Source: Octopus vulgaris
Taxonomy: Eukaryota
Length of the DNA stretch: 64,000 bases
Direction of reading: 5' to 3'
Assembly (NCBI GenBank): GCA_951406725.2
Contig: OX597817.1
Coordinates: forward strand, 149,544,001 to 149,608,000
The notes under the pieces were generated by a model. That model did no database searches. It was not told the origin of the DNA and saw only the letters and a list, made by a program, of their open reading frames with translations. The translations under genes and the position numbers were made by a program. Positions 1-64,000 of this stretch are shown here, piece after piece (position 1 is the first letter of the stretch; each line of letters opens with the position of its first letter).

Positions 1-385
1 TAGACGCTGGAGTGAAAACTAAGAAATGGGAATAATGTACAGAAACACGTGAGTGAAATAGGTAACAATAAGTAAATATACACTTCCAGTATAACAGAGG
101 CAATACGAATATTTTGTAGACAACCAACTGTAACATAAAGAGAAAATAGTGTCTCTTAAATACCCAGGAAATGCTCTGATTGAAGTCTTTTACTCGTGTA
201 TGAATATACATCTCATGTAATTAAAATATGATTATAAATAGCGACCGAGTGAAGTATACAAAGAACATCAAATACATACGAGTATATTTATACACAAAGA
301 CATATACGCATATAAACGACCACATATAATATATATGTACATATATATATATTTATATATAATATAAAATATATTTATAATATAA

Positions 386-447
<62 letters not shown>

Positions 448-504
448 TATGTTAATGCAAAGAGGAAAAGGGGAACTCGAAATATGAGTTTATTCTTTTA
501 TACT

Positions 505-700
505 TTTATTTATTTCAGCCATTTGACTTCGGCCATGCTGGAGCACCACCTTTTAGTTGAAATCGACCCCAGGACTTATTCTTTGTAAGCCTGGTGCGTT
601 TGCCGAACCGCTAAGTTACATTGGCGTAAACACACGAACATCGGTTGTCAAGCGATGGTGAAGGAGCCAGACACAGACACAAGGATACACACATAAATAT
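505..700 (-). mobile_element. SINE family B (tRNA-derived, internal microsatellite), 3' part
   Basis: Reverse complement of the family B tail (GGTGCTCCAGCATGGCC...AGTCAAATG.CTGAAA) and body seen full length at 18841-19323. Confidence 0.8.
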
Positions 701-960
701 AGTTACGCACTGGGGTCGATGTAATCGACTTAATCCGTTTGTCTGTCCTTGTTTGTTCTCTCTGTGTTTAGCCCCTTGTGGGTAGTAAAGAAATAGGTAT
801 TTCGTCTGTCTGCGTTATGAGTTCAAATTCCACCGAGGTCAACTTTGCCTTTCATCCTTTTTGGAGTCGATAAATGAAGTACCAGTTGCGTACATGGGTC
901 GAACTAATCGACTGACCCCTTCCCCAAAAATGTCGGTCCTTGTGCCTAGAGTAGAAAAAA
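701..960 (+). mobile_element. SINE family A, partial dimer
   Basis: CACTGGGGTCGATGTAATCGACTTAATCCG tail followed by a restart at GGTATTTCGTC and the CCGAGGTC.ACTTTGCCTTTCATCC core. Confidence 0.85.
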
Positions 961-1167
961 TGTGTGTGTGTGTGTGTGTGTGTATAGTTATATATAAATA
1001 CATATATATGTTATAAATATATGTGAGTGTTCCATAAGTGTCGAGAATAATTATCAAAACAGAAAATCTGTCTAACATCGAATGAGGTTTCAGTGATAGA
1101 AATGGATTTGCAATCAAGACGTATGTAGAATACACACAAGGTCAAGATTTACTAAACGGACTACATA

Positions 1168-1321
1168 TTATTGATATGTGTGTGTGTGTGTGCAAGCGCA
1201 TATGTATGTCAGCTTATATATGCATATGTATGTACATGCATACTTGTATAACTTTAAGTAACGTATATTTGTATGTGTGCCTCTGTGTGCGTGTATGTGT
1301 GTGTGTGTGTATATGTGTGTC

Positions 1322-1386
<65 letters not shown>

Positions 1387-1485
1387 AAAATATGCATGCA
1401 TGAGTATATAATTTACATTATGGTTTGGAAATATAAATGACACCTTTTACATATATTTATTAATATATTATAATTACACACACAT

Positions 1486-1535
<50 letters not shown>

Positions 1536-1585
1536 CATATATATATATATTATATAAATATATACATATATATATATATATATAC

Positions 1586-1656
<71 letters not shown>

Positions 1657-1669
1657 TACATATATATAC

Positions 1670-1735
<66 letters not shown>
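1168..1735. repeat. (TG)n and (TA)n microsatellites
   Basis: Direct reading. Confidence 0.95.
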
Positions 1736-1737
<2 letters not shown>

Positions 1738-2819
1738 CCATCCAGTTCGCTTAATCTCATTCCAAATAATGTGATTCTTTATTAACGCAAGCTGTATTAG
1801 TAAGTAAAAGAAAACGTAGACATAAGAGATTTCAAAATAAGTGACAGCTCTAAAAGTAGTCATGTGACAATATCTAGCCTCGTTCTGTTTGAATAAATTC
1901 GTCTAAAGAAAGTTGATGCCACGTCTAAGAATCTAGACTTATTTATTGATCAACCAGGCGTATTAAAAATCAGTTACATCGCCAAAATGATCGGTCTTTC
2001 ATTTCATGCTTGATTTCTTCTGCTTAACTCAGAAAATGTGTCTCATTCCATCGTGTTTCGACCACTTCAGTACACTTTGAAAGCATCTCTTGCTAAGAGC
2101 AACATTTCATACAAATATTTGCTTTTCATTTATTCTGCACGAAACTATAGACTCTAACTTCTGTCCTAGTCTCAAAACTTTTCAATGCCAACTTTAAACA
2201 ATTTTGCCTATATAGCGTATTATGAATGTGTGGAGGCTGGTTTTCCTTGTACACTATAATGAAGTGTCATATTGATGTGTTGATATATTTATCAAGTATT
2301 TCTATAATTTGAAGATACATCAGGTTCTGAGACTTCAGTCTCCATCTACAGTCAATGCATAAAGTACATGGAAATTATGCAGCAGTGTCAATACACATAT
2401 ATTTATGGATGTGTGTTTTTGAGTATACATATATGCATCTATATGTATGTAAGTATGCGAGTGTATGTATATGCGCGCGTGTGCACGTCTACATATCTAT
2501 AATGTATATGCATATACATGCATATATAAACTTAAGTGAATATATATCCATATACATAGCTATGCATATGCATGCATATACATATATATAGACGTGTATA
2601 TATACATATATATATATATACTATATATACATATATATATTAATATATATACACTATATATACATATATATAGATATATATATAAATATATGTATAAATA
2701 CATATACATATATACACATGTATAGATAGACACACACATTTTATATAAGGATATGTATGTGTGTGTGCATATATGTATATATATGTGTGTGTGAGTGTGT
2801 ACATATTTCTATTTATAAG

Positions 2820-2851
<32 letters not shown>

Positions 2852-2990
2852 AATGAGGTAATCAGATCGGATGGCTCATATTTATAGATATTTATTTATA
2901 TATTACATTTTTTACATATATATCATATCATTCAGATCATATCATTCGGATTAGCGCGTTCTCCCAATCGAGTGGGCTTTTCAAATCAAA

Positions 2991-3036
<46 letters not shown>

Positions 3037-3040
3037 GATA

Positions 3041-3243
3041 TGATATGTGACAATTATTCAGTTGCCATAAGAAAACTCCGAGTTTCAGATGTCGGGACGA
3101 AAACTTGCTCCGGCATCTCGTCAGTTATTAAGACAATCAGAAAATGCTATAATGACCGACGAGATGCCGGAGCAGATTTCCGCCCCGACATCCGAAACTC
3201 GGGGTTTTACAATGGCGACCGAATAACTGTCACATATTATATT
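3041..3243. mobile_element. Palindromic Penelope-pLTR-like element with a hammerhead-like motif in each arm
   Basis: Arms about 3041-3130 and 3152-3243 are reverse complements; minus arm reads CTGACGA-GATG...CATC-T-GAAACTCGGAGTT; follows a (TA)n run. Confidence 0.65.
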
Positions 3244-3317
3244 ACAGATAAATTCCTCTATTTGCATAATATCGAGGTGTCATTCATTCTTTTGTTGCCA
3301 TACCATTACTATGAACA

Positions 3318-3593
3318 CTTCGTCGGTTACGACGATGAGGGCACCAGCTGATACGATCAAAGGAACATCTTGCTCGTGAAATTAACGCGCAAGTTAACTC
3401 TGTTCTCAGGGAGATTCAGCGTGATTCAAGGCCGGCCCTTTGAAATACAGGTACTACTTATTTTTGCCAGCTGAGTGGACTGGAGCAACGTGAAATAGAT
3501 TGTCTTGCTCAAGGACACTACGCATCAGCGGGAATTGAACTCACGACCTTAAGATCGTGAACTGAATGCCGTAACCACTAAGCCACACGCCTT
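3318..3593 (-). mobile_element. SINE family C (tRNA head, GTGTCCTTGAGCAAGAC central motif)
   Basis: Reverse complement matches the copies at 23111 and 51147; A box TGGCTTAGTGG, B box GTTCAATTCC. Confidence 0.85.
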
Positions 3594-3696
3594 TCCATTT
3601 GTGTCTTTCATTGTTCGAAAGAATAGTTCATGTTCCATGTATTTGTGCTTCATACTTTTTTGTTGTACACGTTTCATGACGTCCTGTGCCCACATA

Positions 3697-3749
<53 letters not shown>

Positions 3750-4028
3750 ATATATATATATATATTATGTGTATATATATATATATATACGTATAGATGT
3801 ATGTACATATACGTATGTATATATGCGTATAAATATATATATATTATTTATATTATATATATATGTGTGTATGTATGTACGTATGTGTGTATGTACACGT
3901 GAATGTGTGTGTTTTATTAAACCATATAACTAAGTATTACTTTGTAATGCATTCTATTTATGTAATGAGTTCATGAGTTCATAACTTGGCATTTTCCAAT
4001 TTTATATTTTGGTTTATTTTTATTTCAG

Positions 4029-4174
4029 GTTTTCCGAAAATTCTTCGTGGGTTTACTATTGAAAGAAACCTCTGCTGTTTGATCCTGGACGACGGACGTA
4101 TATGTGGAAGAGACACTTAATGAATTAACCAAGTTTTTTTTATTGTTGTACAGTAAAGTATAACGATGATGACT
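4029..4174 (+). other. Candidate non-coding or 5' exon of an unidentified host gene
   Basis: Long T-rich tract ending TTTCAG| before 4029 and donor ACT|GTAAGT after 4174; no homology evidence. Confidence 0.25.
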
Positions 4175-4761
4175 GTAAGTACTGCTGTGCTCCATGTGTA
4201 ATACTAAGCGGTACCATGGTCATACATTTGTACGAATTTTTGTCAGGAGTTGTAGAGTCTGAGATCAATCTCGCCTCACTGCACCGTTATGGATTGATGT
4301 AGCCCGTTGCTATACAGAACATTTCAATGCTGCACGTTAGTATGGATTGTTATAACCAACTGCTGCATTAGGTAGAAACAGTCTGACCTTCACTGTATGG
4401 GCAGTTGTTGACTTCGATTAATTCCTGTTCGGCCCGGTATAGACTGTTGAAATCGATACAATTTTATCTACCCCGTTAAAATTGGCCGCTGTAACAGATC
4501 GATACTGTCTCAACGAAAATAACTAGGTGCGCAACAAAAACATAACTTCATATTCGGAAATCAGAAATAGCTGCATTTACAGGAAAATCAGCCAATCTCA
4601 CAAAAGTAGTTGCAAACACGTGGTAAAAATAGTAACGTAACACAATACAAGACAGTTATACGCACGACATCAGAATCAGTTAAATATCCGACAATAAACT
4701 TCCATACTCAACAAAAGCTGCAACCACACACTCACACGGGCACATAAGCACATAAGCACGC

Positions 4762-4793
<32 letters not shown>

Positions 4794-6339
4794 ACAAAGC
4801 CACCACCAACAACAACAACAAAAGTAGTTACATGCAGGATAAAAAAAAACGATCGCTTTATGCAAGATGGTAAAAATAGATTCATGGCAGTATCGATAGA
4901 AATGAAAGCGTTTAGGGATAATAATGAAAAGCAAAAACTACATGTACGGGTTTATGGTAAATAGAAGTAGTAACAGAAACCAGATTTGTTAAGGTCAGTC
5001 CGGTTTATTTGTTTAAAAGATTAATTATAATTGAAAGTATTGTACGTCAGTGATTTTAGGTCCCAGCATTGGGTATAGTTCTTGATTTTTTTATATACAG
5101 AAATATTTCAATAATTAAAACAGAACTGAGTTTGAATTCCGTTAGATGAAAAATAATTATTCTTTTAATTATTATCGGAGTAATTACACATGAAAGTCAT
5201 TAGTCCAGCAGTGGGTATAGCTCTTGATTACTTTATACAGAAATATTTCAGCAATAACTATTGAACTGAGTTTATATTCTTTTAGAATAGTTATTTTTCT
5301 TAGTCTTTAATCTATTGTCTATCGTTAATGTTTAACATGGTCTTCATCCTTATCGTACATCAGTTTCAAAAAAACATTGGAATAAAGGCTTAGTAAAGAC
5401 CTATAAATTCTTCCCAAAACTTGAGCCTTCCTTCAGTGTAAGTTGAACATCTCTTATGTAGACACCCATAAAATACTGCTTAATTATAGAAACAATTATT
5501 TGCACGATCGAATAATATATTTGGAATAGTCTTTAAATAATGATCGCTTCCTATATTACACGCAGCAACGTTTGGTGAGAGCAAAAATATAATTCCTTCA
5601 ACAAGAACAGTTCATACAGGCAAACGATACCGAAGAAATTTCTCCTTTATGATTCGATTGTTCGCAACAACAGACGGACCAAATGTGTGTGCATACCAAG
5701 AACACCAACGGCTGACAATAGAAAAGAACAACTGGATCTGCGCACGACAACGGTAAGCTATTTTGACGGGTTTCGTGACAGACGAGCATGAAATATGTAT
5801 TTGTTCGTTGTCGACGAAACCTGCCTGAAATAGCCAACCAAGACACGATTAAAAACAAACCAAGAGACCGAATCTAAGAGCAGCCTAAGATCACCAAACG
5901 ATGCCAACCAACGTTCAACTATTATCATCTTTTGGAATAAAAAGAAAAGAATTAAAAATTTAAATTTAGAAGTATTCAAATTTTAGTTTGATTTCTCACC
6001 ACGTACAAATGAAACGTTAAAAATCATTATTATTTTTTACGTGGTGAGCGCCATAATACAAACGGCAACCTGAGTCGTTTCACAGTTTCTCTCTTCGATT
6101 GAAGAATTATTTCATTTATGTTCTTATTACTATTGAAGAAAATCATGAACATCACAATTTCCCAATTTTCTTTTCCTTTGTATCTAAGCAAAATAAACCA
6201 AAACCTAACGCCAGTGTGTGTTAGTACAGCATGAGGTAAGCCCCTTGCAATTCGAGTCAGTCGCGCGTTTTTGATTCTTTGTTTTTTTTTAAAAAGCCAT
6301 TTCTTTTGTTTTACACAGTGTGTGGTTTTTTGCATGAGG

Positions 6340-7095
6340 GCCACAAGGGGAATATCAAGCATGTGACAAAATGTCTTGGTACTACGTTACTTCTGAGTTC
6401 AATTTCAACCATGATTCACATTACCTTTCATCCCTTCAGGGTCAATAAAATAAGTACCAGTTGAGCACTGGGGTCGATTTAATTCACTTATCTCCTCCCC
6501 TAAAACTGCTGGACTTGTGCCAAAATTTGAAACCATTATTATTATTGTGAAGAAAGCGGTGAACAGGTGTTAGCGTGTCGAAAAAATTCCTGTTGGCCTT
6601 TCTTCCAGTCCTTTATATTCTGGCCGCAAATTCTACCGAAGTCGACTTTGCCTTTCATCCTTCTGGGGTCCTTAAAACAGAGTACCAGTTTAGTTCTGGG
6701 GTAAAATGAATCGACTAACCTCTCCCACTAAAATTCATGATTTTGTTCTAAAACTTGAATCAATTATTATTCTGAAAAACTGTACATTGGCAGAATCATT
6801 AGTGCATCGAATAAAATTCTTCCCATTATCAGATTCTATAAAATACAGTTTCAATCAAGTACTGGGTGGTTGTAATCAAGTTATACCTTATCCACAAAGC
6901 CGTTGGCCTAAATTACGAACAATTTAGGGTGGTGGTTGGACAGAATGGTCAGAGTGGCGGGAAAATGCTCAGGCTTCGGTCAGCCTGAGGCTATAGTAGA
7001 AAACACTTACCCAAGATGCCACGTAATGGAACTGAACCCGGAACCATGTGGTTGGGATGCAAGCTTCTTACCACACATCCAGTCCTGCGCCTATT
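6340..7095. mobile_element. Cluster of degraded SINE A and SINE B copies
   Basis: CCTTTCATCC...GGTC.ATAAAATAAGTACCAG cores at about 6425 and 6650; minus-strand SINE B head at about 6975-7095. Confidence 0.7.
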
Positions 7096-7129
7096 ATATA
7101 AAAAAACACAGAAAGCTAAGTTTATATAC

Positions 7130-7446
7130 ATAACATGCGAAATCGCTCGGCCAGGAGGTCAAACTGTTGCGTTCACGATCGTCAGATTGTGGGTTCGATT
7201 TCCGAACGGAGCAGTGCGTTGTGTTCTTGAGCAAAACACTTCCTTTCATGTTGCCCCAGTCCACTCAGCTGTAAATGGGCTCCCCTGCGACAGAATAGCC
7301 TTCCGATCAGGAGGTGGGGTTGTTGCCCTGCTTTCCTAGAGAGAGGGGTGGCATTATCCGAAAGCTACAGCAATGCGAAGCGCATTGTGACCGGCAATGT
7401 ATAACAACATCTGATCGTCTGGTCGTCGATTACGTGATCACGTGAT
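7130..7446 (+). mobile_element. SINE family C-like variant with a different 3' tail
   Basis: B box GGTTCGATTTCC; GTTGTGTTCTTGAGCAAAACACTT central motif. Confidence 0.6.
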
Positions 7447-7893
7447 ATGTGTAATACATTTGAGTGCCAGACTGAATGCATTGTAGAATTTAAACATGTT
7501 TTTTGATGTGATTTTAAATCTAGCCAGCGTCCACTTCGCTTTTTCTACATCCAGGGAGAGGGCTAAAATAAAAACCAGTCTTCACTCAGTGGCCTGTCAG
7601 GATAAATTTGTTTAGCATTTATTTAAACAGTATCAAGGCGAGTTTTAGCCCCAAGAAGTCTCAATAGAACGGATATAAAAAAGGTGTTCCAACCGTGATA
7701 ATATTCTTATTTTTAGATATTTTTAGTATTGTGATATCTATGTTCATCGTTCTTTCTTAAATTGTAGGCTATGATATCAGGGGATTTGGTTAGCGTTTCT
7801 AGCGGGTTGAGTGACTGCGTATAGGCTCCGTCTTTGACTTGAAATTAGTATAAACGGTAGAACACCGCTCTAAAAGCTTTACAAAATCCGTCC

Positions 7894-7934
<41 letters not shown>

Positions 7935-7989
7935 CAAATATTTTGCCTAATAAAAAAAATGAATTACTGCATCAAGAATGACTGTCTAG

Positions 7990-8370
7990 ATAACTGAGAT
8001 TGTGGAACACTAAACTACGGGTTTGAGAGTAGCAGAATAGAGGAATATCAGTGTAGATTGTAAAGCAATCGAGAATTACGGAATAATGGTATTGAAAACT
8101 GAGATTATACAGTACTAAATTATAGATCGAGAATAGCAGAATTACGGTATAGATGTGAGATTATAGAATACTATTCTAAGGATCAGGAGTAACGGAATAG
8201 TGATGTAAAGATTGTAGAATACTAAACTATGTATGTAGAATAACAGAATGTGGAAAACGGAAAGTGCTGAGTATTAGACTCTGTGGAATAGCAGAATAGC
8301 AGTGTGGATAACTAAAATTACAAAGCAGTGCATTATGTCAGGGGAATAGCGGTAGAAATACTGAAATTGT
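7990..8370. repeat. Degenerate minisatellite of about 50-60 bp
   Basis: Recurring GAGATT.TAGAA.ACTAAA.TA...GAATAGCAGAAT units at about 7993, 8098, 8155, 8206. Confidence 0.6.
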
Positions 8371-9399
8371 ACTTTTTGATTTCTAAGTTTAAATCTGTTC
8401 GGAATCAGTTTGGCTTTCATTTTCTTATGATCGATAAATAAATATATTTCAACTATTTTCAGTCAAACATGCAGTAAAAAAATTGATCTTGAGTCTGTAT
8501 AAAAGAATTTATAGCTATCAAAAGTCAATCAACTTCCAGCGCGATCAATCTACATTCGTTTGGAACCGTTTCAGTTTTAGTTAAATCGTTATTAATGCGA
8601 TGAGCAAAGACTAGAATATCGCAATTTTTCCATTACCTTGCAAACTGTGAACTTCATGCTTTATTCCTATGAAGAAAACAATTATTTTCTTTGTGGGTGG
8701 GGTGTTATTGAAATAAGATGTCCTCGGCGATCTTAAAAGAAAATGAGAGACAAACGAAAGAGAAACGAGAGGGAGAAAGTGAGAGAGTGCAGCAACATAT
8801 TTATGATAGTGGGCGACGGATTCTGACACAGAGCAGCAACTGCGGCGCTTCCATAATCTGATGGATTAGTTTAAAGTAACAAAAAAAATAATAATAAATA
8901 TATAAAATAAAATAAACCTGGTCCGTCAATCAAATTGATTGGAATGTGTGAAAAATGGAGCGTGAGATTTATTAACAGAGGGAATTAGAGGATTCTTTTA
9001 TTATTTGAAGTAAAATTTTGATGAAAGTTGGACGTTTGTTATTTTTATCTGTTGTTCACTGAATAGAGAAGAAAAAGATTCAAGAGATTTTAGTGGTTGT
9101 TTCGACAGTCAGCAAATTGCAAATGTGTTGTAATTATTGTTGCTTGTTTTGGTAATATGTTTAAGTCAGAACAGAAATTGACGCTTAAGTGAACGAGAGA
9201 GATGAGCGGAGAGAAGGGTTTAGATTAGAATTTAAATTTAAAAGCAAAGACCTGATGTGGTGTTTAGAAGAGAGATACCCGGTGACACGGGAAGGAGAAA
9301 TTATTATTTCACACAGATTGTAGAAAATAATAAAACAACTAAGTGGTTAAACTGGATGATTTAAGTAAATGGAAGAGAGTAAATGAACCATTTTAACTT

Positions 9400-9920
9400 A
9401 CTATGCGATGTAGTCTTTGTTAGTCTTGAGATCCTTGGTTCTTCAAATCACAACGAAGGGTTCCTTTCAAACTGTCCATATGCTCTCATTTCAAGAAGGT
9501 CTTCTTTTTCCTTCTCCTCAGCTCTTTGGTTAAACTCTTCCTAGCCCATCATTTCATCTGCATTTACACCCATATCTTTCACAGCATATTGCAGCAGGTC
9601 TTCATCACTATTTATCAAATACTCGGCAAGCGTTCTCCTTTCCCTCCTTATATAATGGTCTCTACTAATTATTCCTCTGCCACCATTCTTTCTTTTCATA
9701 CACAGTCTGTTTACGTTTGCTTTAGGGTGTAGCGCCTCATGCAGTGTCATGAACTTTCTCTTCCTATCCAGTGTTGATATTTCCTCCTTAGTCCATTTGA
9801 GGATGGACGCACTATATCTTACCACTGCAACTGTCCAGATATTCATTGCAGTAATCAAATTTTTGGCATTCAGGTTTAATTTCAACACGATCTTCACCCC
9901 TTTTTGATACAACTCGCTAG
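9400..9920 (-). pseudogene. R4/Dong-like non-LTR retrotransposon RT C-terminal fragment
   Basis: LNAKNLITAMNIWTVAVVRYS...LDRK...LHPKANVNRLCMKRKNGGRG matches the R4-type HPKADVDRLYxxRxxGGRGL motif. Confidence 0.85.
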
Positions 9921-9921
9921 T

Positions 9922-10435
9922 CTTATTTTTATCACGTGCTTCAACTGCATTACCAACCGCAGCTCTGTGTGTCTTAGGTATATGCTGTGGTTTGTTGTAG
10001 TTTTCTAATTTTCACTGTATTGAAAGTGTTTTACGTAGGATGTGTGCGGTGCCTAGAAGTGCTATTTTCTGCATGCTATTTATACTTGTTAGTCCTGGTG
10101 TTTTTGTTATGTATTTGTCTGAATTTTTTTTATCATACCTAATGTGCCTACTATGATAGGAATTGTTTCTGTTTTTAGATTCCACATTCGAGTTACCTCT
10201 ATTTCCAGATCTTTGTATTTCGAAAGATTCCCCACTTCTTTTAGAGAAACATTGTCATCTGTTAGTATTGATACATCGATTAGAAAACCTTTTTTTTTCT
10301 TGGTGATCTCTGATAACTATATCCGGCGTACTGGCCTTAATTTCTCTTTCTGTGTGTATTGGCATATTCCAGAGTATGGTTGCTTTCTCATTTTCTGTGA
10401 CCTTTTCTGGCGTGTGCCTATACCGTCTTTTTCTG
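9922..10435 (-). mobile_element. 5'-truncated R4/Dong-like element: restriction-like endonuclease (PD..D..K) and 3'UTR
   Basis: HTPEKVTENEKATILWNMPIHTEREIKASTPDIVIRD...KYKDLEIEVTRMW...IPIIVG...MQKIALLGTAHILRK (frameshifted); stop at about 10012. Confidence 0.85.
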
Positions 10436-10705
10436 TTGTTATTCGATATTGCTGACACAGCTTCCAATGTATATAGGTACCAATTATTATTATTATTGAG
10501 TAAGAGAGCAGCGCGAGCCCTCAGAGTGACACTGGCTTATAAATATACAAAGTGCAATATCCATATCATGACTACCCGTCTGATAAGGGTACACCAGACA
10601 CATATATCACAACGATATGCGCACGACATGGTGTCCTCATATCAAGATAAACAGTGCATGACCTTGCAAGAGAAGCCCAGTTACAATTTTCTTCTAGTTG
10701 AGTAT

Positions 10706-10975
10706 CCAGTTACGCACTGGGGTCGATATAATCGACTTAATCCGTTTGTCTGACCTTGTTTGTCCCCTCTGTGTTTAGCGCCTTGTGGGTAGTAAAGAAA
10801 TAGGTATTTTATCCGTCTTTACGTTTTGAGTTCAAAGTCCGCTGAAGTCGACTTTGCTTTTTTCATTCTTTCGGGGTCGATAAATTAAATACTAGTGAAA
10901 CACTGGGGTCGATCTAATCGACTAGCCCTCTCCCCCAAAATGTCGGGCCTTCTGCCTTCAGTAGAAAGGATTATT
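10706..10975 (+). mobile_element. SINE family A, partial dimer
   Basis: Same organisation as 701-960. Confidence 0.85.
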
Positions 10976-11565
10976 ATTATTATCATTAATAAATCCCATA
11001 ATTATTTTTATTTTTCGAATCATGCTTACTATAAGCAAATACCCTGTTTCTGCGACAGAAAATTAGTGTAATTTCCAACGAAGTTTAATTACTATTAGCA
11101 GCTGTGTCTCCTGACGAAACTGTTTAACTGGGGGCCAGTTGAGAGAGAAAAAATAAATAAATAATCAACGCTGAAATTAAAAATATAATTAAAAGAAATC
11201 GGAATTAATTCCAGTTATTGAGTACTTTGATATTGACAAGTGTTAATTGGCTACTGCTTGCTTGCCAGTAATTATAATCATGTTATTCGAGATAGTAATT
11301 AGGAAACGACCAATATGCCAATATGAAGAACACGGGCTGATTCGCGAAATTCAAAATCTAGCCATTATTCGTTTCCAATGAAAAAGTTCTTTAAAAAAGA
11401 AAGCAAAGAGACAAAAAAAAATCAAGCATGACAAAAATCTACAATGTTTTGTGGTTGTTGTAGTTGTTGCTTTTATGGTTATATTAACTTTATTGTTCCG
11501 CACGAGAACATGTCTACAGCTGTGTACTGCATGTAATTTACATCATCTGAGCGTGTGTGACAGCC

Positions 11566-12306
<741 letters not shown>

Positions 12307-12594
12307 GTTTGACACAGTAAGTTTCCACTGTGTTCCGACAAGTGCTATGTGAACACAGCTTCTATTGCAATATTACAATATCATATAACTATTGTGTTCA
12401 ACTGTCTTTATACATGATCTGATATTAGTTTAGGTCGTCCATAACATTCATAGACATTTGTTTAGTGGGAAAGACTTATAAGCGACATAAATAATTAAGT
12501 AAAAGCGGAAAACTCCATACGCCGCCATTTTCGGTTTCGACATTTTTATTCATTGACTCGTTGTGCGTGTTAGAGAGAATATATATATAACATA

Positions 12595-12677
<83 letters not shown>

Positions 12678-13010
12678 CTTTTATCTTTTACTTCTTTACT
12701 TGTCACAGTCAGTACATGCTGGGGCATCGCTTTGAAATACTTATTTTTTGATTCCGTTATTTATACTGTTGCCCTCTTTTACCGAAGTTTCGGGAACATA
12801 AGGATATCAACACCAGTCGCCAAGCGGTGAAGGAGACAAACACCGACATAAAGGTACACACACACACACACACACATACATACATACACACACACATACA
12901 CACACACACATACATACATACATACATACATACATACATACATACATACATACATACATACATACATACATACATACATACATACTGAACCAGGAACCAT
13001 GCGGTTGGGA

Positions 13011-13053
<43 letters not shown>

Positions 13054-13518
13054 CCTTCTCTCATGCCATTTCTTACAAAGGTGATCTAAAAAATACAAAA
13101 GGGATACTACGATGGTCTGACACATTCGAATGGAAAGAAATCTGAATTTTCCTTATTTAGATTTAATCTCTAATTCTTATGTTACAGTATTTGATCTCAG
13201 CCTTGTAATTTGATATACGTTGTTCTTCGATCCGGGTACTTTAAGTTTGATAGTGGAAAGGGAGACAATTACACTGAAGTGAAGATCTGTCCTGAATATT
13301 AGCTACAAAATAGGTACTCTAAAGGCTGCCAAATGTCATTCGTTCTTGTTAATCAAAGCAATTGATTAAGTCTGCAACCAAAACGGGCATGGTCCCTCTG
13401 ACGAGCTTTCACATATTTCCAACTACGAAATTCCACTCGTTAGCAGACTCGTTTCCGAGCTTTGCAATTGAATCCGAAACCATTTACATGCAAAACAAAC
13501 GTGTTACCTACACGGCTA

Positions 13519-13782
13519 CAGTAATCCTTCGTCATATCGCGGTTCACCTATCGCGGTTCACCTATCGCGGTTCCTCTATCGCGGTTCACCTATCTCAGTT
13601 TATTATTTAAGCTTACATCGATTCCACTGTGGTGGTGTTTTGCATTTATAATAAAATAGATACATACAAATTATAAAAATAATTTTAAAAACATTCAATA
13701 CAGTACTGTCTCTACTTCGCGGATTTTCACCTATCGCGGTAGGTTTTGGAACGTAAGCCACGCGATAGTCGAGAGATTACTG
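13519..13782. mobile_element. Tigger/pogo-type MITE (Tc1/mariner superfamily)
   Basis: TIRs CAGTAATCCTTCG..TATCGCG and CGCGATAGTCGAGAGATTACTG; TA target duplication on both sides; about 4 internal copies of a short TATCGCGGTTCACC repeat. Confidence 0.8.
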
Positions 13783-16672
13783 TATTCCTGTTTGAGTTAA
13801 AACTTGGTGAGCGTCCGTACTTACGCTATGTCAACAGTTCAACGCTACGCCATTCAAAAAACACACACACTGAGCCAGCTAATTTTAGCTGCGGCGATCA
13901 TTGTTAGGTTGCTAATAGCTAAAACGTAAACTACCAGTGAACCGATGAAGATTTCTATTTCAGGCCGAATCTAATTAACTATGTTGTTCTGTTTTGTCCT
14001 GTCTAATAGTTATTTATGAAATGAAATGTTGAGCTAGTAACGTGATGGATGAGTTGGCAGTATTGGGCAGGACGTCCAACTAAAAGCTTTGCAACGTCTA
14101 GTTTCGCCATGTTATCAAAGTGGTTGCCGTTTTTCATTCCACTGCGATCGATAAATAGGTACCATTGATTGAATACACTCTGCCATTGTTTACAAGCAAA
14201 AATCAATCATTTAAGTATAAATAGAAAATATCAAGTAAACGAAGTTGTCATGAGTGGATTAATTAAATGTTATCCTAATTTAGATAAGTTAATTGTACTC
14301 CATTTAATGCATGGAGTGTTAACAAGCTAACTAGAAATCATTATTCGGTGACGTAAAAACGATATGAATTCGATCATTTTTAGCAAGTAAGGGAGACAAC
14401 TTCAATGAAGTTTCAGTATTATTACGATCTCTTTAGTTAAGTATTGCTCTCATCATATTTGGTATAGTAGGTAAAGTAAATGCAGAATATTGTATAGTGG
14501 CTGGCATATATTTTGAACTGCTATTATTCTTGCTTTGCAGAAAATTTAATTTTTCATCGCACGCAAACATTCCCAAGCGGATACTAGTTCAGTATTTTTT
14601 ACTCATAGATGTTATACACAAAACAGAGCTGACAGCGCTCTTGTTATTTGCATACCACCGCAATAGAAAAGGAAAAGATATGAAATTTCTTCTATTTAAC
14701 TACCACAACGTGTGGAGAGCAATTCTCTCAATGGAAATCTTTGAACGGAAATGGCTTGGAAAAGATTCCAGCTTGTTTAGGTGAGACTAAAACTAATATG
14801 AATTGTCTCCCAAAAAAAGAAGACATTACTAATCCGTTTATTTTCCCAGCAATTATTCAAAATTAGATGATACATTGTTTCATCGATTTTTTTACATCAC
14901 ATTTATGTAATAAAGATGACTGCCTTGTAAAGTAACAATGCAGTAATGTATGTGAGTTTGTCATGTCTGTGCATAGGAGAGAAAGCGAAAGAAATGGAGG
15001 GGAGAGAGAGGATTAGTGGGAGGAAGAAGAATGAGGTGAGTGAGTTATTACTTTAGACTTGATGATTTATATAGTATAGTGATATATTTAAATAGAAATT
15101 CTATTTGAAGACGCTTGTTGCAGATGCTGAATCAACCGATGATGAATGTGAGAAAGGCAAAGCAGAAAAAGAAAAACACAAGAAACGTTACAGAAGTCAA
15201 TATTATTCTGTTGAGCAGAAAAGAAATGCAATAACGAAATAAATGAACATCTTAGAGCTTATGTAACGCAATGGAATAGCAGACACAGCAGTGGAGAAAA
15301 TGCCTGATATATGTTTATAGTTCCATGCTGTTGAAATTGCATAAGACCAGATAATACCGGGCTAAGTACCAAATAACATTCCTCAGGTTATTTGGTAGAG
15401 CTTGTAACTCAAAAGTTAGGCAATTGATTTCAGTCTTAGACTACGATGCAGTTGTAGTTTGACCTTTTGTGCCTCGAGTCATTAATCCAATACCTTATCT
15501 CCTCAGCCGTTTCGTCTCTGCTTTGCAGTAATCACTAAAGTCGGTTCTGAGATACTATAGTGAGCCAAAAACTTTTAATTATCAGTGTTTTTACTTCGAT
15601 GATTAATTCTGGTCGAGAAAGGAAAGGAAGATAACCTTTAAATTTAAATCAAAATTAATTTAATATAGCATGCCGGCAATACAGTGAGCAATGATTCTGA
15701 TGCATGTCTATAAATCAGTGTTTGAAACACAACCTCTCCTCAAATCAATAAATTAACATTAAGAAATAAATGAGTATTTGTGGAATCGACTAATTTTTTG
15801 CTATGACTCGCCGCCCTTGTACCAATATCAAACATTAATATATAGAGTTCTATAGATAATTTCGAATTTTATTTCCTCAAACTTTTACTTTGGTTTCGAT
15901 CCCCAACCTTACACCCACATATCTAAAATACCTCTGTTGTCTTCAGGATAGTCAGGACTTACATACGGATTGAGACCCCCACCGACTTTATACCATCCTT
16001 AGTTACCTCGGCATTCGTCACCTGCTCCGTTCTGTGCATCAGAAGTCGCAACGATCCAGGAACCAACGTCATTGCCAACACCTTTCAACGCTACCTTCGT
16101 ATTGCGAAGTCCTATATATTATGCTGCTAGCTTATAAGTCACTGTATGATGCACCAGCTTAATCTACTTTCTCGCCGAGTTCACAGCTTAGACCTAGAGT
16201 CCTCTATGCACTATCCTCGATCTAAAGAGGAGATGTCGCTCCATGCATGTCAGAGCTATCACAAATTGTTCACTTGAAGTCAAAAGAAAACTTATTCCGT
16301 TCTTGCTGATACACAAACACGTGATATCTCTTCTCTCCCGTTCTTAAATAAAAGCCCCAAATTGCGACTCGCCTTCCCTAATCACATGACTCTGCTAAGT
16401 ACAGTTTTTTCACACCCAGGTAATTCATAGTCATCGTCTCTCTCTCTGACAGTTGTGGCGCTAACGAAAGGAAAACTGATATATCCATCTTTGACTCTCA
16501 ACTGAGATTTCCTTTTCTTCATTTGTTTAAATGTGTGTGTACGCGTATTGCCGTTGCTAACAGCATCGTTCGAATTTTTCGAATTAATATTATTTGTAAT
16601 CATTTTTTTTCATGTGAAGTGTGTACGTCCTGTTGTGCGCAATTTAATTTGTTTCTCCTTGTTTTGGTTTCC

Positions 16673-16768
16673 CTGCTGCTGCTACTGCTGCTGCTGCTAC
16701 TGCTGCTGCTGCTACTGCTGCTGCTGCTACTGCTGCTGCTGCTACTGCTGCTGCTGCTGCTGCTGCTG
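16673..16768. repeat. (CTG)n with periodic CTA interruptions (15-bp higher-order unit)
   Basis: Direct reading. Confidence 0.9.
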
Positions 16769-16994
16769 TTGCAAGCAGCCATCTAAAGTTGAAAGTGTAA
16801 AAAAATATTTTGTTCAAAAATGTCCAAAACTGACAAACCATATTATGTTTCTTTGTATGGAAAAACGCCTGAAGTATTCGATACTGATTCTCTGAAAGAG
16901 GTCGTCAACAAATGCTTTTTCTTCGGGTGTTTGGCAGTTAATCCAGAATCCATGAAGCAAGCAGAAGCACATCCAGATAAATAAAAACACAGCA

Positions 16995-17215
16995 AAGGCG
17001 GCGTGCTAGCAGAATCGTTAGCGCACCGGGCGAAATGCTTAGTGGTATTTCGTATGTCGTTACGATCTGAGTTCAAATTCCGCCGAGGTCGACTTTGCCT
17101 TTCATCCTTTCGGGGTCGATAAATAAAGTACCAGTTATGCACTGGGGTCGATGTAATCGACTTACTCCCTTTGTCCTTGTTTGTACCCCTTGTGGGCAAT
17201 AAAGAAAAAAAAAGA
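16995..17215 (+). mobile_element. SINE family A, full length
   Basis: AAGGCGGCG.GCT.GCAGAATCGTTAGC head, B box GAGTTCAAATTCC, core CCGAGGTCGACTTTGCCTTTCATCCTTTCGGGGTCGAT (resembles the Meta/MESC SINE domain); near-TSD AAAACACA.CAA. Confidence 0.9.
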
Positions 17216-17809
17216 AAAACACAACAATGATAATACAAGTGGTAGCAGCAGCAGCAGCAGCATTATTATTATTTGTAGTAGTAGTAGTAGTAGTAGTAGT
17301 CCTTTCTACAATAGGCACAAAGCCTGAAATTTTCGAGAGAGGATGGGACTAGCCAATTACATTGATTCCAGTACCTAACTGGTACTTATTCTATCAACCC
17401 CAAAGGATGAAAGGCAAGGTCGACCTAAGCAGAATTTGAACTCAGAACGTAAAAATTCGCCATCTGTTTCTGATGTTGGTGAGGGGTTAACTCTTCAGTG
17501 GAGGTGGATTAGCTGACACCATCGCCTTCCTTATGGAAGGCGATGGTGTCCAACCCGGTGGGGTTAAAGACAAAGTCTTCCTTAACGGGTACAAGGGTAC
17601 AATTTGGGTACAATTTAGGTACAAGGCCTGGAATTTTTGAGGTGATGGGGTATTTGATTTCAAGGACGCAGTATTTGACTCTTTCTTTATATTATCCACC
17701 CCAGAAAGATAAAAGGTAAAGTGGGTATCGGTAAGTATTGAACTCTGATTGTAAAACGGCACAACTAAATAGGGTAAAGCCCACAGTTCTATTAATTCTG
17801 AAACTAACC

Positions 17810-18188
17810 TGTCTCTATTTCTCTCTATCTCTCTCACTGTCTCTCTGTTTCTTTCTCTTTCTCTCTCTCACTGTCTCTCAGTTTCTCTCTCTCTCACTGT
17901 CTCTCTGTTTCTCTCTCTCACTGCCTCTCTTTCTCTCTCTTTCTCTCTCTCACTGTCTCTGTTTCTCTCTCTCTCTCTCACTATCTCTCTGTTTTTCCCT
18001 CTTTCTCACTCTCTCTCACTCTCTCTCACTGTCTCTCTGTTTCTCTCCCTCTCTCACTGTCTCTCTATTTCTCTTTCTCTCTCACACTGTCTCTCTGTTT
18101 CTCTCTCTTTCTCTCTCTCACTATCTCTGTTTCTTTCCCTCTCTCTCTCTCTCACTGTCTCTCTCTCTGTTTTTCTCTCTCTCCCTCT
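17810..18188. repeat. CT-rich compound microsatellite
   Basis: Direct reading. Confidence 0.9.
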
Positions 18189-18840
18189 AAAAAATAATAA
18201 TGATACTTTTGATAAATCATTAGTTTCATTCCGTTACATGTCTGTCCACTCTGTCATCTTGTTTTCCTACGAAGTTACGACTGTTATAGAAAGGAACTTG
18301 GCTTCGATTCTTGTTTCGAATCTTCCTTATCTTCATCTGAGTCGCTAAAGTGTTTGCAAAACCAAGAACATCACAACAACTATTTTCAGGTTTCGTACCT
18401 CTGTAACAAATTCTTCATCTTTCAAAGAGTTGAAGATGACCGAAACGTTATAGAGTCAGACTAATTTCCAAAGAACATCATGGCTCTAAATCTGGTACTT
18501 CGTTACACCGAGATGGAATCTTGTATTAATGGAGGAAGGGAATATATTATCGTTGTCGCTGACGTCACTGATGATGTCATCATAATTGTCATTTAGTCCC
18601 AGTTCAGCCCTGAACAGATCTATTATCAAAGATGGTCTCACAGTGACCATACCATCTTATTTTCAGACATTGTAAAATCTAGGGTTGCATCGTCTAATGC
18701 GTCCATTACTTTTTAACACGCTAACGTGTGACATGAGGGAGATATAACTGCTGTTTCATTGGCTCGAAGTTACTATAGTATAGTGTGAAGGTATGTAGAG
18801 ATGTGCTGTGTATATATTCGTAGAGAGAGAGAGACAAATA

Positions 18841-19323
<483 letters not shown>

Positions 19324-19512
19324 ATAGGTATGTATATGTCTTTGATTAACACTGGTAAGCGCAGGCATGTCAATGCGGTTGAGAAACTCGTTTCGCAAAC
19401 ACGTTGATTCGAGTTCGAACCCATCGAACAGCATCTTTGACAAATGCTTTCGATGGCCCTAAGATGATCAATGCCTTGTGAGTTAATTTGGTAGACAGAA
19501 ACTGTATGGAAG

Positions 19513-19681
19513 CCTGAGTTCTGAGTTCGAATTCCGCCGAGGTCGACTTTGCCTTTCAGCCTTTCGGTGTCGATAAATTAAGTACCAGTTATGCACTGGG
19601 GTCGATGTAATCGACTTAATCCGTTTGTCTGTCACTGTTTGTCCCCTCTATGTTTAGCCCCTTGTGGGTAATAAAGAAATA
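19513..19681 (+). mobile_element. 5'-truncated SINE A nested in an older SINE B (about 19357-19920)
   Basis: 16-bp TSD AGAAACTGTATGGAAG at 19497-19512 and 19682-19697. Confidence 0.85.
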
Positions 19682-20887
19682 AGAAACTGTATGGAAGTCG
19701 TATATGTATAAATATTTGTCTATGAGTGTGCCCCTTGGTGCTTGTGCGTGTCCCCACCTCGTAGCTCGACAACCATTGTTTGTATGTTTACGTCCCCGTA
19801 AAATTAGCGTTTCAACAAAAGCGACCGATAAACTAGTAAGTGCTGATGTTGATCTGTTTGACTTAACACCACAAGGAGATGCTCCAGCATGACCAAAGTC
19901 TAATAACTAAAAGAAGCAAAGGGTGACACGTTAATCTACACATAAAGAAGTATGTCCCTTATTTCTTTATTGCCCACAAGGGGCTAAACATAGAGGGGAC
20001 AAACAAGGACAGACAAAGAGATTAAGTTGATTACATCGATCCCAGTGCGTAACTGGTACTTGATTTATCGACCCCGAAAGGATAAAGAAATATGTTTAAA
20101 AACAAATGTCATTGAAGGATGTTTAAGGTGGAAAATCACAGAAAATGCTGAGGAATACGAGGTACGAAATTATAAAAACCAGGTAAGAATTTATTTGAAT
20201 CATCCATTGGAATATCTTTGGTACATCCTCTCAGTAAATGGTAAGTATCGTTAAATGTTGTAACTTTTTGTTTTAACTTTTTACAAATGTATCAAACGCG
20301 TCTGAATAAAAGATAACATTATCTAAACAAAACAACTTTTCTTGTATTTATTTATTTATTTATTTATTTATATGTGCCTCTGTGTGTATGCTTGCTTATA
20401 TACAGTTGAACCTTGGTTTTCGAACAACTCTGATCACGTATAAATCGTGCTTTATATGCTATCTTTTTCATATCATTTAATACATATTCATTTAATACGG
20501 TTTACGAACATCTCTGTTCACAAATAAATCATGCTTTACATATATCTATATCAATATATTACGGAGATGTACTTGCATAGCAAGTCACCAGATCTGAGAT
20601 CGTGTGGTGAAACAAAAACAATTGCAGTGCTGCAATTGTTTATATCAATATATATATATTGAAACATTCCTGTCACAACCTGGGACCTTGAAGACTGCTT
20701 AAATGCAAGAAAGTATACTAGTCCCTTAATATTTGATATTCAATATTTCATCTATTCAATAAGACAATCAATACTTCATTTCATTTTACTATATATATAT
20801 TATTTATACTATATATTCTATATTCTACATTAATATTATAAAGAATGTAAATAAAACATAAAAAACAGAGTTGGAATTTCTTTGAAT

Positions 20888-21009
<122 letters not shown>

Positions 21010-21073
21010 TAAGGCACGCTTTTTTCGTGATCAAAGTTGTTCGGACACCGAGATACTACTGCATATAGATAGA

Positions 21074-21412
21074 AAAACAATTGCAGCGTGGAAGATGTTT
21101 ATAAGCCATTTAAGAACATACAAAAGAACCGTTAGTTTCACTTCAACATTTAAATTTAATCTGTGTCAAAATATTTTCGTCGCTTTGAAACCGCGACCTG
21201 TTCACTGAAAAAAACTTCATGATGCAGCACGACGTTTTGAAGTTTTATCAGTGAACAGGTCGCGGTTTCAAAGCGACAAAAATATCTTGACACAAGTTAA
21301 ATTTAAATGTTGAAATGAAACTAACGCTGTTCTTAAATAGCTTACAAACATCTTCCACGCTGCAATTTTTTTTTCTTTGTTTCAGCACACTCGCTATGCG
21401 AGTACATCTCCC
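21074..21412. mobile_element. Long palindromic element with a G3-C8 hammerhead-like fold in each arm
   Basis: Arms of about 140 bp centred near 21228; second copy at 57820-58172; partial end at 20562-20640. Confidence 0.8.
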
Positions 21413-21471
<59 letters not shown>

Positions 21472-21560
21472 CGGGAAGGTTTACGAAAATAAACAAAAGA
21501 CGAAGGCAGGTGGAGTACAAACAAACAATGTATTAGTATGGCGCTCAGGAATAAAACAAG

Positions 21561-21598
21561 TCTTTTACGTTTCGAGCCTTCGCTCTTCGTCAGAAAGA
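21561..21598 (-). ncRNA. Minimal type I hammerhead ribozyme
   Basis: Reverse complement of the motif at 21799-21836. Confidence 0.8.
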
Positions 21599-21798
21599 TA
21601 CACAGAAAAGAAACAAGGAGAGAAAAAAATTGCGTGTAGGGGCTAACGATCCAACATGTCAGAAAGATACACAGAAAAGAAACAAGGAGAGAAAAAAATT
21701 GCGTGTAGGGGCTAACGATCCAACATATATATATATATATATGTTGGATCGTTAGCCCCTACACGCAATTTTTTCTCTCCTTGTTTCTTTTCTGTGTA

Positions 21799-21836
21799 TC
21801 TTTCTGACGAAGAGCGAAGGCTCGAAACGTAAAAGA
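21799..21836 (+). ncRNA. Minimal type I hammerhead ribozyme
   Basis: TCTTT-CTGACGA-A-GAGC-gaag-GCTC-GAA-ACGT-A-AAAGA: stem I, core, stem II, palindromic stem III, GUA cleavage triplet. Confidence 0.8.
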
Positions 21837-21925
21837 CTTGTTTTATTCCTGAGCGCCATACTAATATATTGTTTGTTTGTACTCCACCTGCCTTCGTCTT
21901 TTGTTTATTTTCGTAAACCTTCCCG

Positions 21926-22003
<78 letters not shown>

Positions 22004-22006
<3 letters not shown>

Positions 22007-22228
22007 AGGGGTTACTGAAAAGTTCCTCTAAAGGTATCTCGAAAGGCCCAGGTGGAGGCCTAACCTTTCGACTTCTTTTATAAGGCTTAGAAAACTGAAG
22101 GACTGCTGCAATTAGTGTGTGAATCTGAGAGGGGAATATGGTGAATAAAATCATAACTAACTGATCCTCCTGCATTTTCCTGTATTTTCTTTTACCTAAA
22201 GCCAGGAACTTCTCTGCATCTTCTCTTG
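22004..22228 (+). mobile_element. Mariner-derived non-autonomous element
   Basis: TIR-like CGAGGGGTTACTGAAAAGTTCCT ... AGGAACTTCTCTGCA; internal CVNLRGEY remnant of the mariner transposase C-terminus; TA-rich flanks. Confidence 0.7.
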
Positions 22229-22665
22229 TGTGTATATATATATATATATATATACACATATATGGTGCTCCAGCATGGCCGCAGCCTTCGGGCTGAAACA
22301 TTTTTAAGGATTTAAGGATTATATGTTTGTGAGTCTGTGTTTGTTCCCCCCCCCTAAATCGCTTGACAACCTATGCTCTAGCGGTTCGGCAAGAGAGCCC
22401 GATAGAATAAGTAGTAGGCTTACAAAGAATAAGTCCTGGGGTCGATTTGCTCGACTAAAAGCGGTGATCCCGCATGGCCGCAGTCAAATGACTGAAACAA
22501 ATAAAACAATAAATGTTTTCTTTTCCATGGACTTTTGATTGCACAGTCACATGACTTTTGTTCCTTGTCTCATAGAACACTATCAGGTCGGTTATGTTTG
22601 CACTAAATTGATGATTTTATTGGGGTGTTCCGCCAGTATTCATTGTTTTTAAAGGTGTGAATACC

Positions 22666-22880
22666 TATTTTTTTATTGCCCACAGGGGGCTAAACATAGA
22701 GTGGACAAACAAGGGATTAAGTCGATTACATCGACCCCAGTGCGTAACTGGTACTTATTCAATTGACCCCGAAAGGATGAAAATCGACCTCGGCGCAATT
22801 TGAACTCAGAACGTAAGGCAGACGAAATATCGCTAAGCATTTCACCCGGCGTGGTAACGATTCTGCCAGCTCGCCGCCTT
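22666..22880 (-). mobile_element. SINE family A
   Basis: TSD TAAAGGTGTGAATACC on both sides. Confidence 0.9.
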
Positions 22881-23110
22881 TAAAGGTGTGAATACCGGCT
22901 GGTTCTAACACACATTTGATGTATTTACACGTCAGGGCAGCCCTTTCTACGGATATTATTGTAAAGTCTTTGCAACTATATCATTCCTCAAGGGCAGGTA
23001 GTATCTCGTAGACATTTTGGCCAGCTGCTGATATGACGGACATCTTCCACCCTGGTATAGCAGAGCCAACATTTTTTATGAATGTATGTATGTATGTATG
23101 TATGTATGTG

Positions 23111-23432
23111 AAGGCACGTGGCTTAGTGGTTAGGGTATTAGGCTAGCGATCGTCGGGTCGCAAGTTCGATTTCCGGCGGCGCATTGTGTCCTCGAGCAAG
23201 ACACTTTATTTCACGTTGCTCCAACCTACTCAGCCAGCAAAAATGAGTAGTACATGTATTTCAAGGGGCCAGCATTATCACACCTTGTGTCACGCTGAAT
23301 CTCCCTGCGAAGTATGTGAAGGGGTACGCATGTCTGTGGGTTGCTCAGCCACTTGCACGTTAATCTCACGAGCAAGCTGTTCCGTTGATCGGATCAACTG
23401 GAACCCTCGTCGTCATAAGCAACGGAGAGCCC
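23111..23432 (+). mobile_element. SINE family C, full length
   Basis: A box TGGCTTAGTGG, B box AGTTCGATTTCC; matches 51147-51467. Confidence 0.9.
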
Positions 23433-24106
23433 GTTTTTTTTCTGGGTGTGTGTGTGTGCGTGCGCGTGTATTTGTGTGTACGAGAGTGAGATAGAGAGAT
23501 AGGGAGAGATACATGTCAGTCAGAAGCGTTCCTTGTCTTGTGAGCCTAAATTCTCATTAACATTGTTTTGCTTCCATTTGTCATGGACAAATAATTATAA
23601 CTTATAGTTATGATTAATTTTTGGGTTTTTTTTTTTTGCTTTCATAAATCATCGACTGATAATAATGAAAAATGATTATTAATTCACAGCGTACAACACT
23701 AAAAAAAACTGACACCCTGTAGTTCTGAGAGATTCAGTGTGATACAGAATGTAACAAAACTAATGCTTTGAATTACAAACTCATTTTTGCCAACTAAATG
23801 AACTGTATAACTTTTTATTAGATATACAAATGAAAGATCCATTTTTCTGTTGAAGATTAAACGAATCTAAAAACAATCGGTCTTCTTATTGTACTTGTTA
23901 CATGTGAGTCACTAATGTAAGTTGGAAGGAATGTCTCTTAAAAAATTTGTGCATTTCAAAGAAAGCGGTCATCCATGAATGAGTATAGTTTGGTAATATG
24001 TTCAATGCGTTCGCTAATTATTTTTGGTGCTTATGTAGTTGCGAGCAGATATAGACACACTCGTTACTCTCCTACCATTTGACCGAGCGGTATATTGAGC
24101 ATGTGA

Positions 24107-24340
24107 AAGGCGGCTAGCTGGCAGAATCGTTAGCACGCCGGACGAAATGCTTAGTGGTATTTCGTCTGCCGCTACGTTCTGAGTTCAAATTCCGCCAAGG
24201 TCGACTTTGCCTTTCATTCTTTCGGGGTCGATTAAATAAGTACCAGTTACACACTGGGGTCGATATAATCGACTTAATCCGTTTGTCTGTCCTTGTTTGT
24301 CCTCTCTGTGTTTAGCCCCTTGTTGGTAGTAAAGAAATAT
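24107..24340 (+). mobile_element. SINE family A, full length
   Basis: 17-bp TSD GTATATTGAGCATGTGA at 24090-24106 and 24341-24357. Confidence 0.92.
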
Positions 24341-25692
24341 GTATATTGAGCATGTGACAGATGGATGGAGTGAGAGATAGTTTCGTTCTCTATAGATAAA
24401 TTAACCGATTAATCCACGTGATCAGCACATGAACTTTTATGCAAATTAGACTAACAGGTCTAGGTGACATCTTGTTTGTGGGCACAACGTAAATAACTAT
24501 AAAATTAATGTTTCTGGGAACACATGATGGATATTCTTTCTCTGGTGAACGTCTGTCAAGGTTAGAAGCTAATCAGGTCGATTCCATTTTGGTTTTTATA
24601 TGATACGCCACGGAAAGACAAAGCGTTTGGTGTAATTATTTGGCTTTCTCTTTCACAGCGTGACTCAAGCGTTAGGTTTGTTTAAAACAGCAAACTTTAC
24701 AATCGAAATTTTTTTTTAAATGTTAATCAGTAAAATATGGAGGTCATTTCGGTTGGCTATATTTTACATCACGAAATCTGATTTCCTGTGTTGTAAAAAT
24801 ATTATAGCATGGTTCTGTGGTTAAGAAATTCGCTTCGTGAGCTTGTAGTTTCAGGTTCAATCCCAATGCGCAGTACCTTGTGCAGGTGTCTTCTACTATA
24901 GCTCCTAGCCGACCAAAAAACTTGTAAGTGAATTTGTTATAGTGTGTGGATGTTCGTCGTGTGTATGTATGTGTATTTGTGTGATAGGATCTTTCATTCG
25001 TTAGTCTTAAGTGAGACGCAGTGTCCGTTATGATTTTAGAATTCCCTTGGGTAGAAAAATATTCATAGAAAAACGAAATAATGAACAAGAGTAGAAATCA
25101 TATAATTTCGTGGTGAAGAAGAAACTGAAGGTATTCAACTTTCCAGACAAGAAAGAAAAGGAAAAAGATGATAACATGAAAGGTAATGTTGTTTACGATA
25201 AAGACAGGATGGCGAATGCACCAAAACAAATTGGAATTGCGTAGAGTGTAAATGTTTAAAAAAGTTGCGATCAAAAAGACGGAATTCAGACATACAAACG
25301 AGATGAGCAATGGTGAATGAAGTTAGTTTAAAGTAAGCGTAAAAACATGTTATGTATGTGCGTATAGGGACGTGAGTTAGTGTGTGCATGTAGAGAGGTA
25401 TCTGAGTATGTTGCGCGAGTGTGTGTAGGGATGTGTTCTGGAGAGTAAAAATGGGTGTAGCGAGGCAGTGTGCATTGTATGAATAAATGTGCATGGGGTA
25501 GCTGAGAAGTGAGTATCAGTGCGTAAATAAGGGCGGAATAAAATATGCTGGAGTATGTTTGTCAGTGAGTGCGAATATTAAAGAAGGTAGCAGTGTTGGT
25601 AGCGTAAGCAACTGGATAAGCTGTGTTTAGTCAGAAAGTCTGTTGTTATTCCAGATGCAAATAAGAAGCAAGGGGTCCGTGGTTTAGAAGAA

Positions 25693-25926
25693 AAGGCAGC
25701 AAGCTGGCAGAAACGTTAACACGCCAGGCGAAATGCTTTGCACTATTTCGTCTGCTGTTACGTTCTCAGTTCAAATTCCGCCGAGGTCGACTTTGCCTTT
25801 TATCCTTTCGGGGTCGATAAATTATGTACCAGCTACGCACTGGGGTCGATGTAATCGACTTAATCCGTTTGTCTGTCCTTGTTTGTCCTCTCTGTGTTTA
25901 GCCCCTTGTGGATAGTAAAGAAATAA
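25693..25926 (+). mobile_element. SINE family A inserted in an older degraded repeat (possibly a minus-strand LINE 3' end, about 25280-26140)
   Basis: 11-bp TSD GTTTAGAAGAA at 25682-25692 and 25927-25937. Confidence 0.88.
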
Positions 25927-26399
25927 GTTTAGAAGAATACCGCAATACAGCGAGAAGCAAAGTAAACGAGTGAGCTTCAAACTTGGAGTTTCGAAAGGAG
26001 AAGCGGAAGAATTGAGTAGGGGATGGATAGGATGAAGTGAGGTTCCGGTCAAGATGGAAGCCAATAGGTTTTTATAAGATGAAGTTAAGGAGTTTGAGGA
26101 ATGGAAACAACAAAGATAATAAAATTGTAGGGAATGGGAAATAGGATATTATTACATATCTGCCTTTTCTAAAGATATTTGTGTTATAAAGTTAATGAGA
26201 AATTATTAAACAATGAATTCTGATTAACAAACAAAATGTCCGTGTAAAATAGACGACAAATAACGACATAGTGAGATTGATATTTTCATTTTAACTTTTG
26301 TAGTTGCGTTGATAGGGCTTTTGTGAAGAAGGGTGTCTATGGTCAGAAAGTGAATTGAAGTTCTGAGAGAAAAACTTGAGAAATGTGCTACCAGTGGAA

Positions 26400-26560
26400 C
26401 CTTTCTCCCACCAAGAGTATTTATACAAAATCACTTCTGTACACATTCAAGGTGCAAACACTGTCTGGATATATAAAAGTTTTGGTTGTTCTCAAGAGGA
26501 AACACAAGTCTTAGAATGGTCTACGCAGCGCAATTTAAACCGGCACAATTCTTGAACTAA
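26400..26560 (+). pseudogene. Possible very degraded Tc1 DDE transposase remnant
   Basis: VFIQNHFCTH and TQVLEWSTQRNLN resemble the FQQDNAPxH and VLEWPxQSPDLN motifs. Confidence 0.3.
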
Positions 26561-27714
26561 TCTTTCTAAACTGAGAATAAAACTTTGTCCAAATTCCAGT
26601 GAATTATTCTTTTACATTGTAATACTTTCATGTCGTATGAATAATATATATTTCATGATGTTTAAACGACTCCTGTCCCTCTTTCATTTACATCAGCTTA
26701 GAGTGTAATTGTTGCTGACACGAAGCTTTAGGTGACGAGAAAAACATACTTCTGGATGTTAAAAGAACTTTGAGAAGTTACAAGATAATTATTTTTCCGT
26801 GTCAGAGATTATATAATAGCTTCTTGCGAACGTCTACATAAGAACTTCAAAAATGAAAAAAATAGAAATGTATTAAAGAATGAAATCAAAATATACATAA
26901 CTAAAAGCATATGCAAAACTATCTACTAAAATATTATATTAAACTTGTTTCAATGTAAAAAATAGAATATTGTTATTATTCACTCTTTCAAAAACTATTC
27001 TTATGGTTTTATAGATATTGATTGAAAATATTCTTTCAGAATCACACAATAAATATCTGACAGTTATAGCAAGCCATTGTAGTATTTGTATCGTATAGTC
27101 AAATTGTTAGAATAGATTTGTAAGTTTAATTATTGTGTAGCGTGAAGAATTTAACGTTTCAGGGCCTTTCCTTTCGTCATAGATTGGGGAAGAAATAAGA
27201 AAAAAGAATCTAGTGTCATCGGTGTCATCGTTTTGACGTCAAGCTAGTAAATGTATTTAATATTGTAGTAACAAGATATGTGAGTATCAATATCTTATAT
27301 ATTATAACTTTATAAATATCATGAATGTTACACGATCATCTGGTTAAAGAGATAATAAGGATAAGAAAAGATATATCCAGAACAAAACGGTATCAAAATA
27401 AATATATGTATATATTATGTTCACTCGATATAATTAACATTTGAAATCAATTAATTTACCTTGTCATCCGAATAAGAAAACCGACAAATGTGATAGAAAT
27501 CAAATTAAAAAAGATTATATTTTTTTATGAATGCAATCGTCTAAAGTGAAACAATTTGACCTCATTTTCATAATTAAATCTTTATGATTATATGATTATA
27601 ATGATCTTTATATGATCCCCATCTATGAATTTCAACATATACTTGCGTCGGTGAAAAATTACGGACACCACATACCACGTTCCATCATCAATGTCCTGTG
27701 TTCGTAGTAGTCGC

Positions 27715-28230
27715 AGCAGCATTATCCGGTAGGGAATGAGCTGGCGGATGAGAACGCGAAACAAGATCAGGTGGGGGGGGCAGATTGGCATTATGCAGCA
27801 GCAAAGGCGGCTATCAAACGATCGATAAGAAGCCCTCCAATGCAGCATGAACGGTTGCAAAAGGTTTATGGTGAAAGAGGAGAAAAGCCCAATAGCATCG
27901 AGGAACGACAGTTGACTCGCCAAGTCACGCTTAGCAGATTGCGAAGCGGCCACCATCCGGATTTGAGAAGCCGGCAGCACAAGATTGGAAGAATTGAGGA
28001 CCCTATTTGCCGCAATTGCAAAATGGGTGAAGAAACGGGAGAACACGTGATGCTGAAGTGCCCAGCTATCCATCCGTCGATCCGCGGTCAGCTGACGGAC
28101 CCCGATGCGATTGCGAAGGAGCCCAGACTTGCACTCAAGGTGTGGGAGAGATGGCGGAGAAGCAGGTGGTGATTGAGGAGCAGCACTAATCAACTATCTA
28201 GCCGGTAGTTGCTAAACAACAACAACAACA
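27715..28230 (+). mobile_element. 5'-truncated LINE 3' end (I-group-like): RNase H end, CCHC knuckle, (CAA)n tail
   Basis: GNELADENAK (RNase H), LSRLRSGHH...CRNCKMGEETGEHVMLKC, stop at 28172, tail AACAACAACAACA. Confidence 0.8.
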
Positions 28231-29113
28231 GAAGCATTATCCTCCATCAGAGTCTTGAAGGACGCTATCGGTTCATATTCCTCTGATTCAGTCTAGCTAG
28301 CAACTCTTTTAAAGCAATATCAAGACTTATTTTCACTTCACCCTTGTATCAAGAATACATATATTTCTATAATCAAAGATTTAGTATATTCTTTTATGGC
28401 CATACGACTCTTATTCTGCATAAGGTATGATGATATCTTTATCCTGTATCCTAATTTAGCGTGAGAATAACAAATATCATAAATTCTTAAAATGTTGGTG
28501 GATGTCTCAAACATCATAGCACTGTGCAAATGTTTGGCTATATTTGTTGGTTTCTTTGCGTTCTGATTCCCAATCGTGAGGGATACAACATTGTCTTTCA
28601 TCTTTCCAATGTCGATAAAGAGAATAAAGAGAATAGCAGTCATATTTTGGTGTCGGTTTTAAATAAGTACAATCCAAACACCATGTTCGATTTAACCGAC
28701 CGAAACATCAACCACAGTATACGGTCTTGTGTCAAGTCAGAAATGTACATTGGCAGTATGCTCAGACATGGAATACCACACTTATTGGGAAAGAGTATAT
28801 TCGATTAACATTGACCCCAGTTTGTGAGTGACACTGTATTTTGTCGACCTCGAAAGAATGGAAGTAAAGTTGATATTTGACATTCTTTTTAGCTTGTGAA
28901 GGCTATTACCGTATCGAAATCTCAACTCTTCTGCATAGATAACAAAGATAAATTAAATAGAGAGATACTATTGACAATCCAATAATTTATTTATACTATA
29001 TATTATATTATAATATTAAAATATTACATAATATACTATGGATATAATATAACATAATATTATATAACACAAACAATTATTTAAAAAACCCAAAAAGGTC
29101 AACGAATACATTT

Positions 29114-29152
<39 letters not shown>

Positions 29153-30396
29153 AACAGTTCCCTTATATATATATATAAGTCACTTCAGGGTCATGGTTTA
29201 AAGATAGACGAAATTCCAGGTGAAAGGACGCTGGATTGTAAAAATTAATTCAAATGTCAATGCATTATGAGCGGAAACGATAACTATTCAATCATACATC
29301 AATTACAATTAAAGAACAACAAAAACATTCTAACGGACGATAAAACCAAGTAACTGCAATCCACAATCATCGAAATTCACTTCATTACATCTCAAACACT
29401 CACCAATCGGAACCCTTTCATGTCCAAGATAGTCCCTCGTCACCACAACATACAACAATAAGATATGTGTGTATATAATTAACTAAGTCTTCCCCTATTT
29501 AGAACTGCAACAAAAATATATAAACAATTACATCTTCAATACAACAATGCTTCCATTTATTTAAATTAATTGATATAAAAAAATTATTAAATTTAATAAT
29601 AATCTTCTATATTTATTGTTTATCGGAGGGTTAATTCTGTAGTAGATATGAATAGAAACTTAATTTTTTTCCTAGTTTACTTAATTTATCATAGGGAGAA
29701 TTCAGCAATAAACTTTAATATAGGCTTAAGGCTGTAAATGCGATAACCAAAGTACCCCATAGATATATATTTTGGCTATAGTAATGGAAATCAAATTTAT
29801 TAACTTTGTTAGGGGTAACCAGATTTGAAGTTATTTAAATAATGATTGTTATTCGTATTTTATGGAAGGGAGGATTTGATGAATCGATAGAAATCATTAA
29901 TACAAACTAAACAAGTAATAAGGACTATTCTCGATGAATTAATATTATTTTTACAAAATAAGGGACCATATATGGTGCATATCCAAATTATATCAATACT
30001 TTCAGAAGTAACAAACAACATTGTTATAATAAGAATACAATTTATAAACTATACAATACTATGATAATTATTATTTTGGTTATTAAATTTATTAAGTGAA
30101 ATGAAACTATTGATCGTTATCATTATTATTATTATTATTATAATTACCATCAATTAATTAATAAATGAAATAAGTGTATCTATACACATATTCATTTAGT
30201 ATAATGAAGACATCTTACTTGCGATATGTAATTAATATTAAATACTGGTATAATGATAAATTTAACTAAAATGAAGCAATTCAGAATTAGTCCACTAATA
30301 ATTAATTTTCGAAATTAAGTTATGTAGATTAAGATGACAAAATCAAATATATACATATCTGCACACACACACACACATACACATATATATATATAT

Positions 30397-30454
<58 letters not shown>

Positions 30455-30475
30455 CTAAGTTGTGTTTTATGTTGT

Positions 30476-31637
30476 TCAGTGGTAACAATGTGGGTAGTTC
30501 TTGTATGGAGCTGTGTGTGTATCATTTTCTTGTTGGTAGTGGGTGTGTGGTCTTTGTGATTTGCATAGGTGGTTGCTGATAGCTCGTTGGATCTCCTGGC
30601 TTAGGTCGGCCTTCATATTTTCTAGGTAAGACAGTAAAAAAGAGTTACCTCTTTGGTTTTCCACTTGGTTAGAGGATACATATTTCATGTTGGTGTTATT
30701 TGGTGTTATGGTTTTTTCATGGTTCTGTCTACGTTGTTTGATTGTAGGAGGGGAAACGTGGTTGTGTTTTGTTCTTGTTGTTGTCGTAGATTTCCTCTGT
30801 TGCTGTTTATATTTATTCTGTGATCGTTTTGTGCCCTTCAGATGGTTGTGTTGCATTCTGGGTTCAGGCACATCCTTAGAGAGACAGAAGTTTTGCACAG
30901 TTTAGGATGGAAGAAGGTGCATGCATTGCCTTTTGTTCATCCATATTTGGGATCAGGACCATGGACTCTGTATTTAGGACAGTATTTGGGGTGGAGGTGA
31001 GGGCAGTTTTTCCCGTTATACCATATGGACAGGTGCCCTTAACAAGTCTACGACATAAGGTAGGATGGAAAAAAGCACAGCGTCCATTGTTGTTGGTGCT
31101 GCTGGGGCCAAATCTACAGTTACCTTGAGAATAGTAACGGCAGGGTGTTTTATGTGGGTATAGTAGTGGTTTTCCTATTCTGGCTGTAATAGCAGTAGCA
31201 GAGCGTTGTTGTTGTTGTTGCTGTAGCAGCAGTGAAACTTGACTTGGAATCGGGTCAGGTACTGAAGCAGGCTGTTGTTGTTTTTGTGATAGTGAGTTGT
31301 TGAGTGGAATGGGCGGAATTAGGTCAGATGTTTGTTGCTGGCTATCGGGTCGTTGAAGTGACCCCTGACCTGTTGGAGTTGGGTCATTTGGTGCACTACG
31401 TTCATTGACAAGGATGGCTTCTAGAGTTACCATGTACGTGTGTAAAATAGGAAATATTCTAACAATTTCTTTTATTTTATTTTCGATCTGTTTTACAGAT
31501 CTGTGAAAGGATTGTTTTGCTAATTTTTCAGCTATTTTACTGTAAACATTAGCTTCATTGTGGTGAGTGTACCAAGCATTTATCATTGCAGTGATTTCAT
31601 TTTCAACCCAGTGGCGTTTCTGAATATTATTGGCCAT
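30476..31637 (-). pseudogene. LINE ORF1: N-terminal Myb/SANT-like (trihelix-type) domain, Q/P linker, four CCCH zinc fingers
   Basis: WVENEITAMINAW...VYSKIAEKLAKQSFHRSVKQIENKIKEI; fingers CRYYSQGNC..CAFFHP, CRRLVKGTC..NCPHLHP, CPKY..G*TKGNACTFFHP, CKTS..MCLNPEC.HNHLKGTKR; frameshifts at about 31009 and 30850; TGA at 30937-30939. Confidence 0.8.
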
Positions 31638-32039
31638 ATTCAGTGGGGCAGACTTGATGTATAATAGTGAATACACCGTTGTAAAGTTTGTGTCGATATA
31701 TTCGGAAATCTGAGTGTGTGTGGGAGAGTTCAGTGTATTTTGTACAAATCAGGATGAGCGGTGAGTTTAATACAGATCAAGGAAGAGGAATTGTACTCAC
31801 GGGACTAGTTTTAGAACTAGTCTTGGGTTTAGTTTTGGTTTATATTTCCTTCTCCAGGTTGTATATAGATTTGTTTAAATTTATCCTCCGATGGGAGTAG
31901 AAGAGTAGAATAGTAGAATTGAAGAATTCAAAAGTACTGGGACTAAAAACAATGAGAGTTTCTGCTGGCTTGAGTTGAAATATGCTTCTTTGGCTACTGA
32001 CTTTCACCGGAGCTATGAAAAGTACGTCTTGTCACGACG

Positions 32040-35026
32040 AAAACACAACTTAGAACAAGGCAAACATCAAACTCCCCTTACTTCGACATTCCTGTTAAAT
32101 GTACGTGACATCAACCCATCAATTATTGCCCAAAAATGGAAGATCCCATATATAGAGAGTTGGCTTGCCGAAACGGCACATTGCTTCCCTTTCTTTATCC
32201 TTACCGAGACTCACCTGAACAACACCCATATGGACGCAGAGGTGAAAATAAAAGATTTCACCATTGTTCGTGCGGATCGCACAGACCGAAATAATGGAGG
32301 GACAGCCATCTTTATCCATGACTCCTTTTCACTTGATGCCAAGGACATATTTTCCAATGGCTATTGTGAATCTGTATCACTATTAAGCAAGGCCAAGGAC
32401 ATAATCATTGTTGGTCTTTACAGGCCTCTCCAAGCACCTCTAAAGTGCTTTGAAGAGTGCCTTAGTAAAGTCAAGTTCTTCCTTCGGAAGTACAACTCCG
32501 GAAACATACTAGTGATGGGTGATTTTAACCTCCCTCATGTGAACTGGCCCACAAATACTCTGAAGTTAGGCAAATACTCTATATCAGATAGAGCAGCAGC
32601 AGAACTGCTCTTTAATCTAATGGATGAATACTTCCTGACTCAGCTAGTGCTCGAACCAACGAGACAGAATAAAACGATCTTGGATCTGGTATTGACCAAT
32701 CACTCTAGCTTCGTTCACAGTATTTCAGTTGAAAAAACTCTCCTCTCAGACCACGACATGATACTCTGCAATATCAATTCCCGACATATAAAAACCAAAC
32801 CAGCCAATCCCACTCCATGGCACTCATTTGACAACATAAACTTCCACAAAGCGGACTGGGGAGCAATCAGAGAGGATCTGTCTTGCATCGACTGGTCTTT
32901 TACTCTCAATTCCACCCATACTGAGACCGCATGGCAGCACTTTGAAAACATTGTCACCTATACATGCTCTAAACACGCTCCCACGAAATCTACTAACACA
33001 AACAGAAACCGGCTCCCTAAAAAGAAAACAATACTCATCAGGCGCATCAAAAGACTCAACAAAAAAAATCAACCAATTAAAATATTCCCACATACAACAT
33101 CCAAATTCAACAACAATGAAAAGGCTAGAGCTGGAAAAACTTCATCTACAGAACGACATGAAAACCTCCATTGAAAATCAAAGAGCTGTGGAGGAACAGT
33201 GGGTAATCAAAAACATCAAACAGAACCCAAAAGTGTTCTATTCTTATGCAAATAAGCATAGAACCACTGTCTCACCCATTGGGTCATTGATTGATGATAA
33301 CGGCATTCCCCAACACGATGCTAAAGAAATGGCAGAAATACTGCAGAAACAATACTGCTCTGTCTTTAGTGTTCCCACTGATATTGACACAAGAGAAGCG
33401 AACGAAGTTGACTCTCAACATAAAATCTCAGACATAACCTTCACTGCCATTGACATCACAGCAGCAATAAATGAGGTCAAATACTACTCTGCTGTAGGCC
33501 CTGATAGATTCCCCGCTAGTCTCCTGAAGGAATGTAGACACCAACTTGCAGTCTCTCTGACCAACTTCTGGAAAAATTCGTTAGACGCAGGTTATATACC
33601 GAAACAGTTTCTATCCCAGTTAGTCATTCCGGTTTTCAAACAGGGAAACAGATCCCTCGCACTCAACTATCCCCCAATCTCACTCACCTCCCACATCATC
33701 AAAGTGTTTGAAAGAGTGTTAAGATCAAGGATAGCTGACTTCCTGGAGACCCACAAACTCCTAAATGCAAATCAGCATGGCTTTCGCTGTGGCAGGGACT
33801 GTCTAACACAGCTCTTACACCACATTGAAGATGTACTCAAAGCCTTGGGAACAGGTTCGAACTCTGATGTCATATATCTTGACTTCAGTAAAGCGTTCGA
33901 CAGGGTAGACCATAATATCCTACTCTCAAAATTGGCAAATGTTGGAATCCGCGTAAAAGTTCTACACTGGATCAAGTATTTCCTGGCGAATAGAACACAA
34001 CATGTTGTGATTGATGGAGTCCACTCAAGCCCAGCAAAAGTCACCAGTTGTGTCCCCCAGGGGACTGTCTTGGGCCTGCTACTCTTCATAATTTACATAA
34101 ATGACCTTTCCAGTGTCGTACATTACTGCAAAGTGAAAATATTTGCTGATGACACTAAGCTCCAGCAAATCGTCAATGAAGAAGCAGACCGAACTCAACT
34201 CCAGTCTTATCTATATGCTGTGAGTCAATGGGCAGACAGAAACAAAATGCAACTGAACGAGGGAAAATTTGAGCTGATGCATTTTGGAAGAAATTCCTCA
34301 CTAAAACAGCCATACTCTCTTCCTTCAGGGGAACCGCTCACAGCCCCTAACAATATCAGAGACATGGGTGTAATTGTTGACGACGATCTCAGTTGGAGTG
34401 CACACATCAACAAGAAGGTCGATATAGCTCGTAGGATGAGTTCCTGGGTCTTAAGAACTTTCCGGTCCAGAGAACAAGGTGTCATCATACCACTTTTCTC
34501 CTCCTTTGTACGGCCACACCTCGAATACTGCTGCCCACTGTGGTCTCCCCATACAAGACAAAACATCTCGAGAATTGAATCACCCCAGAGAGCACTCACT
34601 AAACGAATTGAAGGCATGGCTGCTCTCGATTATTGGGATCGCCTTAAAGCCTTGAAACTCTACTCTCTCCAGCGTCGCCGTGAGCGGTACATCATTTGTA
34701 CGATGTGGAGAATATACCGCCAACTTAGCCCAAACGACCTGAACATTAGCTTCAAGGTTCATCCAAGACTGGGACCACGTGCCATACGTCCCCTGTCCAA
34801 TTCAAGATCACAGCATACATGTACACTACAACATAATTTCTTTTCCTCAACAGGCCCTGCCCTATTTAACATTGTCTCGAAAGAGGTCAAAGAGGAACAG
34901 GATCCCATCAACTTTAAACGGAGTCTGGATAGATTCCTTCAAGGAATACCATATAAGCCACCCATAATTGGATACAACTCACCCAACAAAAACTCACTAC
35001 TTGAATGGACCATAAACAAAACTTGA
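32040..35026 (+). pseudogene. LINE ORF2: apurinic endonuclease plus reverse transcriptase (one frameshift in the A8 run at 33061-33068)
   Basis: APE motifs ILTETHL, GGTAIFI, YRP, MGDFN, LDLVL, SDH; RT motifs QHGF, YLDFSKAFD, VPQGTVLG, FADDTK, RPHLEYC. Confidence 0.95.
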
Positions 35027-35143
35027 CTTAAACAGGATTCAAATAATCCTATCAGGTGGTGCTATTAAGTTAGACATGGCCTGGACCAATCATTGGTCGA
35101 AACATGTCTATGTTTATCTAAGTTTATCTTTATATACACATAT

Positions 35144-35237
35144 GTAGAACTTTTCCGCGGATTCCAACATTTGCCAATTTTGAGAGTAGGATAGTATGGT
35201 CTACCCTGTCGAACGCTTTACTGAAGTCAAGATATAT
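35144..35237 (-). mobile_element. Inverted copy of about 94 bp from the same LINE's RT core
   Basis: Reverse complement of about 33872-33965 (IYLDFSKAFDRVDH.ILLSKLANVGIR.KVL) with 2 substitutions. Confidence 0.9.
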
Positions 35238-35308
<71 letters not shown>

Positions 35309-35347
35309 GCAAGATTTTTTATGTGAAGTCGTGTGTTGAAACAGATA

Positions 35348-35495
35348 TTGTTGTATTTTGGAATGGTCCTTTTGCCAGTTTAGCCAATAAAAACACACGC
35401 ACTATATATTTAGTGTTACTGAAGCAAAGTAACACAAAATATATAGTGCGTGTGTTTTTATTGGCTAAACTGGCAAAATGACCATTCCGAAATCT

Positions 35496-35501
<6 letters not shown>
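35348..35501. repeat. Palindromic repeat element (arms of about 73 bp)
   Basis: GGAATGGTC.TTTTGCCAGTTTAGCCAATAAAAACACACGCACTATATATTT.GTGTTAC and its reverse complement; between (TA)n runs. Confidence 0.85.
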
Positions 35502-35527
<26 letters not shown>

Positions 35528-35983
35528 GAATTTTTTGTATAATGAGATAAATATATATTAAGGTAACCAAATGCCTCGTCATCTAATTAGTTACGCGCAG
35601 GCGGCTACCCCGGTACTACCTGGTCGTGGTGATATATATATATACCGGACCAATACGAAAACGACCGAGTGGACTCGATTCAGACGTGATACATATTCAA
35701 CTCCTTCCACTTAAACATCTAATGTTGTGAGAGAACGTATGGAATTACCTCTGCTAACGTACAAAGTAAGTTTCTAATGTTTGTGCTTTAATCCAATAGA
35801 ATTCGGTCGCAGTTCGAACCCTAATCCTCCTTTATTTAAAAGAAAAATCCTCAAATACCAAAACGTGTCATTTCCTTTAATTCTAAATGGTTGTGGATTT
35901 CTAACAAATCCCCTTCCACATCTAGAATCACTTTTATATAATTAATCAACAGACCCAGATAGAAACTTAATCTTTCTTTACAT

Positions 35984-36400
35984 AAGGCGGCGAGCTGGCA
36001 GAAACGTAAGCACGCCTGACTAAATGCTTAGCGGTATTTCGCCTGTCTTTACGTTGTGAGTTCAAATTCCCCCGAGGTCGACTTTACCTTTCATCCTTTC
36101 GGGGTCGATAAATTAAGTACCAGTTACGCACTAGAGTCGATGTAGTCGACTTAATACCTATGTCTGTCCTTGTCTGTCCCCACTATGTTTAGCCCTTTGT
36201 GGGTAATAAAGAAATAGGTATTTCGTTTGCCGTTACGTTCTGAGTTCAAATTCCGCCGAAGTTGACTTTACCTTTCATCCTTTCGGGGTCGATTAAATAA
36301 GTACCAGTTACGCACTGGGGTCGATATAATCGACCTAATCCGTTTGTCTCTCCTTGTTTGTCCTCTCTGTGTGTAGCCCCTTGTGGGCAGTAAAGAAATA
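35984..36400 (+). mobile_element. SINE family A dimer
   Basis: TSD TCTTTCTTTACAT; second unit restarts at GGTATTTCG. Confidence 0.9.
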
Positions 36401-37698
36401 AGAAACCTTATCTTTCTTTACATGCACGGTCACAGCTATGGAGACGTTTTTGTATATTAACTCTCATCAGTTCATTGTAGCCTGATTATGCTTGCTTTAA
36501 TTAACTGACATGCACAATGACAGATTTTTGGTTAATTAAATGTAATTGTTTATGCCTTGTTCCTTGAGAGTCGCTAGATCTACTGTTAGCTTTTTGTTGT
36601 CTTTCTTCAACTTATTTCACGTTTCCACATTCACCTAATGCTTTCCTTTTTTTTCTGTTTTCATTCTCCAATCTTAGTACATCTGAAAATGTGCAACAGA
36701 AGCTTAGTTTCAAAGACTTAAAACCACATGGGATACATGTTTTTTATGTCTTTCTCTGTGTAAATAGCGAACAGAAATAAGGGTGTAATAAAAATTAATT
36801 AGATTAAATTACATTGATTAATTATTTGAATAATTAAAGAAAGATGAGAAGAAAACCAGTGGAAAAATAACAGAGGTGTCAATATACAAGTCGGCGAGCT
36901 GGCAGAATTGCTGGTACGCTGAACAAAGTGCTTAGCGGTATTTCGTCTGCCGTTACGTTCTGAGTTCAAATTCCGCCGAGGTCGACTTTGCCTTTCATCC
37001 TTTCAGAGTTGATAAAATGAATACCGGTCGACGTAATTGATTTAACACTTTTCTCGGACTTGCTGGTCTTGTGCCAACATTTGAAACCAATATACACAGT
37101 ATTGTAAATGAGCGTAACATATGTAAGGTGAATATATCTAACGATGACTGATTAGTGACCGATATTATGGGATCAATGTCATGCATGCAAAAAGGAAAAA
37201 AAAATAAAACAATTAATGTAAATTGAAAAATGACTGATGATGACCGACTGGTGACCGATGGCATGGTGTCAAAATCGATCTACATCAATACAACAATCAC
37301 GCGTGTCTCTCAGCTGAACAAGAAACGAGAGAAATGAAATAAAAATACAAAACAGAAAAAAATCAATAAAACTAAAGTGTATAATAATTGTCTTATTAAC
37401 AGATTTCCAAGCTGGTCTGTGTTAGTGACCAGGTCGCAGTTGAGAGACGGACATTTTGACACCTTATAAAATATATTTTATTTTAAAGAGAATTTGATAA
37501 CTTCCCGTGTTATCAAACGGTTCATCAGCAGTGTAGTTGCTTCAGTTTCACCATATGGTCTTAGAGATCGAATCAGTTGCTCGACACCAAAACTCGGCCA
37601 TATATACGTATTTCTACGTGGTGAATTGTAAAAAAAAATAAGAAGGAAAATGCACAGAAAATTTGATGTCGGAAAGAATATATATAAATGTATATGTT

Positions 37699-37769
<71 letters not shown>

Positions 37770-37826
37770 TTGATTTTATTCTCCTTACTTTAAAGTTGTA
37801 CGGATAATACCGCACTAATTATTGGT

Positions 37827-37915
37827 GCTTACGGGGACGTAAACACACCAGCATCGGTTGTCATGCGATATTGGGGGAACAAACACGCACGCACACACAC
37901 ACGCACACACGCACG

Positions 37916-37946
<31 letters not shown>

Positions 37947-38900
37947 ACACACACACACACACGCACATATTTATATATATATATATATATATATTTATAC
38001 GACAAGTTTCTTTCAGTTTCCGTCTACCAAATCTACTCAGAAGGCTTTGGTCGGCACCCGAGGTTATAGTAGAAGAGACTTACCCAAGGTTCCACGCAGT
38101 TGGACTGAACCCGGAACTATGTGGTTGGTAAGCAAGCTATTCACCACTCACCACACAGCCACTCCAGCGCACATATATGTTTGTGTTTGTGCGTGTATAC
38201 ATACACACACACAAAGAGATACATATATATATATATATATTTAGGCGTAGGATTGGATGTGTGGTTAGTAGCTTGCTTACAAACCACATGGTTCCGGGTT
38301 CAGTCCCACTGCATGGCACTTTGAGCAAGTGTCTTCTACTATAGCCTTTTGAGTGGATTTGGTAGACGGAAACTGAAAAAAGCCCGTCGTATATATGTAT
38401 ATATATGTGCGTGTGTGTGTGTATATGTTTGTGTGTCTGTATTTGCCCCCCCCCCCAACATAGCTTGATAACCGATACTGGTGTGTTTACGTCCCCATAA
38501 GCTAGCGGTTCGGCACAAGCTTACGAAGAATAAGTCCTAGGGTCGATTTGCTCGACTAAAGGCGGTGCTCCAGCATGGCCACAGTCAAATGACTGAAACA
38601 AGTAAAACAGTATATATATATATATATAATTTTGATTTTATTCACCTTATTTTAAAGTTGTACGGATAATACCGCACTAATTATTGGTGCTTCAACTTAA
38701 GTACCTAATTAATCTGAATATCAATAATATATATATACGACGGGCTTCTTTCAGTTTCCGTGTACCAAATCTACTCAGAAGGCTTTGGTCGGCGCCCGAG
38801 GCTATAGTAGAAGACACTTGCCCAAGGTTCCACGCAGTGGGAGTGAACGCAGAACTATGTGGCTGGTAAACGAGCTACTTACTACGCAGCCACTCCTATG
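37827..38900. mobile_element. Cluster of three SINE B copies (-, +, -)
   Basis: Matches to the family B copy at 18841-19323. Confidence 0.85.
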
Positions 38901-39040
38901 TGAACGGCAATAACAAATCAATGTTAATATAAATCTTTTATTTTCATGAGAAGAAGTTGAAAATATGGAGCCGCATTAGACTCACACACACATACACGCT
39001 CACACACACACACATGTGTGTAATGAAGACGTGTAGAGTG

Positions 39041-39121
<81 letters not shown>

Positions 39122-39157
39122 TGTGTGTGTGTTCACTCCTGATCGAGGAATGTTATC

Positions 39158-39391
39158 TATTTCGCTACTACCCACAAGGGGCTAAATACAGAGAGGACAA
39201 ACAAGGACAGACAAACGGATTAAGTAGATGATATCGACCCCAGTGCGTAACTGGTACTTATTTAATCGACCCCGAAAGGATGAAAGGCAAAGTCGACCTC
39301 GGCGGAATTTGAACTCAGAACGTAACGTCAGACGAAATACGGCTACGCATTTTGCCCGGCGTGCTAACGTTTCTGCCAGCTCACTGCCTTG
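39158..39391 (-). mobile_element. SINE family A
   Basis: 18-bp TSD TGATCGAGGAATGTTATC at 39140-39157 and 39392-39409. Confidence 0.92.
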
Positions 39392-39589
39392 TGATCGAGG
39401 AATGTTATCACTCGCCATACGCACTCAAATTTACACTTTATATATGTGGCTATGCTGGTTACTAACAGGTCCGGCCTCTTGATAAACATACACACTTGCA
39501 GGCATTGAAAACCAAGCTTTTTCTATTTACTACCTGGAAAAGGTATTTTGGAGCAGCTCGCTTAATTTCTGATTGAATAATGTATGTGT

Positions 39590-39825
39590 TTTTTCGAAAA
39601 TACCCATTCTTTCTTTTACTTGTTTCTCCCATTGGTGGCGATAACAAGCATTGCTTTCCCACTTGGCTTTCCATATTTCACACGCCTTCAACGAAGACTT
39701 CACTCAATCCTTAAATCTTGGTTTTGCTTTCTGCTGGGAGTTGCTTTCCGCAAACAAGTTCCGTTATATAGCATCTTCTTAGGGATTCTCCGATCATTCA
39801 TCCGAACAATACATGCATATCCACA
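39590..39825 (-). pseudogene. RTE-clade LINE C-terminal fragment
   Basis: IVRMNDRRIPKKMLY...PRFKD*VKSSLKAC...KWESNACYRHQW matches the RTE RMxDxRxPKxxLY...WExxAxDRxxW pattern. Confidence 0.75.
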
Positions 39826-40359
39826 CTTGTGCACACGCATACATTATGTGTGCGCGCGCGCGTGTGTCTGTGTTTCTGTGTTTCTATGTGTGTGTGTATC
39901 CTACTTCAGTCGTATGGGTTTGATCATTAGTATGGCATATTCTCAGGTTTAAATACCGGGAGTTAGCCATGATACAGACAGACAGACAGACAGGTAGATA
40001 CATAGAGAGGGAGAGAGAAAGGCAGGAAGACAGGCAGACAGACAGACAGAGATAGGTATGTACGAAATGCAGGTGGATAATACAAATAGACTGGTTTATT
40101 AGATAGATTGATTGATAGATAGATAATTAGATAGATTGGGTGGATGGGTGGGTAGGTAGGTAGGTAGGTAGGTAGGTAGGTAGTTGGGTAGGTAGGTAGG
40201 TAGTTGGGTAGGTGGGTGGGTGGGTAGGTAGGTTTGTGTGTAGGTAGGTAGGTAGGTAGGTAGGTAGGTAGATGGGTAGGTTTGTAGGTAGCTAGGTAGG
40301 CATGCAGGCAGGTATGAAGGAGGATGGTGGGTAGGTAGGAATTATGTAGGTGGGTGGAT

Positions 40360-41670
40360 GGTTAGAAATGTTGACCTTCTGTGTAGAAACTACCTACTTC
40401 AGTATGGACACTGATATATATCGACAAGAAGAAGGTTTAGCTATGGGTTCGCCATTATCACAGATAATAGCTAATATGTACATGGAATACTTTGAGAATT
40501 TGCCTTTAGGATCAACACCACTAAAACCAACCGTATGGCTGCGATATGTTGACGACACCTTTATACTCTGGTCCCACCAGGAAGATGTCCAAGTGTTGTT
40601 AGATCATGTGAACTCAATAAAGCCCTCTATACAGTTCACAATGGAAAAGGAAAAGACAGTCAGCTAGCATTCCTAGACGTATTAATAACACGCACCAAAT
40701 ATGGATTCAGGACATCCGTATCCTGCAAGCCGACCTTCACTGGACGATACCTCAACTTCAATTCCCACCATCCATACAATGTAAAGAGAGTAATTGCTCA
40801 ATGCCTAAAACATCGAGCAATGAATATAAGTAGCGATCGTGATACATACCACGAAGAAATGGTTAAGCTCAGTAACAACCTATTAAACAACAAGTACCCC
40901 AAAAACAAACTATCCACCCCAGTTATGAAGAAAAGAGAGGATGAAACCAATAAACTGTCCACAGTCTGTCTACCTTATATAAAAGGCCTCTCCGAAAAGA
41001 TACAAAAGATATGCGGCCCATATGACATCATGACAGTATTCAAGAGTAATACAATACTTTGCAAATATCTCCTTCGAGTAAAACCACCAATAGAAGAGAA
41101 TATGACCAAATATTGTGTGTACTCCATCCCATGCAGCTGTGGTAGGTTAAACAAAGCCGAAACATGCTATCCCTTCAAAATAAGGGTAGACGAACATCGC
41201 AAAGCTGTGACACGAGGAGATATTGATAAATCGGGTATAGCTGATCATGTATGCAAAAATAGAGACCACCTCCCCCTGTGGGATGAAGTTAAAATAATAG
41301 ACAGAGAGCACCACTGGAAAATACGAAAACTAAAAGAAGCAGCACATATGCTAGGACACAACAACCTCCTAAGCAGATCGGGTGCAGATATGAGTAGCAT
41401 ATGGGAACTGGCATTAAGGAAGGATAGGAAAATATTAGATTTATAAGCCCTAAAATTCACTTCCTAAAAACTCACAGTCATATGGCGTAGTGGTTAAGAG
41501 AGCGAGCTACTGACACGAAGATTCCGAACACGATTCCAAGCAGTGACCTGTATAATAATAATAATAAGAGTATCAAAAAAAAAAACCTTAGGAATTAGAA
41601 TCCTGGTTCGAAATTTCCCCCAAGGCACCTGATGAAGATGAGGACAATTATCCGTCAAATGTAAATAATG
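40360..41670 (+). mobile_element. Penelope-like element, 5'-truncated (RT, GIY-YIG, pLTR)
   Basis: YRQEEGLAMGSPLS...WLRYVDDTF...IQFTMEKE / FLDV...YLNFNSHHP; CVYSIPCSCG..AET..FKIRVDEH; RKLKEA; stop at 41446; starts within a (GGTA)n tract. Confidence 0.92.
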
Positions 41671-41689
41671 TACTATTCTTTTTTTCATA

Positions 41690-41879
41690 TTTGTTTCGGT
41701 CATTTAACTCCGCCCATGCTGGAGCACTGCCTTTAGTCGAATAAATCAACCTCAAGACTTATTCTTTGAAAGCCTAGTACGTATTCTATCGGTCTCTATT
41801 TTCCCGAAACGTTAAGTTACGGGGGCGTAAACACACCAGCACCGGTTCTCAAGCAATGGAAGGAGACAAACACAGACAC

Positions 41880-41945
<66 letters not shown>

Positions 41946-42175
41946 ATTATTTCATTTTTTTTATTATTTCATCTAGTTTCAGCTCACGAGCTGTGGCCAT
42001 GCTGGGGCACCGGACGGGCTCCTTTCAGATTCTGTCTATCAAATCCACTCACAAAGCTTTGGTCGGCCCCAGGCTATACTAGAAGACACTTGCCCAAAAC
42101 GCCACACAGTGGGACTGAACCCGGGACCATTTGGTTGGTAAGCTAGCTACTTACCACACAGCCACTCCTGCGCCT
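41690..42175 (-). mobile_element. SINE family B
   Basis: Full head to tail on the minus strand with internal (TA)n. Confidence 0.85.
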
Positions 42176-42265
42176 CTATATAAATATATCCCTCGGTTTC
42201 CATTAGATTAATATCTCATAAGTCCTTCTTTGCATGTATGCATGTTCTTCCTTGCGGCTGCTCTG

Positions 42266-42342
<77 letters not shown>

Positions 42343-42463
42343 ACGTATATGCTCTTCGAACGCTAACTCTCCCAACTGTTTACCGTTTCACGTAATAGAT
42401 AGATAGATAGAGAGAGGGAGAGAGACGGGGTGGAAAGACGTACATGCATCATATATACATACA

Positions 42464-42517
<54 letters not shown>

Positions 42518-42628
42518 AGCATATAATTTATATATAAGTGTAGAAGTATATACATACATACACACAGATGCATATTCATATGCATACACACAAGCATATA
42601 AATTAATGTGTGCATATATGCACACACG

Positions 42629-42701
<73 letters not shown>

Positions 42702-42885
42702 GTATGTGTGTGTATCCATCCAACCATGCTTGTATCTATACGCTCGCGTGTGTATGTCTGAGTGTGTGTTTGTGTATGTGTTTGTGTGTGTTTGTGTGTG
42801 TGCGTGTGTGTGTGTGAACACTTCAATAACTCTCCTTCAAATAGGCCATTCCTTTGCTAATTTTTCGTTCGTCTTCGTTGTCTTC

Positions 42886-42923
<38 letters not shown>

Positions 42924-42962
42924 AATGTCTTTTCTCTCTCTATCTATCTATCAACATAAATA

Positions 42963-43593
42963 GATAAAGACAGAGAGAGCGTTAGAGACAGAGACAGAGA
43001 GAATGAAAGAGAGAGAGACACAGAGAGAGTGAGAGAGAGACAGATAAAAAGTCAGATAGATCCTGTTCTCTCTCTTCCCCCTCTCTCTCTCCTTCTCGCA
43101 CTGTTTTCTCTCTTTCTATCTCTCTCTCTCTCTCTATCTCTCTCTCCTTCTCGCACTGTTGTCTCCCTTTCTCTCTATCTCTCTCTCTATCTAAGACAGA
43201 GAGAGCGTGAGAGACAGAGACAGAGAGAATGAGAGAGAGAGAGACAGAGAGAGAGTGAGAGAGACAGATAAAAAGTCGGATAGATCCTGTTCTCTCTCCT
43301 ATTCCCCCCTCTCTCTCTCTCTCCTTCTCGCACTGTTTTCTCTCTTTCTCTCTCTCTCTCTCTATCTCTCTCTCCTTCTCGCACTGTTGTCTCCCTTTCT
43401 CTCTCCCTCTCTCTATCTCTCTCTATCTATCTATCTATCAACATAAATAGATAAAGACAGAGAGAGCGTGAGAGACAGAGACAGAAAGAATGAGAGAGAG
43501 AGAGACAGAGAGAGAGTGAGAGAGAGACAGATAAAAAGTCAGATAGATCCTGTTCTCTCTCCTTCCCCCTCTCTCTCTCTCCTTCTCGCACTG

Positions 43594-43624
<31 letters not shown>

Positions 43625-43930
43625 CTTCTCGCACTGTTGTCTCCCTTTCTCTCTCCCTCTCTCTATCTCTCTCTCTCTATCTAAGACAGAGAGAGCGTGA
43701 GAGACAGAGACAGAGAGAATGAGAGAGACAGAGAGAGAGTGAGAGAGAGACAGATAAAAAGTCAGATAGATCCTGTTCTCTCTCCTTCCCCCTCTCTCTC
43801 CTTCTCGCACTGTTTTCTCTCTTTCTCTCTCTCTTTCTCTCTCTCTCTTTCTCTCTCTCTCTATCTCTCTCTCTCCTTCTCGCACTGTTGTCTCCCTTTC
43901 TCTCTACCTCTCTCTATCTCTCTCTCTCAA
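42963..43930. repeat. Tandem array of about 4 units of about 230-260 bp, each a GA-rich half plus a CT-rich half
   Basis: Repeated anchors CAGATAAAAAGTC.GATAGATCCTGTTCTCTC and CCTTCTCGCACTGTT. Confidence 0.9.
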
Positions 43931-44433
43931 TCTATCTATCTATATCTATCTCTATCTCTCTCTTCCTCTCGCTGTCAAATATTTTTTCTTCAATACATAA
44001 TCATACGATAAACAAAACACCATTGTCGAAGATGGTCCAGTAATTACAATTTTCACTCAAATAACACTTTCAATTAAATAATTATTTTAAAATAAAAACA
44101 TGTAATCAAAAAGAAATTAGCGAAAATTGATTTAACTTCAATTTTATTATCAATTCTTTATTGAATTCTTTCTTTTTCTTTTGTTTTAATATATTTTTAT
44201 AATTGATTATTTTTGTTCTTTTTATTTCTTTTCAGTTTTCTTTATGCCTTTTTTATTATGTTTTTGTTCTTAAACTAAATTTAGACATTTTATTTGGGTT
44301 TTTTTCTTTCTATATTTCATAATATTTGTTACTTTTCAATCCAAATAGAAGATAGCTTTCGTTTTCTTGACTGGAGCGATGTATGTGTAGATGTTGTTGT
44401 GGCTTCTGCCAATACCGCTGCCGCCGCCGCCGC

Positions 44434-44486
<53 letters not shown>

Positions 44487-44670
44487 GTGATGATGCTGAT
44501 GCTGTTGCTCTCCATGTTTTACAAGTTACGTATGTATGTATAGATAGATAGACACACAGATAGATAGAGAGACAAATAGGTAGATAGATAGATAAATAGA
44601 TAAAGAGAGGGAGGGGAGAGAGAGACAGACAGACAGATAGACAGAAAGAATGATAGAGAGACAGACATAC

Positions 44671-44737
<67 letters not shown>

Positions 44738-44811
44738 AAGATAGACAGACAGACAGACAGACAGACAGTCAGGCAGACAGACACTCAGACAGACTGATAG
44801 ACAGACTGATG

Positions 44812-44877
<66 letters not shown>

Positions 44878-44883
44878 CACACA

Positions 44884-46140
44884 GCAACAGGGTATTTTTG
44901 TTTCTATGTATGTATGTTTTATGTATGTATTCTTATACATATCGTTGCATATCTAGACATGCTCATATATACTTAAATGATAAACCTTTTGAAAGTTTTA
45001 CAGATTTTTACAGTTCCAGTGATGGATTGGATCTATAGTCTTCGAATTAGCTTTCTTCTTTCTGGCTTTGAGAATCCTAATTTCACAAGATTGGTATTTA
45101 AGCAGTGTGTTACACATCTCAGGGCCCCAATAATTACAGGTATAAACCTGAACTTGTAATCTGGATAGAGTAACTGCAGACTTCTCGATAGTTCATCATA
45201 AGGGTTCTCTTTTTCACTGATCTTCAGCTTTATGTTAACATCCACTAGGCAGCTAATTTCCACAAATGTGCACAATTTCTCTTCTCTATCCCAAATCATT
45301 ATATCAGGTCTATTGTGCTTACATTTTATTGAGGTCCTCACTGGTACATTGCACCAGTATTCCTTTTTATTATGAGTGGCTGTGGCATTTACCATACTGT
45401 GGGTTCTTATTTCTTTGTCCTCGGGGTTATCTTTCCGACGGATGTTATTATAGATCGTCCTAGCTACAACATCATGTCTCATCGGTAGACATTTTCGGAC
45501 AACTGTTTATGATGTGGGTGATATCTTGGGTATTAACTCCACAAAGTCTGCATCGGTTTACTACTTTTCCTGCTTCTCTATCCCTTTTGTGCATCAGGTA
45601 CTTGGTTGATATTTCCTGTTCCTGGATTGCAAACGCATGCCCTTCAGAGCGGGAGGTAGTAATCCGGCTATTGATCCATGATAAACTGCTTTGATGATCG
45701 ATGTTACTATCATCACAGAGCTTTCTACTAACATATCCATGCATAGTGTTCTGCTCATGTAAGCTCATCCTTCCATCTGATGATACGTTGCGGTAGAGTC
45801 GTGCGACTTCTTTGGGCATGTATTCTAGGTTATCAGACACAGAATGTTGCTCAAGGAGCTGCCTTCCAAGTCTTATGATGTTATCAACCTCATGTATGCA
45901 AACTTGGTCAAAGGATGCACTTCGACACTTGGTGGTTAAAAGATGTTGCCGAAGGGATACGATACGACATTCAAAGGTATTTTGGATCGATGTTAAGCAT
46001 CAGCCGCCTTGATTTCGTTTTAGGTAGAGGCGGTCTACGTCACTGTTTATGTGGAAATTATGTGTGCTTTTCGGGTTCTCACATCAATGGTTCGGATCTC
46101 ATCAAACGTCCAATCAAGCAGCCCAAATGTTGATATGAGT
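44884..46140 (-). mobile_element. R4/Dong-like non-LTR retrotransposon 3' part (RT end, CCHC, RLE)
   Basis: HINSDVDRLYLKRNQGG; CRLCGVNTQDITHIINSC; RHDVVA; HNRPDIMIWD..FVEISC; IPVIIGAL. Confidence 0.9.
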
Positions 46141-46224
46141 ACTGGCACTGTAAACATATAGGTACTCATTTTCACTGTTCACTGTTTTATTGAACGCAGA
46201 GAGTTCTGAGGTTCAAATTTTCTT

Positions 46225-46256
<32 letters not shown>

Positions 46257-46677
46257 TGTATGTATGTATGTATGTATGTATGTATGTATGTATGTATGTG
46301 TAATATTTCTACATAAATGAGCATCGTTGTATGTGAATGCGCATGTATGTGAGCATGTGTGCCTCTCTATTATTGGCGAATTTGGTATAGACGAATGCAG
46401 GGAAGTATTCTTTATGCTCTAAGTTGAAAATGCGTCAAAGGATTATACTTTTGTGACCGATAAATTACTGGTATCGATGTAGCATTCTCTCTTTCTCTTT
46501 TTCTTTCTCTCTCACCCTCCCCTTCTCTATCTCTGCTTCTCTTCCTCTTCCTCTCTCTCCCTCTCTCCCTTTCTCAATTCTTCATCTTTTTCACTCTTAT
46601 TTCTTCCTTTCTCTTTATCCATCTCTCTCTTCCTCTCCTACACTTGCTATCCAGCCCTTCTGTTTTTCTCTTTCTCC

Positions 46678-46708
<31 letters not shown>

Positions 46709-46910
46709 TCTACTTCCTCGCTCACATTTTCCTTCTCTCTCTCTCTCCGTCTCTATTTTTCCCCAAAAATTTACCTATAAATCAAACGTCCAGCTTCATC
46801 AAATTGTTACGTTAGATGTACACGTGTCTATGGAATCCTCAGCCACTTATGCGCTAATTTTACAAATAGGGATGCAATTAATTGAACAACGGAGTGCTTT
46901 CGTCGAGTCC

Positions 46911-47136
<226 letters not shown>

Positions 47137-47534
47137 ACGCATGTATATAAGGAAAATAAGAGAAAGTAGAAAATGCTATAATAATTCTATCAAGAACATT
47201 TTAGTACTGGTTTCAGTTTTGCGACTTTTTCAACTTAGAGTAAAGCATGAAAAACAATTAAATTGTGGAAAAATTAATTGAAATGTTTTTTCAAAAGATA
47301 TTACCATAGTTTTCAAATACAAGGGACATTTTCCTTTTTCCTGTATCTCTTTCTCTGTCTATCTGTGTGCGCGCGCGCGCGTGTGTGTGTGTGTGTGTCT
47401 CGCTCTATCTCTCTCACTTTTACTCTTGTGAACGCTTGGTAGTAGGTAGCAGCAGTCCTAAAAGAATATTTGACATGAGGGATGTGAGTTCTTAGTTCTG
47501 ATTTTTAAGCCACCGTAGTCGAGGAAGGAGAGGA

Positions 47535-47608
47535 GAAGAAGAAGAAGAAGAAGAAGAAGAAGAAGAAGAAGAAGAAGAAGAAGAAGAAGAAGAAGAAGAA
47601 GAAGAAGA
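47535..47608. repeat. (GAA)n
   Basis: Direct reading. Confidence 0.95.
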
Positions 47609-47888
47609 AGAAGAAGAATATATAATACGAGCAATGGAGTAGGCGCCGCTCACGAATCTATAACTGACAGGCTAGTCCAGTGTCCCTAACTTTGCTCATG
47701 AGGCGGTTATCTTCCCTATCAGTGTATATATTGTACGCTTCATGCAGCATTAAGCGTTTAACTTTCATTTCTTGCAGTATAGGTGCTATTTAGCACCCTC
47801 AGTCACAATTAGTGACGATTAACTTTTAACTTTATGGCTTTATGTTGCGCCTGGCCGCATATATGAATTTATATATATATATATACCT

Positions 47889-47959
<71 letters not shown>

Positions 47960-47969
47960 TATATATTCT

Positions 47970-48325
47970 TTTATTTGTTTCGGTTATTTCACTGCGACCA
48001 TGCTGGAGCACCACTTTCAGACGAACAAATCGATGCTGGGACTTATTCTTTGCAAGCCTAGTACTTATTCTATCAGTTTCTTTTATGAACAGCTAAGTTA
48101 CGGGGACGCAATCATGCTAGCATCGGTTGCCAAGCAATGGTGGAGGCACAAACACAGACGCACATATATATATATTATTTATACGTCGGGCCTCTTTCAG
48201 ATTCCGTCTACCAATTCCACTCACAAGGCTTTGGTCGTCCCTAGGGTATAGTAGAAGACACTTGCCAAAGTTGCTATGCAGTGGGACTGAACCCGGAACC
48301 ATTTGGTTGGTAAGCAAGCTACTTA
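47970..48325 (-). mobile_element. SINE family B
   Basis: Matches family B. Confidence 0.85.
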
Positions 48326-48511
48326 CTTAATTTTTATGTACAAGAAATTATGAGTACACAATCGCATTAATATGTATGCTCGGCATCACACATGTTTATG
48401 TAACCAAGATGTTCTGGTGTTCTGATGAGCTAGCTTTCTTTATCTCCACTGATTTGTGAATATACAGTTGTATAGCGCTGAACACATGTTTGTATATATG
48501 TATAAATATGC

Positions 48512-48545
<34 letters not shown>

Positions 48546-48889
48546 GATAAATACAGTCACTCTGTATAAGCATGAATACATACGAGCAAGCATGTTCGTA
48601 TATATGTATGTATGTGTGTATGTATTTGTATATGTGCATGTATGCATGTATGTATATATGTATGTATGCATATATGTATGCGTGTATTTATTTGCATGTA
48701 TGCATGTTATGTATAAATGTAATTATTTAGCCTTTTGCCAAACAGAGAAAAAGACGGTTTCTAACCTAGATCCAAGGCTCCTTCTTTGGAATTTCAACAA
48801 CAGCGTATTTGGGTATCTATGTATATACATGTGCAAATATTTGGTGTCGGTACATGCGTAGATCTGCATTCTTTGGTGTATAAATGTAT

Positions 48890-50830
<1,941 letters not shown>

Positions 50831-51146
50831 GTTCTTGTATACAAGTTTATGGAACACATAAATGAATGGAATATCTTTTGAGTGTATGAAAGAACTACGG
50901 AAGCAATCTTGGAAATGGGAGTTCACAAATACACACACACACACATACTCACAAACACACATATATGTACCTGTACGTCAGTGTGTGTGTAGGTTTCTGT
51001 GTTTTCATGATTGTGTGCGTGTTCATGAGTGTGTGTGTGTGTGTAAGTGCTGTGTGTGTATATGAGTGTCTCTGTGTCACTGAGTGTATATGTGTGTATA
51101 TATGTATGTAATTTAATGCACTACCACTTATGCATATAACAATGTT

Positions 51147-51467
51147 AAGGCGCGTAGCTTAGTGGTTACGGCATTCGACTCACGATTGTAAGATCGTGTG
51201 TTCAATTCCCGGCGACGCGTTGTCTATTGAGCAAGACACGTTATTTCACGTTGCTCCAGTCCACTCTGCTTGCAAAAACGAGTTGTACCTGTATTTCAAA
51301 GGGCCAGCCTTGTCACACTCTATGTCACGCTGAATCTCCCTGAGAACTACATTAAGGGTACACGTGTCTGTGGAGTGCTCAGCCACTTGCACGTTAATTT
51401 CACGAACAAGCTGTTCCGTTGATCGGATCAACAGGAACGCTCCTCGTTGTAACCGACGGAGGGCTCC
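51147..51467 (+). mobile_element. SINE family C, full length
   Basis: Near-TSD ATGCATAyAACAAT at 51130-51143 and 51473-51486. Confidence 0.9.
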
Positions 51468-51748
51468 TTTGAATGCATACAACAATACGGTGTACTTGTG
51501 AGCATATTCTTTTATTTGTTTCAGTCATTTGACTGCTGCTATGCTGGAGCACCACCTTTAGCAAATCGAACCCAGGACTTATTCTTTGTAAGCCTAGTAC
51601 TTATTCTATCGGTCTCTTTTGGCGAACCACTAAGTTACGGGGACGTAAGCACAACAGCATCGGTTGTCAAGTGATGTTGGGGGACAAACGCAGACATACA
51701 AACATATATACACACATACATACATACATACATACATACATACATACA

Positions 51749-51784
<36 letters not shown>

Positions 51785-51877
51785 TATTTATTTATATTTA
51801 TATATAATATGAGGGAATATTATTCCAAACTTACAGAGAAAAATTCAATTTAGAAATACTAAATTAGATTTCACAAA

Positions 51878-51942
<65 letters not shown>

Positions 51943-52119
51943 TAGAAAAAATATATACCAAATATATACGTTTTATTTACTATTTTGCACATTACTTAAT
52001 CATCGTTATATTTTTTATCTATTATATGTAATTTTCTAGATGGTGTAATTTAATTTTTCATTTTGAACTGATAAAAGGTGGTTCTTTTCTAATTTATTTA
52101 TATAAATATATACATATAA

Positions 52120-52165
<46 letters not shown>

Positions 52166-52527
52166 ATATATATAATTTTATATAAATAAGGATAAGATCG
52201 ATATTTAAATACCGATCTTATCAGGTGGCCAGCATGAGAATAGAAACCTTCAAAGGTAATAATAATTTTTTTTTATGTATTTATTTTGTCTCTTTGTCTT
52301 CTCTCCTGGTACTGTATGAACATTTAATGTGATTTTAGAGTCCAATTTTTGGCTGCTATTTCGTAAGTGCTATGGACAGATTATAGTTAAGCTCCAATTT
52401 TGGTGATTATAGTCTATCCATAGTACTACGAAGTTGCTGCAATAAATCTAAGGATAACAACAGGTAGTCAAAACTGTGCCAATGCCTTTCTCATCACTTA
52501 TTTATACATTTTGTGCAATTTCTCCAT

Positions 52528-52980
<453 letters not shown>

Positions 52981-52982
52981 AG

Positions 52983-53040
<58 letters not shown>

Positions 53041-53394
53041 GATGAATATGGTACTTACGTTAAAGGCACCAGAATTTTGTATGGTATTATCCATATAAAT
53101 CAAATGGGGTGATTATAATCAAAATAAGCAACAAGGATATCCAAGGTAGTGTAGTACAATCGTTTCATGCTACTTCATTTTATTAAACACTGTAAGTATT
53201 ACATCAGTTTTAAAATGTTTAAATATTCAGGATACGTACATACAGATGCACGCACATACATACATATATACATATGCATACACACACATATATACATACA
53301 TACACATGCAAACACACACACACACACACACTGACCCCACACACACACTGACCCACACACACACACTGACCCACACACATGCGCACAAACAAGC

Positions 53395-53560
53395 AAAAGG
53401 GAACCCAGTGTAAATAACGGACAGAGTCAACACTATTGAAAAGGTTGCAACACGCAACGAAAAGTTTAGGGAAATAAAAATAAGAAATAAGTGGAAATTT
53501 TACCGGTGAGTGTGATAAATTATAAGGCACAAAAAGAAAATGACTCTCCCCAGACACAAC
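53395..53560 (+). mobile_element. Short Penelope-pLTR-like repeat (second copy inverted at about 63455-63590)
   Basis: Shared GAAAAGGTTGCAA.ACGCAACGA..., GTGGAAATTTTACCGGTGAGTGTG and TCTCCCCAGACACAACA segments. Confidence 0.65.
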
Positions 53561-53572
53561 AATATATATATC

Positions 53573-53619
<47 letters not shown>

Positions 53620-54098
53620 ATACACGCGCACACACAGATGTTTGGTGGGTTGGTGGCGCTGTTGTTGGTTGTATTCGTTTTCGTATTGGTGAAGATAATG
53701 ACGGTGATTGTGGAGGTATTATTGATGGTGACAACGATCATATTGTTCTTGTTTAACGTATTGTTGTTGCTGGTTAGTTTCAAGTCAATCCTCAGTGACC
53801 TCAGATCAAAGACATTCCATTCAGCGTTTAAAGTAAACCAGAGCACCACCATTATCTCATGAGACTCTCTTTTATTTCAGATAGAAGTGGGTTTTTTTTT
53901 TGCTTTTTGTTTTTTGTTTTTTGTTTTTTGTTGGTATTATTATTGTTGGTGTCGTTATCGGTCATTAGGGAGTTGCTGGGTTGCTATTGGTTACGATGCT
54001 GGTATTGGTTGCGTTGGCGCTAATGTTAGATAGTGACAGTTGCTTAAGGTTGATTAAGCAACACCCACACATACATATAATATAGACAGGTATGTATG

Positions 54099-54286
<188 letters not shown>

Positions 54287-54737
54287 ATTAATATTGACAT
54301 CAGTATGCAATGTTTTACCAGAAAGGAAAACTATAATTGTCACTAAATATGATTATGGTGTTAGAAACGCCTATACATGTATGTTTATGTTCGTGTGTGT
54401 GTATGTAGTTGTGTATATGTATATGTGTATATACATAGGGAGAGAGAGAGGAGGGGAGGGAGAAGAAAAGATACATACATACATAGATACATACATAGAT
54501 GGATGGATAGATAGCTAGATAGAGAGAGAGAGAGAGAGAGATACACACACAGAGAGGAATAGATAAATAGTTGGACAGACAGGCAGACAGACAGACTGAC
54601 GGACAAGCGGACTGACAGGCCGACAGGCGGGCAGAGTGACAGTTAGATCTTCGAATCTGAGATATCACCATGCTGCCACTCACTTTCACAGCTTGTTATG
54701 CAAGATTGTGATACCTAAGATTTAATAATTATATAAA

Positions 54738-54889
54738 ACTCTGCAATATTATCTGAGAGCTGTAAACAGTTCTCAGTGCACACATATACACACACGCATA
54801 CTTATATATATATATATATATATAAGTATGTGTGTGTGTGTATATGTGTGCACTGAGAAGTGTTTACAGCTCTCAGATAATATTGCAGA

Positions 54890-54891
<2 letters not shown>
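54738..54891. repeat. Local inverted duplication centred on (TA)n
   Basis: ACTCTGCAATATTATCTGAGAGCTGTAAACA.TTCTCAGTGCACACATATAC and its reverse complement. Confidence 0.9.
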
Positions 54892-54956
<65 letters not shown>

Positions 54957-55117
54957 TGTATGTATGTATGTATGTATGTATGTATGTATGTGTGTGTGTA
55001 TATATATATATATACATATATATACATATATATATTTATATATGTACATACATGTATATATGTATGTGTGTGTACATACATACAAGTGGTATATATATAT
55101 ATAGAAATAGATATAGG

Positions 55118-55239
<122 letters not shown>

Positions 55240-55240
55240 T

Positions 55241-55281
<41 letters not shown>

Positions 55282-56199
55282 CAGACACACAAACAGACAG
55301 ACAGATAGATAGATAGATGTGAGATTGAGCATCCTCGTGATTGTTATTCTCGACGTCATCATTATCCCCAACAACAACATCCTCATCATCATCACCATCA
55401 TCATCATCATAATTATCATTATTACTTTGTATTAACACCATTATTGTTCTCGTCATTCATGTCTTTTATTCCTTGAGGTTTTATTCCAAACTAAATTTTA
55501 AAAATATAAAGAACTATTGGAATTCTTACCTAATATCTATAAAACTCTTATAATTACTTACCTCCGGTCGTAAACACTTGTGAAACTAATTTCAGTTTCT
55601 GCATTTTTGCTCCTATCTAATCTTAATGTGCTATATATTTGTATTATATATTTATATTATACATTTACATTGTATATTTATATTGCTTTATATACGTGTG
55701 TACCTGTGCGTTGGTGTAGATGTATAAGCGTGTGTATGTGTTGATGTTCTCTCTATGTTTGTCCTTGTGTCTTTGTATTTCTGTATCTGGGTGATTGCGT
55801 TGGAGTGTCTGTGTTCGTTTGCTCTGATGCACATTTATATTATTTTGGATTTGTGCGCCTGCGCGTTGGAGTGAGTGTATATTTCTGCCTGTGTGTTGGT
55901 GTAAATGTCTGTGTGTGTATTTGTGCATCTTGTTATTTTTGTGTACGATATATTATATACATAGATAAATATATGTATGTATGTACGTATATATGTTTGT
56001 ATGTATGTATTTTGTATGTTTGTATGTATGCATGTATGCATGCATGTATATATGAATCTATATATGTAAGTATGTATGTATTTAAATATGTATGTATATA
56101 TAGAATGTATGTATATATGCGTATGTATAATGTATGTGTGTAAGTATGTATGTATGTAAGCATGCATGTATGTATGTAAGCAGACATGTATGTATGTAC

Positions 56200-56245
<46 letters not shown>

Positions 56246-56729
56246 GTATAATGTATGTATGTATGTAAGTATATATGTATAATGTATGTGTGTATGTATG
56301 TATATGTATAATGTATGAATCTATGTGTGTACAATGTATGTGTGTAAGTATGTATGCATGTATGTATGTATATATGTATGTATGTATGTATGTATACATT
56401 TCTCAACCTGTGTGTTGGCATATCTGTATAAGTGTATGATTGCTTGTGTTGTTTAAGTGTGTACGTGTATGAGTTGGTGCGTCTGTGTATATGCGTGCGT
56501 GTTTGTTACACATTATATATTTACATGATTCTAATACGTGTGTGTGTGTGCAAGATTGCGTGCGTGTGTGTGTGTGTGCAGATATGTGTGTGTGTGCGTG
56601 TGTGCAGATATGTGTGTGCTTTGCATTACGCATATTGTTCATACGTTTACTTTTGTGTACTCGATTTTGTTTTTTATCTTTTATCTGTTTCCAACCTTAA
56701 CAACTTTTCTTCCTTGGTATTTCCCACGA

Positions 56730-56799
<70 letters not shown>

Positions 56800-56956
56800 T
56801 TGGAAGAGGATGCGTGGTGGCGTTCAGTCATATAATGATATAAATATATATATATATATATATAATTATCAGTCTAGTAAATAAAAAAATAAGCTAGCAT
56901 AATATAATGTCTAAAAGTTGATGAACCACATATTGATCCCCTCCATTTTCTTATTG

Positions 56957-56999
<43 letters not shown>

Positions 57000-57000
<1 letters not shown>

Positions 57001-57640
57001 TAGGAGAGATACCCGACGTTGCTCGGGATTAAATTGCCATAGTTTGTATATAATATATTAGAGTTATGTTGAAACAGGTGATATGGGAAAGTGCAGCATT
57101 GACAGCAAAGTATTTGTGGAATAAATGATGGGCTAATTCGACTAAGCAACATGCTATGTGTCTGTTTGGAGTATTTCAGGCCCTAACCTGCCATGGAAAA
57201 TTGGGTGGGGAGGGGTTATGTGGTTTTTGAAGGCACCAAAGAGCTATCAGTGGATATACTCTTTTTTGCAGCAATCAGCGCTGTGTCTAACACAACCCAT
57301 CATCTGAGATTTTGACAACTTCGGATTTGTTGTACTACATCACTCAGAAAGTAAATTTGAAGGAACTGTGGTTGTTCATTTGTGGGCAACAGGGAACCAA
57401 TGAGGTGATAGACTTGCCCTTGACCTTTGACGTCGGCGTAAATTTATGTTTAACAATCTTGTTAGATGCAGTAAACGATGTCATTTGAAATGCAGAGTTG
57501 TATTGTCTGATATTGTTCAGAAAATCCTTTGACTGGATGGAAGTGCCTTCTAGAGGATCCATAAGAGGTTGAGAAGGAGCTGGTACTGCTGGCAATGTTA
57601 CCTGACAACCTGAGCAACATTTGTTTCATTTGAAAATTTT
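57000..57640 (-). mobile_element. Helitron 3' end with Rep fragment (element may extend to about 60465)
   Basis: Minus strand ends in hairpin CCCGAGCAACGTCGGG, 8 nt, CTAG|T; CCSGCQVTLP..P..PL..LEG....SKDFLNNIRQYNSAFQMTSF...VYHLIGSLLP matches the Helitron Rep N-terminal region. Confidence 0.85.
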
Positions 57641-57819
57641 AAACCGCTACAGAAACGACAGTTTAGCACACCAATTTGGACAGTTATCAGTTTTATAAGA
57701 ATGCGATGGATCATATCTGAAAACAGCTTCAGGAGTTGTGAAGAACGGATTTGTACGTAATCTGTTTCTGAGAGCTATTCTATTGGACCTCTGTCTAATC
57801 ATTAAAACATTGATTTAAT

Positions 57820-58172
57820 GATTGCAGCGTGGAATGTGTTTATAAACCATTTAAGAAACACACAAAAACCGTTAGATTCACTTCAACATTTAAATTTAAT
57901 TTGTCAAAATATTTTCGTCGCTTTGAGACCGCGACCTGTTCACTGACAAAATTCCGTTCACTGACAAAATTCCGATGCAGCACGGAATTTTTTCAGTGAA
58001 CAGATCGCGGTCTCAAAGCGACGAAAATATCTTGACAAATTAAATTTAAATGTTGAAGTGAATCTAACGGGTTTTGTGTTTTTTAAATGGCTTATAAACT
58101 TTCAGGCTGCAATTGTTTTCGTTCCAGCACATGATCTCAGATCAGGTCACTTGCTATGCAAGTACATCTCTG
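57820..58172. mobile_element. Second copy of the long palindromic G3-C8 hammerhead-like element
   Basis: Homologous to 21074-21412; centre TGCAGCA. Confidence 0.8.
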
Positions 58173-59213
58173 TAATTGAATTAAGGATCCAGCATTAAGT
58201 GCTGCAGCATGCATTTGCTTATCTTGGGAAAGTCTCATCTCCCTTCTCTCTTGAGACTCCGTCTGACGTGCTGCAGCATGCCTTTGCTGATCTTGAGAAA
58301 ATCACATCTCGTTTCTCTCTTCAGACTCTCGACTTCGGTTTTCTACAGTCCTCCTTACTTTATACTTGTTTTTGGAGAGATTATGTTTTTTCTTTGGTGG
58401 CATAGTTTTTTCTATACTGTAAACAAAAGATTATCAAAATAGAAAGAAATTATACATTAATCCCTATTTTTGTAAGCAGTTGTATGTACGTAGAATGTTT
58501 TTATTTTTGTATGCAGTATAAATTAACCATATAGAAGTACATTATGAACTGCTAATTTAACGGTAAATGCCACAATAATTATTATTATACATATTTTTCT
58601 TAATATACATATATTAAGCACATGTATTAAATGTTAATTTAAGAGTAAATATGTAACTGTAAATACCGTGCAACCTTGCAACTGCTGCGATAATTATGAA
58701 CTGGTAACTGAACGGTAAATGTGTATTTTTATATACCTTGGACCTGCCACCTCATTGTGTTTTGTCAAGGGTTTCACCTCCAGCCTTTCGTTATATCAGT
58801 CAACACATACACTGACAGACCATTCTGCTGTGGTGGCCGTAAAGACGAAAAGTTACCGATGCGTAATGTTGTTCACATTAGGATGTAAATTATTCATCTA
58901 TTTCAAATATTATAGAAATAAGATGATCTTAATGTTTTCACATTAGAATTTCTTTATTATAGTATAGATGTGACTAATTCGGCGAAACATTACTTTCATT
59001 ATTGAAACATCGTCAGTCTTGTAATGCAACACTTTGTAATTTTGGTCAAAATTGAAAGTGCGAAACGATTTTAACTTTCTAATGAAACCTGGTTGTTGTG
59101 GAGCAGTGTCCTTTAAATAACTATTGCTGGTTTTTGAGATAACGTAGAATATATGTAAATGAAAATATAGTTTATTTGATAGCCCAAACATTATTGAATA
59201 TTTTGATACCCCA

Positions 59214-59349
59214 TAAGTCAAAATGGGCAACCCAATTTTGGAATGCATAAAGAACATACGCATGCGTACACACACGAACGCACACACACATACACACACA
59301 CACTCACACACATACACACTTACACACACACACTCTCTCCTTCTCTCTC

Positions 59350-59401
<52 letters not shown>

Positions 59402-59799
59402 TCACTTTTAGAGCATACATAAGGCATGAAACATCAGCATTTCTCTGTCAACCGCTATCCCTAAGTCAAAATGGGCAACCCAATTTTGGAATGCATAAGG
59501 AACATACGCATGCGTACACACACGAACGCACACACACATACACACACACACTCACACACATACACACTCACACACACACACTCTCTTCTCTCTCTCTCTC
59601 TCTCTCTCCCTCTCACTTTTAGAGCATACATAAGGCATGAAACATCAGCATTTCTCTGTCAACCGCTATCCCTAAGTCAAAATGGGCAACCCAATTTTGG
59701 AATGCATAAGGAACATACGCATGCGTACACACACGAACGCACACACGCATACACACATACACTCACACACATACACACTCACACACACACACACTCTCT

Positions 59800-59843
<44 letters not shown>

Positions 59844-59900
59844 CTTTTAGAGCATACATAAGGCATGAAACATCAGCATTTCTCTGTCAGCCGCGATCCC
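59214..59900. repeat. Three-unit tandem repeat (about 210-250 bp) with internal (CA)n and (CT)n
   Basis: Units start TAAGTCAAAATGGGCAACCCAATTTTGGAATGC at about 59214, 59462, 59673. Confidence 0.92.
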
Positions 59901-60442
59901 TGTCTTTCATCTTCTCCTATAGAAATTTGTTTTCTGTCTCTGCTTCTTCCTCTTGTCTCTGTCTTTTTCTCCATTTTGTGTTCCTTCCGCTCATTCCGTA
60001 AAAATGTATTTGAAGACAGTAGAAATTGAAAGAAGAGAAAGCGAAAAGGACAGAGAGAAAGAAAGTGAAAGAGATGAGAAAGTGAAAAATGTATGTACGT
60101 GTATATGAAATAGACGTGTGTGTGTGTGTGTATGCGTGCGCGTGTGTGTGAGAAGGAGAAAGAGAGAGAGTGAGTGAATGAGTGAGTGAGTGAGTGAGTG
60201 AGTGAGTGAGTGAGTGAGTGAAGGTGTGTGTCGTAATGATTGATTTCTTTTAATTTACACACACACATATAGAAAATGTGACGTCATCGTCGTCATCGTA
60301 TAAAATGTTTACAATAGTTGATTTATGGAAAAAATTATGTTAAATTTTTGAAATGCAAATATGTGAATGGAAATTAAGTTTAGTTTGTAGACGAAATAGT
60401 ACTGAATCTTTTGATACTCCATGGTTTTGGAATGTATTAGGA

Positions 60443-60520
<78 letters not shown>

Positions 60521-60683
60521 TAGTTGTATACTGTCAACTTAATGTGACAATCCCATGAAAGGAATCACACCACTGCTATTTAGCCCTAGGAAGCATCAAC
60601 GCTTCCTGTCGGCCTTGACACATTTCCTGTGTCCTTATGTTTACAAGGGGGAGACAAGCACACCCACTCAGCTAAGCCTGCAG

Positions 60684-60724
60684 CCAGAGACTAGTTTCTG
60701 AGTCTTTGCTCGTCATCAGTCTGG
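60684..60724 (-). ncRNA. Minimal type I hammerhead ribozyme
   Basis: CCAGA-CTGATGA-C-GAG-caaaga-CTC-A-GAA-ACTAGT-C-TCTGG: 5-bp stem I, palindromic stem III, GUC site. Confidence 0.75.
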
Positions 60725-61686
60725 AGTAGCATGGCCTGCTAGCTGGAGATGCCTGTCTAGGCCTTGCAAACATATAAGAACTCTAGTGAAATAAATCCAT
60801 CCACTGGTTACAAAAATAGAAATATTACATTTCTAAATATGACGAGAAAATTATTCCATCAATGTATTTATAATGGCCGTATTTCGTATACATCCGTCTC
60901 TTGAATGAAGAGGTTGAGAGTTCGTATTCATTCATGCATATTTCTCGTTGTTGTGCTCTGGGTCAGACATCGGTTGTAACACGCTCAATTTCCTTGCCAT
61001 CAGCACATCTGGTAAGATGAGAAAAATAGAAATTACTAGTTGAATTAAAGAGCTTTCTTAATTATCAGATGAAGAAGTCTAAGCCACAGATTCATCAATT
61101 TCATGCATCGTCTGCTATAAGCAAGCTGAATACTACGGATCACTATTTTCGTCTTCCATTGTGCTGTTCTTTTACATTCACTGCATTTTAAGTCTGTCCA
61201 TTTTCTTTTCTATATTATCTAGCCACACAATCCACGTAATTCTTGATTTTCATCTTCATCTCTTTCCATTCATTTTGTCTTAATGTCTCTCTAAAAGATT
61301 CCTTGCTTTGTCTTTTTTCTAATTACGTGTCCAAAATATTTTAGATTTTTTTCTCTTTGAAGGTGTCCAACAAAATTTTGTTAGCTTTTGCAGTTTTAAA
61401 TACCTTATTGATCATGTATTCTGTCCATGATATTCGCAAAAGTCTTCTATTTGATTGCATAATAATACTTTTGTCAATGTCCAAGTTTCAGCTTCATAGA
61501 GTAGAGTGAACAATACAAAACATTTTAAGACTCTTTTGATTTCGATATTAATAACTCTTGATGTTAATATTTTTGATATTTTTCAAATGATTTTCTAACT
61601 GCTTCAACCCTTCTTTTCATTTATTTCATATTTCCCAGTTTCTATTTTCATATGTTTCAGGATGTTGACTTGCCTTCAGTTTTAGG

Positions 61687-62262
61687 AAGGCGGCATGCTG
61701 GCAGAAATGTTAGCACGCAGGACGAAATGCTTAACGCCATTTCGTCTGCCGCTACGTTCTGTGTTCAAATTCCGCCGAGGTCGACTTTGCCGTTTCGTCC
61801 TTTCGGGGTCGATTAAATAAGTACCAGTTACGCACTGGTGTCGATGTAATCGACTTAATCCCTTTGCCTGTCCTTGTTTGTCCCCTCTGTGTGTAGCCCC
61901 TTGTGGGCAGTAAAGAAATAGGTATTTCGTCTGTCTTTACATTCTGAGTTCAGATTCCGCCGAGGTCGACTTTGCCTTTCATCCTTTCGGGGTCGATTAA
62001 ATAAGTACCAGTTACGCACTGGGGTCGATGTAATCGACTTCATCCGTTTGTCTGTCTTTGTTTGTCCCCTCTGTGTTTAGCCCCTTCTGGGCAGTAAAGA
62101 AATAGGTATTTCGTCTGTCTTTACGTTCTGAGTTCAAATTCCATCGAGATCTACTTAGCCTTTCATCATTTCGGAGGTCGATAAGCTATGTACTGGGGTC
62201 GATCTAATCGACTGGCTCCCTCCCCAAAAATTTTGAGCCTTGTGCCTAGAGTAACAAAGAAT
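61687..62262 (+). mobile_element. SINE family A trimer
   Basis: One head and three bodies; junctions AAAGAAATA|GGTATTTCGTC at about 61920 and 62104. Confidence 0.9.
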
Positions 62263-62309
62263 ATTTATTTTAAGGGCCTTTTGCTTCTTTCCGATCGTTC
62301 TTTTATTTG

Positions 62310-62708
62310 TTTGTTTGTTTAAGTCATTTGACTGCGGCCATGCTGGTGCACCGCCTTTATCGATCCCAGGACTTATTCTTTGTAAGCCAAGTATTTATTC
62401 TATCGGTCTCTTAAGCTGAACCGCTAAGTTACGGGGACGTAAACATACAAGCATCGGTTGTCAAGTGATGGTGAGGGGACACAGACACAAACACATACAC
62501 ACACATATATACACACACACATATGTATATATATATATATATATACATATATACAATGGGCTTCTTTCAGTTTCCATCTACCATATTCACTCACAAGGCT
62601 TTGGTCGGCCCGAGGCTATAGGAGAAGACACTTGCCCAAGGTGCCACGCAGTGTGACTGAACCCGGAACTATGTGGTTGCTAAGCAAGCTATTTATACAC
62701 AGCCACTC
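62310..62708 (-). mobile_element. SINE family B
   Basis: Matches family B. Confidence 0.85.
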
Positions 62709-63147
62709 ATTGCTTATTTTGCATTCCATATTTCCCATTCCATATAACATTCCTTTTGCCATTTACTATTGTCACTAGGTCCCGTAGATCACCTCTCTTG
62801 AAATCTAATAAGACGTCTAAGGCTGTCGTTGTTGTTTTGTTATTATTATTGATCATACTTCTTATCGACACTATTGTCATGTCGTCTGCGTGTTAGAAGA
62901 TCTCAGTTTATAGGCTAAATAAAGAAGAGCTTACTGTAGAGCCTTCCTTGATTCTTTCCTTAATTTTAAATTCTGAGGTTTTCCTCCTTCAGTCTTTACA
63001 GTTGTTGATTACTCCCAGTAGAATTTTTGTTAGTTGTAAATCTTCATCATATTCTTTTCAGTTCTAACAGACATTCGACTTTCTGTCAAATGCATTGATA
63101 TAACATATGAAGCATATGTTAGCATCTCGAATTATTTCTAGAGAACT

Positions 63148-63380
63148 TTATTTCTTTACTGCCCACAAGGGCTAAACATAGAGGTGACAAACAAGCACAG
63201 ACAAAGGGATTAAGTCGATTATATCGACCCCAGTGCGTAACTGGTACTTATTTAGTCGACCCCGAAAGGATGAAAAGTAAAGTCGACCTTGGCGGAGTTT
63301 GAACTCAGAACGTGACGGCAGACGAAATACGGGTACGCATTTCGCCCGGCTTGCTAACGTTTCTACCAGCATGCTGCCTT
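63148..63380 (-). mobile_element. SINE family A
   Basis: Reverse complement of the family A copies. Confidence 0.88.
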
Positions 63381-64000
63381 GCTGAAGAACTTTCTGTCTT
63401 TCGTTTTTAGATTTGGCTTGCAAAATTCTTTATGTGAGTTCGAGTATTGAAGCATATTCTGTTGTGTCTGGGGAGATTCATTCTCTTTTAGTACCTTATT
63501 ATTTAACACACTCACCGGTAAAATTTCCACTCATTTACTTATTTATTTTTATAAAATTCTCGTTGCGTCTTGCAACCTTTTCGAAAGTTGTTGTCTTCTG
63601 TCTTTCATCGACATTCATTGTTTTTTTATCTCTACTTATTTTGAGATTTTGCTGCCATTAGAAGTTACAAAATTAATCGTAGGCGTTCTTTTCTCACCAT
63701 CGCGCTTTTCTTTTATCTTTCCATCCCGTCTAGATACAATCTTCTCATGATCAAGCAGTAGGTTCGTTTCGCTTTGTTTTATCTTCAATGTTATCACTTT
63801 GTTTACTCATGTATTTTCTGTTTATGGTGTTATTTATTTTTATCGTTCATTCCTTTGGATATATATGCTGCTTAATAAGTTTTTTAACTACTTGACATTG
63901 ATCATCCAACATTTCGGTCTTTGCTTTTCTGCATTCAGAGCAGATCTCTTTATTTAAAATGTTATAATCTAGCTCGATCTCTTTTCTTCTACTTTTCTGA

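What the first reader, a model, noticed from the sequence alone, without database searches (positions are those of the whole stretch)
30450..35130. Apparently full-length CR1/L2-group LINE with its 5'UTR and ORF1 flipped (twin-priming signature)
Seen: ORF1 runs on the minus strand (31637 to 30476) and ORF2 on the plus strand (32040 to 35026). The 19-mer AAAACACAACTTAGAACAA at 32040-32058 recurs as its reverse complement at 30450-30468, directly against the flanking (TA)n. Re-inverting 30450-32039 gives a colinear 5'UTR-ORF1-ORF2-tail element, with the 5' end (TCGTGACAAGACGTACTTTT) at the junction. Established: twin priming gives this geometry in mammalian L1. Inference: the same mechanism acted on an invertebrate CR1/L2-type LINE and captured the complete 5' end. 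The internal promoter would now point away from ORF2 and into the flanking DNA.
Basis: partly seen in the sequence, partly recalled or inferred. Interest (0 to 1): 0.72.

Follow-up and report, generated by a model that had tools for sequence, protein, structure and literature searches.

The report
Front-flipped CR1 retrotransposon in TA repeat
One dead copy of a CR1-type jumping gene sits in a TA repeat with its whole front third turned backwards while its relatives run straight, likely because both cut DNA ends copied the same RNA during insertion, a route known almost only from mammalian L1.

Summary
Geometry confirmed. The copy is element positions 8-1626 inverted, then 1608-4703 forward (19-nt overlap, 2-nt junction microhomology). 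19 of 19 other near-full copies are colinear, so the flip is private to this copy, not a native bidirectional element. Both halves are equally old (0.75% and 0.84% private alleles) and share one sister copy. Corrections: the first 7 nt are lost; the break cuts inside ORF2, whose likely AUG (30566, minus) was flipped away; both ORFs are frameshifted. Only 1 of 141 other 5' junctions starts with an inverted internal piece, against 18-30% for human L1. Twin priming at insertion is the best reading (0.75). Post-insertion repair remains possible (0.15): other copies carry rearrangements of other shapes. Reads did not test the junction; the outward-promoter idea is untested. The scan noted twin-primed CR1 and RTE copies before in other genomes, and two-armed Penelope-type insertions in this one. 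A known mechanism in a new clade; one dead copy.

The parts
30377..30449 (+). Left copy of the likely target-site duplication: ATACAC, (AT)8, ACATACATAC, (AT)20, A; its length at insertion is unknown because AT tracts change length
30450..32041 (-). Inverted 5' part, element positions 8-1626: 5' UTR (about 404 nt), ORF1, first 39 codons of ORF2
30450..30468 (-). First copy of the 19-nt overlap; likely start of the second (top-strand-primed) cDNA; 1-nt microhomology with the TA flank
30476..31637 (-). ORF1, Myb/SANT-like domain plus CCCH fingers below Pfam cut-off, frameshifted; about 430 aa and open in copy L081
30450..30566 (-). Likely N-terminus of ORF2 (AUG at 30566), overlapping the end of ORF1, cut off from the rest of ORF2 and holding a stop
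32040..32041 (.). Inversion junction: 2-nt microhomology joins element position 8 head-to-head with position 1608; first 7 nt of the element absent
32040..35125 (+). Forward part, element positions 1608-4703: APE endonuclease and RT (frameshifted, no start codon, no promoter), 3' UTR
35030..35131 (+). 3' UTR with predicted stem-loops and the ATCTAAGTTT repeat tail (two units and a partial third)
   Evidence: fold of the same stretch of L046, z -3.6
35134..35301 (+). Right copy of the likely target-site duplication, interrupted in its first AT tract by the inverted ORF2 piece
35143..35237 (-). Inverted copy of ORF2 positions 33872-33966 (88 nt plus 1-nt and 6-nt microhomologies), 2 differences from the copy's own ORF2

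Best explanation
This is one dead copy of a TA-seeking CR1-clade LINE whose front 1.6 kb lies inverted, likely because both strands of one staggered cut in a TA microsatellite primed reverse transcription on a single full-length RNA (twin priming). Steps, inferred unless marked: (1) the endonuclease nicked the two strands at least about 35 nt apart in the compound TA repeat (duplication shown; its original length inferred); (2) the bottom strand primed on the repeat tail and copied to position 1608 (extent shown); (3) the long top-strand overhang primed at position 1626 and copied to the RNA's 5' end (extent shown); with only 1 nt of pairing this may have been a jump onto an RNA end left about 19 nt behind the stalled first enzyme, not annealing; (4) the two cDNA ends joined through 2 nt of microhomology with loss of 7 nt (shown); (5) while the top strand was filled in across the right-hand duplication it switched briefly to ORF2 sequence (displaced RNA or its own new strand) and returned through ATATAT, leaving the 95-nt inverted piece. 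ORF2 lost its promoter and start codon, so the copy could not have moved again.
For: 19 of 19 other copies with the whole 5' part are colinear. Head-to-head join with no flank DNA in it; the inverted arm ends 7 nt from the RNA's natural end. The 19-nt overlap is near the human germline L1 range (42% overlap, median 12, quartiles 4-17; PMC12016303). Same age: 12 private alleles in 1590 columns and 26 in 3088, against 51 loci. Same source: L046 is sister to both halves, 100/100 and 97/91. Duplication signature on both sides: 0 of 93 other 3' flanks begin with ATACACATAT, 0 of 93 hold the full motif, and 4 of 800 long AT arrays carry it, two being this locus's own (motif chosen after seeing it). 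A long overhang is what PMC4245944 proposes twin priming needs. The third piece and the own ORF2 share a minority allele (16 of 140 rows) and each differs by one change from a shared ancestral state. L069 shows a second TA-primed inverted piece at a 5' end.
Against: Only 1 nt of microhomology at the flank junction, where about 70% of inverted L1 show 2-5 nt (PMC2912911). The layout is rare in the family: 1 of 141 other 5' junctions, and that one has TA filler at its inner junction. Inversions of other shapes occur in sister copies (L053, L082/L242, L247), so DNA-level rearrangement does happen here. The empty site was not seen and TA tract lengths drift, so the duplication's ends are uncertain. 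The zebrafish L2-clade element ZfL2-1 made no 5' inversions in cells.
Confidence: 0.75

Rival explanations
1. A normal full-length insertion was inverted afterwards by DNA repair or replication template switching: one break at the fragile TA/element boundary, a staggered one at 1608-1626; the 95-nt piece is a templated insertion at the other TA tract.
For: Sister copies hold inversions that are not twin-priming shaped: L053 (42-nt inversion with deletion and 9-nt duplication), L082 (fold-back), L247 (tail-to-tail join). The 95-nt piece has a 6-nt microhomology that suits DNA-templated repair. Self-annealing of 3' overhangs makes short inverted duplications at L1 sites (bioRxiv 2024.12.14.628481).
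Against: One breakpoint must fall within 7 nt of the 5' end of a 4.7-kb element and carry no TA with it; the left duplication copy still abuts the element; the 95-nt piece lacks a change that the own ORF2 has, so it dates to about the time of insertion (one site, weak).
Confidence: 0.15
2. The inversion is an assembly error in a repeat-rich region.
For: No read or contig row was shown across 30449/30450 or 32039/32040; both ends lie in TA arrays.
Against: A 19-nt overlap, a 7-nt loss, 2-nt microhomology, a matched compound repeat and a third piece with its own substitution are unlike a mis-join or a missed-adapter fold-back (inference); halves are equally diverged and share a sister.
Confidence: 0.05
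3. Two independent insertions met head to head in one TA array and a deletion trimmed one of them.
For: Neighbouring opposite-facing copies exist in TA arrays (L206, L241, L247).
Against: The inverted part would have to lose its 3' two thirds exactly 19 nt past the other's start; no TA lies between the parts; both parts have one sister copy and one age.
Confidence: 0.03
4. A native element with divergent ORF1 and ORF2.
For: None beyond the layout of this copy.
Against: 19 of 19 other copies colinear; no other locus of the 260 held shows this join; ORF2's likely AUG is cut off.
Confidence: 0.01

Closest known systems
5'-inverted (twin-primed) human L1 insertions (Ostertag and Kazazian 2001, not held; seen as described in PMC2912911, PMC4245944, PMC12016303)
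   Same: Inverted internally primed arm next to the 5' flank, forward tail-primed arm, short overlap, junction microhomology, target duplication.
   Different: CR1 clade, repeat tail instead of poly(A), TA microsatellite target, duplication probably over 35 bp, inverted arm reaching the RNA's 5' end, 1-nt pairing at the second priming site, an extra inverted piece inside the right duplication, and about 1% of sampled 5' ends against 18-30%.
Non-L1 LINE inserts in cultured cells: Nimb-2_DR and ZfL2-1 (PMC4245944, passages and one section read)
   Same: Non-L1 elements can give a 5' inversion rarely (one Nimb-2_DR insert).
   Different: ZfL2-1 (5-bp duplications) gave none; the authors ascribe this to a short overhang. 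This copy has a long duplication, as that model predicts.
Short inversions and inverted duplications at L1-cut ends (bioRxiv 2024.12.14.628481, passages and one section opening read)
   Same: Self-annealing of a 3' overhang would give the 95-nt inverted piece.
   Different: Described for human cells and flanking genomic DNA; here the piece is element sequence inside the duplication.
CR1-clade LINEs
   Same: APE plus RT ORF2 with no RNase H or zinc knuckle found, repeat tail with stem-loops, about 40% RT identity to wood-stork RT proteins.
   Different: ORF1 is Myb/SANT plus CCCH fingers; strong association with TA arrays (79 of 141 5' junctions). That bird LINE proteins are CR1 is recalled, not from a call.

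Membership tests
Twin-primed 5'-inverted LINE insertion | Inverted arm at the 5' flank joined head to head with a forward tail-bearing arm | tested here: met
Twin-primed 5'-inverted LINE insertion | End of forward arm and start of inverted arm within about 20 nt on the element | tested here: met
   19-nt overlap; human range
Twin-primed 5'-inverted LINE insertion | Microhomology at the inversion junction | tested here: met
   2 nt
Twin-primed 5'-inverted LINE insertion | Target duplication enclosing both arms | tested here: met
   compound repeat on both sides, 0 of 93 other 3' flanks match; ends uncertain, right copy interrupted
Twin-primed 5'-inverted LINE insertion | Microhomology between flank and internal priming site (mostly 2-5 nt in L1) | tested here: inconclusive
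   1 nt only, as chance gives in a TA flank
Twin-primed 5'-inverted LINE insertion | Both arms from one template at one time | tested here: met
Twin-primed 5'-inverted LINE insertion | Empty site with one target unit; nick at the endonuclease's consensus | not testable with these tools
   no related genome is offered; contigs did not show the site
CR1-clade LINE | ORF2 with APE endonuclease and RT, no RNase H or C-terminal zinc knuckle | tested here: met
   Pfam on the 1070-aa open frame of L083
CR1-clade LINE | RT closer to CR1 than to L1 or R2 | tested here: met
   wood-stork RT proteins score about 480-580 bits at about 40% identity; human L1 ORF2p 87 bits, R2 52 or less in another search; CR1 label of the bird proteins is recalled
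CR1-clade LINE | 3' stem-loop and short tandem repeat tail, no poly(A) | tested here: met
CR1-clade LINE | Placement among named CR1, L2, Crack, Daphne and Zenon references in an RT tree | not testable with these tools
   no labelled reference set on hand
Native bidirectional retroelement | Divergent ORFs shared by many copies | tested here: not met

The most novel reading that the evidence does not exclude
A CR1-clade reverse transcriptase in an invertebrate germ line twin-primes when its cut in a TA microsatellite leaves a long overhang, and does it by jumping onto RNA ends with one base of pairing; this single insertion records three primings on one RNA. Twin priming would then depend on overhang length, not on being L1 or on a mammalian host.
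Probability: 0.4. Interest if true: 0.58.

Novelty: new variant of a known kind. Interest (0 to 1): 0.4.

Why it matters
Cell assays found 5' inversions almost only with human L1 in human cells and proposed that a long target overhang is the requirement (PMC4245944). A natural CR1 insertion with a long duplication and a near-complete flipped front fits that prediction in a distant clade and host, and makes it testable by counting inversions against duplication length across the several thousand copies of this family. It also warns annotators that a divergent ORF1/ORF2 layout can be a single-copy accident. The copy itself is dead and no effect on a host gene was found.

Tried and rejected
Mis-assembly test: the listed runs were all contig sets; laying four of them showed no row at either junction (144 joints and most pieces not displayed), so the test is inconclusive. 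No RNA holder listed: no evidence either way on the promoter. A search with the left flank found no second, empty copy of the site in the assembly; the flank is an older dispersed repeat (about 80% identity) that ends in CA/TA microsatellite. A breakpoint hotspot at the ORF1/ORF2 boundary was considered: 5' ends at 1554, 1587, 1592 and 1613 exist, but the search that found them was centred nearby, so it was not counted. A systematic duplication survey of 76 copies with both ends gave a few clear cases (16 nt in L055, 14 nt in L107) but most are pure TA or none, so no length distribution could be drawn. L206 was flagged as inverted at its 5' end but is a second tail-bearing piece 103 nt away in a TA array and was dropped from the count. 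The protein atlas gave no usable hit for ORF1. The bacterial promoter scan does not apply to this host. Pfam on 16 of the 52 long frames of the window found no host gene near the element. Paper searches listed no report of twin priming in an invertebrate CR1; most hits were seen as listings only, and subscription papers on LINE junctions (for example Ichiyanagi and Okada 2008, seen only as a citation) could not be read.

Full report
What is there. The 19-mer and its reverse complement are exact and unique in the window. The minus-strand frames carry a Myb/SANT-like domain and weak CCCH fingers, the plus-strand frames an APE endonuclease and an RT. A search of the own genome (2.8 Gb, 227 contigs) with the inverted part gave 56 matches; all 19 other loci fetched hold the 5' part and ORF2 colinear. 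With the colinear copy L046 as ruler (4703 nt), the window copy is positions 8-1626 inverted, 1608-4703 forward and 3438-3532 inverted. No other locus among the 260 fetched shows this join.

The family. ORF2 is open over 1070 codons in L083 and ORF1 over about 430 in L081. Pfam finds endonuclease and RT only. The best named RT hits are an Argonauta hians protein (60%) and wood-stork proteins (about 40%, 480-580 bits); human L1 ORF2p scores 87 bits in a separate search. With the repeat tail and a structured 3' UTR (z -3.6) this points to the CR1 clade; that bird LINE proteins are CR1 is recalled, and no reference tree could be made. The host is probably an octopod cephalopod (inference); CR1 families are reported as recently active in an octopus (PMC13282606, passages). 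The family favours TA arrays: 79 of 141 other 5' junctions have four or more TA units within 30 nt.

The junctions. Full-length copies start at positions 1-5 (24 of 141); this copy starts at 8, with 2 nt shared between the two arms. At the left flank only one T is shared between the TA array and the element. The break lies inside ORF2: its frame overlaps the end of ORF1 and an in-frame open AUG is kept in 15 of 21 copies scored; here it sits at 30566 on the minus strand. Both ORFs carry frameshifts. The copy cannot move.

One event. The inverted and forward parts have 12 of 1590 and 26 of 3088 private alleles against 51 loci, and L046 is sister to both (100/100 among 19 rows, 97/91 among 18). 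Both flanks carry ATACAC, an AT tract, ACATACATAC and a long AT tract. None of 93 other 3' flanks begins with ATACACATAT or holds the motif before ten AT units (1 of 93 holds a shorter form), and 4 of 800 long AT arrays carry it, two being this locus's own. The motif was chosen after seeing it, so these counts are a guide only. I read it as a target duplication, 73 bp on the left today and at least about 35 bp at insertion. The 95-nt inverted ORF2 piece lies inside the first AT tract of the right copy. It and the own ORF2 share a minority allele (16 of 140 rows, some overlapping) and each differs by one change from the state held by 15 rows, as expected if it was copied when the element landed; this rests on three sites.

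How it likely formed. Twin priming as described for L1 (PMC2912911, passages; PMC12016303, passages and section 8) gives this layout, and overlaps are common in germline L1 (42%, median 12 nt). PMC4245944 (passages and the section on 5' inversion) found inversions only with L1 in human cells, save one Nimb-2_DR insert, none with ZfL2-1, and proposed that a 5-nt overhang is too short. The long duplication here fits that. The 1-nt pairing does not fit the annealing seen in most L1 cases. My inference is a jump onto an RNA end left behind the stalled first enzyme, which would explain both the overlap and the lack of pairing; R2 template jumping is the precedent (mentioned in PMC2718515, passages). 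The third piece, and the inverted piece of L069, also begin at a TA end with one shared T. Self-annealing of the new top strand (bioRxiv 2024.12.14.628481, passages and one section opening; supplements closed) explains the third piece equally well.

Against. The layout is rare: 1 of 141 other 5' junctions (L069, with TA filler at its inner junction), L206 being dropped as a separate tail-bearing piece; the sample is best hits to my queries, not random. Other copies show inversions of other shapes (L053, L082, L247) and many internal deletions, so later repair is a live rival (0.15). It needs a break within 7 nt of the element's start that carries no TA. Reads did not test the junctions, the empty site was not found and no RNA holder was listed, so the outward-promoter idea is open; left of the element lies an older repeat, and no host gene was seen in the 16 of 52 frames scanned.

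Novelty. Eight paper searches listed no invertebrate CR1 case; PMC13174262 and PMC4476161 (passages) treat twin priming for mammalian L1 only; the original paper was not held and subscription papers were not seen. This scan has unchecked notes of twin-primed CR1 and RTE copies in other genomes and of two-armed Penelope-type insertions in TA arrays of this genome. Verdict: real, well explained, a new variant of a known insertion type in a new clade and host; interest 0.4.

Noticed in passing
L069:1696-1840: Second copy with an inverted piece at its 5' end: TA flank, about 60 nt inverted (positions 664 to about 603), TA filler, then forward from about 627; both pieces share alleles.
   Followed up: partly
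L053:3208-3251 (also L034, L125, L148): Full-length copy with an internal 42-nt inversion, an 88-nt deletion and a 9-nt duplication; template-switch-like.
   Followed up: partly
L082:2346-4712 and L247:681-3036: Tail-less copies: a fold-back (940-3060 forward, 3187-2943 inverted) and a tail-to-tail join of two subfamilies between TA flanks.
   Followed up: partly
L241:1645-2861; L206:1501-1958; L196: Opposite-facing copies sharing one TA array (tail to tail 22 nt apart; head to head 103 nt apart): TA arrays are re-used targets, or both strands primed on tails.
   Followed up: partly
L142:2277-2372: A 96-nt piece (positions 3453-3548) sits in the same direction in front of a copy starting at 3358; it covers nearly the same ORF2 stretch as the window's 95-nt piece.
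   Followed up: no
L089-L095, L099: One tail-less or shared-junction piece starting at position 2904 recurs with the same flank on several contigs, so it was amplified inside a larger repeat.
   Followed up: no
L046-L084: About a dozen of 39 long copies have internal deletions of 60-1000 nt.
   Followed up: no
window 35345-35503: 76-nt inverted repeat with a 7-nt loop just right of the element, very high contig depth: probably a hairpin-shaped repeat family.
   Followed up: no
window 29000-30360: Left flank is an older dispersed repeat of about 1.3 kb (80-85% to L176-L180) that ends in CA/TA microsatellite, the tract that was targeted.
   Followed up: partly
window 27711-28169 (+) and 45475-45999 (-): Frames with weak zf-RVT matches: fragments of other LINE clades.
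   Followed up: no
window 36033-36400: Two copies of a 184-nt unit (85%), SINE-like by appearance.
   Followed up: no
L046:6998-5353; L006:56-1368: Older relatives of this LINE (65-69% identity) lie next to young copies.
   Followed up: no
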